From the IMG/VR virus record IMGVR_UViG_3300032073_000028, positions 1 to 62,020 of that record: a stretch of DNA of 62,020 nt. One strand, given 5' to 3'. Within the stretch, counting starts at the first letter, position 1. Every line of letters begins with the position of its first letter. Positions 1-62,020 of this stretch are shown piece by piece. This stretch comes from a virus. Lineage: Duplodnaviria > Caudoviricetes. The notes under the pieces were generated by a model. That model was not told the origin of the DNA and searched no databases. It was given only the letters and a program-made list of their open reading frames with translations. The position numbers and the translations under genes are program-made.

Positions 1-1
1 C

Positions 2-3000
2 AGCAGTTGTTTTTCCAATTTGACCAAGTGATTCTGAAACTTCTTGAGCAATAAGACCATATCGAGTTCTTTTTTTAGTACTCTCTTTTAAACTATATTG
101 TACTGGTCTTAATGAATTTATAAAATTTAAACCAAGTTCCGAACCACTAATGTGTTCTTTAATTTTTATATCAGATTGATTATTGAAGTTATCTGCATAT
201 ATTTCATCCCACCATCTACTGGTATTACCCATATCTCTAGTTGAATTTCCAGAGTTGTAATAAGCAGCGTCGATATCCCCTCCTACATATAAAGTACTTC
301 TAATATTTCCTAGTGTGGTTTGGTCTGAGTTATAATTGAATTGTTGTATGTTGACTGAACCACTGGAGACTTGAATATATTTGGCAGTTAAATCAGAAGT
401 TGTTGCAGCTGAATCTCCTTGAATAGCTACTTTTCCACCTTTTACATTAATAAGTGTTGGTTGAGACCCCCAACCTGTACCTTGTCTTTCAATCTGAACA
501 TATTTTGTTGAATCATTTAAAACTTGTAATCCTCTTGAAGTTAATTCAACAACATTTGATGGTATAACAATAGTCATATAAGAATTAGAAGAAGATAGTG
601 TATATGTTATTGAACTTGGTGTTGTTGTATAATAAGTTGTAGTACCATTACCACTTGAGTCATAATCAATTTTATATCCACTTGAAGCTGCAATCTTGAT
701 ATAATATTGAAATTTATAAGTTCCTGCATCTAGTGTAATACTCTTACTTTGTTGAGCCCAAGAAGATACTTCGTTATATGAAGTATCACTATAATAATTA
801 CCATTACGATTTTGCCATTGGTTATTATATCCAGTATTTACTGATTCCCAATATTGAGTTGTTGTGTATGCACCTCGATGATTACCAGACCATACCAAAA
901 CATCAGTTGTGGCACTTGTTGATTGATTTACTGCTCTTACATAGAAGTAAAAATAATGAGTTCTTGGCCCTCCACTTTGGAAAAAAGATGGATGGGTCTG
1001 TCCAGCATATGCTGGTGAGTAATTCGGATAATCGGTATAACCACCATTTGTAGATGCAGGTGTACTTATATCTATTGCCTGAGGTCTCCCAACTGTTAAG
1101 TCATAAGTTCCAGTTTGTTCTATCGTATATGTTGTTGCTGTTAAAGTTTCTGCTACCTCAGTTCCATAAACTAAATAATTATTATTTGCATCACTTGTTG
1201 GTAGATTAGGTGTTGATGCAACATAATCCATATCGTTTATAGAAACATTTGTACCTGCAGTTGATGACCACTCATTTGCTGGTTTTAATCTTAATTTAGT
1301 TTCAGAACCAGTTTTAAATAGTATTTCAGGTACAACAGGGTCTAAAATCATATCATCATTTACAGAAACAAATTTTCCACCAGAAGATGATTCTTGTGCT
1401 TCCCATAATCCCACAACACCTGATGTTAATGAAATTGCACCTGATACAATTGCATCTTGACATGTCATGTTTCCTTCTATATCAACTGAAAATTTTGGAT
1501 TTGTTAAATCTGTACCTACTGATATAGTACTACCAGCAAGTGTACCTCCTTGTATCTGTGAACCACTTATTCTACCATGTACTAATAATGATGATGAACC
1601 TTGATTCCATCGTAAGAAACCTGTACTACCACTTAATTCGAAATCACCACTACTTGATAGATATGATGTCCAATCTGAATTAGCATAATATCCAAGATTA
1701 TCTGCACCTAAAAATAATCCAACCCCACTTGGTGATACATTTTTAATTAGTTTACCAGTGACCGGGTCTACCGAACCACTAGCTCCAGCTGCAGTAAGAG
1801 CTGAATTTGCAGTTCCTTGAGCAGCAGTTGCATCTGATTGAGCATTAGAAGCAGTTGATTGAGCATTATTTGCTGCCGTATTGGCAGTATTTGCGGTTGT
1901 AGTTGCAGTTGCAGCAGATGCAGTTGCGTCATTTGCAGTTCCTTGGGCATCATTTGCGGCTCCTTGAGCAGCAGTTGCGGTTGATTGGGCATTAGAAGCA
2001 GAAGTTGCAGCATTTCCTGCTGCCGTAGTTGCGAATGTTTGTGCATTTGATTGAGCAGCAGATGCGGATGCAGCTGCTCCAGCTCCGAAATCTACTGCAG
2101 ATGTTGAACCTGCTTGTATCGTTATTGCACCAGCAATATTTAATGAACTACCATTCCATTCTAAGTAATTTGAATCAGAACTACTGCCTAAAAAGAATTC
2201 ACCACTCGAACTTAAGTAAGCTTTCCAATTTGATGAATCGTAATATCCTAAGTTGTTTGAACCTAAATACAAACCAGCTCCACTTGGAGATGCGGTTTTG
2301 ATTACTCTTCTTGTTGTTGGGTCTACTGAACCACTACTTCCTGCTGCAGTTAGAGCTGAATTTGCTGTTGATTGAGCAGTTGAAGCATTAGTTACTGCAG
2401 TATTTGCAGTTGATTGAGCGTTTGAAGCTGAAGTTGCTGCGTTTGTTGCTGCCGTACTTCCACTCGTTACAGAATTAGCTGCTGCGGTACTTGCAAAAGA
2501 TTGAGCGTTGGATTGGGCGGTAGATGCAGCGGTTGAACCACTCGTTACCGCATTTGATGCTGCGGTTGCAACAGAAGTATTAGTTGCAGCATTACCACCA
2601 GCAGTAATTGTTATAGCACCTTTTATACTTAAGTTACTACCATCCCATGTAAGGAATCCATCTGAAACCCCACCCTTCAAACTCATTACATTACTATTAC
2701 CATCTTTTCTTCCTATATAAATTCCATTGGCAGAATCGTATGAAGTAATTCCACCAATTGCCATATATGGGTTTTGACTAGTTCCTGCGTTTGAGGTATC
2801 TGAGTTTAATGCGATTACTGGATAACCAGAACCACTTGTTCCTATATTTACTGTTCTATTTGCATATACATCTTGAGAAAATAAAACATCTGTTGCAACT
2901 GAACTAAATGTTGCTCCAAATGATTCCCAATATGTGGCGTGTGAACCACCTGATGTTGGTTGTTGGTTTGCATTAGATGCTGTATGAGATGATTTGGCTA

Positions 3001-5833
3001 AATAATATTCTCCAGTAGAACCTTGTACAACATCTCTTCTTAATGATGAAGATACATATTCTATATTTAATCCCCATACTCCTCGATATGTTACACCAGG
3101 CCCTGGTGGACCAGGTAAACCATCTGCTCCATCTGTTCCATCTGTTCCATCTTGTCCATCTTGTCCATCTTGTCCATCCGAACCAATATTACCTGCAATT
3201 GCTTTTGTATAATTTACTACTTGTTGGTGGTCGGTTATATCTCCACTACCATCTTTATAATTTAAATTAATAGTTAGTGAGGCACTATCTGAATTAAATG
3301 ATGCAAGTGAATATTCATTTTTAGTTGGAGTAGCATTTGTTGGAACACAACCAGAACCAGTAATACCAACAATATCAAATCTGTTATTCGTAGATAATCC
3401 TTGTTGATGTTGTATTGTTTCTGAACCTATTCTAAATGTTACTGAACCACTACTATCACCTAGTGATGATACAGCACTTTGTGAAGTTGCGTTAAATGTT
3501 TGATTGTTTGTTGTAGTATTAAAACTAATACCATCTAATTTCTTAACTGGTGATACTGAAACTCTATCTGTAAATACAGAACCAAATTCATCAGAACCAC
3601 TAAACTCATATGTTGTATTTCCTGCTCCAAATGAGTAATCAGATGCATTTAATGTAAAAGTTGTTATACCATTTACTGTTGAACCTTGTGTAAGACCAGG
3701 TTTACCACTTCCACTATTTACTGTAAGTGTTGTTGTATCTGATGCAAGGTTTTTTCTTTGTGCTTGTATTGTTATACTTTGACCACTTGGGTCTACTGAT
3801 AAATCAGTTGCCTTATAAAAGAATTGATTTTGATTTGATGTTACAATAAGTGCAGATGCAGGTTCACCATCTTCAAATCTTGTGATTGTTTCAAATTCTT
3901 CTTTATCTTCTATTGATGCAGTATAAGTAATAGAACCTACAATTTGTGAACTAAGTGAACCACTAAACGATGCAATTGTTAAAACATTGTTAGTATTTAA
4001 TGCACCAGGATAAGCTTCTCCTTGAGATGAATAAACTGTTGGGTTTATGAATACACCATTTTTATCGAATGCTGCAGATGCAAATGTAATTGAACCAGTC
4101 AATCCATTTGAAGTTACTCTGAATCTTGATTGTTGGAATGGTGGATTACCTAGTGAACCACTTGAGAATCTAAATGCAGTTCTATCAGTTTCAAATTCTA
4201 ATAATCTAACATTTGATGTTGTTGTTAAATTTCCACCACTAAAGTTTTTTGATTTGTTTACTTCTACTGGTATAAAGTTATTATTTATATCATAGAATTC
4301 AAATTTAAAATCAAAGAATTCTGAATCTAATTTTCTTGGTACTTCTTGTACAAGTGTAAATTCATCTGGTGAAAATGATGTTTCTTGTGCATTTCTAAAA
4401 GATACATTTGATATGTACCAATCATCACCATTTACTTCTAATACTAATCTTGCACTACCAGAGTTAGTTGAAATAATATTTTTACTAACATCAAATTTTT
4501 GAAGAGTGTCATCAGAACCACTAATTATTTCTATGGATTGTGTAAAAGAAGAACCACTTAAATATGCGTGTATTTGTTTAGATGAATTTACAGAACCTGA
4601 TAATTTTGTTTTAAATGAAATATTATATTCTATATCATTTCCAATATCTAAAGATTCTGATGTGTATATTAATTGTGTTCCACTTCCACCATAATTTATT
4701 TTTACACCATTTAATAATTGTGTATTATCTAGTGTGACTGGGTGAGCATCTGATGATGTAATCCAATAATTAGATAAATTGTAGTTATTAAATATACCAT
4801 ATGAAAGTTCAGTATCTGCAGTTGTTGTTATATCTTTTAGTAATTCTGTTGATTCTAGTTTCTGTTCTTGTACGAGTGTAAAATCACCTGTTTCATTTCT
4901 TGATTTTCTAAATACTTTTATTCTTGCAACATCACCAACGAATGATTTTAAGTTTGTTATTTTTATTTTAGCAAATGAACCAGTTAATGCAGATTCAACT
5001 ACTGTAATTCCTTCTTCATTATCAAATGATGATGTGTATCCAATATTTGTAAATCCAGTTACTAATCCATCTGAACCAGTATGTGCACTATCTACTAAAA
5101 CTTCTGTTTCACTTAGTGCCTCTTTTACAGTTGGGTTATAATTTAAACTTGGGAATGATATTGTACTTTCATCGATTGATGAAGTAAAGTTGGGACCAGA
5201 GTTAACTTTTAATCTATATAATACTCCTCCCCCATAATTACTATAATCTGTTCCAGCTTCTGGTTGGAAAGGAATTCCATCTAAACTACCACTCTGAGTT
5301 ACTGTTGGTATTGTTTTGGTAAATAATGGTTTTGATATTTCTTCAATAGAAATCTTAGGTCTTTTGAAAAATCTAACTCTTGTTTCGTTGGCAAGATTTC
5401 TATTGATGTTAAGTTGTTTTTCCCACTTAACATTGTAGATGCCTTTCCAATTATCTGGTACATCTATTTTATTACCCTCATCATCAAAATATGATTTTAG
5501 TTCTCCAAGTATGGTAATTTTACCTAATCCAATAGGAGTATCTTCATATACATAAACTCCAACTACTTTAGATAATCCTTCGTAATATTGAGGAACTCCT
5601 TGACCTGGTTCGAAGTATATTGGATTACCATTTACATCTAAAACTTCTATTTTTATTTCAGTAGTTTCTTTTAGACACTCAGAACCTTCAATAAGAAATC
5701 CATTCTTACCACCAGTAAGGTTTTCACCTAATTCAGTAATTCTAAAGTATGTTGAGTTTGGATTGGTATCATTTAGAAATACACCAAATTTACTCAAATT
5801 CTCTAGGGATGAAAATTTTTTGATTATTGCCAT
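2..5833 (-). CDS. Long tail fibre protein (>=1944 aa, runs off window edge) with collagen-like and Ala-rich segments and C-terminal Peptidase_S74-type intramolecular chaperone
   Basis: ATG at 5833 (MAIIKKFSSLENL...). The same frame at the left edge reads SDIKIKEHI...LNFINSLRPVQY...YGLIAQEV, the S74 chaperone signature. Its absence from the ORF track fits an open frame with no stop in the window. Late-box motif 5 nt upstream. Confidence 0.85.
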   Translation of the reverse strand, partial: MAIIKKFSSLENLSKFGVFLNDTNPNSTYFRITELGENLTGGKNGFLIEGSECLKETTEIKIEVLDVNGNPIYFEPGQGVPQYYEGLSKVVGVYVYEDTPIGLGKITILGELKSYFDDEGNKIDVPDNWKGIYNVKWEKQLNINRNLANETRVRFFKRPKISIEEISKPLFTKTIPTVTQSGSLDGIPFQPEAGTDYSNYGGGVLYRLKVNSGPNFTSSIDESTISFPSLNYNPTVKEALSETEVLVDSAHTGSDGLVTGFTNIGYTSSFDNEEGITVVESALTGSFAKIKITNLKSFVGDVARIKVFRKSRNETGDFTLVQEQKLESTELLKDITTTADTELSYGIFNNYNLSNYWITSSDAHPVTLDNTQLLNGVKINYGGSGTQLIYTSESLDIGNDIEYNISFKTKLSGSVNSSKQIHAYLSGSSFTQSIEIISGSDDTLQKFDVSKNIISTNSGSARLVLEVNGDDWYISNVSFRNAQETSFSPDEFTLVQEVPRKLDSEFFDFKFEFYDINNNFIPVEVNKSKNFSGGNLTTTSNVRLLEFETDRTAFRFSSGSLGNPPFQQSRFRVTSNGLTGSITFASAAFDKNGVFINPTVYSSQGEAYPGALNTNNVLTIASFSGSLSSQIVGSITYTASIEDKEEFETITRFEDGEPASALIVTSNQNQFFYKATDLSVDPSGQSITIQAQRKNLASDTTTLTVNSGSGKPGLTQGSTVNGITTFTLNASDYSFGAGNTTYEFSGSDEFGSVFTDRVSVSPVKKLDGISFNTTTNNQTFNATSQSAVSSLGDSSGSVTFRIGSETIQHQQGLSTNNRFDIVGITGSGCVPTNATPTKNEYSLASFNSDSASLTINLNYKDGSGDITDHQQVVNYTKAIAGNIGSDGQDGQDGQDGTDGTDGADGLPGPPGPGVTYRGVWGLNIEYVSSSLRRDVVQGSTGEYYLAKSSHTASNANQQPTSGGSHATYWESFGATFSSVATDVLFSQDVYANRTVNIGTSGSGYPVIALNSDTSNAGTSQNPYMAIGGITSYDSANGIYIGRKDGNSNVMSLKGGVSDGFLTWDGSNLSIKGAITITAGGNAATNTSVATAASNAVTSGSTAASTAQSNAQSFASTAAANSVTSGSTAATNAATSASNAQSTANTAVTNASTAQSTANSALTAAGSSGSVDPTTRRVIKTASPSGAGLYLGSNNLGYYDSSNWKAYLSSSGEFFLGSSSDSNYLEWNGSSLNIAGAITIQAGSTSAVDFGAGAAASASAAQSNAQTFATTAAGNAATSASNAQSTATAAQGAANDAQGTANDATASAATATTTANTANTAANNAQSTASNAQSDATAAQGTANSALTAAGASGSVDPVTGKLIKNVSPSGVGLFLGADNLGYYANSDWTSYLSSSGDFELSGSTGFLRWNQGSSSLLVHGRISGSQIQGGTLAGSTISVGTDLTNPKFSVDIEGNMTCQDAIVSGAISLTSGVVGLWEAQESSSGGKFVSVNDDMILDPVVPEILFKTGSETKLRLKPANEWSSTAGTNVSINDMDYVASTPNLPTSDANNNYLVYGTEVAETLTATTYTIEQTGTYDLTVGRPQAIDISTPASTNGGYTDYPNYSPAYAGQTHPSFFQSGGPRTHYFYFYVRAVNQSTSATTDVLVWSGNHRGAYTTTQYWESVNTGYNNQWQNRNGNYYSDTSYNEVSSWAQQSKSITLDAGTYKFQYYIKIAASSGYKIDYDSSGNGTTTYYTTTPSSITYTLSSSNSYMTIVIPSNVVELTSRGLQVLNDSTKYVQIERQGTGWGSQPTLINVKGGKVAIQGDSAATTSDLTAKYIQVSSGSVNIQQFNYNSDQTTLGNIRSTLYVGGDIDAAYYNSGNSTRDMGNTSRWWDEIYADNFNNQSDIKIKEHISGSELGLNFINSLRPVQYSLKESTKKRTRYGLIAQEVSESLGQIGKTTA
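1590..2660 (-). repeat. Two tandem ~180-aa modules within the tail fibre
   Basis: Both copies read W.G..L.I.GAITI.AG, then an Ala-rich AQS/AQG run, then ANSALTAAG.SGSVDP.T...IK..SPSG.GL.LG..NLGYY..S.W..YLSSSG.F. Boundaries approximate. Confidence 0.8.
3095..3194 (-). repeat. Collagen-like G-X-Y repeat in tail fibre
   Basis: GNIGSDGQDGQDGQDGTDGTDGADGLPGPPGPG; 9-bp ccatcttgt/ccatctgtt repeats on the plus strand. Confidence 0.9.
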
Positions 5834-5838
5834 ACCTT

Positions 5839-5847
5839 TATAAATAT
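5839..5847 (-). promoter_or_regulatory. Putative late promoter box ATATTTATA (representative copy)
   Basis: The same 9-mer lies between genes at 14380, 16306, 23431, 30057, 32359, 32930, 43186, 48592, 51515, 53321 and 59323; variant ATACTTATA at 51128. Confidence 0.65.
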
Positions 5848-5887
5848 TGAGTTATTTAATAAGTGTATATATATTCTATGGAAACCT

Positions 5888-6052
5888 ATGGGAAAATATT
5901 CTACTATACAAATTACAAAAGAAACACTTAAGTTGTTAAGTGATTACTGTGCAGATAATGGTTACAGTAAAAGTGGATTAATTGAAAAATTAATTAAAGA
6001 TAAAGTTAAAAAAGAAGTACCTTCTCAGAATGTGTTAAGAGTTAATACTTAA
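5888..6052 (+). CDS. Small ribbon-helix-helix-like DNA-binding protein (54 aa)
   Basis: MGKYSTIQITKETLKLLSDYCADNGYSKSGLIEKLIKDKV...; alternating beta strand, helix, G.S turn, helix as in CopG/Arc-type RHH proteins. Fills the gap between two minus-strand genes. Confidence 0.7.
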   Translation: MGKYSTIQITKETLKLLSDYCADNGYSKSGLIEKLIKDKVKKEVPSQNVLRVNT

Positions 6053-9000
6053 CATTTGAAAATCCTTTTTCTTTCTTAATTTCAACTAAATCATCTACAA
6101 CATCTCGCATTGAATCAATATGAGATATTACCATAACGAAATCAAACTGAGTTTTAAGGTATGTGAACAACATAAATAAAGATTGTAGGTTCTCACTATC
6201 TAAAGTACCAAATCCTTCATCTATTACAAGGAAATTAGGTCTAGGAAGATTACATACATTAATAAGTGCAACTCGAATTGCTAATCCACTAATGAATCTT
6301 TCCATTCCACTACACATTTCTAAACTCCATCTCTGGTCTCCATACACTAAATAGGCATTAATGTTTTTACCATCGATTTCTAACTGCATTCCAAATTCTA
6401 CGATTTGTCCTAATATATTGTTTACCTCACCTTCTAACATTGGAAGTGCCTTTTCTATCAGTTCATAGGATACACCATCTCTACTTAAAGCATTTAAATA
6501 GAAATCATATAGTTTACTCTGTGCTTCTAAGTTTTTTACTTCTTGTATTCTATCTTCTATAATTTCTTTTTGATTCTGAAGTGCAGATATTTTACCATTT
6601 AATTGTAATATATCTTTGTTATTATTTTTTATATCTTGTTTTATAACATCCCACTCAGAACGAACATTTACTATCTCATCTCTTATTTCTTTGTTCTTTT
6701 TAATTTGTTTTTCGTTCTTATAATATTCTTTAACAAGTTGCTCTTGTTGACCAAATTGTGTAATATACTTGTATTCTTCAGTTTCGGTTGTTGATAACTT
6801 GTTGATAAGTCCACTCAACTCTCTATCTATCTTATCTTCTTTTTCTTGAGCTTCTTTAAAGTTTTTCCATTCTTTTTCATAACCTTTTAAAGAATCTATT
6901 TCAACATTTATATCTAACTTTTCTTTTCGTAATGACTGTAATTCTGATTCCTTTTCTTGTATTTCAGATTCAACTTTTTCTTTTGTATCTAGTATAGATT
7001 TAGAGTTTTCCATACAAACATCACATTCTTCGTTGTATTTATGAGAATCTAAATGGTCTTTTCTATCGTACAAAGATTCTAATTTTATATTTACTTTTTC
7101 GATATCAGATTCTACATCAGATAATTTTATCTTTTTTATCTTTAAAATACCAATACTATTTTCTAATACTTCTTCATCAAATTTATCAAGTATTTCTTCT
7201 AATTCAAGTTGTAGTTCTTCTCTATGACTAATTCTATCTTGAATAGAATCTTTTTGTTTTGTTGTATCATCCTTTTTCTTTTCTAGGATTCTTAATCTTT
7301 TTTCTAACTCTTCAATCGATACACCACTATCTGCGTTTAGGTTAACAATCTTCTCATTTAACTTGATTATTTGCTTATTAAGTTTTTCTTCTTCTTTCTT
7401 ACATTTATCTTGTTGTATCTCTAATAACTTGTAGGCAGATTTCTCCCCCTTTAACTTTGTATCGATTTCGGCCAATTTCGTCGTAAAATCGTCAGACTTA
7501 AACTTTCTGATAAGTGTTGCATTATCTCTGTTTTGTTCACTTGCTTGTTGATATAATTTATCAAAGATATCTACTCCAATAAATTGAGAAAGAGTTTCTT
7601 TTCTTTCGGATTGTGATTTATCAATAAATAAAGCATTGTTACCTTGTAGTGAAAGAGTAGTTAATACAAAATCCTCAAACTTACCTAAATACTTTTCAAT
7701 GTTCTTATTTGTTTCTCTTCGTTGTTCACCATTAAGTGATTCAAGTACTCCTGCATCTTCTTTCCAAAAGTTAACATCAACTTTAAGATTAGTTCCTCTT
7801 CGTGTCCATTTAGCAGTTCTTTCAATAAAGTATTGTATTCCATCTATTTCAAAGTTAAACTTACAATAGAATTTATCCTTACGATTATTAAGAATATTTT
7901 TAGATGATGTAGTACGAGATGTTTTATCGTAAATACAAAAACATAGTGCATCAAATAAAGATGATTTACCACTTGCGTTTGGAGCAAAGATTCCTATGAT
8001 ACCTTGTGCCTTATCGAATCTTACCTTATTATCTTCACCATACGAGAACATATTAGAAAAATGAAATTCTTTTGGTGTCCATAATATATTACCAGCAGAA
8101 TCTGAATCATCTATTCGTGAGTTTAATTCTGTATTTATTTCTTGAATACTATCAAGTTCTTCTGAATCTAATAGATATTGTCTTTCTAAATAATCTCTGA
8201 TAAGTTGGTTTTGGAAGGTTTCATCCTTGACATTACCAACAATATTTTTATTTATTTTTTGATTTGTTTTAAGTTGTCCGATTGTATCGGTTCTTGTTAC
8301 AGTAACCTCTTGAACCTTAAATAATTTTTTTAACTCGGTGATACATCGTTTCATATCACTAGCCTCAGTTTTTGTAAACCTTAATCGTAATCTTGGATGT
8401 TTAGGTAGTTTTGTACCTATCTCATCGTAAACCCATTGTGGTATCTTTCCTTTTACTACATCAACAGTTAAGAATCCATAATCATTATGAAGATGGTGTT
8501 CAGTAAATGTTCGTGTTGGAATATCCCAAAGTAAGTATCCATGATTTTCTAGTAACTCTCCATGATTTTGTTGAATCATAGAACCAGCATAAGCTATATG
8601 TTCGTATCCTTTACCAAATGTTTGTCTTTTGTGAATATCACCCAACATGGCCATATCGAATCCATCAAACATATCCACTTGGAATGAGTTAGAAGAAACG
8701 GTATAGCCGATATCTGTTTGAGCTTTGTTTACTGGTCCATGAAATAGACAGATTGTATTTTCTCCATCAATGGTATCTCCCTTAGGCCAATTTTCCTTGT
8801 TATCCAATATAGAATAGACAACGAAATTAAGATTATGAATAGGGTAAACACCAGTGTCACGAAGATAATGAATTCTATCATTTCCAAGATTTTTGATAAT
8901 AGGCGTAAGTACATCTAGTCTGTGGGAATTATTTAAATTACAATCGTGGTTACCTGTGATTAATACAGTTTCTCTTAACTTCGCACACTCTGTGAGAAAC

Positions 9001-9200
9001 CAGCTTATTTCGTGTACGAGTTCGGGTGACATCTCTGTTTTTGCATGAGCGATATCACCAGCAATATAGATGAGGGAATCTTCTATATTATCTTCTTTAA
9101 CTTCTTTTAGGAATCGTTTAAATACTATTTTGTATTCTTTGTGTCTTTGTAGATTACGAATATGTAAATCTGCTAAGTGATAAACCTTAGTTATTATCAT
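6042..9200 (-). CDS. Mre11/SbcD nuclease fused to Rad50/SbcC ATPase (gp47-gp46-like fusion)
   Basis: Metallophosphoesterase motifs DLH, GD, GNHD, GDIH; Walker A APNASGKS; coiled coil with CDVC zinc hook; CSGMER signature; Walker B/D-loop VIDEGFGTLD; H-loop ISH. Confidence 0.93.
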   Translation of the reverse strand: MIITKVYHLADLHIRNLQRHKEYKIVFKRFLKEVKEDNIEDSLIYIAGDIAHAKTEMSPELVHEISWFLTECAKLRETVLITGNHDCNLNNSHRLDVLTPIIKNLGNDRIHYLRDTGVYPIHNLNFVVYSILDNKENWPKGDTIDGENTICLFHGPVNKAQTDIGYTVSSNSFQVDMFDGFDMAMLGDIHKRQTFGKGYEHIAYAGSMIQQNHGELLENHGYLLWDIPTRTFTEHHLHNDYGFLTVDVVKGKIPQWVYDEIGTKLPKHPRLRLRFTKTEASDMKRCITELKKLFKVQEVTVTRTDTIGQLKTNQKINKNIVGNVKDETFQNQLIRDYLERQYLLDSEELDSIQEINTELNSRIDDSDSAGNILWTPKEFHFSNMFSYGEDNKVRFDKAQGIIGIFAPNASGKSSLFDALCFCIYDKTSRTTSSKNILNNRKDKFYCKFNFEIDGIQYFIERTAKWTRRGTNLKVDVNFWKEDAGVLESLNGEQRRETNKNIEKYLGKFEDFVLTTLSLQGNNALFIDKSQSERKETLSQFIGVDIFDKLYQQASEQNRDNATLIRKFKSDDFTTKLAEIDTKLKGEKSAYKLLEIQQDKCKKEEEKLNKQIIKLNEKIVNLNADSGVSIEELEKRLRILEKKKDDTTKQKDSIQDRISHREELQLELEEILDKFDEEVLENSIGILKIKKIKLSDVESDIEKVNIKLESLYDRKDHLDSHKYNEECDVCMENSKSILDTKEKVESEIQEKESELQSLRKEKLDINVEIDSLKGYEKEWKNFKEAQEKEDKIDRELSGLINKLSTTETEEYKYITQFGQQEQLVKEYYKNEKQIKKNKEIRDEIVNVRSEWDVIKQDIKNNNKDILQLNGKISALQNQKEIIEDRIQEVKNLEAQSKLYDFYLNALSRDGVSYELIEKALPMLEGEVNNILGQIVEFGMQLEIDGKNINAYLVYGDQRWSLEMCSGMERFISGLAIRVALINVCNLPRPNFLVIDEGFGTLDSENLQSLFMLFTYLKTQFDFVMVISHIDSMRDVVDDLVEIKKEKGFSNVKY

Positions 9201-10453
9201 AAATTGTTATTTAATAAGTTTTTGAAAGTTTCAACTTGTAAGTGATACAAATCTCTCATTAGATTATTGTTGTGTTCTAATTTTTCTCTACTTTGATTAT
9301 ATAGTTCGTGTATTTCTTCTATTGGAAGTTTTCCTAACCTTACTATATTTTCACTTGCCTTTATTGTTCTTTCAAGGTTGCATTCAATATTATCATATGA
9401 TGTATCTATTACATCTTCAAACAAATTAAACCCAAGTTTTTTAAGTGTTTTTAGTAATCCCTTCTGTCCTATAAATAAAGGAATGTTATATGACATAAAA
9501 GGTTTAAATATTTTTTCTGATGTATATATTTGTCCATCGTAGTTTGATAAACTTGTACATCCTATTATTTCAATGTATGCATTAGATGTATATGGGAGTG
9601 TAAATGCATATTGGTCTACATTTGAAAGGTTTGGAATGTAATCTAATACTATTGGTAAATCTTCTAATAAAGATTTATGTTCTTCTTCTGTATATGCACC
9701 TTTTAATATTTTTTGTTTCCAATCCTCAACATTTCTTATTCCTAAATTAGAATGATATTCGGTTAACTGAGAAACTTCTGATAAAAAGTTATTAAAATTT
9801 ATATCTCTTTCTTTTTCTTGATTACAGTTTTCATCAAATATATTATATGCATTGTAAGAGAAGAATGAATCTTTTAGTAAATCATTATCTCTTAATGTTT
9901 TATGAATCATACTTCGTTGAAACTTATATACCCCATTATATGATAAAAACTTTTTTGCCCTTTTCATATCTGGATATCTTCTAAATACTACTTGTGCCAA
10001 CCATCTTAAATCTTGATACCCTCCATTACAAACATAAAAATTATAATGTTGTTTTACTTTTCTTGTTGCCCACAATTCACCATATGTTGGTGTTAATATT
10101 TTTAAACCATCATTTTTATAAGCGGAATCACAACTATAACCAGTATCAGGATGTATGATTATAATATTCTTACAATTTAACTTTTCTGTAAAAGATGCTA
10201 ATTCTCTTTCGTTTAATAATTGGCCATTATTTCTTTTTATATAACTAGAATCTATTATTAAACTATCTGATGATTTTACTAATGAGTTTATATATTCTAT
10301 ATTAGTTTCATTTGATAAATACGATTCAAAATCTAAATCAGATTCAGTAGTATTTTCTACGATAGTATTATATGGCAACCCTGTCGATTTTAGTAAATCT
10401 TTCCATTGAACATATAATCCTTGATTATATGGCATCTCTAATGTGTGAATCAT
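9197..10453 (-). CDS. Putative glycosyltransferase-like protein (GT10-like C-terminal motif)
   Basis: 418-aa ORF; YTSEKIFKPF...PLFIG motif resembles the GT10 (Y.TEK...) nucleotide-sugar region. Confidence 0.45.
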   Translation of the reverse strand: MIHTLEMPYNQGLYVQWKDLLKSTGLPYNTIVENTTESDLDFESYLSNETNIEYINSLVKSSDSLIIDSSYIKRNNGQLLNERELASFTEKLNCKNIIIIHPDTGYSCDSAYKNDGLKILTPTYGELWATRKVKQHYNFYVCNGGYQDLRWLAQVVFRRYPDMKRAKKFLSYNGVYKFQRSMIHKTLRDNDLLKDSFFSYNAYNIFDENCNQEKERDINFNNFLSEVSQLTEYHSNLGIRNVEDWKQKILKGAYTEEEHKSLLEDLPIVLDYIPNLSNVDQYAFTLPYTSNAYIEIIGCTSLSNYDGQIYTSEKIFKPFMSYNIPLFIGQKGLLKTLKKLGFNLFEDVIDTSYDNIECNLERTIKASENIVRLGKLPIEEIHELYNQSREKLEHNNNLMRDLYHLQVETFKNLLNNNL

Positions 10454-11394
10454 AACCCTTTTAGTTTTTGAAAAACTACATCTTCAAATGCAGTTTTCTT
10501 TGTTTCTTTTAACTTTTCATTTACTTTAGTGAATCCCATCTCACCAGCATCTTTTCCACTTGGTAGAACATTTGTAACAGTTATACCATTATTCATAAAG
10601 TAACTTACATAATAAAGTGCTTGTTGTTGTGCATCTTCATCTAATAATATTTTTATTTCTTTTATTCCTTTTTTGTAAATAGTATCCATTAATATTTTTG
10701 GGATAAATTTACCTAGTAGGGGGATTGCGTTTCTTTTAACAGCCATGGCATCAAATACACCTTCTACTAATGTTAATGGTTCGTTCCAATTTATTTGATT
10801 TTCGAAGATTGTAACATTTTTTGAAACTGGCGGATTTTTATATTTAAACTTTTCCTCATCAAATACAGACCTCGCGATGAAGTAATTGAGTCTATTATCA
10901 GAATCATAGGAAGGAATAATAATCCTACCAGAATACATACCACCATCACAATACCCAATATTATATCTGATAATATCTTCTTTAGTAATACCTCTATTTT
11001 TAGCATACTGAAGTGATTTTTTATATATTGGATTAAATAGTCCTTTTGGTTTTTCCAATAATGATTTAAATTCACGAGGTAACCTAAGTTCTACTTTTTC
11101 TTCTTCAGTAGGTGCAGATGATATAATATAATCATCTCCATATATTTCGAAAACTTTTCGTATTCTTTTCGAATCAGTATGTAATCTTTTAAGAAGAGTT
11201 TGAATCTTCTTACCTTTTGCGTCACAAACCCAACAATGCCATTGTTGTGTGTTTAAGTTTATTTGTAGTTTCTTTTTATGATGATGACAGAATGGACAAT
11301 GGTGTGCCTGTTCATTTCCTCTTAAGGATGTACCTACCCCTAAAACATCATCTAAGATACTAATTATAACCGATTTATCTCGTTGTGAGAGCAT
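10450..11394 (-). CDS. DNA primase (T4 gp61/DnaG-like)
   Basis: CPFC...CWVC zinc finger, RIIIP, YKNP, TOPRIM VEGVFDA and LDED. Confidence 0.9.
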   Translation of the reverse strand: MLSQRDKSVIISILDDVLGVGTSLRGNEQAHHCPFCHHHKKKLQINLNTQQWHCWVCDAKGKKIQTLLKRLHTDSKRIRKVFEIYGDDYIISSAPTEEEKVELRLPREFKSLLEKPKGLFNPIYKKSLQYAKNRGITKEDIIRYNIGYCDGGMYSGRIIIPSYDSDNRLNYFIARSVFDEEKFKYKNPPVSKNVTIFENQINWNEPLTLVEGVFDAMAVKRNAIPLLGKFIPKILMDTIYKKGIKEIKILLDEDAQQQALYYVSYFMNNGITVTNVLPSGKDAGEMGFTKVNEKLKETKKTAFEDVVFQKLKGL

Positions 11395-11412
11395 AATTTA
11401 TACAATATACAA

Positions 11413-11446
11413 AGCTAATATACAACAAATAATTGACAATACCAAA
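11413..11446 (-). promoter_or_regulatory. Bacteroidota sigma-A-type early promoter (copy 1 of 9)
   Basis: TTTG-N20-TATATTAG-CT upstream of primase. Confidence 0.8.
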
Positions 11447-11902
11447 TTAAATTACACTTTTTTTGTCTAAAAGTATAGAAAAATGTATTGAATACCTAAT
11501 TCCCTCTGTGACTGGTGTTATGTAATGATTATCATTTCTTCCAAAAGTGAATAAGTCTCCTATATTAGAAGATAACTTTTCTTTTTCTACCACAAACTCA
11601 CCTCCAGAGAAATCTTCGTTTAGAAGGTATCCAGCACTTAAATAGCCTGGATATGATGAGGCATCTGTATGTTCATTAAAAAAATCACCCTTTTTATATA
11701 ATAGAAGTGTAATCCAATCTGTTGGTATATAGTTTTTGTTTAACTCTTTTACTTCTTTTTTAATCATATCATTAAACCAACTAAATATTGGTGTATTGAT
11801 ATCTGTCTTTAAATGTTTTTTATGTGGAAAATTTACTGATTCAAAAATTAAATTTGATTCTTCAATTTGTTTTATTAATTTAACACAATGTTCTTTTTTC
11901 AT
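11447..11902 (-). CDS. 2OG-Fe(II) oxygenase (prolyl-4-hydroxylase-like)
   Basis: Y..G.FF.EHTD...YLLNEDFSGGEF...H..TPVTEGIRYS (HxD...H...R). Confidence 0.85.
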   Translation of the reverse strand: MKKEHCVKLIKQIEESNLIFESVNFPHKKHLKTDINTPIFSWFNDMIKKEVKELNKNYIPTDWITLLLYKKGDFFNEHTDASSYPGYLSAGYLLNEDFSGGEFVVEKEKLSSNIGDLFTFGRNDNHYITPVTEGIRYSIHFSILLDKKSVI

Positions 11903-12300
11903 TATTCTAAATCCTTCTTGAAAAATTTACCAAGTAAGTTATCATTTAATGATTCTTCTCTTTCTAAACAATCGTGTCTAAATTGTTCTTTTAACTCATA
12001 ATAAGTTAATGCTTTTTTGGTGAAACAAAATCTAAGTATTTGTTTATATACCTCACCCCAACCTTGTACTTCTTTATTGGATGAATTATAATTTACCCAT
12101 TTTGATTCTTTTATAACCTTTCGTTTTCTTTTGTATCCTTTTAGTGGGGGAAGTGTTCTACGAGAATATAGTGATTTTTTACCTATATAAAACTGATTAG
12201 TTTCTTTATTAGTAATTTTGTATATAAATCCTATTGACCCCTCAGGCATATCAGAAAGTTCTGTTATTACCTTGCCTTCATAATACCAAGCCATAGTCAA
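11902..12300 (-). CDS. GIY-YIG nuclease (T4 EndoII/Seg-like)
   Basis: GFIYKITN...FYIGKK...W..Y.SS...YYE...LNDN. Confidence 0.8.
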   Translation of the reverse strand: MTMAWYYEGKVITELSDMPEGSIGFIYKITNKETNQFYIGKKSLYSRRTLPPLKGYKRKRKVIKESKWVNYNSSNKEVQGWGEVYKQILRFCFTKKALTYYELKEQFRHDCLEREESLNDNLLGKFFKKDLE

Positions 12301-12841
12301 AATTTTTAAAATCCTTTCTGTATTTATTTCTTACGAACTGTACAACTTTAGGATTTGTGTAACATCTATTTTTGTAATAATCATACATATCCATTTGTGG
12401 GAATGTATTCCTTATACTATTTTGATTTAACAGAGGTATGCTTTTTAAATCAATATCTATTTTACTTCCGATTTGTTTTAAATCTTCTTGTAAGGTTTCA
12501 TACTTACCTATATAATCTATTCTATCTAACTTTCCATTATACTCTAACCAATCTGTTTGAGTATCAAAAAAGTAATCCCATTTTTCGTGGGTATCTATAA
12601 ACTCTTCAATTGGTATTTTACCATTTTCTCTAATATGAGAATAATACAATGAGGCAAAACGAGTAAATGGATTTCTTACAAATCCAAAAACATATTTACC
12701 TAATAAGTTTCTTTGTGAGTTTAATTTACCATGTGTTGCTAGATGCTCACAATTATGAGTTTCTAAAACATTTGAAATTGATGTACCTGCTGTCTTTGGT
12801 ACATGAACATATAACCAGTGGTTTGATAAAAGTAAAGCCAA
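12278..12841 (-). CDS. Sulfotransferase family 2 protein
   Basis: 5'-PSB HVPKTAGTS and 3'-PB RNPFTRFAS motifs; IGKYETLQED; TTG start. Confidence 0.85.
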   Translation of the reverse strand: MALLLSNHWLYVHVPKTAGTSISNVLETHNCEHLATHGKLNSQRNLLGKYVFGFVRNPFTRFASLYYSHIRENGKIPIEEFIDTHEKWDYFFDTQTDWLEYNGKLDRIDYIGKYETLQEDLKQIGSKIDIDLKSIPLLNQNSIRNTFPQMDMYDYYKNRCYTNPKVVQFVRNKYRKDFKNFDYGLVL

Positions 12842-12844
12842 ATA

Positions 12845-13024
12845 CTATCTTTTTACTGAATCTGAGTATTTGCTTAGGTCTACTTTACCACCTCTAGCTT
12901 TTTCTAAGTTTGAAGGTTTTCTTAAATCTTTACCACCATCTAAGTCAATAGGAGTTTTATCTGCTCCTTTGTTTGGTAGTTTAGAGTGGTCTGAACCTTT
13001 GTATAAATCTTCTATTGATGCCAT
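12845..13024 (-). CDS. Hypothetical protein (59 aa)
   Basis: MASIEDLYKGSDHSKLPNKGADKTPIDLDGGKDL...; tightly packed between neighbours, below ORF-track cutoff. Confidence 0.7.
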   Translation of the reverse strand: MASIEDLYKGSDHSKLPNKGADKTPIDLDGGKDLRKPSNLEKARGGKVDLSKYSDSVKR

Positions 13025-13025
13025 T

Positions 13026-13205
13026 TTATTCTTCTATTATTTCTTTTACTACTCTTGCTTCAGCATTTTCTTTGATGTAGTCTTGTTCCCATATACCTTC
13101 ATCATACATGAAGAATGGGCCTTCACCTTGTTCTGCAATCCATGCGTGTCCGTCATCGACTGTTTCTAATACTTCTTGTTTGTTGTTTAATACTTGATGT
13201 GCCAT
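13026..13205 (-). CDS. Hypothetical protein (59 aa)
   Basis: MAHQVLNNKQEVLETVDDGHAWIAEQGEG...; abuts both neighbours. Confidence 0.65.
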   Translation of the reverse strand: MAHQVLNNKQEVLETVDDGHAWIAEQGEGPFFMYDEGIWEQDYIKENAEARVVKEIIEE

Positions 13206-13209
13206 AATA

Positions 13210-14367
13210 TTATGTGTCTATTTTTATTAAAAAATTAATTGGATAATCAGGTAGTATCTTTACTGGTCTTGCAACTTTTGCAATTGCCAGTAACTCCGAA
13301 TTATCATTATATAACCCTATGGATGTTACATAGGTTGTCAGATATGAGCCAGTTGGGTCTAAAGAACTACTTGAATCATAATCATCGAAACTACCTGTTG
13401 CGTTTCCATAGCTACTATAAATATAGGATTTTTTTCTTGGAGTAAAATCTTTTATCGTTTCAACATAAGGATTACCCTTTTCATCTGTCATCGTGTGTTC
13501 AAAAGATGAAGTTGTTATATTAAAATAATCAACTGCAGATGGGTTTGTTGAAGTTGTAAATTCTCCTGCCTCTACGCTTACAAGAACCTCTAATTCTGAT
13601 ATTGTTGTTGTTGATTTAAATGATAAATCAAAGTTTTGTAATAAATCTGGGTTTGTGCCAGTATCTAATACCAAATCACCACTTTGTTGAAATAGTTGTC
13701 CATATGATACTGATGTTCCTTCTATTTGGTTTAATATTGTAAGTGGAGATGAAAATGCCAATTTACCAGTTTGGGTATCGATTGTTACTAATGTTGGGTT
13801 TGGTGATTCTAATGTACCTTCATATGATACTTCTGTTTCACCAGTTTGAAAATCAACTGATTCTATTAATAATTCCGAACTTGCACTATCTGCTAAAGTA
13901 ACAATACCAGTTGAGAAATCATAAGAATTAAATAAATATTCTGGATTAGTGTTTGTAATTTGACTTGAACCTTCGGTATCAACAATGGTTAATCCACTAC
14001 CACTATCTACTAATTCGAATGAACCAGGTAATACACCTTCTCCTTTTATACATTGTGAAAAGGAAAGAACACTCATTGTATCAGGTGCTTCAAAAATATA
14101 CTTTTGGTCTTTTGTAAAACCACCTGCTGTTTGGAATAATGATGCCGATGGATGATAATATCTTGCCTTTGTTGAATTATACAATCCATTAATAGAAAAC
14201 CCAGCAAAACTACCAGATGCACCAACCTTTGGGTCGGTATCTACATCATATGTACCGTCTACATTATATACTTTAAATACGGTGACATCGTCTTGTGTCA
14301 AGTTAACTGTTTTGTTAACTTGGAATGTTCTCCTAGTGACTTGGTCTTGTGGTATCTTTTTAAACAT
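13210..14367 (-). CDS. Virion structural protein (baseplate/tail-fibre attachment-like)
   Basis: S/T/G-rich; C-terminal YVTSIGLYNDNSELLAIAK..P resembles the tail-collar (DUF3751-like) end motif and is shared with 14443-15636. Confidence 0.6.
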   Translation of the reverse strand: MFKKIPQDQVTRRTFQVNKTVNLTQDDVTVFKVYNVDGTYDVDTDPKVGASGSFAGFSINGLYNSTKARYYHPSASLFQTAGGFTKDQKYIFEAPDTMSVLSFSQCIKGEGVLPGSFELVDSGSGLTIVDTEGSSQITNTNPEYLFNSYDFSTGIVTLADSASSELLIESVDFQTGETEVSYEGTLESPNPTLVTIDTQTGKLAFSSPLTILNQIEGTSVSYGQLFQQSGDLVLDTGTNPDLLQNFDLSFKSTTTISELEVLVSVEAGEFTTSTNPSAVDYFNITTSSFEHTMTDEKGNPYVETIKDFTPRKKSYIYSSYGNATGSFDDYDSSSSLDPTGSYLTTYVTSIGLYNDNSELLAIAKVARPVKILPDYPINFLIKIDT

Positions 14368-14396
14368 AATATTCCTTTATATAAATATACTGAAAT

Positions 14397-14421
14397 AAAA
14401 AACCCCACTCTTGGTGGGGTT
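14397..14421 (-). terminator. Intrinsic terminator
   Basis: AACCCCAC-CAAGA-GTGGGGTT followed by a U tract on the minus strand. Confidence 0.8.
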
Positions 14422-14442
14422 AGTAGTTTGAGAAGTTACTTT

Positions 14443-15636
14443 TTAGAAATCAAGTTTAACTTTGATTAGTACTTCTTTATCGAATGATTTTGCTATTGGT
14501 TGAGATGTTTTTGCAACAGCCAATAATTCTGATGAATCGTTATATAACCCTACTGAAGTAATAAATACTTTAGGGTCTTTCTTAAATGCCTCATATCTAA
14601 GTGAGTTATCAGAACCACTTATGAATGTTGGATTGTTAGAGTAGTTATATTCTCTATTTGTTGCTCTAACAAAGTAATGTGATGTAGATACATTTTCAGT
14701 TCTTCTTGCCTCAAAATCTCCACCATTTACTATTGCATCATATAATTTTCCATGATTTTCGTATTCTGCATTTACTGCCAAGTTTGGTTCAACACCAATT
14801 GATGCAGATATTGCAGTTGGATTAAGAATAAGTAATCCTTGGTCTGGATAAAACTTACCATATCCTTGTCCATTTGAAGCAGTTGTTGCATATACTGTTG
14901 CAGCTGAATCAGTTCCTAAGTTAAGTGAACCACTTACTACATCAAATACTCTACCAGCTTTTCCAACTTTATCTGAGAATTTCTTTCCACTATTATCGAT
15001 AAGTGTTGTAACAAATGGTGCATGAGAACCACTAATCTTCAATGACCAGTTACCTGGGTCCATTGATTCTTTATATCTTGCTCTTGCAATGTTTACAACA
15101 TAAATATCTGGAATATCTACTGTATCTGTACCATCTGTACCTAATACTGTAAATAATGTATCTGTTTGGTCAAGTAGTACACTTCTATATTGATTATAAG
15201 TAGCTTTTGAATTAAGTTTTGCGTCATCACTATTTGCTAAAGAAATAGAACCACTTCCACTTACATGTCCATATGCCACTGCGAACTGTGTAGAGGATGT
15301 TGCTGCTGAATTATGAACATTATAGTAATAATCTCCACTTGCTGCTAATGTTTGTGCTGATGATGTAAAGAATGTTGTTAATGAACCAGTATCTCCAGTC
15401 CAAAGACCAGTTGTTACTACTTCTATCTTACCCGTTACTGTATCGAATTCTCCAAATTTCTTGAAGATACCATTATTGATGTTTCCTCCTGCAGTAGATA
15501 TTTTATCACCGCCTTGAAGATACTCATTCAAAATATTTACTAACTGTTCCGATTGTACGGCTCCAGTCGAACCATTCAAATATGATTGAATAGCCGATGT
15601 TAGATTTCTTCCGTCTTGTCCTGTTATTTGTGGCAT
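14443..15636 (-). CDS. Virion structural protein (paralogous C-terminus to 13210-14367)
   Basis: FITSVGLYNDSSELLAVAKTSQP...LIKVKLDF; lies in the structural block. Confidence 0.6.
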   Translation of the reverse strand: MPQITGQDGRNLTSAIQSYLNGSTGAVQSEQLVNILNEYLQGGDKISTAGGNINNGIFKKFGEFDTVTGKIEVVTTGLWTGDTGSLTTFFTSSAQTLAASGDYYYNVHNSAATSSTQFAVAYGHVSGSGSISLANSDDAKLNSKATYNQYRSVLLDQTDTLFTVLGTDGTDTVDIPDIYVVNIARARYKESMDPGNWSLKISGSHAPFVTTLIDNSGKKFSDKVGKAGRVFDVVSGSLNLGTDSAATVYATTASNGQGYGKFYPDQGLLILNPTAISASIGVEPNLAVNAEYENHGKLYDAIVNGGDFEARRTENVSTSHYFVRATNREYNYSNNPTFISGSDNSLRYEAFKKDPKVFITSVGLYNDSSELLAVAKTSQPIAKSFDKEVLIKVKLDF

Positions 15637-15654
15637 ATCTTATTATTTTCCTTT

Positions 15655-16278
15655 TTAAGCTACATATGTTACTGTTACAGGTATGGTTTGTGAACCACCA
15701 GTTTCATTACCATATACTGTAATTGTTGTTTGTATTGTTGATGTAAGGTTAGGATTTGGTATAAACTTAAATGTTCTACCAGTAACTACAGCTGCTGTTG
15801 TTGTAACTTCATCTCCTAAAAATATTGGAGCAGTTCCAGTTGCAGTTGTTGTACCACTACCTATAATACTACCAGCCTCTTTGTTTGCCAATACAACAGT
15901 ATAACCTGCTGAAGTGTTTCCACTTGGTGAAGTAGTTGGTGTTAATGCAACTTCTCCCTCATCTTGACTAACAGAAATGTTAGGTACACCAAAAGAAACT
16001 TTTGGAATACGAGTTGTATTCTTTGGTAATGTTACCAATTTATATCTCATTACTTGAGTTTCATCTGGTGATGCCTCAAGTACTGGTATTGCCTTTATTG
16101 CTGAATCATAGAATGCTGAACCCTTTGGGTGAGCCGGTTCGTATAAACCATAATCTATCTCATCATCAGCTAAGGCGAATTGTGTGATGTTCAATCCTTG
16201 ACCGGCAGCTAATTTCTCTCTACCTTTCTTTGTTAAGATTGCATCTACTGTTATTGAAGTGTTATCTAAATAAGCCAT
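15655..16278 (-). CDS. Virion structural protein (tail-collar N-terminal-like)
   Basis: AILTKKGREKLAAG..LNITQFALADD resembles the start of DUF3751-like tail-collar domains; late box upstream. Confidence 0.6.
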   Translation of the reverse strand: MAYLDNTSITVDAILTKKGREKLAAGQGLNITQFALADDEIDYGLYEPAHPKGSAFYDSAIKAIPVLEASPDETQVMRYKLVTLPKNTTRIPKVSFGVPNISVSQDEGEVALTPTTSPSGNTSAGYTVVLANKEAGSIIGSGTTTATGTAPIFLGDEVTTTAAVVTGRTFKFIPNPNLTSTIQTTITVYGNETGGSQTIPVTVTYVA

Positions 16279-16335
16279 AGTTTGTTTTCCTTTTACCTTT
16301 CAGTATATAAATATAACAATTTTTAAAAATAAATA

Positions 16336-19300
16336 TTATTCAACATCTAATATCGGTTCTCCACTACCTCTTCCACTATCTGAAACTTTCAATGTGTTAG
16401 GATTAGTAACAAAAGTTTCGAATGCAGGACCACCATCAATTGTGGTTGCCTGAGTTTGTTTACACCCATTGAAGTATGAGTTTTCTAAACCTGTCGAGGT
16501 ATCCTTAGTATAAATATAATGTGAACCAAGATTACCATCAACTGGTTGTACTGTTACAATATCTCCTCCAACGGCTGGAGCCGAACCAGATATAGATACA
16601 TATGTTAAAATCTTTTTTTGACTAGTTACTGCAGTGTCTGTTGTTCCACTTGTTTGGTCAGAACTATTATTTAATATTGGGAATGTATCTGTTACATTCT
16701 TAGTTATCATATAATATTTTCTTCTTTCTTTATCTCTACCATTTGGTGTTAAGAAGGTTACAATAGAGTGTCCATTCTTTGCAGTTATACCATATCCTTC
16801 GTTATAATAATCTCCATTATCATCTGCAGGTATTGTTTCAAACATATCCCTTACATATTGTCCTGTTGCAGAACCAGTTGCTGTTGCAGGTATATTGAAT
16901 ATTAAAGAACCTTCGTTATTGTTATTAGATAGTATAGTTGTAGAAACTGGTGTTGCTCTATTTGAACCAGTCACTAATCCTTCAACAGATAAATGAGATG
17001 CACCTATTTGGTCTACAAAATCATAATCCATTGTAGTTTCATAAACTGTATGAGAACCACTTATGTTATCTATAATAGAATAATCCAATGTAGTTTCATA
17101 ATAATCTTCCGAACCACCGAAATCTGGTGTGAATACTGAAGATGTTAATACTGCAGTAATTGGTTCTGTACTTGATGATATAGATATAATTGAGTTTTTA
17201 GATATATCTTCTGTACCAACTAATTCTTCAAATATAATTCCACTAGGTCTTTTTCTTTGTTGTTTATTTCTTTCAAGTAAATGAGGTTCAATTAATAATC
17301 CAGTTGTTGTTTTTGACCTACCAGGTAATAAAGTTCCTATAGCATCAAATAGTGTGTTATCTATATATTTTACTAAATTATAGAATCCATCATAGTTTAT
17401 TGTATATTTCTTAAAGAACTTTCTTCTGAAAGCTTTTAGTTCATTATAATCCTCATCGTAGTATGAACATGGGTCTCCAATAAAATCATCGATTTTAAAT
17501 GTACCACCTAATGCTTTAGTAATATCTCTATTAATATTATTTGTTGGAGATATGAATATACCTATTCTATCAGAATCAGTAGCTTGATTCTTTAATCCAG
17601 ATTTAGTTGCTCTTGCAAATGGTGATAGTTCTGAATCAACATTTTGTGTTGTTAACCTAACTTTATCTGCTGCTGCAAGTCCTGTTGCTGGTACAACTCT
17701 TGTTCTTTCAACTGTTTTCTTTTCAAATGAACCAAATGGATAAGTACTACTTGTTATGAATCCACTCATGGAAACAAACTGTTCACCATATAAAGTATCT
17801 GCACTTGGAGCAGTATTTTGATATGAACCACTTGGTGAGAATGAAGATGATTCTGCTATGTTTTCTGCTTTCTCAAAATCTAATCTTATAAATAAATCTT
17901 CAGTTGAAGAAGAAATTGAGTTACCATTGTACATATCAGGTGCCAAGACATGCTCATCAAATATAGATTCTGATAAAGCAGTTCTCCATAGTTTAATGTT
18001 ATCTATTGATGCACTAAACCCTCCAAACACTATTTCAGAACCACTTTCCCAACCAGATTCTCCATATGCAACTTGTACCGATGCTGATACTTGTGCTCTA
18101 ATTCTTTCTTGGAATGGTTCTTTTGCAAAAATATCAAATACCTCATTTACTGAACCTGAACTATAAGTTCTTCTTATCATGAAAGTATTTATAGTATCAC
18201 TAAAGAACGGCAATGAATTTGTTTCAATTGATTCTGCAATACCACTACCACTTATATGAAATTTAAATTTAGCAAGTGAACCAGTATCGTGTATAAGTTC
18301 AAGATACATTTGGTCATTTCTGAATATTACTGCATCTTCTTTTTCTTCTGTTTGTACAGAGAATTCTATTGTATGTGGATAACTAGAACCAGAATGCCAT
18401 GGAATTGTTACAAATGAATTTGAATTTGTTTTTAAACCAAAAGTATCTACTGTCTCAGTATATTGAGTTGGTTGAGATATATTAGTTGGAGGTGGTCCAC
18501 CAAATTCTTGTATTCTTAAAATACCCTCACTTATACCATAAGTTGATAGAATTGCTTTTAATCCTCTTGATGTACCTTTTGATTTGTAGATATAAGGTAG
18601 ATTATTTAATATTCTTCTCCATATCTGATTTTGTCTTTGTTTACCAGTCATTATAGAACTTGTTGTTCCATCTGTTCTTGCCTGGTTTTGATTGTTGTAT
18701 TGTCCTAATGCAAATTCCCATAAAGGTGCAGTATCCATTGTGGATTTAGGTTGATACCCAAATGAACGCAACATTTCTCTAACTAACTCATCAGATACAC
18801 CATTGTTTAATTTTTTATGTTCTAATTTTCTAGCTCTATTTATATTTTCAGTATATGCCCACAATATATCAAAGTGGTGTCCTATCATATCTAAGAATAA
18901 AATAAAATCAGCATTTTCTTTATCATCTTTAACAAACTGAGGTATATTGTTTGGTAAATAGTTTGGATTGTAGTAATCGTATTTACTTCCACTAATACCA
19001 GTTACATCATACCAATTTATTGCATCACTACTACCAGTACTTAATAATATACCATTAGAATTTTTTGGATAAGAAAGAGAACCAGTATCTGTATATAAGA
19101 ATTCTTCAAATCCATCAAATCCTGCAATTATTTCATTTATTTTTCTTATTTGTCTTTCTTTTTCAGCAACTACTGTTAATGAAGTTGATGCGTTATCTGA
19201 AGTTTCTAACGAAGCAGAAACATTGTTATAGTTTTCAATTGAAGATACTTTGTACCAAAAGTTTTTTATTCTTTCTTCTCCTGAACCAAAGTGACTGAAT

Positions 19301-22300
19301 CTATCCCACGCAATAACTTGTGATGAACTTTCATATTCTAGTGATTGAGAATTATAAGTTACTGCCCCACTAATATATGATATATCTAATTTTTTTGTAT
19401 CTATACCACTTTGAGAAACAAATGTGTTTACTAATGAAGCATTACTATTTGTTCCACTAGCCAACATTTCATCAAATAATTCGTATCCCATACCACTTGA
19501 TACATCCAAACTAAAGTTTGGTGCTGCAAGAGGTGGACAATAATCTTTATCACTATCTCTTAATATTACCTCATGTACTTGAGGTTGAGATTGAATTTTT
19601 GTAATCCAAACTTGTTGATTAGGTTGTACTGTTGTGTTAAGTGGTTCGTATAATTTTAATACAAGTGCATCAAACCCTTCACCATCTACTTGTTTATTAG
19701 TTGGTCTTTTTGTTAATGGGTCTATTTCGTATTTTCTAAATGTTTCTGTATCTACTTCCCAATTAGAAATTACTTCGTTGTTTGCAGAACCAAAGTGTAC
19801 TAAGTGATTTAAATATTTTGAATTAAATTCATCAAATGCATCTTCATTTAAATTTCTAGCAACAGCATCACATAAATCTTTAATTACTTTGTTTCTATTT
19901 AATTTTAAATCTCCTTCATCAAATTTTATTACAATTTCTTCTATCTTCCCTTCAAGAGATTCTTTTTCACCTTTTCCAAATGGTTGTAATAAAAATTTAA
20001 AAGTGTATATATCGCCTTTTTTAGTAAACTTGTTTGTGTACTTTATAAGGTCTTTTACATTTAGTTTTACTAAAGATTGTTTTGGATGTTGAAATCCAAT
20101 TGGTGTACTTTTATCGTGTAACCAAATTCTTACATAATCTGTAAATACTGATTGATATGAAAAACTAAATGGAACATCTAATCCAATAAAATCTGCACCC
20201 TTTATTTCTTTAGGGTAATTTATTTTTCTAATATCAGGAAAATAAGTTATAGATTTACTAACTACATTTACTATTACTGTTTTTTCTGTTCCTTTTTCAC
20301 CCTTTGGGCCATATGGACAGAATGTATATTCATATCTACCTACCCCTTGTGTAAAGAAAGAAGATTTTAATGTAAAACTTCCTGCGGTAGGAAGGTTATC
20401 TAATCCTCTAAATCCTTTTGGTCCTCTTATACTAATATAAGATGCATCTTTGGTTGTATATGGTACATCAACTCGTGTATCACCACCTGTGTTAAACTCT
20501 ACTGTTGTAAATGCTGGAAATACTTGTGGTTGTTTTGATTCTTCTACTTTTCTTGATAAAGTAAATTCCCATTCATATGTTGTATCATATCCTAAAAGAG
20601 TTTGTTTAGTTATTAACTCTAGTGGTATTGAAATTCCATTAGGAGAAGTTTGTTCACATTTTTCAAATAATATACCATTTTTGATTTCAACAGATACACT
20701 AAAATTTGGATATCTATCTAATATTGTTTGATAATTCGTTGAATGCCAATCATCATCTCCAAGAGTGAATTTTCTTACTACTGCTCCACCTACATCATGA
20801 ATATTTAATGTACCCCAATTATCTATTCCTCTTTCAGTAGATTGTGATATTTTTAAAATTGGTGGTACTTTTGGGTCTGGTGGAAGTTCTATTTTTCCAT
20901 ATGAGAATGGTAAATGTACATGTCCAACTTCATCTTTAATTCTTAATGTACCACCATATTCTCCTAATGGATATGTTCCAAATGTTTTATTATTTTCTAA
21001 AATGATAAGATTGTATCCATCAAGTTTTAAAACATATCTTTCTTTTGAAGCTGCTGCACCATTTTTAATACCATTAACTGAACCGATTACTTGACTAATT
21101 TTCGGATTCCAAGAAACAGATGCAGTTCTTGCTACACCATATGTTTTACTATTACCTGCAAGTGCATCTGTTGCAGGGTCTCCACTCATTCGTGGTGATT
21201 CTAATCCTTTAATAGTAGAAGTTATTGTATCAACTTTACCATTTGCATTAGCACCCGCGTCATAAAATAGTTGTATAGTTAATCGTGTTGGGTCTGGTTT
21301 AGGTGGTTCATCAATTGGTGGTTGTTCGTATTGTTGAACAATTGTAAAATCACGAGTTAATCCTTCTGTGTTAGTAACTCTAACTGTTGCTGTTCTTTTA
21401 AATGTTGTACCACTACCATCTGGTACAGGTCCTGCTTGAAAGTTTATAAAGTTACTACTTGTACCTTTTGAACCTTGTTTTGGAATTGATATCCAATCTC
21501 CTCCGTTTAAAGCAGCAAGTGTGAAATCTGATGTTGATGTAATACTTAAATTAAATTGACCAGCATCTCTTCCAACAGTTCCTATTGTTGGTGCTACAGT
21601 AAGTTCTTTAGTAGTTGGAAATACAAATACTAATCCATTAAATGGAATTTCATTAAATTGTAAATCCTTTATTCCATTAGTGGTTGTTCCTAAAAACTGA
21701 GTTACCTCATTTGAACCTCTAGGTCTCCATTGGTCATTTGGTGATGTTTTTTGATATAATTGGTATCGTAAATCATTACCATACAAACTTGGTAATTGTT
21801 CTAATTTATAAAACCAAGTAGAATTTTTTCCACCCTGTCCTTCTGCTCCCCATGTTGCAATTAACTTTGTACTTGTTGTTGTTTCTGCAGGATAGTGAAG
21901 TGTTTTAGTTTTTATAGATGGGTAATCTGCATCTAACGAATCTATACTACTGTTTACTCTAAATGTATTTGGTGCACCAAATCCAGCTGCATATTGAAAT
22001 TTTAATTTTATAGTTCCACCTGTAGGTGTTGGAACTTTAGGTCTACAACGAGCAGGTTCTACCATTGTTGCACCTAGTTTTCTACCATCATAACCAATCT
22101 TTACTGCTGCACCATCTATCCAATACCATTGATTTGCTCCATTATATACAGGTTGTGATTGACTAAATGATGGAGCCGAACCATAAAATTGTTGGTGAAC
22201 AAAGTTATCACCCATATCTTGAGATACATACACTCCAACTGGATTACCTGTTCCTTGTGCTGCAAACGCAGCACATTCATCAGCATATGGACCATTAATC

Positions 22301-22908
22301 ATTAATAGATGTGATGCTCCAATCGCAGGTGGTGTTGGGGTGAATGTTGGTGTAGGTCCTCCCTCCATTGGTGAAAATACTGATTCAAACCCACTCGTGG
22401 AAACTCTCTCTCCAGTATTCATTGTTGAAACTGGTGTCATTGCTTGTCCAGATGCAACAAGTGCATTAGTTGCAGGTGATGAAAAGTTTGCAACAATAGG
22501 TGTACCCAAATTTTCTACTACTGAATCTGTATATGCTGCATCAGTTGGTAACCCTCTAACACCAGTTCTTTGAGGTGGTACAATTGCGGCTTGTGGTGGT
22601 GAAAATGTTTGTATCGGTGGCACCGGCGGTGTTGGCGGCGGTGGCGGTGGTGGAGGTGGTAATTGTACTATTGGTGGTGCCGGCGGTATTGGTGGCACAA
22701 ATATTGGTGGTGCCGGAGGCGGCGGTGTTGGTGTTACATTAAATGTTGGTGGGGGTGTTAATATAGGTGGAAATGTTATAGGAGGAAAATTACTCCAATC
22801 TATTTTAAATGGTTTAATATTAAATGGATTGGCTAAATCCTTGACAGTATTCTTGTTGCTTTTTCCAAAGTTTCCAAAATTTAATCCTGTAAATGGAATA
22901 TTATACAT
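16336..22908 (-). CDS. Giant baseplate wedge-like protein (2190 aa): Pro-rich N-terminus, BACON-like domain, gp7-like region
   Basis: Poly-Pro N-terminus; WISI...RTATVRVT...FTIVQQ (BACON-like); IYKSKGTSRGLKAIL (KGT motif of gp7/GpI-type wedge proteins). Confidence 0.6.
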   Translation of the reverse strand: MYNIPFTGLNFGNFGKSNKNTVKDLANPFNIKPFKIDWSNFPPITFPPILTPPPTFNVTPTPPPPAPPIFVPPIPPAPPIVQLPPPPPPPPPTPPVPPIQTFSPPQAAIVPPQRTGVRGLPTDAAYTDSVVENLGTPIVANFSSPATNALVASGQAMTPVSTMNTGERVSTSGFESVFSPMEGGPTPTFTPTPPAIGASHLLMINGPYADECAAFAAQGTGNPVGVYVSQDMGDNFVHQQFYGSAPSFSQSQPVYNGANQWYWIDGAAVKIGYDGRKLGATMVEPARCRPKVPTPTGGTIKLKFQYAAGFGAPNTFRVNSSIDSLDADYPSIKTKTLHYPAETTTSTKLIATWGAEGQGGKNSTWFYKLEQLPSLYGNDLRYQLYQKTSPNDQWRPRGSNEVTQFLGTTTNGIKDLQFNEIPFNGLVFVFPTTKELTVAPTIGTVGRDAGQFNLSITSTSDFTLAALNGGDWISIPKQGSKGTSSNFINFQAGPVPDGSGTTFKRTATVRVTNTEGLTRDFTIVQQYEQPPIDEPPKPDPTRLTIQLFYDAGANANGKVDTITSTIKGLESPRMSGDPATDALAGNSKTYGVARTASVSWNPKISQVIGSVNGIKNGAAASKERYVLKLDGYNLIILENNKTFGTYPLGEYGGTLRIKDEVGHVHLPFSYGKIELPPDPKVPPILKISQSTERGIDNWGTLNIHDVGGAVVRKFTLGDDDWHSTNYQTILDRYPNFSVSVEIKNGILFEKCEQTSPNGISIPLELITKQTLLGYDTTYEWEFTLSRKVEESKQPQVFPAFTTVEFNTGGDTRVDVPYTTKDASYISIRGPKGFRGLDNLPTAGSFTLKSSFFTQGVGRYEYTFCPYGPKGEKGTEKTVIVNVVSKSITYFPDIRKINYPKEIKGADFIGLDVPFSFSYQSVFTDYVRIWLHDKSTPIGFQHPKQSLVKLNVKDLIKYTNKFTKKGDIYTFKFLLQPFGKGEKESLEGKIEEIVIKFDEGDLKLNRNKVIKDLCDAVARNLNEDAFDEFNSKYLNHLVHFGSANNEVISNWEVDTETFRKYEIDPLTKRPTNKQVDGEGFDALVLKLYEPLNTTVQPNQQVWITKIQSQPQVHEVILRDSDKDYCPPLAAPNFSLDVSSGMGYELFDEMLASGTNSNASLVNTFVSQSGIDTKKLDISYISGAVTYNSQSLEYESSSQVIAWDRFSHFGSGEERIKNFWYKVSSIENYNNVSASLETSDNASTSLTVVAEKERQIRKINEIIAGFDGFEEFLYTDTGSLSYPKNSNGILLSTGSSDAINWYDVTGISGSKYDYYNPNYLPNNIPQFVKDDKENADFILFLDMIGHHFDILWAYTENINRARKLEHKKLNNGVSDELVREMLRSFGYQPKSTMDTAPLWEFALGQYNNQNQARTDGTTSSIMTGKQRQNQIWRRILNNLPYIYKSKGTSRGLKAILSTYGISEGILRIQEFGGPPPTNISQPTQYTETVDTFGLKTNSNSFVTIPWHSGSSYPHTIEFSVQTEEKEDAVIFRNDQMYLELIHDTGSLAKFKFHISGSGIAESIETNSLPFFSDTINTFMIRRTYSSGSVNEVFDIFAKEPFQERIRAQVSASVQVAYGESGWESGSEIVFGGFSASIDNIKLWRTALSESIFDEHVLAPDMYNGNSISSSTEDLFIRLDFEKAENIAESSSFSPSGSYQNTAPSADTLYGEQFVSMSGFITSSTYPFGSFEKKTVERTRVVPATGLAAADKVRLTTQNVDSELSPFARATKSGLKNQATDSDRIGIFISPTNNINRDITKALGGTFKIDDFIGDPCSYYDEDYNELKAFRRKFFKKYTINYDGFYNLVKYIDNTLFDAIGTLLPGRSKTTTGLLIEPHLLERNKQQRKRPSGIIFEELVGTEDISKNSIISISSSTEPITAVLTSSVFTPDFGGSEDYYETTLDYSIIDNISGSHTVYETTMDYDFVDQIGASHLSVEGLVTGSNRATPVSTTILSNNNNEGSLIFNIPATATGSATGQYVRDMFETIPADDNGDYYNEGYGITAKNGHSIVTFLTPNGRDKERRKYYMITKNVTDTFPILNNSSDQTSGTTDTAVTSQKKILTYVSISGSAPAVGGDIVTVQPVDGNLGSHYIYTKDTSTGLENSYFNGCKQTQATTIDGGPAFETFVTNPNTLKVSDSGRGSGEPILDVE

Positions 22909-22920
22909 ATCTTTTTTTTA

Positions 22921-23427
22921 TTATCCTCCGTATTGTCCAAATATTGAGTTGATTCCTTGTAACATTGGGTTAAATTTCATAGCCCCTGCATCACCTGTTG
23001 GCCCTGGTATACCTATATTCTTAGGTATAGTAATTGGTCCAAATGGTTTTATATTTATTGGATAAGTTTCAAAATCCAATTTTATTTGAGATGCGTCAAA
23101 TGGTGGTAAATTTAAATTAGCCAATTTAGATAAATCTATATCGGGTAAAGTAATTTCTGGTAAACCTCCTGAAATTTTTGGAAGTTTTATATTAGCTAAA
23201 CCTTCTGAAATCATTGCAGGAGTAATTTTAGGTATTACGATTGGTGGTAATAATGGTAAAGTTTCATCGGTATAAACGAGGTTATTAGCGTTACTTATAG
23301 GCGGTGTTACCTCTTTTACTTCAGGTGCTGGTGTTGGGTATGCTATCCCTACATTCTGTTTAAAGTAAATAGTTTTACTTAAACCATCTGAATTCCTAAA
23401 TATTATTTTAACGCTTCTAAATGCCAT
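22921..23427 (-). CDS. Pro-rich hypothetical protein (probably structural)
   Basis: 168-aa ORF with late box 3 nt upstream. Confidence 0.6.
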   Translation of the reverse strand: MAFRSVKIIFRNSDGLSKTIYFKQNVGIAYPTPAPEVKEVTPPISNANNLVYTDETLPLLPPIVIPKITPAMISEGLANIKLPKISGGLPEITLPDIDLSKLANLNLPPFDASQIKLDFETYPINIKPFGPITIPKNIGIPGPTGDAGAMKFNPMLQGINSIFGQYGG

Positions 23428-23442
23428 ATCTATAAATATTCT

Positions 23443-24846
23443 TTATCTGTATTCTCCTATGTTTAAATCGTCTCTATCTACTACCATGTCTACTTCGCCA
23501 GGGAGAGGGATATTTCTACCTCCTCCTCCTCCACCAGTTCTTGTAACAGGCCCAGGGTCATAATCCATACCAGTTCCTCTTGGTGGAGGTGGTGCGTCAT
23601 CAACTTTTATTTGCTCTTGTGTAGGAAGATATTTAAATCTATAATCTGTATTACCTCCTTGTAAAGTTGATTGATTTGCTAGTATCCAATCGTTTCCACC
23701 ACTTTCGTATTCGATTGTTACTGTTACTGGAGAACTTGAATTTACACCTATTTCAACTCTACCACCTTGTATAATACCAGTTGATAGTTGTGCAGGACTT
23801 ACTGTTAAGAAAGATAATGGGTCTGATGTATCCTCGTTTAGTATTTCATCTTCTATATCTTCTACATCTTCTTCAAAATCAATTGATTCAGTAATTCCTG
23901 TATCTGTTGATTCAAACTTAGTATCTCCTTTTATTTCTTTTATTATTTCTCTTACATCTACACTTGGGTCTAACACCATTGTAGTATAAGTTTCATCTTG
24001 TACATTCCTTTTTGGTAAATGTACATCTATTAAATTACAAGTTATCTCTAAAATATTTTTTAACAATTCACCGATATCTAAAAAAGTATCGTCTGCATTA
24101 GGATTTGGTTGACCATAATTTATTGCATCTCTAGGGTCAAAGAATTTACCTTGAGTATAATATTTAATTGCTTCTTTAACTTTCTTAGTTACTAAAATAA
24201 AAAGTTGTTCAAGACTATTAAGTTTGAATTCTTTTAAAATTTGTAATCGATACTCTTTAGAATGTTTGTTAATAAAACTTCTTATTATATCTTCAACTTT
24301 TATACTTTCAAGAAACTCATCTATATGATATATAACATCATCTCTAAATGATTTTCCTTTTGCAAATCCATCATATTGTTTAAATAATTCTTCATCAACT
24401 TTACCATCTGCTTTAGTAACTGGTACTAATCTAATTTCAGTTCTTGATGGTGCTATTTCATGAATGTATAATTTTTCTGTATTGTGTCTACCTACTCTAT
24501 TGTTTAGTAGTTGAAACTGTACTTTAAATAATCCTAGATTATATCCTGCCTCTTTTAATAATTTTTCAACATCAATAAAATACTCTTCTACACCATCTCC
24601 GGCATCTTTTGATAGGAAGTACTCATTTATATTTTGTATGTTAATAGAGATGTGTCTAGTCAACTCTCCTGATTCTCCTTGTGGTAATTGATTATCACTG
24701 GCATCGTATATAGTAAATTCGATTATATCTTCTTTACCTTTACCGAAGTTAGATTCACGCATACCTCTTTGGATTATTTCTAGGTCTTTTCCTAATAATC
24801 TTAAGCCGGTTCTTGTATCTATATTTTTAAAATCTTCTACTGCCAT
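23443..24846 (-). CDS. Hypothetical structural-module protein
   Basis: 467-aa ORF in the baseplate block; IHEIAPSRTEIRL motif. Confidence 0.6.
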   Translation of the reverse strand: MAVEDFKNIDTRTGLRLLGKDLEIIQRGMRESNFGKGKEDIIEFTIYDASDNQLPQGESGELTRHISINIQNINEYFLSKDAGDGVEEYFIDVEKLLKEAGYNLGLFKVQFQLLNNRVGRHNTEKLYIHEIAPSRTEIRLVPVTKADGKVDEELFKQYDGFAKGKSFRDDVIYHIDEFLESIKVEDIIRSFINKHSKEYRLQILKEFKLNSLEQLFILVTKKVKEAIKYYTQGKFFDPRDAINYGQPNPNADDTFLDIGELLKNILEITCNLIDVHLPKRNVQDETYTTMVLDPSVDVREIIKEIKGDTKFESTDTGITESIDFEEDVEDIEDEILNEDTSDPLSFLTVSPAQLSTGIIQGGRVEIGVNSSSPVTVTIEYESGGNDWILANQSTLQGGNTDYRFKYLPTQEQIKVDDAPPPPRGTGMDYDPGPVTRTGGGGGGRNIPLPGEVDMVVDRDDLNIGEYR

Positions 24847-24851
24847 AATTT

Positions 24852-25988
24852 TTAATCCATACTACTATCTGTACCTACCTCAACACTAAAAGATGTAGGG
24901 CCGGGAGTATTTTCTGCGTAATTTTTTACTTTATAATCTCTGGTATATGTTACTTTATGTTCTAGTTGATTACCTTGTTGGTCTGTAAATTTTAAATCAA
25001 TATATTGATTTTTTCTCCATCCACTATTTTGACTTTCTTTCCACCCACCTGGTCTTTTTACTCCAATTGTAAGTGTGGTAGCTCCTGGCTTACCACATTT
25101 ACCTAAATCATCGTTCCACTCTGTTCCCGCAGGAACATTAAAGGATGCTGGTATATAAGTTCGTGTGGCATTATCTGGTCTTGCTGTATTTGATTTAGAA
25201 CATTGTACTGTTTTTGGAGTTGTACCGAAGTTATAGAAAACAAGTTCTTGACCATTAGGTCTTTTGTAACTTCCATAATCCCAATCAAAGAATAGTCCAG
25301 GTTTAGTTGGCATACCAACATTTCCAACTGGAACTTTCATAGCAAAATCTCCTACTTCATCTTGTATTGAAGAATTCATATAGTTTGTTGCTATTACATT
25401 TTCTACTTGTGCATTTAAAGCTTGAATTGCTAATAAAGATGCTTGTAATTGAGCCTTGATAGCTTCAAATCTAGCTTCAAGAGATACTCTTTCAATAGCT
25501 TCTTGTGTTGAGCGTTCTACTGCTTTTTGTAATTCAATTACAGTATCTTTAAATTGGTCAGATAATGATATGTATAAGTTTTCTAATTCTGATAATGAAA
25601 GTTCTGCAGAGATTTTTAATTCTCTTTGGGTATCTCTATCAGCTGTCATAGCAATCAAATCTGCAGTTAAATCATTTACATTAGTTTCTAAATCTTCTAT
25701 TTCTATTGATTGAGATGCAATTGTATCTAATGCCTCTTCGTATATACTTCTTAAAACAACATCTGGTAAATCTTTTCTACTTCTTACTAACTCATCTACC
25801 TTAATATCTAAGGCCTTTTCAACTTCTTTATTAATGTATTTAGGAACTTCTAAAAACCCAACCGATTCACCATCTTTTTTGTTTTTTGCAAGGGAAATTT
25901 GTCTAGTATTGTTTTCTTCATACTTGACTGTATCTGAACTACTGCTTACTATTAGTTGTTCTGCTCTTTCCTTGTCTCCTAATGCCAT
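24852..25988 (-). CDS. Coiled-coil structural-module protein
   Basis: 378 aa; long heptad region at about aa 80-200. Confidence 0.6.
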   Translation of the reverse strand: MALGDKERAEQLIVSSSSDTVKYEENNTRQISLAKNKKDGESVGFLEVPKYINKEVEKALDIKVDELVRSRKDLPDVVLRSIYEEALDTIASQSIEIEDLETNVNDLTADLIAMTADRDTQRELKISAELSLSELENLYISLSDQFKDTVIELQKAVERSTQEAIERVSLEARFEAIKAQLQASLLAIQALNAQVENVIATNYMNSSIQDEVGDFAMKVPVGNVGMPTKPGLFFDWDYGSYKRPNGQELVFYNFGTTPKTVQCSKSNTARPDNATRTYIPASFNVPAGTEWNDDLGKCGKPGATTLTIGVKRPGGWKESQNSGWRKNQYIDLKFTDQQGNQLEHKVTYTRDYKVKNYAENTPGPTSFSVEVGTDSSMD

Positions 25989-25993
25989 ATCTA

Positions 25994-27052
25994 TTATTTA
26001 ACCACTTCAAATGTTATATCATCATCAAAATATTCAACAGTTCCACTTCTTTCTATTTTAAACTCAACCTTATAATCTCGATTGATTTCAAAATTTAAAA
26101 GATTTAATTTAAAATAATTTCCACTTGCATTACAAGATATTTTTGAATAATCACCAAATGGAATTATAATATCGTTACTGTTTAAATCAGATATTTGATA
26201 ATATGATGAAGTTGGTAAATAATTTACATCATTGTATGCAAAAGTATTTGAAAAAGTTCTTGATGGATATAATTCTCTACCATGAACCTCTATTTTAGGT
26301 GTTGAGCCTACTTTGTATGATTTCTTTAATCTTTTTGTATTTATTTTAATATCATCAGTTAGAGTTACTGCTGATAATGAACCTGTATTAAATTCAGAAT
26401 CATCCCAACCTACTCTTATTTTTGGTTGGTGTATTGTATGAGTTTCTTTTGAGAAGAATTTTAATTGACCATAATCATTTGTATCATCCTCAAATGTTTT
26501 AGTGTGTTTAACTATAAACCCATTATTTGGAAGAGAACCACTCACCCATGAATCTATTGCAGAAAGTACATCTACATTTAAATCAGATGATTCATATGAG
26601 AATGATTGTGATGCTGCAGAAGCAGTAAACCACATACCACCATTTCCATTATATGAACCAGTACTTTCTAGTGATGCAGAACCAACTAACCATTTAGAAC
26701 CACTTGCTCTATAATTCCAAGTAACTCCATCAGTAGTTATATCATCGAATCTAGTTCCTAATCCCATATCCCATGATTCAGATACTGGATAAATCTCAAT
26801 TGTATAATCTAAAGGAATTTCATTTGATTCGCATTCTTTAAGAATTAATTCTGCTGAACTCATTGTTACTGAACCATTATCAATTGATGATGATAATCCT
26901 CCAATATCAAATTTTACAAGTGAACGAGCAGTATCTTTTAATGAACCATAATAAACTTTAGACACTTCAAGTACTTCATCCAAACCAGTATTCTGTGTCG
27001 GTTGTTGTAAGTATATACTTGCGTCCTTTGATGATGTAACAAAATAATACAT
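25994..27052 (-). CDS. DNRLRE/CBM96-like domain virion protein
   Basis: KDASIY...P.QNTG...LEV...RSLVKFD...SAEL.L...W.E/MG...TW...W pattern. Confidence 0.55.
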   Translation of the reverse strand: MYYFVTSSKDASIYLQQPTQNTGLDEVLEVSKVYYGSLKDTARSLVKFDIGGLSSSIDNGSVTMSSAELILKECESNEIPLDYTIEIYPVSESWDMGLGTRFDDITTDGVTWNYRASGSKWLVGSASLESTGSYNGNGGMWFTASAASQSFSYESSDLNVDVLSAIDSWVSGSLPNNGFIVKHTKTFEDDTNDYGQLKFFSKETHTIHQPKIRVGWDDSEFNTGSLSAVTLTDDIKINTKRLKKSYKVGSTPKIEVHGRELYPSRTFSNTFAYNDVNYLPTSSYYQISDLNSNDIIIPFGDYSKISCNASGNYFKLNLLNFEINRDYKVEFKIERSGTVEYFDDDITFEVVK

Positions 27053-29079
27053 TATATGATTCTTCCTTTTATATCTTGGTTAGGGTACTTCAACTCAAAT
27101 ATAGATGGGTCTAACGAAGGATAAATTATATTATTCTTTGTTGCATCTACAAAATTATATGAGCGTGAAGAGTAATTCCCACTACACTTGTTTTTAAATT
27201 CTAATTTCGAAACCGAAACTACACCTTCTATATTTGCAAGGATTAGTTCTACTTCATTTATGTTAATTGTGTCATTAAATGTCCAATTATCTATATTAAA
27301 ATAATCTTGTAAAGCAATATTACAGTTTGTAAGAACTTCTCTTCTGTTGTATCCAGTCAATGCAGTTACATCAAACTCTATTGCAAAATTGATTACATAT
27401 CCGTCAACGATGTTCAATCCATCAGTAATCATTTTATAGTTATTTAAATATCTTTTTAAGTTTTCTTTAACAGCACCATTTAATGTTGTTAAGTTTTTAT
27501 CTGAGTTATATCCAAGAGTATAAATGTTAATACTAAATGGATTTGAGGCATCTGATGCTCTATTTTGTTTACCTTGTAAAAATAAATCTACATTTGCTTT
27601 TACTTCACTTTCAGGTAACCCAGCATTTTTTTCAATTAATTTTATAAATTCTTCTTGATTATCTGGTGATGCCAATGTTGCTGCTGGTGAGTTAGCATCT
27701 AACTTACTATCTTGTATAACGAATGCCTTAGCAACAGAACCAAACTTCGAAGGCATTGCTAAACATCTAACTTGATAATCTTGTGCAGTTACTGCTCTGT
27801 TTTGAGCTCCAAAGTAAGCCAATGCATTTTCTTTTATTTCTTTTATAGTTTCTGCACCTCTACCACCTGTAGCAGGTATTTCGTTTTCACATGCAACTGA
27901 GTTTGTAACTGTATTAAATAAAAGTGCTTCTGCAGAAGTAAATGAAGTTACATCATTTTCATACTCTATACTTGTAATTTGTTTTATATCACCTTTTTTT
28001 ACATTTGAAGTAATACCACCACCTACAAAGTATTTAACTGTTACTGTTGTGTTTGTTGGTGATTGTCCATATGATTTTGTTTTTAAGAAATTTGCTGGGT
28101 CATAGTATTCAGTTAATCTATTATCTGAACCAGCTAAACCTAATCCTATGTTATCAAAATTTGGTACTATTAGTTCATCGTTTACATTACTATCACCACT
28201 ACCAAATTGAATTGTTGTTGAATAATCTTCATTTATAACTGTTGTAAATCTTCTTGGAGTTCTTAGTGTTTTTAAAATAGATGGTACATCCTCTCTGAAC
28301 TGAAACAAATCAGGTTCGTTTGCAGCGGTATTAGGATAATCTATATAAACAAGTTCTTGTCCAAGATAAGGTACTTCGTAGTATTTGTTTGAATTTGCAT
28401 CTCTAACATCATATATTGATATTACATCAGTTTCTTTTAAATCTATTCTTGCGAAATCAGCATTTGGTCCAAAACTAATATCAGATTCTTTTAATATAGC
28501 AGATATTGCCTTTACTTTCTTTTTTACTAAATAGTATTCAGGGTCATTTGTACTTGTGTTTCTTGAAAATACTGTTATTTCTCTTCCACTTGATTCATTA
28601 AAATCTAATAGTTCTTGTGTTACAAAGGTAACTCCACCAATTGATGTTGCAACCATTCCCTCTTTTACTCTTAAATAAAATTTAGTATCTGGTTCGTAAT
28701 CACTTGTTGAACCACTTTTATATTTTGATGGTACAAGTTGATAAATTGATAATTCAGTTACTGCAGGAGATGTAACTTTAGTTTTATATCCTAAATATTT
28801 TGATAATGCTAATACATTTCTTTTATCTTCTGCATATGGCATTAATGATTCTTTAAGAGTATCATCAATGTAGTATCCTAGAACATCACCTATATAAGAT
28901 GCCATTTCAATAAACATCATACCAGGTGAAGATTCGTTAAAATCTGCATGTGTCTTTGGAAAATAAGTTTTTGCAAACTCTATAAGATTTTCTCTAAAAG
29001 ACTTAAAATCTTTATTAAGGTATTTTAGTGATTTACCTTTATCTTTAAAGTTTGAATTTACTGAGTTATTTATTGCCAT
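27052..29079 (-). CDS. Baseplate wedge subunit (T4 gp6/Baseplate_J-like)
   Basis: KDF.SFR..L, DFNESSPGMMFIE, FGSG, GGRGAET, QNRAVTAQDY motifs. Confidence 0.88.
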   Translation of the reverse strand: MAINNSVNSNFKDKGKSLKYLNKDFKSFRENLIEFAKTYFPKTHADFNESSPGMMFIEMASYIGDVLGYYIDDTLKESLMPYAEDKRNVLALSKYLGYKTKVTSPAVTELSIYQLVPSKYKSGSTSDYEPDTKFYLRVKEGMVATSIGGVTFVTQELLDFNESSGREITVFSRNTSTNDPEYYLVKKKVKAISAILKESDISFGPNADFARIDLKETDVISIYDVRDANSNKYYEVPYLGQELVYIDYPNTAANEPDLFQFREDVPSILKTLRTPRRFTTVINEDYSTTIQFGSGDSNVNDELIVPNFDNIGLGLAGSDNRLTEYYDPANFLKTKSYGQSPTNTTVTVKYFVGGGITSNVKKGDIKQITSIEYENDVTSFTSAEALLFNTVTNSVACENEIPATGGRGAETIKEIKENALAYFGAQNRAVTAQDYQVRCLAMPSKFGSVAKAFVIQDSKLDANSPAATLASPDNQEEFIKLIEKNAGLPESEVKANVDLFLQGKQNRASDASNPFSINIYTLGYNSDKNLTTLNGAVKENLKRYLNNYKMITDGLNIVDGYVINFAIEFDVTALTGYNRREVLTNCNIALQDYFNIDNWTFNDTININEVELILANIEGVVSVSKLEFKNKCSGNYSSRSYNFVDATKNNIIYPSLDPSIFELKYPNQDIKGRII

Positions 29080-29080
29080 T

Positions 29081-29512
29081 TTATGTACCTAATGTAAATG
29101 TGATTGTTTGTAAACTTATAGCTTCACCAACTCTAAATTTAAGTTCAACATTTACTTTGTTTCTATCTTTATTACTATCTGATATATCTATAAATATATC
29201 TTCAATCGTTATATAAGGTAACCATTTTTCAACTGATTCTGTTATCGTATCAGTTATTTTATTTTCAAATTCTGAATCTATTGGTTCAAATAAAAGAGAT
29301 TGCAATCCACTACCAAACTGTGGTTGTGCTATTCTTTCTCCTTTTTTTGTTAGTAATAGGTTTTTTAAATTACTTTTTGCCTGATTATATGATGTGAAAT
29401 TTTGTTCAAAGAAACCACCATCACCATTTTTTAATGGTAATGATAATCCTACTGCGTAATCGTTAAATTCTTCAGTATCAATTACTACCTTCTTTGAAAT
29501 CTCATATGCCAT
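29081..29512 (-). CDS. Baseplate gp25-like sheath initiator
   Basis: NLLLTKKGER..P.FGS.L..LLFEP...W.P.I. Confidence 0.9.
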   Translation of the reverse strand: MAYEISKKVVIDTEEFNDYAVGLSLPLKNGDGGFFEQNFTSYNQAKSNLKNLLLTKKGERIAQPQFGSGLQSLLFEPIDSEFENKITDTITESVEKWLPYITIEDIFIDISDSNKDRNKVNVELKFRVGEAISLQTITFTLGT

Positions 29513-29515
29513 CTT

Positions 29516-30028
29516 TTAATCCTGTCCAGGTCTCCAGTTTTTTTGTTTATTAAATGCTTTTACTAAAGAACTATTATCTCTATTTAAAACTCTATCCAAT
29601 CCTGCAAGTCCAGTTTTTACACCCAATCCTTGTGGTTTTGATGCTCCACCTGCTGCAAGATTTCCATATCCCATTTGATGAGCCATTGAATGTTGCAGAT
29701 TCGGTGGTACACCTCCTCCCATCGCAACACTAGTGCTGTTAAATTGTACTTGTTTATCCATTTGGTTAAATGGTTTTGTACTTGCAATTGCCTCGTTAAG
29801 GACTGAATTCTTAGAATAAGTTTTTCTTTCCTCGTTTAATACCGATTCTGCAAGTGAAAACGGGTCTACCTCTGCTTGAGGTTGTATGGTTTTAGATTTC
29901 TTAAATTTTAGTTTAATTTGTTCTTCAAGAATCTTAGGAAAAGTTTTAGTTAGAAACTTCTCTTGTTGTTTTGCAACTTCAGCTTCTACCAATACTTTTA
30001 CTAATTTAGCTATTTTCTTCGCTTCCAT
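29516..30028 (-). CDS. Hypothetical late protein
   Basis: 170-aa ORF; late box upstream. Confidence 0.65.
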   Translation of the reverse strand: MEAKKIAKLVKVLVEAEVAKQQEKFLTKTFPKILEEQIKLKFKKSKTIQPQAEVDPFSLAESVLNEERKTYSKNSVLNEAIASTKPFNQMDKQVQFNSTSVAMGGGVPPNLQHSMAHQMGYGNLAAGGASKPQGLGVKTGLAGLDRVLNRDNSSLVKAFNKQKNWRPGQD

Positions 30029-30086
30029 AATTCTTAATTAAGTTTGTTTATCTTTATATAAATATTAATTCTTTATATTTTGAGGA

Positions 30087-30644
30087 TTATTGGGGAACAG
30101 AATATCCAGTCCAATTAATTATAGCAGGTAGTGGAGAAGGTGTTGGAACTGTTGGGTACATTGAGTTTGTTACTATCAAACCTTGTACTGTCATTAAATG
30201 TGATTGTATTCCTAATACCAGTATATCAACAAAAGTTTCTGTTTTTAAAACTGGTGGTGTTGGTAACTCCACACTCCACTCGCCAGGGTTTATTATAATA
30301 TGTGTCATTGTTTGAATATTTGATAGTGTACCTGGTGCTGGTAGAACTGGTAGAGGGAATAATGCTCCTTGAGAAGCAATCCAATATGCTTTAAATGCAA
30401 CACCCCAATCTCCAATAGTTAATTGACCTTCTTTTTTATAATTGTTCATTCTTAGGAAAACCTTTAGTAGAGTATCCATTGTTTGAGTATTACCAGTTTG
30501 TATTGGTACTTGATATATCATATCAAATCCACTTTTGATAAGTGCATCATATTCTCTTACAAGAAATTCAGCAAAATCATCACTACTACTTGGCTTTGAA
30601 TCCATGTATTGTATTACATTTTTTTTGAATAATGATATGGACAT
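30087..30644 (-). CDS. Hypothetical baseplate-region protein
   Basis: 185-aa ORF immediately after the spike gene. Confidence 0.6.
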   Translation of the reverse strand: MSISLFKKNVIQYMDSKPSSSDDFAEFLVREYDALIKSGFDMIYQVPIQTGNTQTMDTLLKVFLRMNNYKKEGQLTIGDWGVAFKAYWIASQGALFPLPVLPAPGTLSNIQTMTHIIINPGEWSVELPTPPVLKTETFVDILVLGIQSHLMTVQGLIVTNSMYPTVPTPSPLPAIINWTGYSVPQ

Positions 30645-31927
30645 TAGTTCGTGTAATTATTTGGAGATAATATTTCTTTTAACTTATTCTTGATTGTATT
30701 ATATTTTGGTGCATTTACTGGTGGACCAGAAGGCCCTGCTGGTGTTGGATGTGTTTCACTTGCCAACTCTGTAAGTAGTTCACTTAATAAATCTACTAAT
30801 ACATTTCCTCTTACAAGTTGTTCTTCAGAATCATCTCCTATGTTAATCCTACCTTGTCCAGCCAGAATACTAAAATCGTTATCGGTAGTTGTTATGTTTA
30901 TATTATCACCAGTTGTTATATCAATACCAAGTGCGTTATCAATTGACATTCCTTTATCTGAAATAAACCCATAATTTCCTTTAGAATAAAAAATCATTTC
31001 AGCATTTTTTGAGGAAAATATTAATCTACCACTACTAATTAGTAATTGGTCTCCTTTTAATTTATCTGCAGATGGATACTCTTTAAATGTATCTGGTGTT
31101 GTTTCAAAATCAGATGTACCTTTATCATCAACTGTACCAGGTATAAAGGGTAATTGATAATCTCGTGAACCCATTACAATACTAGAACCATCTCTGTTTA
31201 CATCTTCTTCAGTTAATCCTCCTATTTTTTGTTGTTGAAACTCACCTTGTGATTCTCTTGATGGGTCTGATTCTCTATTTCTTATTATAATAGTTGGTGA
31301 GAATTTATTATCATTATTATTATATCCACTAAATCTTATAGATTGTCCAAATCTTGATTCTAATAAAGTATCGCCTTCATATAATTTTAATTTATGTATC
31401 TTAGGGTCTGATTCAAAGTAATCTCCATAATCTCCTTTGTTACTTGTATCACCTCCTTGTGGTTGACTAACACCAGTTGCTGAGTTACTTCCATATGTTG
31501 AACTTTTGCCTGGTTTATCTGCATTACCAAAACTTTCTCTATATACTTTTAATCCTTCGTTGGAAATATTTGGAGTTCCACTTGTTTCTAATCTAGTATA
31601 GAATTTTTTTCCTGCAATCCTTACTATATTTACTTCTTCACCAAGTATAGGTAAAGTTCTTAGCGTATCATCTAAAGGATAAATAATTGGTAAATCATCA
31701 TCTTGTACTTCTGAATTAGATAGTGTTCTAGCACGAACCCCACCTACCTTACCAGTGTGTACATCAGAAGAAGCCACACCATCTACACTACTTACTTGTG
31801 CAAACTTTGGTAATGATTTATTAGTTTCATCTAATATTACATCTATTACTATACCAATATCGCTTTGGGTTTTGTTCTTCCTTACCTCTTTGGAGGTTTG
31901 TACATTATTATCACCAAATCTAAACAT
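30644..31927 (-). CDS. Baseplate central spike (gp5/VgrG/gpV-like)
   Basis: N-terminal OB-like G.V..V...P..GE.V; EGD.LLESRFGQSIRF; beta-helix-like repeats; C-terminal LVRGN...ETHPTPAGPSGPP tip motif. Confidence 0.7.
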   Translation of the reverse strand: MFRFGDNNVQTSKEVRKNKTQSDIGIVIDVILDETNKSLPKFAQVSSVDGVASSDVHTGKVGGVRARTLSNSEVQDDDLPIIYPLDDTLRTLPILGEEVNIVRIAGKKFYTRLETSGTPNISNEGLKVYRESFGNADKPGKSSTYGSNSATGVSQPQGGDTSNKGDYGDYFESDPKIHKLKLYEGDTLLESRFGQSIRFSGYNNNDNKFSPTIIIRNRESDPSRESQGEFQQQKIGGLTEEDVNRDGSSIVMGSRDYQLPFIPGTVDDKGTSDFETTPDTFKEYPSADKLKGDQLLISSGRLIFSSKNAEMIFYSKGNYGFISDKGMSIDNALGIDITTGDNINITTTDNDFSILAGQGRINIGDDSEEQLVRGNVLVDLLSELLTELASETHPTPAGPSGPPVNAPKYNTIKNKLKEILSPNNYTN

Positions 31928-32336
31928 TCTCGTTAACTTTCTGTTTTAGTTCTTCAACTTCGTTTGTTAGTTCATCAACTTTAGCATCTTGTTGTTCTGA
32001 TACTTCGTTTACTGTATCTTCTAATTGATTCAATAATTGTTCTTTTTCTTTATCACTAAGGAATCCAACATCACCTTCGGTTTTATCTTTTGAGGCAATC
32101 ATTCTTTGTGCAATTGCTGCCATCTTAATTAATGATTCATCGTTTCTTACTGATGTATCAACTAAATCTTTTATGATTGGACCGATTACTGCCATATCAC
32201 CAGAGTGTCTAATTACCTTTTTCATTTCTGCAATTAGTTCTGATATTCTATTTTTCTTATTTTGCTGGTTATCGTAGATGTCTTTAAACAATCCACTCAA
32301 ATCTTTGCCAGGAAATAATTCAAAATTTGTACTCAT
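31920..32336 (-). CDS. Hypothetical helical late protein
   Basis: 138-aa ORF; late box upstream. Confidence 0.65.
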   Translation of the reverse strand: MSTNFELFPGKDLSGLFKDIYDNQQNKKNRISELIAEMKKVIRHSGDMAVIGPIIKDLVDTSVRNDESLIKMAAIAQRMIASKDKTEGDVGFLSDKEKEQLLNQLEDTVNEVSEQQDAKVDELTNEVEELKQKVNENV

Positions 32337-32375
32337 AATTTTTATATATTATCTTATATATAAATATCATAAATG

Positions 32376-32402
32376 AAAAAACCCTACTTTTTACAGTAGG
32401 GT
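32376..32402 (-). terminator. Intrinsic terminator
   Basis: ACCCTACT-loop-AGTAGGGT followed by a U tract on the minus strand. Confidence 0.75.
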
Positions 32403-32438
32403 CTTTTACTTTACTCAGAATTAATTTTTATTTAATTC

Positions 32439-32669
32439 TTACTTTTTAACGATATGGTATAGTACAAAAGCACCTACGAGTCCTAATAGACCCTCAGCAC
32501 TTAAACTTCCTAAAATAGCCATAATGTTATCAACTACTGATACTTCTGGCCAGAAAGGGATTTTCGCACCTTTGAATAATACTTCAAATACTACTCCTAA
32601 CGCGATGATACTAATACCGATTTTTGTTAATTCATCAGCCCAATTGCCGATTTTCTTCAAAAATTCCAT
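32439..32669 (-). CDS. Small two-TM membrane protein (holin candidate)
   Basis: 76 aa; two hydrophobic helices and a basic C-terminus. Confidence 0.5.
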   Translation of the reverse strand: MEFLKKIGNWADELTKIGISIIALGVVFEVLFKGAKIPFWPEVSVVDNIMAILGSLSAEGLLGLVGAFVLYHIVKK

Positions 32670-32815
32670 ATGTTTCTCCTCTGTTTTTAATTAAAAAGAT
32701 AACCTCTTCCTTCTTCAAAACTTCGGACATGTCACTAATAACTATGATATATATAAACTAAAAAGTATGTTTTAGATTTTAACACCTAATGAGTAAACAA
32801 TAACAGGTGTCAAAC

Positions 32816-32843
32816 AAAAAACCCAACCTTACGGGGTTGGGCT
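32816..32843 (-). terminator. Intrinsic terminator
   Basis: GCCCAACC-CCGTAA-GGTTGGGT followed by TTTTT. Confidence 0.8.
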
Positions 32844-32927
32844 TTGATACTAATCTCTTTGAATTACGATTAGTTTTTTAGAGTAACTAAGCTCTTAAAA
32901 CTTAATGCTTTCGAATACTCTAGTCTA
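32816..32927 (-). ncRNA. Candidate ~110-nt structured late sRNA
   Basis: Late box at 32930-32938, stem TAGAGTA/TACTCTA, hairpin ACTAATC/GATTAGT, then terminator; no ATG-initiated ORF seen. Confidence 0.4.
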
Positions 32928-32940
32928 TATATAAATATTA

Positions 32941-34698
32941 CTATATGTTCTCAGAAAGTATTTTTTTAGAAAGAAATAAATTACCAAGAACTAAATAATC
33001 CATATCACACTTCATAAATGTATCAATTGCTTCTTGTGAATCTTTAACCATTGTCTGGTCTTTAAGATTGAATGAAGTATTTAGAAGTATTGGATAGTTA
33101 GTTATACTTTTAAATTCATTTAGTAATCTGTATATTCTTGGATTAGAATCATACTTTAAAGTTTGTACTCTAGCAGAACCATCGGTGTGGGTAATTGCTG
33201 GTAACTTTTCTCTGTGTTCCTTTTTTACTTTTACAATCTGATTCATGTATGGAATATAATATGGTGGAGTAAAGTATTTTGTTCTATCTTCAAATGTTAC
33301 CATAGGTGCAAATGGTCTGAATCCTTCTCTTTTCTTTACAACCATATTTACTCGTTTCTTCATTTGAGAATCTCTTGGGTCTGCCAAGATAGAACGATTA
33401 CCTAATGCCCTTGCACCAAACTCTAACTTACCTTGTACCCACCCTATGATATTACCTTCAGAAATAAGTTTGGATATTTTTCTAAATAAGGTTGAATCTG
33501 GTATAACTTCCCAAACTATTTTATCTTGATTTTTTCTACATACTTTAATAAATTCTTGATTGTTTTCTTCTGGTCCTAAAAATGGTGATTGATTATCTAT
33601 CTCATACCACTTATCTTTTGATTGTGTAAAATAGTAGTGTAGTGCTGCACCAATTGCAGAACCAGCATCAGATGGAGCAGATGGTATCCAAACATTTTCG
33701 AATTTACTTTTTTCTTGTATCTTACCATTTGCAGTTCCATTGTAAGCACAACCACCACTTAAACAAAGATTTATTTCTTTTGTTTCTTTTTGTAAATGGT
33801 TTAATAAATGAAAAAGTATTTTTTCATATGCATGCTGCAGTGCTGCTGCTATATTTTTATGTTTATTTGTTATTCTTTCGTTTGGTAATCTATTTGGTAT
33901 TTCTAATAACTCTGATAATTTATGATTGAACATAACTTTATCTGAATACTCGTATGTAAAGTATTTCATATTTAATTCAAACCCACCATCATCAGTTAGT
34001 GTATAAAGTTTATCAAACTTTTTATGATAAAATACTTCAGTACCATATGGTGCTAATCCCATAACCTTATACTCACCTTCATTTGGTTTGAATCCAAGAA
34101 ATGCTGTGATTGTGGAATATAACATTCCTAGTGAATGTGGAAACTTAATAGATTTAATTGGTTTCTGTTTGTTTCCATCAAAAGATGTAAGTGTGGTTGT
34201 TTCGTATTCACCAACACCATCTACTGTAAGAACTGCTGAGTTTTTGAATGGGGATGTAAAATATGAATATGCTTTATGAGAATCGTGGTGATTACCATAA
34301 ACTATATTTACATTAGGATGTACATATTGTTTAAATAAATTATCTATATCGTTATTTGGATTACGATGTTTCCATAGCAGTTTTAAATTACCTATTGGAT
34401 TTTTAAAAAAAGTTTTTCTTGCAATATCAAGTATTCTTTTTCTTTTTTCCTTTGGATTCTCATAGTAACATACTGTACTAATATCTGTATTGTGGAGTTT
34501 ATTATTTTGTAATATCCACTTTATTGATTGTATTGGAAAAGTACTATCGTGTTTTATACCACTAAATCTTTCTTCTTCAACTGCTGAAATAACCTTTCCA
34601 TTCTGAACTAAACATACAGCCGAATCATGAAATCCAAACGAAACTCCTAATATGTATTTATCCTTTCCAAAACTCATTATTCTCTGTTGTAAATTCAC
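32941..34698 (-). CDS. O-carbamoyltransferase (NodU/CmcH/TobZ family); start probably 34677
   Basis: HDSA, EEERFSGIKH, HHDSH, VDGVGE, SLG..Y, EYKVMGLAPYG, SGGCAYN, EFGARALGNRSIL, RPFAP, H.DGSARVQT, LNTSFN. Confidence 0.95.
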   Translation of the reverse strand: MNLQQRIMSFGKDKYILGVSFGFHDSAVCLVQNGKVISAVEEERFSGIKHDSTFPIQSIKWILQNNKLHNTDISTVCYYENPKEKRKRILDIARKTFFKNPIGNLKLLWKHRNPNNDIDNLFKQYVHPNVNIVYGNHHDSHKAYSYFTSPFKNSAVLTVDGVGEYETTTLTSFDGNKQKPIKSIKFPHSLGMLYSTITAFLGFKPNEGEYKVMGLAPYGTEVFYHKKFDKLYTLTDDGGFELNMKYFTYEYSDKVMFNHKLSELLEIPNRLPNERITNKHKNIAAALQHAYEKILFHLLNHLQKETKEINLCLSGGCAYNGTANGKIQEKSKFENVWIPSAPSDAGSAIGAALHYYFTQSKDKWYEIDNQSPFLGPEENNQEFIKVCRKNQDKIVWEVIPDSTLFRKISKLISEGNIIGWVQGKLEFGARALGNRSILADPRDSQMKKRVNMVVKKREGFRPFAPMVTFEDRTKYFTPPYYIPYMNQIVKVKKEHREKLPAITHTDGSARVQTLKYDSNPRIYRLLNEFKSITNYPILLNTSFNLKDQTMVKDSQEAIDTFMKCDMDYLVLGNLFLSKKILSENI

Positions 34699-35377
34699 CT
34701 GATTCTAGGTATTCATTTAGTATTTTCTTTTGATGTTGTTTCATTATGTTTACAACTTTAGTAATGTAGTGTGTTTTAACATCTGTCATTTCTCTTATCA
34801 AAAGATATAAATGTTTTTTATTAAAGTTTTCAATGTGTTCTGCTCTTCTAAATAATTCTAATACAGCATCTGCAATCTGTATATCTCTTTTCTTTGCAAA
34901 GATTTTAGTTAAATTAACATCCCAATACTTTAACATCAGATTTTTAAACTGTTTCATTTCATTGTTTTCCTGCTCATGATAAAAATCATTTTCTGGATTC
35001 CAAGTTACTGGCATTTCAGATATTAATGAATTTTGTTTCCATCTTTTGTAGTTACCATTATTTTTTAGAATCAAATGGTTCTTTGCAATAATTGTAAAAT
35101 AAGAAAACGCCTTACCTTTACCTTCTTTAAACATATGTATTTTTTCTACCATAGTAGAAACTACTTCTGTTTGAATATCAATTTTTGGAACATCAAAGTA
35201 AGTAAACTTAAATGTATTCAAAACATTTTCTGCAAGTTTTTCAAAAGGATATTTGATTCTTGTTTTATATATTTCGTTTCTTATTGCTGGATTTTTCTCT
35301 TTGTTGTATTCTATGATTGCCTCTTGTGCAGGTGTACCAAAATACATTTTCGATTTTTTTCTTCTTTTTTTAGGCAT
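34658..35377 (-). CDS. Phage late-transcription sigma factor (T4 gp55-like)
   Basis: F...KGKAFSYFTIIAKN resembles the gp55/sigma region-2 motif (AYFT.I..N); no clear region-4 HTH. Confidence 0.6.
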   Translation of the reverse strand: MPKKRRKKSKMYFGTPAQEAIIEYNKEKNPAIRNEIYKTRIKYPFEKLAENVLNTFKFTYFDVPKIDIQTEVVSTMVEKIHMFKEGKGKAFSYFTIIAKNHLILKNNGNYKRWKQNSLISEMPVTWNPENDFYHEQENNEMKQFKNLMLKYWDVNLTKIFAKKRDIQIADAVLELFRRAEHIENFNKKHLYLLIREMTDVKTHYITKVVNIMKQHQKKILNEYLESGEFTTENNEFWKG

Positions 35378-35378
35378 A

Positions 35379-35654
35379 TTATGTAGTAGTATTTAGTTCT
35401 TCAATAATTTCTTTAAGTTCTGTAAAAGCAGAACCTACCTCATCATCAGATTCAAATGAACCTCTTATATCAACATCTTGCATTCTTTCGTATGCTCGTT
35501 CAACTTTAGTTCTTATTGCATCTGATTTAGATAACTCCTCTTCAATGTAATCTTGATATTGTTCGTTTTGTCTGTTAAGATTTCGTATTCCTATAAGTAA
35601 TACTATGTTTAGGAGTACAGACACTCCTAATGCTATCATTTCATATAATTCCAT
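35379..35654 (-). CDS. Membrane-anchored coiled-coil protein (i-spanin candidate)
   Basis: N-terminal TM helix plus helical tail, directly after the endolysin-like gene. Confidence 0.45.
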   Translation of the reverse strand: MELYEMIALGVSVLLNIVLLIGIRNLNRQNEQYQDYIEEELSKSDAIRTKVERAYERMQDVDIRGSFESDDEVGSAFTELKEIIEELNTTT

Positions 35655-35658
35655 AAGT

Positions 35659-36228
35659 TTAATTTAATTTAATATCGTATCCACTAAATTGGGCCATGTA
35701 CGATGTAATCTTTGTTCCGAATCCATCTTTAAATACTTTTCCATTTTTAAAGTATCTTTTGACAGAACCCTGTCCTCCAAGATGTGCAGCTGCTAAAATA
35801 CCACTTTCAGAAATATAGATATCATTAATGGTCTTTCCACCAAATACATCAATATACTTTTGTAACTTTTCTTTGTTGTGTAATAATAAAGCCATCATTG
35901 CTTCTTCTTGAATGTGTGGATTATTTAGGAATTCTTCTTTGGTTACATTGAATCCTAATCCTTTTAGGGTACTTCTTCCAAACTGGTATTTACCCATATA
36001 CCCCCATCGGTTTGTAACAGTATATCTGTTACCACTTTCTCTGAATCCAACATCATTTAAGAATCGATTTAATTCATCTTCGTGATGTTGTTGTTGTTTT
36101 CTTTCTTTCTCTAACTGTCTTTCGAATTGAAGTTCAGCCATTACAGAAGGTTTGTTGAGTGTCGATGAATCTATAATACCCATCGAACCTAGTGTTAGCA
36201 AACTTGCCAACAATAATGTTTTTCTCAT
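35659..36228 (-). CDS. Lysozyme/transglycosylase-like protein with N-terminal signal
   Basis: RESGN.Y...N.WGYMGKYQFG and ESGILAAAHLGG motifs, recalled from a Flavobacteriaceae lysozyme-like family. Confidence 0.75.
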   Translation of the reverse strand: MRKTLLLASLLTLGSMGIIDSSTLNKPSVMAELQFERQLEKERKQQQHHEDELNRFLNDVGFRESGNRYTVTNRWGYMGKYQFGRSTLKGLGFNVTKEEFLNNPHIQEEAMMALLLHNKEKLQKYIDVFGGKTINDIYISESGILAAAHLGGQGSVKRYFKNGKVFKDGFGTKITSYMAQFSGYDIKLN

Positions 36229-36252
36229 AAAGATTGCTCCTTTGATTATATT

Positions 36253-36286
36253 AGCTAATATACAAAACTTTTATGAATTATCCAAA
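36253..36286 (-). promoter_or_regulatory. Early promoter (copy 2)
   Basis: TTTG-N20-TATATTAG-CT. Confidence 0.8.
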
Positions 36287-36331
36287 TTTTTTAGAACTTT
36301 TTTTTGGCTGTGTATATCTAAATATAAAATA

Positions 36332-36952
36332 TTATATTATTTGTGCTCCCTCTTCAAGTAGTGGTAATGCCTTTTTATACTTCATAAACTCTGTTTTTCC
36401 ATCAGAAAGTTTTACCATAACTCTTTCGTTTCTACCATATTTTTTTTCTTTTACTATGGTTTGAGTATATCTTCTGATTTCATCAGTAATTAAAATACCA
36501 TCTAAATGGTCTATCTCGTGTTGAGCAACTACACACTCTAATAACCCCTCATCACTAAAATAGTTATGTCCTTCTGTACCTATTTTCTTTGGTTCATCTG
36601 CACCAAACTCTACTGTACCTAAGTTATCAGTTTCTACTGTTATTGATTGTGAACGAACTGTGTGTCGTGGTTTAGTCATCGTTTTAGGAAGAGATAAACA
36701 AGATTCTATATAAACTATACCATCTTCACTTCTCTTCGTTATACGAGGGTTTACAAGTACTAAAGGTTCTTTTGTGTTAATAACACAAACTCGTTTATCT
36801 AATCCTATTTGGTTTGCTGATAATCCGAATCCTTTTTCTTTTTTTAATGCTGTCAGCAATGCTGCTGCAATAACATCTTGTTCTGTTTTATTCTTTGGTA
36901 ACTCTGTAAGTGGCGTTCTTAACTTAGTTACATCTTGTACTATCTTGTTCAT
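36332..36952 (-). CDS. def: Peptide deformylase with C-terminal extension
   Basis: GFGLSANQIG, ESCLS (EGCLS variant), QHEIDHLDG. Confidence 0.93.
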   Translation of the reverse strand: MNKIVQDVTKLRTPLTELPKNKTEQDVIAAALLTALKKEKGFGLSANQIGLDKRVCVINTKEPLVLVNPRITKRSEDGIVYIESCLSLPKTMTKPRHTVRSQSITVETDNLGTVEFGADEPKKIGTEGHNYFSDEGLLECVVAQHEIDHLDGILITDEIRRYTQTIVKEKKYGRNERVMVKLSDGKTEFMKYKKALPLLEEGAQII

Positions 36953-37218
36953 TTAAATAATTGTAATTGTTGTGAATCTGTTAATGTTTCTCGTGTTGAT
37001 ACATCTGCTCCCATTTTTCTACGAGTTACAGTTTTACCTCCATCTGGTGATTCATATATCCAACTTCTATCATCTTCTTTGAAGAAGTTTTCTTGTTGTA
37101 ACCAATACAACTGTCTCACCTTTTCACCCAACTCCATATCGTTAGGATATTTTTTTACTAATTCTTTTATATGTTTTTCCATTATTCTGCTATGTTTAAG
37201 TATTTTTCTAATAACCAA
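36949..37218 (-). CDS. Hypothetical protein (start possibly 37182)
   Basis: ORF track; KYPNDMELG...WIYESPDGGKTV. Confidence 0.65.
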   Translation of the reverse strand: MVIRKILKHSRIMEKHIKELVKKYPNDMELGEKVRQLYWLQQENFFKEDDRSWIYESPDGGKTVTRRKMGADVSTRETLTDSQQLQLFK

Positions 37219-37652
37219 GATGAAGATTGAATTTTATCACCCAATCCCCATACTGAATCTATTCCATATGAGTTACACACATCATTCTCTGGTGTAGTTG
37301 TTTCTGTTCTATCTCCACCATTACCAAATGCCATATTACCTTCTAACTCACCTCTCTTTTCAAAATGCCATTTGTGTTTTGCATGGTCAATCAAATCAAT
37401 TGCTGTATCATCACCATGTATAAGTGGATTCATTACATAAACATAATCCACATCTCTTAATGATTCCATTATAAACTTTCGTTCACCTTCTTTCATAAAA
37501 GATTTACCTTTCTTTCTCCTTAACCAACTATCGTTGTTAAGTCCTATCCAAACTTCATCAGCCAATTTCTTAGCGTTTTGGATACATTCGATATGTCCTT
37601 TGTGTATGGGGTCGAATCCCCCACTAATTAAAATTACTTTGTACTTTTTCAT
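37182..37652 (-). CDS. Cytidylyltransferase-like nucleotidyltransferase (RfaE/TagD type)
   Basis: SGGFDPIHKGH (HIGH), NGGDR, KIQSSS. Confidence 0.9.
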   Translation of the reverse strand: MKKYKVILISGGFDPIHKGHIECIQNAKKLADEVWIGLNNDSWLRRKKGKSFMKEGERKFIMESLRDVDYVYVMNPLIHGDDTAIDLIDHAKHKWHFEKRGELEGNMAFGNGGDRTETTTPENDVCNSYGIDSVWGLGDKIQSSSWLLEKYLNIAE

Positions 37653-39862
37653 ATGTTAGTTTTGTCAGTTGAATTCCATGTTGTTCCAAACAACCCCATG
37701 TTTTTTGAATTATTCCATCCTTTAAAGCTTTGTCTATGTCTTGGTCTATCTTTATACTTTACATGATGGTTTAATATTTTTAATAATTTAAATTGAGTTT
37801 CATCTGTATATAATGCGTTTTCTAATACTTTATAATTATCATAAGTTACCTTCTCGTACTTTTTCCATAAATCATGCCAATTAGAAATATCCCATCCTTT
37901 AGTTTTCTCTGAAATTTTTCTTATAGATTTTAATGCTTCTAATACATTGTTTTCTCTATAATTAATATTAAATTCTTCTTTGAGGTATTTAAAATTTAAT
38001 CCCCATTTATCTTCCATTATTTTATAATTCTTGCCTGGAAATATCATATACACCATTGTCCCACAGAATAGTGGTAGTAATGTTTTTTCTGATATATGTT
38101 CTAGTATTCCCATGTAATCATTAAAAGTATGTCTTTTATCATTGATAGTATATGTTTCCATACCAATATTAAAATAACTTTCTCTGTAAGCTTCTATTAC
38201 AGATTCATATGAAATTCCACCTCTATCTAATGTTGAATTATGTCTTTCTTCATCCTTTGGTTTAATATAATCTTCTAGTGATTTACCAATTACTTTTTTT
38301 ATTTCTTCAATATTATCTAATCCATATGTTAATACTTCTTCAGAATTAAATTCACCTCTTATATTTGGTAGAGTTACTTCATTATATTCTACTAAATCTT
38401 CTTCTTTGATATTTCTTGCAGTTATTAAATTTTGATGTGAATTACCAAAACTAAGTAATTCATTTAGTGTATGCATTCTTAAGGCGTTTGGTTTATTTAC
38501 AAAACAACTTATACTATATCCTCTTGGATTATCATTTGGTGTCCATGCGTTTTTAAAATATGAACTTAATGGTTGTGTATCATCTGGTGTCATCACAGGG
38601 TCTGCCTGATATGTTTTTATTAAATAATCTAATTCTGTTCTTTTAATGTTACAATCTAATATAATTAAATCTTCTTCTTTAAATCCCCATTCTTTTATAA
38701 CAACATCTTTTAAAAGTTTTTCTGTTTCTCCTACCCAAGATTCTTGTCTTAACACTACCATTACCTTTCCTCCATTCTTTTTTACTATTGGATACATTTC
38801 TTCGTAGTAATGTTTGTAATCATTAAAATCTGAACCTTGATGAAAAAGTTTATATGAAATATCTAGTAGTTTACAATTATCTGGTGGTACTCTTTTAAAA
38901 GCCAAATCTTTTAGATGTGGTATTGAAACTTGCAAATCAGGTATCCAATCTGAATCATTTGTATGAGGAGAACAAAATTCTATTACCTCCATATCACCAT
39001 TTCTATATTTTCCAATTGCAGGGCCAACATGAGTAGTTTCACCTATAATACTTGTCATTTTATTTGCGAATTTCTTTGCTCCCCAATATCCTAAATGATT
39101 ATCACCAAAATCAATTTCATCTAATATTAACCAACCCATATCATGTGCATGACCCCAAGGATGTGTATAATTAAAATATCTATTTACACATCTTGGATGT
39201 CTTTCCATATCTTGAAACTGATGTACATCTTTGTTAAACCAAACACAATCATCAAATGAACCCATAGAAAATGTATATTCATTTTGCATTCCCATAGAAT
39301 CTAACCAACCTATAAAGTTCATAATCATTCTTGATTCTTCTTTGTGGTAGATTACTTCATCGAAGTGATTATCTATCCAAGTTTGATATCCATCTCCATA
39401 AACTTTATCTAATCTTCTGTTTTCTTTATCTTCAGTAAACCATTCTTTTACTAATGAAAATTGGTATTTTTTCTTTTCTTTATTCCAACTTGCATTACAT
39501 ATACCATGATGGTTTTCTTTTGAAAAGTAAATATCATCTCTTATACCTGGCTGGAATTCAAAATGAAATAAGTGTGCAGAATGAGGTTGTCTAAGATAGT
39601 TCTTTATAATATACTCTGTTGCTTTTCTTATAATCCTTTTTGTTCCACTACCAGATTTTGCATCATTTATAAATTTTGTTGCCTTTAAGTTTTTTGCAAT
39701 AATAGATGCGTAACTACATTCTTCTTGTGATGGCAAATCAATACCATACTTTTCTTTATACAACGGTCTTATATCTGTTCGTGCTGATAATGGTTCGAAA
39801 CCTCCTCCTTTAGTTATGGAAGTTCCACCGAAGTAAAAAATAAATTCATAGTTTTCTTTCAA
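37649..39862 (-). CDS. SGNH-like domain fused to GT10-like domain
   Basis: N-terminal GTSIT block with later DNH (DxH); C-terminal NIGMET...ISEKTLLP. Confidence 0.45.
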   Translation of the reverse strand: MKENYEFIFYFGGTSITKGGGFEPLSARTDIRPLYKEKYGIDLPSQEECSYASIIAKNLKATKFINDAKSGSGTKRIIRKATEYIIKNYLRQPHSAHLFHFEFQPGIRDDIYFSKENHHGICNASWNKEKKKYQFSLVKEWFTEDKENRRLDKVYGDGYQTWIDNHFDEVIYHKEESRMIMNFIGWLDSMGMQNEYTFSMGSFDDCVWFNKDVHQFQDMERHPRCVNRYFNYTHPWGHAHDMGWLILDEIDFGDNHLGYWGAKKFANKMTSIIGETTHVGPAIGKYRNGDMEVIEFCSPHTNDSDWIPDLQVSIPHLKDLAFKRVPPDNCKLLDISYKLFHQGSDFNDYKHYYEEMYPIVKKNGGKVMVVLRQESWVGETEKLLKDVVIKEWGFKEEDLIILDCNIKRTELDYLIKTYQADPVMTPDDTQPLSSYFKNAWTPNDNPRGYSISCFVNKPNALRMHTLNELLSFGNSHQNLITARNIKEEDLVEYNEVTLPNIRGEFNSEEVLTYGLDNIEEIKKVIGKSLEDYIKPKDEERHNSTLDRGGISYESVIEAYRESYFNIGMETYTINDKRHTFNDYMGILEHISEKTLLPLFCGTMVYMIFPGKNYKIMEDKWGLNFKYLKEEFNINYRENNVLEALKSIRKISEKTKGWDISNWHDLWKKYEKVTYDNYKVLENALYTDETQFKLLKILNHHVKYKDRPRHRQSFKGWNNSKNMGLFGTTWNSTDKTNI

Positions 39863-40677
39863 TTTGATAATGGTGCTTTAATTGTCGGATGTGATTCATA
39901 ATCAATTATAGAGTAATCAAACTCACCTTTAAATAAATCTACTGATTTTAATCTAACTGTTGGTAGTTTGTATGAATCTCTTTTAATTTGTTCGTGTGCT
40001 TGTTCTAAATGATTTTTATATAAATGTATATCTCCCAATGAACCAATTAGTTCACCTGGTTTTAATTCTGTTTCTTCACATAGTAAAAGTAGTAACATCC
40101 CATAAGATGCAATATTAAATGGTAACCCTAAGAAAGTATCAACACTTCTCTGATTCCACATTAAAGATAGTTTACCATCGTTTACATAACATTGGAATCC
40201 ATAATGACAAGGAGGTAAAACCATCTTCTCAAGTTCTCCAACATTCCATGCAGATACTATTAATCTTCTACTGTTTGGATTTTCTTTTATGTTTTTAATA
40301 AGGTCTGAAATCTGGTCTATTGATTTTGTATATCCACCATATTCAGCCATCCAACCTCTCCATTGTGCTCCATATACTCTTCCTAAACTTCCATCATCTC
40401 TTCCACTCTTCTTATAATCACCATCCCATATGTGACAATCATTATCTTGAAGGTACTTAATATCTGTTCTTCCTTTTAAGAACCACTTAAGTTCTGTAAA
40501 GATTTGTCTAACTGCCATCTTCTTGGTTGTAAGAAGTGGAAATCCTTTACTCATATCATGTCTGAAAGTTTCTCCAAAGTAAGATAAAGTACCTGTACCA
40601 GTCCTATCTTCTTTTTCTTTTCCATACATTATGAGTTTTCTTAAAAACCCTTGATATTGTTTATCTACTGTATTCAT
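39859..40677 (-). CDS. thyA: Thymidylate synthase
   Basis: DRTGTGT, FPLLTTKK, LPPCH, QRSVD, PFNIASY, HLYKNH; start at 40677 overlaps the upstream TGA (ATGA). Confidence 0.97.
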   Translation of the reverse strand: MNTVDKQYQGFLRKLIMYGKEKEDRTGTGTLSYFGETFRHDMSKGFPLLTTKKMAVRQIFTELKWFLKGRTDIKYLQDNDCHIWDGDYKKSGRDDGSLGRVYGAQWRGWMAEYGGYTKSIDQISDLIKNIKENPNSRRLIVSAWNVGELEKMVLPPCHYGFQCYVNDGKLSLMWNQRSVDTFLGLPFNIASYGMLLLLLCEETELKPGELIGSLGDIHLYKNHLEQAHEQIKRDSYKLPTVRLKSVDLFKGEFDYSIIDYESHPTIKAPLSN

Positions 40678-40832
40678 GATGCTGTTATTAATATATAGAG
40701 TACGCAACCAATTAATCCTACAAGAGATACAAATGCAATCTTATAGTTTGATTCCATTTGTTTTCTACTTCTTCCTTGATTTCTAATTTCTTCTAATTGT
40801 TTTTCTACTATTTTTTTTGTTCTTTCATTCAT
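40674..40832 (-). CDS. Small protein with C-terminal TM helix (52 aa)
   Basis: MNERTKKIVEKQLEEIRNQGRSRKQMESNYKIAFVSLVGLIGCVLYILITAS; overlaps both neighbours. Confidence 0.6.
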   Translation of the reverse strand: MNERTKKIVEKQLEEIRNQGRSRKQMESNYKIAFVSLVGLIGCVLYILITAS

Positions 40833-41772
40833 AACTTGATGTATTTAATAATCCACTATACTCACATTTATTTGAAGTGATGTAAGGTAATATGGATAGT
40901 TCTTTAGCTTTAGCCTCAACCATAACATCAACATCATTACCATATAGATTAGGTAAATCGTTAATATAATCAGAGTGAGCCTGTTCTTTAATCTTTTCGT
41001 TACCTTCGTGTAATCGTTTAGATTCTGAATAGTGTACTATTGGTTTGATACCTTTTGGCCAAGTTGATATTGCCAACTCAAGTGCCTCTTGTTCTGTTAA
41101 TCCACCTGTACAAAACTGATGGTGATGATAATCAAATACAATAGGAATACCAATTCTTTTATGTATGTACATCAAATCTTTTACTGAGTACATAGATGCT
41201 TTATCATCATTCTCTACTGTTAATCTACCTTGTACTGCTGGAGAGAGTTTCTCAAAGTTCTTACAGAATCTATCCATGGCAGATAATTTATCACCATATA
41301 CACCATTACAATGAATGTTTAGTTTGTTGTATGGAGTACGAGATAATCCCAACATATCAAATACTTTACCATGTAATTCTAAATCGGTAATAGTGTTTTC
41401 TACTACATGCTCTCTTGGAGATACTAATACATTGAAGGGGCCGGGATGTGATGTAATACGAATACCATTATCAGTAGCATAATTACCACATGCCTGAAGT
41501 ATAGTTTTGATTCGTAAATAGTATGGAGAGTTTTCAATACCATATTCTGAAGCCCATGGAAATAAATCAGAAGATAATCTGAAACATTTTATGTTATGTT
41601 CGTTGTTCCATTGTAATATAGTAAATAAATCTCTAACATTTTGTAGAGATAACTCACCAGCATAATCAACACCCTTTTCTAAAAAGGTTCGTTTAATCAT
41701 ACTTCTGTTTGTTGTGATTCTTGGTTTCTGTTTACCAAGTGTCATATTAATACAAGCGTATCCTAAATTCAT
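40825..41772 (-). CDS. uvsE: UV damage endonuclease
   Basis: LGYACIN, FRLSS, HPG.F.VL, ENDD, FDYHH, HYSES, AHSD, VEAKAKE. Confidence 0.95.
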   Translation of the reverse strand: MNLGYACINMTLGKQKPRITTNRSMIKRTFLEKGVDYAGELSLQNVRDLFTILQWNNEHNIKCFRLSSDLFPWASEYGIENSPYYLRIKTILQACGNYATDNGIRITSHPGPFNVLVSPREHVVENTITDLELHGKVFDMLGLSRTPYNKLNIHCNGVYGDKLSAMDRFCKNFEKLSPAVQGRLTVENDDKASMYSVKDLMYIHKRIGIPIVFDYHHHQFCTGGLTEQEALELAISTWPKGIKPIVHYSESKRLHEGNEKIKEQAHSDYINDLPNLYGNDVDVMVEAKAKELSILPYITSNKCEYSGLLNTSSYE

Positions 41773-41789
41773 ATTTTAAGTTTTATATT

Positions 41790-41823
41790 AGCTAATATAC
41801 AAATAAAAAATGAAATATCCAAA
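41790..41823 (-). promoter_or_regulatory. Early promoter (copy 3)
   Basis: TTTG-N20-TATATTAG-CT. Confidence 0.8.
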
Positions 41824-41834
41824 TAATTTTGAAT

Positions 41835-42911
41835 TTATTTTTGCTTAATATTTTTTGACCAATATTGTACAGCCTTTGGGTCATTCTGCCAAAGTTTTTT
41901 TATTCTCCAATCGAATAGTGGATGTTCATAATATGGTTTACCACCGAACAATTCTGCTTTTCTAGCAGCAGTTACTAAAGGTGAACCCATATTATCCATT
42001 GAAGCCTTTTCTTCTTTTTTTGAAAAAGTTTTCTTTTTTTCTTTTGGTTCTTCTTCTAAATCTTTTATATCTTCTCCATATAGTTCTCTTCTTTGAACTA
42101 CTTTCTTCTTATCCACAATACCCCTATCAACTTGTAAAGCGTTGTTAAATGCAATTACAAGTGCAACTGCGAGTGGGTCGAATACAAAGATAATAATTAG
42201 AATAAACCAATTGATAATAACATCCATAGGTCTATCTAACAATCCACTAAGATATTGTAGTGGGCCTAGTTCAGATGAAACTCCTTCCATTGATTCAACC
42301 TCTAGTATTTTTAATTGAATTGATTGTAAGGAATCAGCTGCTACTTCTCGTTTCGCCTGAACACTCTTACGATTCTCTTCTTCAACTTCGATACGCTTTT
42401 GTGAAATCCTAAGTTCGGAAGTAGAGATGGTTCGTCTAACGCCCCCAACCACCGAGGTGTCTCGTACTTCGATTGATTGAGATTTTGCATTAGAAAGAGT
42501 ACTAATGTTACTGCTAATTCTTTTAAGTTCCTCATCATATCTTATAACATCATCACCCCAAAACTTTTCTTTTTGTTCTAGGAATGCTAATTGTTTTTCT
42601 TTTATACTGAATTGATTAAATGTATCTTGAAATGCAGAAGTTAGAAATCCATATATACCTAATGAGGTAATTAGAATTAAAATAATAACTGCACCACTTA
42701 GATACAATCTAAATGATTTATTTATCTTATCCCAATAGTTGTATAGATAACCAGCAGTTATAAGTTTGGCTAGTTCTAATGAACTTGCCATAACAATCAC
42801 AGATAGTGCTGCTCCAGCAAATAGTTTAGATAAACCACTTACCGAAAAGAACGCTGCATTAAATGCTACGAACAATGCGGATAATCCTAATAGTAAGGTT
42901 CTAAATTTCAT
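41835..42911 (-). CDS. Membrane protein with coiled coil
   Basis: Three N-terminal TMs, coiled coil, then IFVFDPLAV TM; common large-phage family. Confidence 0.7.
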   Translation of the reverse strand: MKFRTLLLGLSALFVAFNAAFFSVSGLSKLFAGAALSVIVMASSLELAKLITAGYLYNYWDKINKSFRLYLSGAVIILILITSLGIYGFLTSAFQDTFNQFSIKEKQLAFLEQKEKFWGDDVIRYDEELKRISSNISTLSNAKSQSIEVRDTSVVGGVRRTISTSELRISQKRIEVEEENRKSVQAKREVAADSLQSIQLKILEVESMEGVSSELGPLQYLSGLLDRPMDVIINWFILIIIFVFDPLAVALVIAFNNALQVDRGIVDKKKVVQRRELYGEDIKDLEEEPKEKKKTFSKKEEKASMDNMGSPLVTAARKAELFGGKPYYEHPLFDWRIKKLWQNDPKAVQYWSKNIKQK

Positions 42912-42924
42912 GTGATTTCCCTTT

Positions 42925-43104
42925 CTAAGAGATATCTATCATTTCTCTTGTTTGGTCTGTTAGTTTTGAAACTTCTTGTATGAGTTGTCGTGCAAGTGAG
43001 TTATCAATTTTTCGTACACCAGTAATCCCATCATCCAAGATTTTGGTACGAGAGGAGATTCCTTCTAGTAAGTTGTAAACCTTTTGTTTATAAACATCTT
43101 TCAT
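42925..43104 (-). CDS. Hypothetical protein (59 aa)
   Basis: MKDVYKQKVYNLLEGISSRTKILDDG...; fills the gap. Confidence 0.65.
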   Translation of the reverse strand: MKDVYKQKVYNLLEGISSRTKILDDGITGVRKIDNSLARQLIQEVSKLTDQTREMIDIS

Positions 43105-43146
43105 AATAATATAGTTTATTGTATAATAATAAATATTGTATATATA

Positions 43147-43173
43147 AAAAAAGGGGATTTTTTGAACCCCCTC
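43147..43173 (-). terminator. Intrinsic terminator after hsp20
   Basis: GGGGGTT-loop-AATCCCC followed by TTTTTT. Confidence 0.65.
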
Positions 43174-43197
43174 TTTATTAGCCAGTATAAATATGTG

Positions 43198-43575
43198 TTA
43201 GTAAGAAATCTTTAAGGATTTACCTTTTTTATTAGTTTTCTTGTCAATTAGGAGAATAAGCAACCCATTATCAAACTTAGCTGTAGATTTAGTTCCATCG
43301 TAATCTTTGCCTACTGTAAGAGTTAAATCTATTTCTTTTACATATACAGAAGAATTCTCTTCTTTGTTAGATTTAATTTTAATCTCTTCTTCAGTAACAT
43401 CTACTGTAATATTCTTTGGGTCATGACCTATAACTGGTATTGTAACTTGTTGTTTACCATCATCTAATGTAGTTACATCAAATGTGTTATTTGCGTTATG
43501 GTAATGTCTTGGTTTGTAATCGGTGTTTAAAAAGACCTCATCTACGAAGTCGTTAAAGGTGTTAAGTGTGTACAT
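43198..43575 (-). CDS. Small heat-shock protein (Hsp20)
   Basis: Alpha-crystallin pattern: V.G.DP..I.V...AKFDNGLLIL.I.K. Confidence 0.85.
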   Translation of the reverse strand: MYTLNTFNDFVDEVFLNTDYKPRHYHNANNTFDVTTLDDGKQQVTIPVIGHDPKNITVDVTEEEIKIKSNKEENSSVYVKEIDLTLTVGKDYDGTKSTAKFDNGLLILLIDKKTNKKGKSLKISY

Positions 43576-43614
43576 AATTTATTTTTAATTTAATTTAACA
43601 TTCACTCTATATAG

Positions 43615-43687
43615 TACCAATATCGTACCATTCAATATCACATGACAGTATGTCAGTATTTTTTCTTTTTATCATGACAGTATGTCA
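43615..43687 (-). promoter_or_regulatory. Sigma54-like promoter with two palindromic upstream sites before hsp20
   Basis: TGGTACGATATTGGTA (43630-43615; GG-N10-GT) and TGACAGTATGTCA at 43643-43655 and 43675-43687. Confidence 0.55.
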
Positions 43688-43688
43688 G

Positions 43689-44348
43689 TTAGAATGGTTT
43701 TGAATCTTCCCACTCTTTTCTTTCTTGTCTACAACTCAAGTGGTCTGCCCAATGTAGAACATATGGTAAATCAGTTTTTAATCCATACTCAGGACTTCTT
43801 GCCATGAAATATGGTTTTGTTGCTTCGTTATATAATCCATCCGCTAACATTATACCGAGTTGTTCTTTCTCATTGTATTTAATACCATAGTTGTTTAGAA
43901 GGTTTAATGCACGATGAGTAACATCCATATAGTTTATTTCATCATTGTGTTTATAAACTCTTCCTAAATTTTTTCTATGCCAATCTGATGTTTCTGAAAC
44001 ATAAAGTGGTCCTTCACTATTTCCTAGTTTACCTAAATCGTGATGAAACGCAGCAAACAATAATTCTTCATCAGTAAAATCTACCTTTACTCCACCTTCT
44101 TCATATACCTTCTTTAACTTAAATGCATTTCTTGCTACATTTAGTACATGGTCTATATAACCACCAGCATATGCTGAATGAAATTGTAATCTACCACTTG
44201 CTGGTGCAATTGCAAGTTCTTGTCCTAATTCTTTTTCTGAGTACATATGTAAAAGATTTGTTAATCTTTCACCTTTAAATACTTTTTTTAATGCATCTAT
44301 AAACTTATCATAGTTTTTAGATAGTTGTTCTGCTGTATAGTTTTTCAT
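43689..44348 (-). CDS. HD-domain hydrolase
   Basis: APAS...FH.AY.GG..DH...FHHDLGK...H.AD. Confidence 0.85.
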   Translation of the reverse strand: MKNYTAEQLSKNYDKFIDALKKVFKGERLTNLLHMYSEKELGQELAIAPASGRLQFHSAYAGGYIDHVLNVARNAFKLKKVYEEGGVKVDFTDEELLFAAFHHDLGKLGNSEGPLYVSETSDWHRKNLGRVYKHNDEINYMDVTHRALNLLNNYGIKYNEKEQLGIMLADGLYNEATKPYFMARSPEYGLKTDLPYVLHWADHLSCRQERKEWEDSKPF

Positions 44349-44659
44349 TATTTATAAATTGATTGTTTAGTTAGCATTTCATATAATACTTCTATTTCTT
44401 CTTCTGTTTGACATAACCCTAATCCATTTAACTCATTTAGTTCAACTATAAACTCTCCTTCATTTAGGGCTTTTAATTTTTGATTTGATGGGCTAGATAT
44501 AAAACAAGGAGTATATGGGTCTCTACTATGTTTGGGTAAAGCACATATCCAAAATGAATATGTATTACCTTTTATATCTTCTTCTTTTTCTTCTGTCCAC
44601 CCTTGTTTCTTAAATGTTTCTTGGGTGATAGGAGTACCTCGTAGTTTTATAGGTATCAT
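44348..44659 (-). CDS. Hypothetical protein
   Basis: 103-aa ORF overlapping its neighbours. Confidence 0.7.
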   Translation of the reverse strand: MIPIKLRGTPITQETFKKQGWTEEKEEDIKGNTYSFWICALPKHSRDPYTPCFISSPSNQKLKALNEGEFIVELNELNGLGLCQTEEEIEVLYEMLTKQSIYK

Positions 44660-45135
44660 TCTAGTACTATGTTTATTGATTTAGTTATATACCACTCGTT
44701 TATGGTTGCTGTTAATCTTAATGTATCTCCTATGTGGTTTTGTGTTGGTGCTATAATTGTGTTTATCTCACCTTCATCACCTACATAAGAACAACAATTA
44801 GTTGTAGATACTAATTCGTTTTGATGTGTCCAATATAAATTACTTTCCCAACCTATTTTAGTTGGTTCGGTAACATAACGAACTCTACCTGTTACTCTAT
44901 GAATTGTTTGCCATGAACTATCACTTAAATCTAAATGATAAAATCCATTTCCATCTATTGGTAACCTACCATCTAATTCCATGATTGGTGTTTGTGGTTC
45001 TATATATAGTTCATCATCTGGTGAACAACCCCACATGAATCCTAATAAGAAAAATAATCCTATCAGAAATCCTATATATAGTAAGGAATCAATAGCATAC
45101 TTTTCAGTTAATTTTTTTCTACGCTCGTCTCGCAT
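44656..45135 (-). CDS. Putative lipoprotein/membrane-anchored protein
   Basis: Hydrophobic stretch ending WGC, then acidic SPDDE (Bacteroidota-type lipoprotein pattern). Confidence 0.55.
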   Translation of the reverse strand: MRDERRKKLTEKYAIDSLLYIGFLIGLFFLLGFMWGCSPDDELYIEPQTPIMELDGRLPIDGNGFYHLDLSDSSWQTIHRVTGRVRYVTEPTKIGWESNLYWTHQNELVSTTNCCSYVGDEGEINTIIAPTQNHIGDTLRLTATINEWYITKSINIVLE

Positions 45136-45138
45136 ATT

Positions 45139-45621
45139 TTATAATAATTCAGTTAATACTTTATCCCAATTATGAAACTCATTCCATTTTTTGTTTTCAT
45201 AATCCCAACCGAACTGTATGTGTTCTCCTTTGAAATCACCAGCTCCATTTTTTATTCTATCATCAATTAGGTAATCGCCTATCAACAAATCTTTTCTATG
45301 TGTTGTAAAAATCTTTTTATGAAACATTAACCCGAAATGTTTTTCTATCCAATATCTTTTATCAGTTAAAGAATCTGGATTACCCCAAGGTGCAGCAGTC
45401 GCGATAAACATATCATATTTATCTGATTCATATAGTTTGTGAACTGCCTCAATACAATCCTCGTAAGGTGGTGGGTCTCTGAATATACCTGGTATATGGT
45501 CAGGACAGTTTTCGAATTTCTTTTCTAAATGTGGATTATCTACAAAAAATTGTTTGTAGTGTGTTTCTAAATCAACTAACACACCATCCATATCTATGTA
45601 TAATATTTTTTTATGATTCAT
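45139..45621 (-). CDS. 5'(3')-deoxyribonucleotidase (HAD, NT5C-like)
   Basis: IDMDGVLVD, K..W, GDYLIDDR. Confidence 0.9.
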   Translation of the reverse strand: MNHKKILYIDMDGVLVDLETHYKQFFVDNPHLEKKFENCPDHIPGIFRDPPPYEDCIEAVHKLYESDKYDMFIATAAPWGNPDSLTDKRYWIEKHFGLMFHKKIFTTHRKDLLIGDYLIDDRIKNGAGDFKGEHIQFGWDYENKKWNEFHNWDKVLTELL

Positions 45622-45928
45622 ATGAAAATCCTATTTGTAAATCTGATAATACATTTGCCAACATATCATTCATCATTTGGTTTTCTTTTTTATTTTGGTA
45701 GTATTTTTGTTTTCTTACTATCTTGTTTTGTTTCTTAACAATCTCATTAAGAGCAGATATTACATCTTTTTTAGTATCACCGATGATTCCAACTCTCCAC
45801 TTTACTCCATCAATAGTAAGTGTATCTCCTAAGTTTCTCTCCCACTTAGATAACATATATTGAACACCAGTCAACATAGTTTCACTTTCATTCATTTTTA
45901 CTAATCCTAAATTCATTTCTTTTAACAT
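45611..45928 (-). CDS. Hypothetical early protein
   Basis: 105 aa; directly behind early promoter 4. Confidence 0.7.
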   Translation of the reverse strand: MLKEMNLGLVKMNESETMLTGVQYMLSKWERNLGDTLTIDGVKWRVGIIGDTKKDVISALNEIVKKQNKIVRKQKYYQNKKENQMMNDMLANVLSDLQIGFSYES

Positions 45929-45957
45929 ATTTTTCTCTTTTTATCTCAATCTTACAT

Positions 45958-45991
45958 AGCTAATATACGAAAAATATATTAGACTACCAAA
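45958..45991 (-). promoter_or_regulatory. Early promoter (copy 4)
   Basis: TTTG-N20-TATATTAG-CT followed by leader ATGTAAGATTGAGA. Confidence 0.8.
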
Positions 45992-45995
45992 TTTT

Positions 45996-46190
45996 TTACT
46001 GGTTTTTTTGCAAATGTGCGTGGAATCCTAATACTGGTTTATGGTTAACCTTATCTATTATATACTTTAGTTTTACTTCTTTCTGAGTAATCATAGCTTT
46101 GGTAACCTCTAAGGTTTCTACATCGAATTCATTTTCTACCCAATCTTTGAATAGATAGGTTAGTAGTTTAGATTTAATTGTTTTAATCAT
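45996..46190 (-). CDS. Hypothetical early protein
   Basis: 64-aa ORF. Confidence 0.65.
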   Translation of the reverse strand: MIKTIKSKLLTYLFKDWVENEFDVETLEVTKAMITQKEVKLKYIIDKVNHKPVLGFHAHLQKNQ

Positions 46191-46208
46191 ATTTTAGGTT
46201 TTAAATTA

Positions 46209-46436
46209 TTATCTGTATAGAGTTACAACTGAACCGAACTCATCATCGAATATTTTAACTAAGTTTTCGTAATCTGAACTCATCATTTTTTCTAACATCT
46301 CTGTGATATAAGAACTACTCATACCAACTTGTTTACCGAATCTTTTAGCATATCCCATAAGAACAAACGCGTTACCATCGGGTCCAGTCAAATCGATTTC
46401 AATTCCTCTATTTAATTTTTCTTTACTTTTAATCAT
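46209..46436 (-). CDS. Conserved phage hypothetical protein
   Basis: IDLTGPDGNAF.L...M.S.DY..L...F motif common in phage early genes. Confidence 0.75.
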   Translation of the reverse strand: MIKSKEKLNRGIEIDLTGPDGNAFVLMGYAKRFGKQVGMSSSYITEMLEKMMSSDYENLVKIFDDEFGSVVTLYR

Positions 46437-46446
46437 TTAATTTATT

Positions 46447-46596
46447 TTAAAGTTTAATATTGTTTACTGTTTGAATTTCGTTAAGTACTGAATACATAAT
46501 TTTTGGATTCATCATTGAACTCATTAGTTCAAAGTCACCAATAAAGTTTTTGTTTAACAACACTTTTTCTAATTCACTTCTTGATATTTCTTTCAT
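46447..46596 (-). CDS. Hypothetical early protein (49 aa)
   Basis: MKEISRSELEKVLLNKNFIGDF...; directly behind early promoter 5. Confidence 0.6.
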   Translation of the reverse strand: MKEISRSELEKVLLNKNFIGDFELMSSMMNPKIMYSVLNEIQTVNNIKL

Positions 46597-46613
46597 AACT
46601 CTCAATCTTACAT

Positions 46614-46647
46614 AGCTAATATAAGAAAAATAATCGAGACTTCCAAA
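46614..46647 (-). promoter_or_regulatory. Early promoter (copy 5)
   Basis: TTTG-N20-TATATTAG-CT with the shared leader. Confidence 0.8.
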
Positions 46648-46673
46648 TTTTTTCGGGCTTTTTTTGCAACTAT

Positions 46674-47357
46674 TTATATGGCGTTTCTATTACCATATTG
46701 TCTATATTTACTGCGTGGATGTAAATAATCGTTTAGTTCAAATGGGTCTAAATCTAATTCCCATTTGTTTATTATTTCAAAAGATTCTATTCTATCCTCA
46801 CCATATAAATCTTCATAGTATGTTATTGGAATATTTAATTGTTCAGATATTACTTTAATAGATTCGTGATGTTGGTCAAATTTATATCTTATAGGTGATT
46901 GTAAATCTATAAAATCTTGTGGGATTGTTTCCCAATGCCATTTATCGTGTGAATTTTTAACAAACTTGGGTTCTTTTGTTCTATCACCTGGCCAGGGTTC
47001 TTTGTGTACTTGATAGAATCTGTACATAAGATTTAACCAACTCTCCCAATGTTCTTGAATATTTTTTCTACTTAATAGAATTACTTTATCAAACTCTTTA
47101 GACCAATCAACATAAAACCCTTGCATTTCTTCATCGGTGTTTACATTTAGGTGGAGTGGTGTTTGATTTATTAAACATTTAATAACCACATTACCTTTAT
47201 CTTCTAATACTTTCAGAGGCCATTTGAACTCTTTGAATTCTTTAAAGATGGGTCTATGATAAAAAGGCTCTGATACCCTTACATCGAATTGTTCTGCGAT
47301 ACCATTTAATAATGATGATGTGCCTGTTCTACCTATACCTAATATTAATACTTTCAT
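46674..47357 (-). CDS. P-loop sulfotransferase-like protein
   Basis: ILGIGRTGTSSL...EPF...ILLSRKN...S...YEDL (Stf0-like pattern). Confidence 0.65.
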   Translation of the reverse strand: MKVLILGIGRTGTSSLLNGIAEQFDVRVSEPFYHRPIFKEFKEFKWPLKVLEDKGNVVIKCLINQTPLHLNVNTDEEMQGFYVDWSKEFDKVILLSRKNIQEHWESWLNLMYRFYQVHKEPWPGDRTKEPKFVKNSHDKWHWETIPQDFIDLQSPIRYKFDQHHESIKVISEQLNIPITYYEDLYGEDRIESFEIINKWELDLDPFELNDYLHPRSKYRQYGNRNAI

Positions 47358-48016
47358 GCATATTCTTGTAACAACCTTAATATTTCATCTAATGATTCGT
47401 GTCTGTGATTATCTAGTAAATTAACCGAATACACATATTGTGATTCTTTTACCTTTGGTACTTCGTGTATTGCAGAGTCATTTGGAAACTTTAAATCAAT
47501 CTGTTGTGGGTCTCCAGTTAGTATCATTGTAGAACCCTTTCCTAACCTACCTAGTACCATACTAAGTTGTTGTTTTGTTAAGTTTTGGAATTCATCTACA
47601 ATAACAACTGCATTTTCAAAAGTTCTTCCTCTAAAATGTGATAGAGATACCAATTCAATGTTTTCATCCGATTCCATCTTTTGTAGTATATTTGGTTTAT
47701 TATAAACCTTTCTCATATTAGAACGAATTGGAACTAACCAAGGCTCCATCTTTTCATCAAGTGAGCCAGGTAGATATCCATTATCTTCATTTGATACTGT
47801 TGGTCTTGTTATAATAATTTGATTAATCTTTCTTTGAAAGAACATATCTAAACCTATTTGAACTGCAAGTAGGGTTTTACCACTACCAGCCTTTCCTACT
47901 ACAAAGTTGTAGGGATGATATAAGATGTTTGTCTTTGCCATCTTTTGTTCTTCTGATAGGTTTATTGAAAACTTTACCTTACCTTTTGGTGGTACTTTAC
48001 TTGTATTTAGAGTCAT
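47354..48016 (-). CDS. phoH: PhoH-like ATPase
   Basis: GKAGSGKT, ITRP, GYLPG...EK..PW..P, RGRTF, VDEFQN, GD..QID. Confidence 0.95.
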   Translation of the reverse strand: MTLNTSKVPPKGKVKFSINLSEEQKMAKTNILYHPYNFVVGKAGSGKTLLAVQIGLDMFFQRKINQIIITRPTVSNEDNGYLPGSLDEKMEPWLVPIRSNMRKVYNKPNILQKMESDENIELVSLSHFRGRTFENAVVIVDEFQNLTKQQLSMVLGRLGKGSTMILTGDPQQIDLKFPNDSAIHEVPKVKESQYVYSVNLLDNHRHESLDEILRLLQEYA

Positions 48017-48025
48017 TTGATTTCC

Positions 48026-48565
48026 TTATCTTTTATAATTTTTTATAAAGTTAAATTGTCTACCACCTATTTTGTGGCAAATCTTTATAGGAGCTTTATT
48101 CCAGCTATCCATGTAACCGTACATATAATCGTGTTCATTTAAAAACATTCTAAACCCATAGTTGTACATTTGTACTCCAGTAGTTCTTGGTATTTTTAAA
48201 TCTTTGCGTATATAAGTTCCTCCCCAATATATTGAGTTCTTAGTTGGTAATGGGTGTACTTCGTTTATCCAATCATATGTAAATACATTAGAAAACCATC
48301 CCCACCCAATTACTTCGTTAAAGTTTTCGTGGAAAAATAAAGTTGATTTAGATACTCCATCTAATCTTTTTTCAATATCTTCAATAGTAGGTCTATCATC
48401 CCAATCAGATAATTGCTCATCAATAGATGATATGATATTTTTAAAGTGAATTTCTGATTCAGTAGTTAATGTATCAACTACTTCTATTCTAAATGAATCA
48501 TCGAAACTTAATGGAGTAAACTCACTTTTATGAATTTGCATTTCATAAAAATCATTTTTTCGCAT
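48026..48565 (-). CDS. GNAT-like acyltransferase
   Basis: IGWGWF...YI...G..M...Y.D.WNKAPIKICHKIG resembles GNAT motifs A/B; late box upstream. Confidence 0.45.
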   Translation of the reverse strand: MRKNDFYEMQIHKSEFTPLSFDDSFRIEVVDTLTTESEIHFKNIISSIDEQLSDWDDRPTIEDIEKRLDGVSKSTLFFHENFNEVIGWGWFSNVFTYDWINEVHPLPTKNSIYWGGTYIRKDLKIPRTTGVQMYNYGFRMFLNEHDYMYGYMDSWNKAPIKICHKIGGRQFNFIKNYKR

Positions 48566-48604
48566 AGTAATAACAATTATACTTGTTCTACTATAAATAT
48601 AATA

Positions 48605-48742
48605 TTATAGGTGTTTTGCTTTGAAATAAGTAATAAAAGTAGAAATTAAATTAGTAACCTGAGTTTGTTCATCGCTACTTAGAGCGTGTGTAGTTCTACC
48701 TGTTGTTCTATTTGTTTTTTTGTATATAGTTGGTTTACTCAT
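48605..48742 (-). CDS. Small basic protein (45 aa) directly after the HINT protein
   Basis: MSKPTIYKKTNRTTGRTTHALSSDEQTQVTNLISTFITYFKAKHL; starts 5 nt after the upstream stop. Confidence 0.65.
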   Translation of the reverse strand: MSKPTIYKKTNRTTGRTTHALSSDEQTQVTNLISTFITYFKAKHL

Positions 48743-48747
48743 GATTC

Positions 48748-51099
48748 TTATTTGTTGTGTACGATGATTCCATTAGCAACATATGAATGTAATCTATCTA
48801 CTGTTATATTATAAACTTTTTCTTTTGCATCAGAACGAACTATTCTAATATCTTCTATCTCTTTCCATTCAGAGTCTATACATATACTATCTCCTACTTG
48901 AAGTATCTTTGGTTGTTTGTTTGATAGATAAGGTTCTTGGTTCTTATCTGGTACTAATGATTTCCATCCATCTTTCGTTAAGAATGGATGTTCTGGTGTA
49001 AACTCAATACCAGTGTTATCTATTGTATATAGTGATGGTTCATCACCTAATAGTTTACAAGCATCTGCATGAGAGCCAACAAAATGTGAATCATCAGTTG
49101 CAATTACTTCAGCTGAATCTATCTTTCTTCCATCCCATCCTAGTACTTCATCACCTACAACTATATCTTCTATATTTTTAACATCGCCATTTGATAAGGA
49201 TATATGTGTACCTGCTGCAAAACAAGTTTGAGGTACACCACCTGGTGGCATTCTGTTATGTGCCAAGAAATCTTCTACAAAGAAGTTATTGTTACCATCA
49301 ACTTCATCTAGGTTATAAACTGTTGTTGTATCTTCTTGTTCTATTATATCTGTAATAGCAACTCCATATCCATCAAGGTGTAATACTTCATCTCCTATTA
49401 AAATTTGTTCTACATCAATACCACTATCTTCTTTTGTTTGATTAGGGTAATAAGATGAGTATCCTTTTCCACATACAAATAAAGGGTGGTCTGGAGTACC
49501 TGTTAATTCAGTTCCATTTTCAAATACATACTTTACAACATTTTCATTTGATTTGATTCTAATCTTTTTAACTTCTTTATATTCTGAAGTATCGTTATCG
49601 TGATTATATGATATTACTTTATCACCTACCTTTACATCTTCTATGTTTGTAATACCTTTAGATTCTACATGAATCTTACTACCAGCAATAAAACATGGTG
49701 CGTTGTGTACAATAAATGGTGATGATGATGATACGAAATATGTATCAGTATCTTCCACATCGACTCTGTAAAATTTATGTGTATCTATATCACCTGTTAC
49801 AAATATGTTAGATTGTGATATCGATAATAAATCTCCATCCTTATCTATAAGGTAATCATCAGAAGCTGTTATCCAATACGCTGATTTAAATTTAATCTCA
49901 TTTGATTGTGTATTGTATGTTAATAAGTTTTTATTTGATGATACATATATTTCTTCACCAGTTCCTAGTGTTAGTTCGATACCAGTACCATACCAAAGTG
50001 ATGATGATGATAGTGTATCAACAACAGATGATGTTACTATTGAATTATCTGGTAAATCTCTACCATCTTGTGACCAAGATGAAAATACATCGTAATCATC
50101 TGTATCTGGTGAACCACTTAAGAAGAATGATTTAATTGTATCTCCCGTTGATATATCTCCTATTCCAACAAAAGTATTATCTACCTTTTGAATGTTTTCA
50201 GATGATAATATAGCATCTTGTACTAATGGGTTATGTTTTACAAAGTTCGTTGTATATTCAAAGTAATGTTTTATTGGTACATCAACTACTGCAGTGTTTG
50301 ATGATAGTGAAGATATGTTTGGTATATCATACATTGCATCAATCTTATAACTACCTAAACTTACATAGTTTATTTCACTTCCATAAAGAATACCAAATTG
50401 TCTAATTGCTTGTACCTTTCCATTTGAAATTTGAGTTGGGTTAGTATGATATTTTTCTATATATCTATCACTTCTATCTAAATAGTTAAAGAAGTAATCA
50501 TCGGTAATATCTGTTGATGATGAATCTGCAGTTCCTACGAATTTGTGAAATGTTATTGGGGAGTGTCTTTCAGATGAATCTTTTTCTACTATATCTGGAA
50601 AAGTATCACTTGCGTTTACAGATGAAGAAAATGTGTTTCCTTCCCATGCACTACCACTATATCTAAATTCTGGTACAGATGATTCGTTATCGTTATCTTT
50701 AAATATCTTTAGAACTTCTATTCTTTGTTTACAATATGTACTATCAAATATAGCGTTTTCATCATATGCCAATCTTAAGATAAATCTATCTGATTCATCT
50801 GTTACATTTGTTGGATATATTGTGTTTCTATCTTCTTCTATTTTAACTATCTCACTTATAAATGTGGCATCGTTACCGATTACTGAAGTTAGTTTTTCAA
50901 TAAAGTTTCTATGAAATACTTTATAAACAACTGTTAGTTTTGTAATGTTGTTGCTTTGCAATAAAGATATAAACGCTGTAAAATCTAAACGATTATTTAA
51001 TATATCGTTTATCATTGCAGTGTCTGTATTGAACTCTAATAGTCTTAACTTATTAGATTCATCAATAATAAAATCACTTGAAAATAAAGTACCTTTCAT
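48748..51099 (-). CDS. ATP-grasp-like N-terminal domain plus three tandem HINT (intein-like) domains
   Basis: SDFIID...LRLLEFNTDT (glutathionylspermidine synthase / permuted ATP-grasp-like); HINT ends FIVHN466, FLAHN615, IIVHN782; starts C469FIAG and C626FAAG; block-B TPDH and TPEH. Confidence 0.85.
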   Translation of the reverse strand: MKGTLFSSDFIIDESNKLRLLEFNTDTAMINDILNNRLDFTAFISLLQSNNITKLTVVYKVFHRNFIEKLTSVIGNDATFISEIVKIEEDRNTIYPTNVTDESDRFILRLAYDENAIFDSTYCKQRIEVLKIFKDNDNESSVPEFRYSGSAWEGNTFSSSVNASDTFPDIVEKDSSERHSPITFHKFVGTADSSSTDITDDYFFNYLDRSDRYIEKYHTNPTQISNGKVQAIRQFGILYGSEINYVSLGSYKIDAMYDIPNISSLSSNTAVVDVPIKHYFEYTTNFVKHNPLVQDAILSSENIQKVDNTFVGIGDISTGDTIKSFFLSGSPDTDDYDVFSSWSQDGRDLPDNSIVTSSVVDTLSSSSLWYGTGIELTLGTGEEIYVSSNKNLLTYNTQSNEIKFKSAYWITASDDYLIDKDGDLLSISQSNIFVTGDIDTHKFYRVDVEDTDTYFVSSSSPFIVHNAPCFIAGSKIHVESKGITNIEDVKVGDKVISYNHDNDTSEYKEVKKIRIKSNENVVKYVFENGTELTGTPDHPLFVCGKGYSSYYPNQTKEDSGIDVEQILIGDEVLHLDGYGVAITDIIEQEDTTTVYNLDEVDGNNNFFVEDFLAHNRMPPGGVPQTCFAAGTHISLSNGDVKNIEDIVVGDEVLGWDGRKIDSAEVIATDDSHFVGSHADACKLLGDEPSLYTIDNTGIEFTPEHPFLTKDGWKSLVPDKNQEPYLSNKQPKILQVGDSICIDSEWKEIEDIRIVRSDAKEKVYNITVDRLHSYVANGIIVHNK

Positions 51100-51151
51100 C
51101 TATGCTTTTCTTTGTATGAGTTCTTTATATAAGTATCTTGTAAATCTTTTT

Positions 51152-51511
51152 TTATGATATTAAACTCGCTAATTCTTCTTTAAAACTTCTCTTTTCAAAT
51201 CTTCCTTTTCTTTCTGATAAGTAATCTCTTACTATCGCACAGTATTCATAGTGTTCATTTCGTTCAAACCATTTCATACAATATTTCATAGCCAATTCAT
51301 ATTCACTATGGTCTATGTAAACACATATGTTTGTTCTTAGAAGTTTTGCTAATATAAAAGATTTTCTATTATACTTCCATGCCTCATTAATCATATCTAC
51401 CGCCCTAGTATAAAAATCTTCTCCATGATGTTCCATATACTCAGTAATCCATTCCCTTTGATTTGGGATTAGATATTTTCTCCAAGATACTTTTTGGTAG
51501 ATGTTCCTCAT
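51152..51511 (-). CDS. Hypothetical protein with UVR-like C-terminus
   Basis: Start moved to MRNIYQK, 3 nt below the late box; EHYEYCAIVRD. Confidence 0.6.
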   Translation of the reverse strand: MRNIYQKVSWRKYLIPNQREWITEYMEHHGEDFYTRAVDMINEAWKYNRKSFILAKLLRTNICVYIDHSEYELAMKYCMKWFERNEHYEYCAIVRDYLSERKGRFEKRSFKEELASLIS

Positions 51512-51522
51512 ATCTATAAATA

Positions 51523-51879
51523 TTATGTTTTCCACAAAAGTTGAACAGCTAGTATTAAAAAACATAATGCTAATTGTATTAATATTTTTGGAGTTAAGTG
51601 TTCATTGAAGTAATAGCTCGTTAGGATGATGTAGGATACCATTCCTACTACAAATCCAACAAATCTATTTGGCCATAAATTTCCTCCAAAACCTTCTACA
51701 CCAACTCTAGTTGCCTGTAAGAATACCCATGTTAGTGGAATTGCCATCAGATACCAACCCCACCATGATGGTGATTTAGTTGGGTCTTTGAACTGCCAGT
51801 TGTGTTGAAACCATACTGCAGTTTGACCGATTATATAAAGTAGGATGGCCATTCCTATGTAATAGTAATTTAATTTCAT
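51523..51879 (-). CDS. Four-TM small membrane protein (SMR/EamA-like)
   Basis: 118 aa with four hydrophobic helices. Confidence 0.6.
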   Translation of the reverse strand: MKLNYYYIGMAILLYIIGQTAVWFQHNWQFKDPTKSPSWWGWYLMAIPLTWVFLQATRVGVEGFGGNLWPNRFVGFVVGMVSYIILTSYYFNEHLTPKILIQLALCFLILAVQLLWKT

Positions 51880-51901
51880 AACCTTTTATTTAATTTTTTA
51901 T

Positions 51902-53317
51902 TTAACTACCGTATGAGGTTGTATCAGTAGTTTCAGTATCTATGTCTGTTGTTGTATTTGTTACATCAATATTAGTGCCTGTTGATGCAACACCCTCTGG
52001 ATTTTGAGAAAACCAATGAGATGATATTACTGTACCTCTTTTAAATGGTTTAATAAATTGGTTGTCCATATCAGTTGTAGAATCATATAATAATGAATCT
52101 ATATATTGTACAACTTCTCGTTCTCCAATAAGTTGTGTACCACTACTTAAGGAATCTTCCATAGTTACTCCCCACCTAGTTTCATCTTCTTTAAAAGATT
52201 GTATATAGGTTTCCATTTTAGTTTTATTTAATTGTATTCCTGGTATTAGATGAGATGTAAAATATGGATTACCATTATTTCTTGCATAATCAATATCATC
52301 TTTTAATCCTTTACTTATGTATTTATTTCCACTATCTGTGAATATTATCTGAAATCTAAATTGTGTTAATTTATCTCCAAGATTTCTATAAACAACACTA
52401 CCATCTATTGGTTCTATGTATCCAAATGGTCTTGGTAGAGGTATCGGTAAACCTGTGAATTGTGTTGAATTGTATAATCTACTCTGTTGGTTTATTGGAT
52501 TAGTAAATGTACTAGCAGTGTGTTCTACACCATCAGAAATAATTTTATACCTACTTCTTAGTTGTGAAAGAAACTCTCCTATGGGTTTGTTTCTATCCTT
52601 TTTAACAGGATATGTGTTAACGATTGTAACTCTTGGTAAATCAGTATCAATCTTTTTAAATCTGTCTGAGGTAAATGGAAAATCACCAGCTGGTTCACTC
52701 TCTATATCAACATCATTTGGAGTAGGTGGTGGTACAAAAATTGATGGTTCTTGTGGTGCAATATATTCTGGAACTGGAGAGGTTGGTGGAGGTGGTGCCG
52801 GTGTCGGTTGTTGTACCCTTTGTTGTGGGGGTGTTGGTGCAATGTCTGGTGGAAGTACTACATCCACAGGTGTTTCACTAAACTCCTGATTGTACTCTTG
52901 CATTCTACTTAATTCACCACTATTCTCTAATGACTCTCTAGCCTCAGTTGATAATCCTCCTTGTGCATATTGTTGTAATATTTGTGTTTCAGCGGTTATT
53001 TGTGATTGTCCAGCTAATATAGTATTACCCAATGCTGTTTCAATACTACTATTGAATTGAAAGTTTTGAGCTGGTTGGGTTAGTAGGTTTACTTGTTCAG
53101 TAACAGCTTCTTGTATTTCTTGTGGGGAAGCACCTTGTCCTCTTAAATCATTTGCTACTTGTTGAGGTGTTGTAGTTGCTCTTATATTCGCTTGTGTACC
53201 TCCACTTATTACCCAGCGATACTCTGTTGGATTCCAAGCCCACCTCGTACCATCGGGTTGGGTTACTTGTTCGAATGAATACATTCCAGGTCTACCAATT
53301 GGTGAATATAATGCCAT
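51902..53317 (-). CDS. Pro/Gln-rich hypothetical late protein
   Basis: 471 aa; late box 3 nt upstream. Confidence 0.7.
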   Translation of the reverse strand: MALYSPIGRPGMYSFEQVTQPDGTRWAWNPTEYRWVISGGTQANIRATTTPQQVANDLRGQGASPQEIQEAVTEQVNLLTQPAQNFQFNSSIETALGNTILAGQSQITAETQILQQYAQGGLSTEARESLENSGELSRMQEYNQEFSETPVDVVLPPDIAPTPPQQRVQQPTPAPPPPTSPVPEYIAPQEPSIFVPPPTPNDVDIESEPAGDFPFTSDRFKKIDTDLPRVTIVNTYPVKKDRNKPIGEFLSQLRSRYKIISDGVEHTASTFTNPINQQSRLYNSTQFTGLPIPLPRPFGYIEPIDGSVVYRNLGDKLTQFRFQIIFTDSGNKYISKGLKDDIDYARNNGNPYFTSHLIPGIQLNKTKMETYIQSFKEDETRWGVTMEDSLSSGTQLIGEREVVQYIDSLLYDSTTDMDNQFIKPFKRGTVISSHWFSQNPEGVASTGTNIDVTNTTTDIDTETTDTTSYGS

Positions 53318-53335
53318 GTATATAAATATGGGATA

Positions 53336-53509
53336 TTATAATTTACTCTCCACCAATTCGTGGTATGCATCTTGATATGCGTCCACTCTTCTGCCTCTGT
53401 ATTTTTCACTACCCATAAGTTCACCTGCTCTATCTCTAACTTCTTTGAGCATGTTTACTGAATGTGATTCATATAGAATCTCTTCTATTTGTTTTTCTTC
53501 TGACATCAT
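53336..53509 (-). CDS. Hypothetical protein (57 aa)
   Basis: MMSEEKQIEEILYESHS...; ATGA overlap with the upstream ORF. Confidence 0.6.
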   Translation of the reverse strand: MMSEEKQIEEILYESHSVNMLKEVRDRAGELMGSEKYRGRRVDAYQDAYHELVESKL

Positions 53510-53646
53510 TGACCTAGTTTTTGTTGTAATCGTTGTAACTTTAACTTATCCTCTTCTGATAGTGGATGTTTGAGTTTTAACTCTATTATCTCATTAACTA
53601 CTTTTTGTATCTCGTTATCTTTCAAGTATTCTTTTATTGTTTGCAT
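53506..53646 (-). CDS. Hypothetical protein (46 aa)
   Basis: MQTIKEYLKDNEIQKVVNEIIELKLKHP... Confidence 0.55.
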   Translation of the reverse strand: MQTIKEYLKDNEIQKVVNEIIELKLKHPLSEEDKLKLQRLQQKLGQ

Positions 53647-53648
53647 GT

Positions 53649-54107
53649 TTATATTATACTAACTTCATCGTACCATTGAACATTAACTCCAGCCTCATCA
53701 AACATTTCTAAGCTTCTTTCGGCTGAATCTAACCACTTCTGAGATTTTGCTCCTCTTGAATATCTAGTTACAAATATTCGTTCAATCCCAGCGTTTATAA
53801 TACCTCTTGCACAATCAGCACAAGGTACTCCACAAGTTAAATACATAGTACATCCCTTAGTGGATACGCCAATACGAGCAGCATTATAAATTGCATTTCG
53901 TTCAGCGTGTTCGAACCAGTAATACTTTTCTGGCTTCTCTTGTCTCTTAGGTTTGTTATCATTTATTCCTCTTGGGAAAGAATTGTAACCTGTTGAAACA
54001 ATCTCTTTATCTTTACCAACAATAACCGCACCAATCTGTGTACGCTCATCTTTGGATTTTTCTTTTACCTTTTCGGCTATATTTCTAAAATATTCAACCC
54101 AGCTCAT
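53649..54107 (-). CDS. dCMP deaminase
   Basis: TGYN, HAERNAI, PCADC. Confidence 0.93.
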   Translation of the reverse strand: MSWVEYFRNIAEKVKEKSKDERTQIGAVIVGKDKEIVSTGYNSFPRGINDNKPKRQEKPEKYYWFEHAERNAIYNAARIGVSTKGCTMYLTCGVPCADCARGIINAGIERIFVTRYSRGAKSQKWLDSAERSLEMFDEAGVNVQWYDEVSII

Positions 54108-54682
54108 AACACTGTCTTTTTTATTTCAAATGATTCATGTGGTAGCCACATTACTAATACATATCGTGTACCTGAAATTAGTGGGTGAACTTGATGATAC
54201 AATCGTGAGTCGAACATTACCGCATTACCTCTTTGTTTACTTATTTTAGTTTCGTTATTGTTCGTATCCCAAACAGATAAATCACCACCTTCGTATTCAT
54301 CTTCATTAGATAGTTGTATTAGTATGGTTCTATATCTCCACTCTGTTCCTTTTGAACCCCTATCTTGGTGTCTTTTAAACTTACCACCTTTTGTGTATTT
54401 TAAAATTGAAGCTATGTTTTTTGATTTATCGTAATCTAATTCTTCTTGGTATCTAAACTTTTGAGTTTGTATTATTTTCTTAACTCCAAACTGTTTTAAG
54501 TTTTCTGTTATAAAAGAATCTTTAGGTATTAAAACTTGTCTTTGTGTAGATATTCTAAATGGATTTATACTATGTAGTTCTTGGTCTATACTGTTGACAG
54601 TTTTACTTTCAAACCATCTACCTCCTTCAAGATTCATAATTTGTTCACATTCTTTATCAGTAAATAATCTCTTTTCTATCAT
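54104..54682 (-). CDS. 2OG-Fe(II) oxygenase (PKHD/P4H-like)
   Basis: Y..GG.F..HQD...IQLS..D.YEGGDL...FDS...H.V.P..SGTRY.LV.W; start taken at MIEKRLF (ATGA overlap). Confidence 0.85.
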   Translation of the reverse strand: MIEKRLFTDKECEQIMNLEGGRWFESKTVNSIDQELHSINPFRISTQRQVLIPKDSFITENLKQFGVKKIIQTQKFRYQEELDYDKSKNIASILKYTKGGKFKRHQDRGSKGTEWRYRTILIQLSNEDEYEGGDLSVWDTNNNETKISKQRGNAVMFDSRLYHQVHPLISGTRYVLVMWLPHESFEIKKTVL

Positions 54683-54885
54683 ACCATTTCCCAATCTATA
54701 TCTTCTATCATTTCGCAGAACCAATATGTTCCACTTGAATGTTGTGTAAATACAGTATCTACTCCTAACCATTCTTTTACCATCCTTACATCCTTTACTC
54801 TATCCATAGGATATTCTGCATGAATTACATACAATCTACCATTTATGTTTTGTACTGGTCTCTTGAATGATGGGTATCTACTCAT
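54679..54885 (-). CDS. Hypothetical protein
   Basis: 68-aa ORF overlapping its neighbours. Confidence 0.65.
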   Translation of the reverse strand: MSRYPSFKRPVQNINGRLYVIHAEYPMDRVKDVRMVKEWLGVDTVFTQHSSGTYWFCEMIEDIDWEMV

Positions 54886-55072
54886 CGTTTCCTATTATGT
54901 AATAGTTTCGAATTGCAACCATTAACATAATTACTCCAAACGATTCTAATATATTTAGATTTGACCATATTGGGAATATAGAAATCTTAGTAAAGAATGA
55001 TAAAGCTACAGCAGCTGTAGCAAATAATAACATTCCTTTTGTATAATCGTATTGTGGATTGTTCATATTCAT
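54878..55072 (-). CDS. Small two-TM membrane protein
   Basis: 64 aa, hydrophobic. Confidence 0.6.
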   Translation of the reverse strand: MNMNNPQYDYTKGMLLFATAAVALSFFTKISIFPIWSNLNILESFGVIMLMVAIRNYYIIGNDE

Positions 55073-55085
55073 GTTTTTAATTTTG

Positions 55086-55157
55086 TAGCCCGTAGGAGAG
55101 TCGAACTCCTCTTTCTAGGATGAAAACCTAACGTCCTAACCGATAGACGAACGGGCC
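55086..55157 (-). tRNA. tRNA-Glu(TTC)
   Basis: GGCCCGT...TTAGG-TTTTCAT-CCTAG...AGGAG-TTCGACT-CTCCT-ACGGGCT-A; CCA not encoded. Confidence 0.95.
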
Positions 55158-55164
55158 AATATTG

Positions 55165-55238
55165 TGGAGGATATCGGAGTCGAACCGATGACCTCTTCGG
55201 TGCAAGCGAAGTGCTCTAGCCAGCTGAGCTAATCCCCC
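55165..55238 (-). tRNA. tRNA-Ala(TGC)
   Basis: GGGGGAT-TAGCTCAGCTGG...CTTGCAC...GGTTCGACTCC..ATCCTCC-A, with G3:U70. Confidence 0.95.
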
Positions 55239-55393
55239 ATATTTTTATGTTTCTGTTTACGAGTATAGTTTTTCTTACTCTTCACAACTTTCTCGGTCAT
55301 CTTCTTACCGATTTCGTGGGATAATTCGCCGATAGTTATATCGTCCCAATCAACCTTCTCTTGATATCGGTTCTGTTTGTTCTGTTTCTTCAT
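55229..55393 (-). CDS. Basic 54-aa ArfA-like protein whose stop codon lies inside tRNA-Ala
   Basis: MKKQNKQNRYQEKVDWDDITIGELSHEIGKKMTEKVVKSKKNYTRKQKHKNMGD*. Confidence 0.55.
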   Translation of the reverse strand: MKKQNKQNRYQEKVDWDDITIGELSHEIGKKMTEKVVKSKKNYTRKQKHKNMGD

Positions 55394-55541
55394 CACTTAC
55401 CAACTCCATTGTTGTGTTACTTCTATTCCTCAGATATTGCTTCTCAGTCCATTGAGGTGTTCTATCTGTCACAAACTCAATAAACTTATTAGTTTGAGAG
55501 TTTTCTGTTTCTTCTTGTATTCTATATCTTAGTTTTCTCAT
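55350..55541 (-). CDS. Hypothetical protein
   Basis: 63-aa ORF. Confidence 0.6.
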   Translation of the reverse strand: MRKLRYRIQEETENSQTNKFIEFVTDRTPQWTEKQYLRNRSNTTMELVSDEETEQTEPISREG

Positions 55542-55542
55542 A

Positions 55543-55761
55543 TTAATCGAACCATTGGTCTCTATTAGTTTTGATTTTATATATACCTGTTTTTCTCAAT
55601 ACTTCTCGTTTCTTCTCCTTCATTTCTTTTACTCTTGGATTCTTCTTTCTTTTTTTATGTTCAGACATACCATCAAGATATTCAAGAAATCCATCAAAAT
55701 CTTTTTTACCTAGTTTATCCAATTCCTCATCACTTAGAGGATTCTTAGGGTCATACTTCAT
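55543..55761 (-). CDS. Hypothetical protein
   Basis: 72-aa ORF. Confidence 0.65.
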   Translation of the reverse strand: MKYDPKNPLSDEELDKLGKKDFDGFLEYLDGMSEHKKRKKNPRVKEMKEKKREVLRKTGIYKIKTNRDQWFD

Positions 55762-55979
55762 TATATGTTTTTCGGAATTGAGGTTGCGTTGTTTTGCATC
55801 TTCATATCATTTAAAAGATTTAGAAATTGTTGTTTTGTATATTTTCTTCCATATACATAATATTCCACATCTCCATTCTCTTTTATTATTGCCGGCCCAT
55901 CCCAACTATGGAATTTACTGTCAAATGTGTGATATTGTGTGCCGTTTGATTTAAATGATTTGTATTGTTTACTTCCCAT
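55761..55979 (-). CDS. Small H..DGPA-repeat protein
   Basis: FHSWDGPAII..NG..EYY..G motif common in phages; directly behind early promoter 6. Confidence 0.7.
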   Translation of the reverse strand: MGSKQYKSFKSNGTQYHTFDSKFHSWDGPAIIKENGDVEYYVYGRKYTKQQFLNLLNDMKMQNNATSIPKNI

Positions 55980-56006
55980 ATCTATTATATTTTTAAAGGT
56001 TTATAC

Positions 56007-56040
56007 AGCTAATATACGAAATTAAATCCATATATCCAAA
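56007..56040 (-). promoter_or_regulatory. Early promoter (copy 6)
   Basis: TTTG-N20-TATATTAG-CT. Confidence 0.8.
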
Positions 56041-56094
56041 TGTTTTACTATCTTTTTTGTCATAACTCTTAATGTCGGTTCGCTTCGGACTTTT

Positions 56095-56913
56095 TTATCT
56101 TGATATATATTGATAGTTTTCTAGTTGTTCTAAGAACATCCATCCTTGTGCACCATGGCCTTTCTCGTTTTGATGATTGTCTAGTATCTTTATATCGTTC
56201 CAATACGAAGGATAGTTGCCCATCCAATCGGTAAAGTTGTCAAACTCCCCAAATTTTAGTAGTCTACTCCCCATACTCTCTTTATAAGTATTCCAAAAGG
56301 GATTTAGGTTTCCTTCACTCTTACTACCGTCATCGTTCCAGTAGAAGTTAAATACATCTCCATCGTTACTCCATGTGTATATGTTGGGATGTAGGTTACT
56401 GAGCGATAGGATTGTATCCCTATACTGTAAAAAGTTAAGCAACTCTTGTATCTGTACCCAAGATTTGTTTTTTTTATTGAACCCTATCTCATCGAGTCTA
56501 TCGACCTCTGAGGTATATAGTGGGTAATCCTTTCTTATGTAGTTGTAGTGCTCGGGTACTATTGTTGACAGAATTTTGGCATCGCTTTTTTCTTGTTCAT
56601 GTAGGGAGTAGTTAGAATCGAGGTTAAAAATTCTTGTTCGATTTCTTGGAGGTTCTTCTATTATAACTAAATCGTTCTTTCTCCAATTCTTAGCAGTCCG
56701 AAGAATCATTTGTTGTGTATATAACCAACCTTCTCCTCCAGTAGCAAAGTGTGTTGCCTCATCTAGTTCACAATGGTTGTTATCCCATATTCTTTTATAG
56801 TCAAGATTAAACTTATTCGCTATAATACCATACCATGTATCATCATGTGAGAGAACTCTATCGTTCCAATTATCAGAGTATGAACAACCGTATATCCAAA
56901 GTTTGTTTTTCAT
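56095..56913 (-). CDS. SGNH-hydrolase-like protein
   Basis: LWIYGCSYS near the N-terminus and DNHQNEKGH near the C-terminus. Confidence 0.55.
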   Translation of the reverse strand: MKNKLWIYGCSYSDNWNDRVLSHDDTWYGIIANKFNLDYKRIWDNNHCELDEATHFATGGEGWLYTQQMILRTAKNWRKNDLVIIEEPPRNRTRIFNLDSNYSLHEQEKSDAKILSTIVPEHYNYIRKDYPLYTSEVDRLDEIGFNKKNKSWVQIQELLNFLQYRDTILSLSNLHPNIYTWSNDGDVFNFYWNDDGSKSEGNLNPFWNTYKESMGSRLLKFGEFDNFTDWMGNYPSYWNDIKILDNHQNEKGHGAQGWMFLEQLENYQYISR

Positions 56914-56987
56914 TCTCTAAAGAAGGTATCGTATATTCCCCATACTGTTCCTCCTATCATTAGGGCCAATACTATTATCTGTTCCAT
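56910..56987 (-). CDS. 25-aa hydrophobic peptide
   Basis: MEQIIVLALMIGGTVWGIYDTFFRE; ATGA overlap with the next gene. Confidence 0.45.
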   Translation of the reverse strand: MEQIIVLALMIGGTVWGIYDTFFRE

Positions 56988-56991
56988 TTTT

Positions 56992-57117
56992 CTATTTAAA
57001 ATATTCCATATCGTACATCTCTTGTAACTTATAACTTATTTCTTTTGGTATCCTAATAAAGAATACCCTCAACCATATATAAATTTTTGTTGGTAATGAA
57101 GGTTTAACTTTTAACAT
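56992..57117 (-). CDS. Hypothetical protein (41 aa)
   Basis: MLKVKPSLPTKIYIWLRVFFIRIPKE...; fills the gap. Confidence 0.45.
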   Translation of the reverse strand: MLKVKPSLPTKIYIWLRVFFIRIPKEISYKLQEMYDMEYFK

Positions 57118-57419
57118 AATTCACATTCTGGCATAAACCACCATATTAATAATATTAGAATCATAGCAACTATTGTTACTACCAATTGGATTCCCTTGTT
57201 TTGTGATTCTTTCCAACTTCTCATTTTCAATCCCCAATACACTCCGATTCCAGCAGCCCAATCCATTGCTCTACCTATCCAATCGAATGGTGGTATTTTT
57301 AAAAGAGTTAATAATCCTATAAGGAAACCTGTAAAGTATTCTCCTCCGATAATCAATCCAATAGATGCTACTAAGAAGTACCAACCTATGTATTTCTGTA
57401 AGTGTTGTTTTATGTTCAT
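57111..57419 (-). CDS. Membrane protein
   Basis: 102 aa, multi-TM, ends CELC. Confidence 0.65.
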   Translation of the reverse strand: MNIKQHLQKYIGWYFLVASIGLIIGGEYFTGFLIGLLTLLKIPPFDWIGRAMDWAAGIGVYWGLKMRSWKESQNKGIQLVVTIVAMILILLIWWFMPECELC

Positions 57420-57532
57420 AACTTTTTATTTCGTTTTTTTATTTTATATATAGTTAAGCTTGCTAGTATAGTAATGGGGGTAAGGGGGACAACCTAGTAC
57501 TGAAGAGTGGCCCTACTATAGCTACTAAGCTA

Positions 57533-58390
57533 CTAAGGGGTTAAAAATCTTTTTAAAACCTTATTCTCTTTTAGTACATCGAGGTGTACATAGTAACATT
57601 CCCACTCTATTCTTTTCAAGTGATTTACATTTATCGTTTTTTCTTCTCCTGTCTGTTGACAGATAAAATGACCCCAAGGTGATAAAGTATATGCTAGTCC
57701 AGTCTCTTGGTCTAACCATATTCCTTTTAGATATGGGTTATAAATTCTAACATAATCATAACTATCAAAAATAGAGTCCACCGTAGGAGGCCAATAATGT
57801 TCTATCGCAAAGAATCCTATTTTATATTCATCTTGTGCAAGTAGTTCTTTTAACATATGTTCTTCAATTGAGAACGAATCTCCAAAACTTCCTTCAATAT
57901 CAATACCCATAAAGTTAATAAACTTAGGAGCCTTGTTATCTTTCAGTATTGTACATATATCTTGACCACCAACTTTATATGATTCTTTATGCATATCATC
58001 TGCTTTCAGTATAACATGAGATAAAGTGTGAGCTTTTCCTTCAAAAAACGAATGTTCTCCTTGATAATCTCGTGGTACAATGGCTGATGGTGATACTGTA
58101 CACTTACGATTCTTTCTTAAATCATCAATAAACGCCCAATTAGGTTCTATACATAACCCTTTCCAACCCTTATCTTCTAAAGCTTTCGTTTGAGATTGTA
58201 AAATTCCATCAGTAGCACCACAATCTACGAAGTATCCATCACTAATAAATGGGTAAACTACCTCATTAACTAACTTATCGTTGAAAAAATCGTGGTAATA
58301 TTTATCAAATTTAGTACCTTGTATATCTTTTAGGTACTTATCTCCAGTTGAATCCACATCCGAAGTGTCCAAAATTGGCTGTTCTTTCAT
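57533..58390 (-). CDS. FkbM-family SAM-dependent methyltransferase
   Basis: FVDCGATDG..SQT..LE..GW.GLCIEP...IDIEG. Confidence 0.85.
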   Translation of the reverse strand: MKEQPILDTSDVDSTGDKYLKDIQGTKFDKYYHDFFNDKLVNEVVYPFISDGYFVDCGATDGILQSQTKALEDKGWKGLCIEPNWAFIDDLRKNRKCTVSPSAIVPRDYQGEHSFFEGKAHTLSHVILKADDMHKESYKVGGQDICTILKDNKAPKFINFMGIDIEGSFGDSFSIEEHMLKELLAQDEYKIGFFAIEHYWPPTVDSIFDSYDYVRIYNPYLKGIWLDQETGLAYTLSPWGHFICQQTGEEKTINVNHLKRIEWECYYVHLDVLKENKVLKRFLTP

Positions 58391-59294
58391 ATATTGGTTG
58401 TTTTAAATCTAGTTGTTCTATGATTCCATTAGGTGAAAGGTCATATCCAGTCACAAATTGGTGTTCTCCATCCACCAAAGCACTGGCTTGAAGAGGTTGA
58501 TTATACCCAATTGCATACGCAAGTTGAACTATTACCTCCTTAGCCTCCTTCTCTTTTAGTATATCTACGGCTATTTTTCTTGCCATATAAGCAGCTGAAC
58601 GGTCAACTTTACTAGCATCCTTCCCGCTGAACGCTCCTCCACCTAGTGGAACTCGTGGGCCATAGTTATCTACGGCCAATTTTCTACCTGTCAACCCTGC
58701 GTCTGCGGAAAATCCTCCGATATCCCAATCTCCAGCTGGGTTACAATGTAGTGCATCTATTCTATATTGAGGAAATTGAGAGAAAAATTTCTCACATTTC
58801 TTTTCTAACTGTTCTTTTGGAGCTCCTTGAAACGAAGCAACAACTCTTAATGAGTTACCATTCATGGTAATTTGAGTTTTTCCATCTGTTTGGTAACTAG
58901 CATATAGATATCTATTGAGATTTCTAGCCAAAAAATACTCTTGTGGAACATATTCTTGGTTCTCGTTACACGCATAGCCAATCATAATACCTTGGTCTCC
59001 CGCCCCACCAGTATCAACTCCTTGAGATATCTCTGGTGATTGGGTTTCTAAGTGGATTGTAACATCATCTATGTTAGAAATTTGTTTAACTATTCTTTTA
59101 ATATCACCATCGTTGAGTTTTGCTTCGGTGGTAACTTCTCCTGTAATGAACACTTTTCCATGTCCTCCCATTGTTTCTACGGCAACTCTTGAATTTGGGT
59201 CTTGTTCTAAACACAAATCTAAGATTGCATCGGATATCCTATCACACATCTTATCAGGATGTCGTGGGGATACAAATTCTGCAGTTCTAATCAT
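58338..59294 (-). CDS. metK: S-adenosylmethionine synthetase
   Basis: HPDK.CD.ISD, GAGDQG, D.GLTGRK, GGGAFSGKD..KVDRS, GHFG. Confidence 0.97.
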   Translation of the reverse strand: MIRTAEFVSPRHPDKMCDRISDAILDLCLEQDPNSRVAVETMGGHGKVFITGEVTTEAKLNDGDIKRIVKQISNIDDVTIHLETQSPEISQGVDTGGAGDQGIMIGYACNENQEYVPQEYFLARNLNRYLYASYQTDGKTQITMNGNSLRVVASFQGAPKEQLEKKCEKFFSQFPQYRIDALHCNPAGDWDIGGFSADAGLTGRKLAVDNYGPRVPLGGGAFSGKDASKVDRSAAYMARKIAVDILKEKEAKEVIVQLAYAIGYNQPLQASALVDGEHQFVTGYDLSPNGIIEQLDLKQPIYERTANFGHFGCGFNWR

Positions 59295-59356
59295 TGATTA
59301 TTTTTAATTGTTATATAGTATGTATAAATATCATATAATGATATTCTTGAAAATTG

Positions 59357-59427
59357 AGGTCGAGATAGGATTCGAACCTATGTATATGGATTTGCAATCC
59401 ACCGTATCACCACTCTACCACTCGACC
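59357..59427 (-). tRNA. tRNA-Cys(GCA)
   Basis: GGTCGAG...GTGGA-TTGCAAA-TCCAT...ATAGG-TTCGAAT-CCTAT-CTCGACC-T (U73). Confidence 0.92.
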
Positions 59428-59433
59428 TTGTGG

Positions 59434-59658
59434 TTAAATAGAAAGATGAGATAATTTTTCTTGTAATCGTTTCATGTGTTTACAAGGTGAATGGGGTCTG
59501 AATTCTCTAGCAGGACATTCACAATCATCTATTTTAAAATCAGTTACTCTTACATTGTAGTAAGATAACTTTTGGGTTTTTTTATTTCGAGAACCCATTT
59601 CTCTATAATACCAACTTTCACTCATTACCTTAAGTAACTTGGTCCATGATATTCCCAC
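59434..59658 (-). CDS. SWIM zinc-finger protein (start possibly 59625)
   Basis: CECPA....PCKHM. Confidence 0.75.
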   Translation of the reverse strand: MGISWTKLLKVMSESWYYREMGSRNKKTQKLSYYNVRVTDFKIDDCECPAREFRPHSPCKHMKRLQEKLSHLSI

Positions 59659-59954
59659 TTATCAGTACCAGCAAATATATTACCTCTACTGTGTTTAGCG
59701 GGAGCTCTGTGATTTTTAGGTTTTAACAAATCTCCAATTCTGACTGGAGAGTACATATTGTAACCTTCTTCCATCGATACAAAACCCCATATAGAGCCTC
59801 CATCGAATATTTTAATGTATTTCTGTCCCTTTCTAAAAGTTAGGGGTGAATACTTAGTACTACCATAGTTTTGCTGGTGGTAAACTTTTCTTTCATTGTT
59901 TACCTTTTCCAACCATACTTGGAATTTAGTTTTAGGATTACCTTTTACTAACAT
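59625..59954 (-). CDS. Conserved phage hypothetical protein
   Basis: G.KYIKI....S.WGFV...GDLLK....APAK..RGNI motif. Confidence 0.75.
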   Translation of the reverse strand: MLVKGNPKTKFQVWLEKVNNERKVYHQQNYGSTKYSPLTFRKGQKYIKIFDGGSIWGFVSMEEGYNMYSPVRIGDLLKPKNHRAPAKHSRGNIFAGTDKWEYHGPSYLR

Positions 59955-59978
59955 ATATTGATTTTAATTAAACTTGAT

Positions 59979-60185
59979 TTATCTTGGTGGGTTTTCAAGT
60001 ACCCATAAATTCTTTTTAGTAAGACCTAACTCAGTCATACTATCTTGTAATTCGAACCTTACCTCATCAGAACTAGGGAAATCTTTCTTCATTTTGATTA
60101 AAGTAGATATCTTGTTCTGAAGATTAGGTATAACTACATTTTCTAACTTATCTTTTTTTTCGCCTCTTATCTTATTGTGGTTCAT
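59979..60185 (-). CDS. Hypothetical early protein
   Basis: MNHNKIRGEK... directly after the promoter-7 leader. Confidence 0.6.
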   Translation of the reverse strand: MNHNKIRGEKKDKLENVVIPNLQNKISTLIKMKKDFPSSDEVRFELQDSMTELGLTKKNLWVLENPPR

Positions 60186-60202
60186 AACTCTCAATCTTAC
60201 AT

Positions 60203-60236
60203 AGCTAATATACGAAAAAGAATTGACAGCTCCAAA
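60203..60236 (-). promoter_or_regulatory. Early promoter (copy 7)
   Basis: TTTG-N20-TATATTAG-CT with the shared leader. Confidence 0.8.
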
Positions 60237-60247
60237 TATTTTAACGA

Positions 60248-60445
60248 TTATTTTGCATATTTTTTCTTATATACCTCTAAGAACCCATCACCTACTCCCA
60301 TAGCTAGAATCTCTGCATCGTGGGGGATTATAGGTTTGGTAGACCTGGAATTATTGATTCTATCCACATGATATGGGAAAACCTCTACTTTTACCTTTCT
60401 ACCTCTTTTAAGCTTATAAGCTACTGTTGTGTGTTTACCTTCCAT
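60248..60445 (-). CDS. Hypothetical protein
   Basis: 65-aa ORF. Confidence 0.65.
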   Translation of the reverse strand: MEGKHTTVAYKLKRGRKVKVEVFPYHVDRINNSRSTKPIIPHDAEILAMGVGDGFLEVYKKKYAK

Positions 60446-60503
60446 TTATAATTAAAATTTAAAACCTTTTGGAGACGGGCACCAATAATACTAATACTAC
60501 AGG

Positions 60504-60734
60504 TTACCATAAGGGAGATAACGAATGTATTCCCCATACAATTAAACTCCAAAATAAAAAACTACCTACTATCATAACAAGACAACCTAAAACAGGCTTT
60601 CTCTGTATATTGTTTGCTTCATCAACTACTTGTTCATAGGACTTGTACATAAAAGGCGGTGTGACACCACGCTTCTTCTTATCCTCATAATCTTTTCTTA
60701 AGTATTCTTTACTATTATTCATAAAATGATTCAT
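60504..60734 (-). CDS. Small protein with C-terminal TM
   Basis: 76-aa ORF. Confidence 0.6.
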   Translation of the reverse strand: MNHFMNNSKEYLRKDYEDKKKRGVTPPFMYKSYEQVVDEANNIQRKPVLGCLVMIVGSFLFWSLIVWGIHSLSPLW

Positions 60735-60935
60735 ATTTAAAATTCTTTAAAGAGATGGGCAACCTTGAGTAGTAGTGCAATCTCTATTAATAACTATTAT
60801 TTATACACTTTCTTACACCATAGGTGTAGATAGGGTGTTTTTTCCATAGGGTAAAAAGCTAACCTCAGCCCAAAAGTGTATCCGGGCCCCTCTACCAAAA
60901 AAGGAATGCCTGCAGTAGCAAGAAACCTCGTTGGG

Positions 60936-61142
60936 TTATTCCCTATTCAGGGTCTCCCATAATACTCCTATACCTAGTAGAAGTACGCATGTAAGCATAG
61001 TTTCTAGTGGATTTTGTAGTAGTACAAGTAGTATCCTAAAGAATAAGTTTATAGCATATGGTAGGGCTGTTACTCCTACTACTGTACTTATTATTAAGAT
61101 TACCCAAAAAATTGTATTTGATTTTATTAATCTCTCAATCAT
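60936..61142 (-). CDS. Small membrane protein
   Basis: 68 aa, hydrophobic; ATG immediately after early promoter 8 (near-leaderless). Confidence 0.55.
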   Translation of the reverse strand: MIERLIKSNTIFWVILIISTVVGVTALPYAINLFFRILLVLLQNPLETMLTCVLLLGIGVLWETLNRE

Positions 61143-61146
61143 ACAG

Positions 61147-61180
61147 GGCTAATATACAACAAATAATTGACATATCCAAA
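61147..61180 (-). promoter_or_regulatory. Early promoter (copy 8)
   Basis: TTTG-N20-TATATTAG-CC. Confidence 0.8.
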
Positions 61181-61199
61181 TATTTGCACGCTTTTATGC

Positions 61200-61230
61200 A
61201 AAAAAAACCAGCTGGATGAGTACAGCTGGT
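61200..61230 (-). terminator. Intrinsic terminator closing the ncRNA unit
   Basis: ACCAGCTG-TACTCATC-CAGCTGGT followed by a U tract. Confidence 0.8.
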
Positions 61231-61346
61231 GAAATTGATTTTACTTAATGTATTCCGCTTGGGAATATGGAGAGAGAATGGTCTCATCTGAGTCAGTTGC
61301 CCGAGTATCTTTCATTTCCTATAAGGACTTATACTGAGAAATAAGG

Positions 61347-61482
61347 TAGAATAGGTTGGATTTGAACCAACTATTAGAAATATTTCATGTTTCGAACCAC
61401 TTTTTACCTCCACAACAGAGGAATAATACCTTCCCATCCAAAGGAAGTCGAGGAGTAACCCTCTGATTCTTCTTACTATTCT
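61347..61482 (-). ncRNA. tRNA-like structured RNA (136 nt) lacking canonical D/anticodon arms
   Basis: Acceptor AGAATAG/CTATTCT + A-CC, U8-A9, T-arm GTTGG-TTCAAAT-CCAAC, three internal hairpins. Confidence 0.7.
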
Positions 61483-61543
61483 ATATATCTTTCAAAGAAC
61501 ATGGATTGTCTAGAGCTTTTCTCAATCAACAATCATATTACAT

Positions 61544-61577
61544 AGCTAATATACGAATAATAATTGACAATTCCAAG
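61544..61577 (-). promoter_or_regulatory. Early promoter (copy 9) driving the ncRNA unit
   Basis: CTTG-N20-TATATTAG-CT. Confidence 0.75.
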
Positions 61578-61674
61578 GCATTTCTCATTTATTTTGCATT
61601 TATTTTGCGGATAAACCTTATAAAACACAGAATAGCGTGATGCTGATTAGACTTCCTCTACATAAGAACAGAAG

Positions 61675-62001
61675 TGACAATATGTCATGTGTTACAATGT
61701 GTTACTTTTCCCCCAAGCATATCCCGATTATGTGTTACAAATAGAAAAAAGTATGCGTACGCCACAAGCAAAGATACGAAATAAAATCGATATTACCAAA
61801 TAAATAACATGACAATATGTCTGATGTGCTACGAATTACATTATTTGCAAGGATTTCTCGCTTGGTTACATATATGCAAAACCCCATTAGCCTATAAACC
61901 CCTAAGCACTGACAATATGTCATCTCTGGACACATACGCTTGAGGCTCGGAATAATGATGCTATATGTTGCTCACCACTAGCATTATAGGGAAATATGTC
62001 A
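61675..62001. repeat. Cluster of TGACAATATGTCA palindromes and TGTGTTAC repeats
   Basis: Copies at 61675-61687, 61810-61822 (1 mismatch), 61910-61922 and a half-site near 61992-62001; TGTGTTAC at 61688, 61698 and 61731. Confidence 0.75.
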
Positions 62002-62020
62002 AAAAATCATTATGATACCC

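What the first reader, a model, noticed from the sequence alone, without database searches (positions are those of the whole stretch)
55165..55393. ArfA-like ORF whose stop codon is inside tRNA-Ala, so RNase P would create a non-stop mRNA
Seen: a 54-aa ORF missed by the track ends KVVKSKKNYTRKQKHKN-ATG GGG GAT TAG. The G of that last ATG is G1 of tRNA-Ala (55238) and the TAG lies at 55231-55229, inside the tRNA. Established: E. coli ArfA has a basic KKGKGSY.RK.KH tail and is made from a non-stop mRNA (RNase III cleavage), so tmRNA keeps it low until trans-translation fails; RNase P cuts immediately 5' of tRNA G1. Inference: a phage ribosome-rescue factor regulated by tRNA 5' processing, cut just after the conserved basic motif.
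Basis: partly seen in the sequence, partly recalled or inferred. Interest (0 to 1): 0.78.

Follow-up and report, generated by a model that had tools for sequence, protein, structure and literature searches.

The report
Small phage gene ending inside tRNA
A real, conserved 54-residue gene of a marine phage borrows its stop codon from the tRNA-Ala gene that follows it and carries a tail resembling the bacterial ribosome-rescue factor ArfA, but most relatives have ordinary stops and unrelated neighbouring genes overlap tRNAs the same way, so the overlap looks like genome compaction rather than a purpose-built switch.

Summary
The ORF at 55393..55229 (-) ends ATG GGG GAT TAG. The G of that ATG is G1 of tRNA-Ala(UGC), and the TAG lies inside the tRNA.

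The ORF is a real gene. It has 59 representative clusters, and its substitutions are almost all synonymous.

ArfA likeness is real but only at motif level:
- An enterobacterial ArfA profile ranks family members as the top 9 of 2,047 six-frame segments (window E 0.003).
- 0 of 5,000 composition-matched shuffles reach the observed score.
- The Pfam ArfA model hits 0 of 58 members, and hhalign gives 13-17% probability.

The proposed regulation by RNase P is not supported as a family trait:
- Only 10 of 77 related loci put the stop inside the tRNA. These 10 are the window's clade plus L002.
- 66 loci have their own stop after an acidic tail. One locus is too short to tell.
- Two unrelated gene families in sister phages run into tRNAs the same way: a DUF6580 membrane protein in 11 loci and a Cys/His-rich ORF in 2.

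Best reading: an ordinary compaction overlap. RNase P cutting would still produce non-stop transcripts as a by-product. The protein may dock in the ribosome's mRNA channel like ArfA (about 40%, untested). Interest is moderate.

The parts
55229..55393 (-). 54-codon ORF plus its TAG. It encodes a small basic protein, MKKQNKQNRYQEK...KHKNMGD. An alternative GTG start lies at 55396.
   Evidence: Listed. It has 22 close homologues and 59 representative clusters. Substitutions are synonymous.
55289..55330 (-). Conserved core, residues G22-K35 (GELSHEIGKKMTEK). It is predicted to be helical. Its KKMTEK segment aligns to RQRVEK of ArfA.
   Evidence: Invariant and near-invariant columns. The AlphaFold2 model has a helix at residues 21-33, mean pLDDT 76.6.
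55241..55282 (-). Basic tail, residues K38-N51 (KSKKNYTRKQKHKN), the ArfA-like motif. K48-H49 aligns to ArfA K44-H45.
   Evidence: The same part matches Pfam DUF7230 positions 18-34 at E 0.066.
55238..55239 (-). Predicted RNase P cleavage site, between U55239 and G55238 (tRNA G1). The upstream fragment would have no stop codon.
   Evidence: The cleavage is inferred from established RNase P specificity and was not observed.
55229..55231 (-). TAG stop codon of the ORF, at positions 8-10 of tRNA-Ala.
55164..55238 (-). tRNA-Ala(UGC) with a G3:U70 pair. No CCA is encoded.
   Evidence: ARAGORN and Rfam at 67.3 bits. The acceptor stem was read.
55085..55157 (-). tRNA-Glu(UUC), 6 nt after tRNA-Ala.
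   Evidence: and Rfam at 53.4 bits.
55404..55407 (-). GGAG, a possible ribosome-binding site 10 nt before the ATG.
   Evidence: Read. This is an inference only.
55350..55541 (-). Upstream 63-codon ORF that overlaps the first 15 codons of the small gene in another frame.
   Evidence: Listed. The shared stretch is almost invariant among the window, L001 and L002.

Best explanation
This is a genuine, conserved small-protein gene at the head of a tRNA cluster in an uncultured marine phage. The record is 62 kb at about 31% G+C, and CheckV estimates it as 35% complete.

In the window's clade the short acidic tail and the gene's own stop, which most relatives have, are missing. The reading frame now abuts tRNA-Ala, and the tRNA supplies the last codons (Gly, Asp) and the TAG. 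I read this as genome compaction inside the tRNA cluster, a habit of this phage group that also affects unrelated genes. I do not read it as a switch built for this gene.

A mechanical consequence remains (inferred). Transcripts cut by RNase P before a ribosome has terminated become non-stop messages, and their 51-residue product would be tmRNA-tagged. Transcripts translated before cutting give the 54-residue protein. Its KGD/MGD end resembles the KDD/KDDE ends of relatives.

As for function, my best guess (inference, about 40%) is that the protein acts on ribosomes as ArfA does. Its Lys/Arg-rich tail with the Y-x-R-K-x-K-H motif would lie in an empty mRNA entry channel, and the invariant KKMTEK segment would contact a release factor.
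For: The gene is real. It has 22 close homologues and 59 representative clusters, and changes between the window, L001 and L002 are synonymous.

The overlap is derived and not family-wide. Of 77 related loci (15 viral and 62 metagenomic):
- 10 have the stop inside tRNA-Ala: L001, L002, L101 and L103-L109.
- 66 have their own stop after a 2-17 residue acidic or aromatic tail.
- 1 (L102) is too short to tell.
Among the 66, a tRNA follows after 2-6 nt in 8 loci and after 17-65 nt in 12. The spacing is therefore a continuum from -10 nt upward. On the tree the overlap sits in the window's starred clade and in L002, which is sister to a clade with its own stops. That requires at least 2 changes.

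The overlap is not gene-specific. Among 113 tRNAs in the 77 loci, 23 have an ATG-started ORF of 45 or more codons running into them:
- 10 are this family.
- 11 are a DUF6580 membrane protein (Pfam E 4.8e-48) running 22 nt into tRNA-Glu.
- 2 are a Cys/His-rich ORF running into tRNA-Ala with the same ...MGD*/MGN* end.

Evidence for ArfA likeness:
- phmmer against the PDB places ArfA third (E 0.32), aligning residues 9-54 to ArfA 4-51.
- An ArfA profile scores the window peptide at 14.4 bits, and no shuffle of 5,000 reaches that. The family profile scores ArfA(1-55) at 14.0 bits, again with no shuffle of 5,000 reaching it.
- In the six-frame scan of the window plus L001-L015, the 9 best of 2,047 segments are all family members (window 14.3 bits, E 0.0033).
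- In the alignment, KKMTEK falls on ArfA RQRVEK and K48-H49 on K44-H45. The review PMC8012679 (passages read) names Q27-E30 as the RF2-recruiting strand and the KH motif as binding a pocket of the mRNA channel.

The gene keeps company with tRNAs: 52 of 77 loci have a tRNA within 491 nt downstream.
Against: Against the ArfA-like function:
- The Pfam ArfA model matches 0 of 17 and 0 of 58 members at E<=10 and nothing in the window's six frames. E. coli ArfA scores 89.5 bits as a control.
- Family profiles find no ArfA in the PDB at E<=10.
- hhalign gives only 17.4% and 13.5% probability (P 0.0014 and 0.0021) over 23-26 columns.
- The KH pair is not invariant. By my count, 20 of 77 loci have KY or KS instead.
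- The six freshwater-type members L010-L015 score only 2.6-2.7 bits with the ArfA profile.
- The tails of relatives are conserved as protein (for example DDWYPDNY and FDDYGYYPDGDM). In ArfA the stretch after the KH motif is dispensable.

Against pure compaction:
- The overlap is kept in all 10 informative loci of the window's clade plus L002, down to 74% protein identity, always with the same junction.
- The RNase P cut would fall exactly after the last conserved residue.

No RNA-end data exist for this region.
Confidence: 0.45

Rival explanations
1. The protein is a phage ArfA-type rescue factor, and its synthesis is deliberately gated by RNase P. Cutting at tRNA G1 makes the message non-stop, so tmRNA destroys the product unless trans-translation is saturated, as with arfA and RNase III in E. 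coli.
For: The anatomy fits. The cut would fall right after the last conserved residue, N51, which aligns to ArfA N47, and the review reports that only 46-48 ArfA residues are ordered on the ribosome. The junction is identical in 10 loci down to 74% identity. The ArfA-like motif exceeds composition. One bacterial DUF7230 protein (L098), from a family that shares this motif, has an intrinsic terminator inside its ORF right after its KHKG codons, an arrangement like that of BrfA.
Against: 66 of 77 homologous loci have their own stop, many with tails conserved at protein level. The overlap state is derived and changes at least twice on the tree. A DUF6580 membrane protein (11 loci) and a Cys/His-rich ORF (2 loci) run into tRNAs the same way, and for those genes such autoregulation makes no sense. 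The peptide does not meet the Pfam ArfA model. There is no expression or 3'-end evidence.
Confidence: 0.12
2. The overlap is compaction, and the protein has nothing to do with ribosome rescue. It would be a small basic nucleic-acid-binding or otherwise regulatory phage protein, and its resemblance to the ArfA tail would be convergence or chance in a Lys-rich peptide.
For: No curated family is matched above its cut-off. DUF7230 scores 13.8 bits against a cut-off of 27. phrog_20887 matches at E 4e-4 and has unknown function. Profile-profile probability is 13-17%. The KH pair is replaced in 20 of 77 loci. The most conserved block, GE..HHIGKKMTEK, has no clear counterpart in ArfA beyond a few identities. 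Acidic or aromatic tails are conserved in relatives.
Against: The ArfA profile singles out family members as its 9 best of 2,047 segments of these phage contigs, and no shuffle of 5,000 reaches the score. The alignment is co-linear over nearly the whole length, and the two conserved blocks fall on the two functional blocks of ArfA. E. coli ArfA itself touches the same part of the DUF7230 profile (positions 19-38) that the phage family matches.
Confidence: 0.3
3. The phage has tRNA-punctuated genes together with its own release helper. Several of its genes lose their stop codon when RNase P frees the downstream tRNA. The ArfA-like protein, always encoded in that same tRNA cluster, would release the finished proteins from these non-stop messages without tmRNA tagging.
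For: Three gene families in this phage group end inside tRNAs, 23 cases among 113 tRNAs. These include a 164-residue membrane protein whose Pfam domain is complete before the junction. The small gene lies next to these tRNAs in 52 of 77 loci. The ArfA-like motif is present.
Against: The loci were chosen through the small gene, so the co-occurrence is biased. No data show that RNase P cutting outruns translation. No activity is known. In the window itself only the small gene overlaps a tRNA.
Confidence: 0.08

Closest known systems
ArfA (alternative ribosome-rescue factor A, Pfam PF03889), E. coli YhdL
   Same: The size of the active form is similar: about 55 residues for ArfA against 51-54 here. 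The alignment is co-linear. Both have a Lys/Arg-rich tail with Y-x-R-K-x-K-H-x-N. An E-K pair aligns to the end of the RF2-recruiting strand. In this clade the message is predicted to lose its stop through an RNA-processing enzyme.
   Different: The peptide does not meet the Pfam model (0 of 58). The processing enzyme would be RNase P at a tRNA, not RNase III at a hairpin. Most relatives have normal stops and conserved acidic tails. There is no hydrophobic C-terminal extension. The gene is phage-borne in marine viral contigs, whereas I recall ArfA as a beta/gamma-proteobacterial gene.
BrfA of Bacillus subtilis
   Same: It is a small release-factor-dependent rescue factor that evolved independently of ArfA. 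It shares only the KH motif with ArfA and is made from a stop-less message (PMC8012679, passages read). This shows that the design can arise repeatedly.
   Different: BrfA loses its stop through an intrinsic terminator inside the ORF. No terminator-like site lies within 55229-55396. No sequence comparison with BrfA was possible because no tool-derived BrfA sequence was held.
Pfam DUF7230 (PF23876) and PHROG 2701 / 20887 / 18092 (all of unknown function)
   Same: 31 of 58 family members match DUF7230 at E<=10, best 1.3e-7. 7 of 58 match phrog_2701, best 2e-7. The match covers the basic K-K-x-Y-x-R-K-x-K-H-K part, and E. coli ArfA also touches that part at E 0.11.
   Different: The window's protein is below the DUF7230 cut-off (13.8 against 27 bits). 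Two proteobacterial DUF7230 proteins (L098, L100) show no profile relation to the phage family beyond the motif. No function is known for any of these families, and no paper mentions DUF7230.
tRNA punctuation of animal mitochondrial transcripts
   Same: Coding regions abut tRNA genes, and tRNA excision defines the mRNA 3' end, which can leave an incomplete or missing stop. This is recalled knowledge.
   Different: In mitochondria polyadenylation completes the stop codon. Nothing comparable is known for phages. Here a complete TAG exists, but it lies inside the tRNA.

Membership tests
ArfA (PF03889) | Scores over the curated Pfam ArfA cut-off (25.5 bits) | tested here: not met
   0 of 17 and 0 of 58 family members match at E<=10. 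The window's six frames give no match. As a control, E. coli ArfA scores 89.5 bits. HMMER's filters may hide weak matches. With filters off, my own enterobacterial ArfA profile gives 14.4 bits.
ArfA (PF03889) | Positively charged C-terminal stretch with a KH motif, which in ArfA lies in the mRNA entry channel | tested here: met
   The motif is present. KSKKNYTRKQKHKN aligns without gaps to KNKKGKGSYMRKGKHGN, with K48-H49 on K44-H45. It is not invariant in the family: 20 of 77 loci have KY or KS (my count). Binding to the channel was not testable.
ArfA (PF03889) | Central segment that adds a beta-strand to RF2 (Q27-E30 in E. coli) | tested here: inconclusive
   The invariant KKMTEK aligns to RQRVEK with only E and K identical. 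The free-peptide AlphaFold2 model puts part of this segment in a helix at residues 21-33.
ArfA (PF03889) | Made from a message that loses its stop codon, so that trans-translation keeps the protein low | tested here: inconclusive
   In the window's clade the only stop lies 3' of the predicted RNase P site. This is an inference with no RNA-end data. Family-wide it does not hold, because 66 of 77 loci have their own stop.
ArfA (PF03889) | RF2-dependent release on non-stop ribosomes, and synthetic lethality with loss of ssrA | not testable with these tools
   This needs biochemistry and genetics.
DUF7230 (PF23876) | Scores over the curated cut-off (27 bits) | tested here: not met
   The window peptide scores 13.8 bits, E 0.066, over profile positions 18-34 only. 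Among relatives, 31 of 58 match at E<=10, best 1.3e-7.
BrfA-type architecture | Intrinsic terminator inside the ORF ahead of the stop | tested here: not met
   No terminator-like site lies within 55229-55396. Such a site is present in the bacterial DUF7230 gene of L098.

The most novel reading that the evidence does not exclude
These marine phages run a tRNA-punctuated gene cluster. At least three gene families lose their stop codon when RNase P frees the downstream tRNA. The conserved ArfA-like peptide encoded in that cluster would be a phage-made release helper. It would free the finished proteins (and itself) from the resulting non-stop ribosomes and bypass host tmRNA tagging.
Probability: 0.1. 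Interest if true: 0.85.

Novelty: new variant of a known kind. Interest (0 to 1): 0.5.

Why it matters
ArfA, BrfA and ArfT show that small release-factor-recruiting peptides arose several times. The review read here expects more of them and notes that they are hard to find by sequence (PMC8012679).

A widespread phage family of this kind has 59 clusters at 50% identity, all of unknown function. If it is a rescue factor, it would be the first virus-encoded alternative rescue factor that I know of. My searches found no paper on one. It would also mean that phages manage the non-stop ribosomes produced during infection.

Separately, protein genes that recurrently end inside tRNA genes raise a concrete, testable question: how do translation termination and RNase P processing compete on one transcript? 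If the protein instead has another function, this is an ordinary overlap of a hypothetical gene with a tRNA.

Tried and rejected
- **Complex prediction:** the family alignment with RF2_ECOLI gave no verdict. It is not evidence either way.
- **RNA evidence:** all runs found were assembled contigs. Laid on 54600-56100, error-free RNA-library contigs cover 55294-55645 and 55420-55769. None bridges or stops at the ORF/tRNA junction. The tRNA-region contigs differ from the window and probably come from other organisms. DNA carry-over cannot be excluded. No conclusion on transcription or ends is possible.
- **Fold comparison:** Foldseek of the AlphaFold2 model against the PDB found nothing at E<=0.001. 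This is expected for one helix plus an extended tail.
- **Family profiles against the PDB:** no ArfA at E<=10.
- **tblastn against GenBank phages:** three family members found no match. A 467-residue neighbouring protein also found none. blastn of the region matched only tRNAs.
- **The single genome-contig scan:** I spent it on ArfA and it returned only enterobacterial ArfA. My ArfA profile is therefore narrow.
- **The last word-index protein search:** run on the L098 DUF7230 protein, it found only that protein.
- **hhalign of the two bacterial DUF7230 proteins:** compared with ArfA and with the phage family, it found nothing.
- **ESM Atlas:** only unnamed viral clusters, plus one DUF7230-bearing cluster at 0.89.
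- **NCBIfam:** no match.
- **Promoter scan:** no more promoter-like sites than shuffles give.
- **Supplementary data:** the supplements of PMC6514570, which could list further ArfA-like families, were not seen.

Full report
**Observation.** On the minus strand the window reads ...AAA CAT AAA AAT ATG GGG GAT TAG CTC AGC TGG.... The ORF listing gives an ORF at 55229..55396, which is 55 aa from GTG or 54 aa from the ATG at 55393. ARAGORN places tRNA-Ala(tgc) at 55164..55238 and tRNA-Glu(ttc) at 55085..55157 on the same strand. Rfam confirms both at 67.3 and 53.4 bits. G1 of tRNA-Ala is therefore the last base of the ATG codon (M52), and the TAG occupies tRNA positions 8-10. The acceptor stem read gives a G3:U70 pair. 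I recall this as the alanine identity element, and it fixes the 5' end.

**Is the ORF a gene?**
- The word-index search found 22 homologues of 69-100% identity.
- A profile of 17 members found 59 representative clusters at E<=1e-3 among 1.84 billion proteins.
- In the DNA alignment of the window with L001 and L002, differences within the ORF fall almost only on third codon positions.
- The first 15 codons overlap an upstream 63-codon ORF in another frame, and that stretch is almost invariant, as expected for dual coding.

The gene is real. The family consensus is M-(basic)-...W-D-D-M-T-x-G-E-x-S-H-H-I-G-K-K-M-T-E-K-V-x-K-S-K-K-x-Y-x-R-K-x-K-H-K-N. Conservation stops at KHKN.

**How general is the stop inside the tRNA?** I collected 15 viral and 62 metagenomic loci and located each ORF's stop and the next tRNA.
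- 10 of 77 loci have the stop inside tRNA-Ala with the same junction: L001, L002, L101 and L103-L109.
- L102 ends KGD* but is too short to show the tRNA.
- The other 66 have their own stop after a 2-17 residue acidic or aromatic tail, such as KDD, NIEDE, HWDDDE, WEKDLED, DTYDDWYPDNY and RFDDYGYYPDGDM.
- Among those 66, a tRNA-Ala or tRNA-Glu follows after 2-6 nt in 8 loci, 17-65 nt in 12, 104-165 nt in 8 and 350-491 nt in 14. None was found in the DNA held for the remaining 24, nor for L102.
- Of the 22 close homologues, 19 have tails that end GD/GA or share words with a reading frame of the tRNA. Three have unrelated tails.

On a maximum-likelihood tree of 54 distinct proteins, the overlap state sits in the window's starred clade and in L002, whose starred sister clade has its own stops. 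At least two changes are needed (short alignment, many open forks). The overlap is therefore a derived, labile extreme of a continuum of spacings.

**Is the overlap specific to this gene?** It is not. Among the 113 tRNAs of the 77 loci, 23 have an ATG-started ORF of at least 45 codons running into their 5' end.
- 10 are this family.
- 11 are a 164-residue membrane protein that runs 22 nt into tRNA-Glu. It is a full Pfam DUF6580 domain (E 4.8e-48) that is complete before the junction.
- 2 are a Cys/His-rich 55-57 residue ORF that runs into tRNA-Ala and ends ...EMGD* or ...NMGN*.

The base before G1 is T in 5 of the 6 junction types I read and A in the other. ORF-into-tRNA abutment is thus a habit of these tRNA clusters.

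**ArfA likeness.**

For:
- phmmer of the peptide against PDB sequences ranks ArfA third, at E 0.32. The alignment is co-linear, residues 9-54 to ArfA 4-51. The top hits (Ski3, E 0.027) are clearly spurious, so that E-value alone proves nothing.
- I took E. coli arfA from NC_000913.3 and built a profile of 12 enterobacterial ArfA sequences.
- With filters off, this profile scores the window peptide at 14.4 bits, and the family profile scores ArfA(1-55) at 14.0 bits. No composition-matched shuffle of 5,000 reaches either value.
- In an unbiased scan of all 2,047 stop-to-stop segments of at least 30 residues in the window plus L001-L015, the nine best ArfA-profile hits are all family members. L001 scores 15.0 bits (E 0.002), the window 14.3 bits (E 0.0033) and the others 6.3-7.9 bits.
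- The alignment puts KKMTEK on ArfA RQRVEK, K48-H49 on K44-H45 and N51 on N47.
- According to the review PMC8012679 (passages read), Q27-E30 recruit RF2 by beta-strand addition, the KH motif binds a pocket of the mRNA entry channel, only 46-48 residues are ordered on the ribosome, and ArfA, BrfA and ArfT arose independently.

Against:
- The Pfam ArfA model matches 0 of 17 and 0 of 58 members.
- Family profiles find no ArfA in the PDB.
- hhalign gives 17.4% and 13.5% probability over 23-26 columns.
- KH is replaced in 20 of 77 loci (my count).
- The six freshwater-type members L010-L015 score 2.6-2.7 bits.

In addition, the ArfA idea came from this same motif, so the statistics are not an independent test. 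I conclude that the resemblance is real at motif level. It does not amount to family membership, and common descent cannot be told from convergence.

**Other family links.**
- 31 of 58 members touch Pfam DUF7230, best 1.3e-7. The window scores 13.8 bits against a cut-off of 27.
- 7 of 58 match phrog_2701.
- E. coli ArfA touches the same part of the DUF7230 profile at E 0.11.
- DUF7230 was found in 2 of 401 sampled genomes of the phylum of an enterobacterial handle (an overlapping sample gave 1 of 301 over the cut-off).
- One of these genes (L098) has an intrinsic terminator inside its ORF directly after its KHKG codons, with the stop 30 codons later. This is a BrfA-like layout.
- The other (L100) has a normal stop after an acidic tail.
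- Neither relates to the phage family or to ArfA by hhalign.

**Structure.** AlphaFold2 on the 58-row alignment gives mean pLDDT 76.6, one helix at residues 21-33 and an extended tail.

**Context.** The record is an uncultured virus of 62 kb, about 31% G+C, estimated 35% complete. It was found in seawater and marine viral metagenomes. Nearby genes include an S-adenosylmethionine synthetase, PhoH, UvdE, a 2OG-Fe(II) oxygenase-like protein and an intein-bearing ORF. No other rescue or release-factor gene was seen among those scanned.

**Mechanism.**
- Shown: the gene, the tRNA and their 10-nt overlap; the distribution of the overlap among relatives; and the motif resemblance.
- Inferred: with no spacer, tRNA-Ala must be transcribed through the ORF. 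RNase P cutting then yields a message ending ...AAU AU. A ribosome on it would stall with an empty A site and be handled by trans-translation. Ribosomes that reach the TAG before cutting give the 54-residue protein. The balance between these two outcomes is unknown.

Most relatives, and unrelated neighbours, argue against a dedicated switch. I therefore read the overlap as compaction whose non-stop by-product is tolerated. The ArfA-like function is a plausible but untested lead (about 40%).

**Novelty.** My searches found no paper on a phage-encoded ArfA-like factor, on DUF7230, or on phage ORFs that end inside tRNAs. I read listings and abstracts only, apart from the passages of PMC8012679 and PMC6514570. 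Supplements were closed.

Noticed in passing
L003:2406-2897, L005:3208-3699 and nine further loci (L112-L115, L128-L131, L144): A DUF6580 membrane-protein gene (Pfam E 4.8e-48) lacks its own stop. It runs 22 nt into tRNA-Glu, ending ...MLGSSIG*, with the tRNA's G1 again being the last base of an ATG (TTG in L144).
   Followed up: partly
L008:3131-3298 and L111:870-1043: A Cys/His-rich 55-57 residue ORF (…HWHPN…CKCGGWF…) runs 10 nt into tRNA-Ala in the same frame as the window's gene, ending EMGD* or NMGN*. It has no Pfam match.
   Followed up: partly
L098:1480-1710 (bacterial genome handle G176): A DUF7230 protein (E 5e-12) has an intrinsic terminator (8-bp stem followed by GTTTTTTGG) inside its ORF directly after its basic ...YIKHKG codons. 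The stop comes 30 codons later. This is the layout known for BrfA and suggests that DUF7230 may hold unrecognised rescue factors. It is one case only. A second member (L100:1438-1635) has a normal stop.
   Followed up: partly
window 55350-55541 (-): An upstream 63-codon ORF overlaps the small gene's first 15 codons in another frame. The shared 47 nt are almost invariant among three phages. Gene callers produced fused forms in some relatives (P0018, P0020, P0162).
   Followed up: partly
window 48748-51099 (-): A 783-residue ORF carries Hint and intein-splicing domains (Pfam AXH-like Hint 2.6e-23, Intein_splicing 6.4e-15). It is probably an intein-bearing gene whose host protein is unidentified.
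   Followed up: no
window 58338-59294, 47354-48016, 40825-41772 (-): Auxiliary genes: S-adenosylmethionine synthetase (three Pfam domains), PhoH (1.3e-49) and the UV endonuclease UvdE (6.3e-66).
   Followed up: no
L016:8435-8650 (E. coli arfA): E. coli ArfA itself gives a weak match to Pfam DUF7230 (E 0.11, residues 29-51 to profile positions 19-38). This is the same profile part that the phage family matches.
   Followed up: partly
window 55294-55769: Contigs assembled from two RNA libraries of one seawater sample match 55294-55645 and 55420-55769 with no differences. The phage sequence is therefore present in RNA libraries. DNA carry-over is not excluded, and nothing is shown about RNA ends.
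   Followed up: partly
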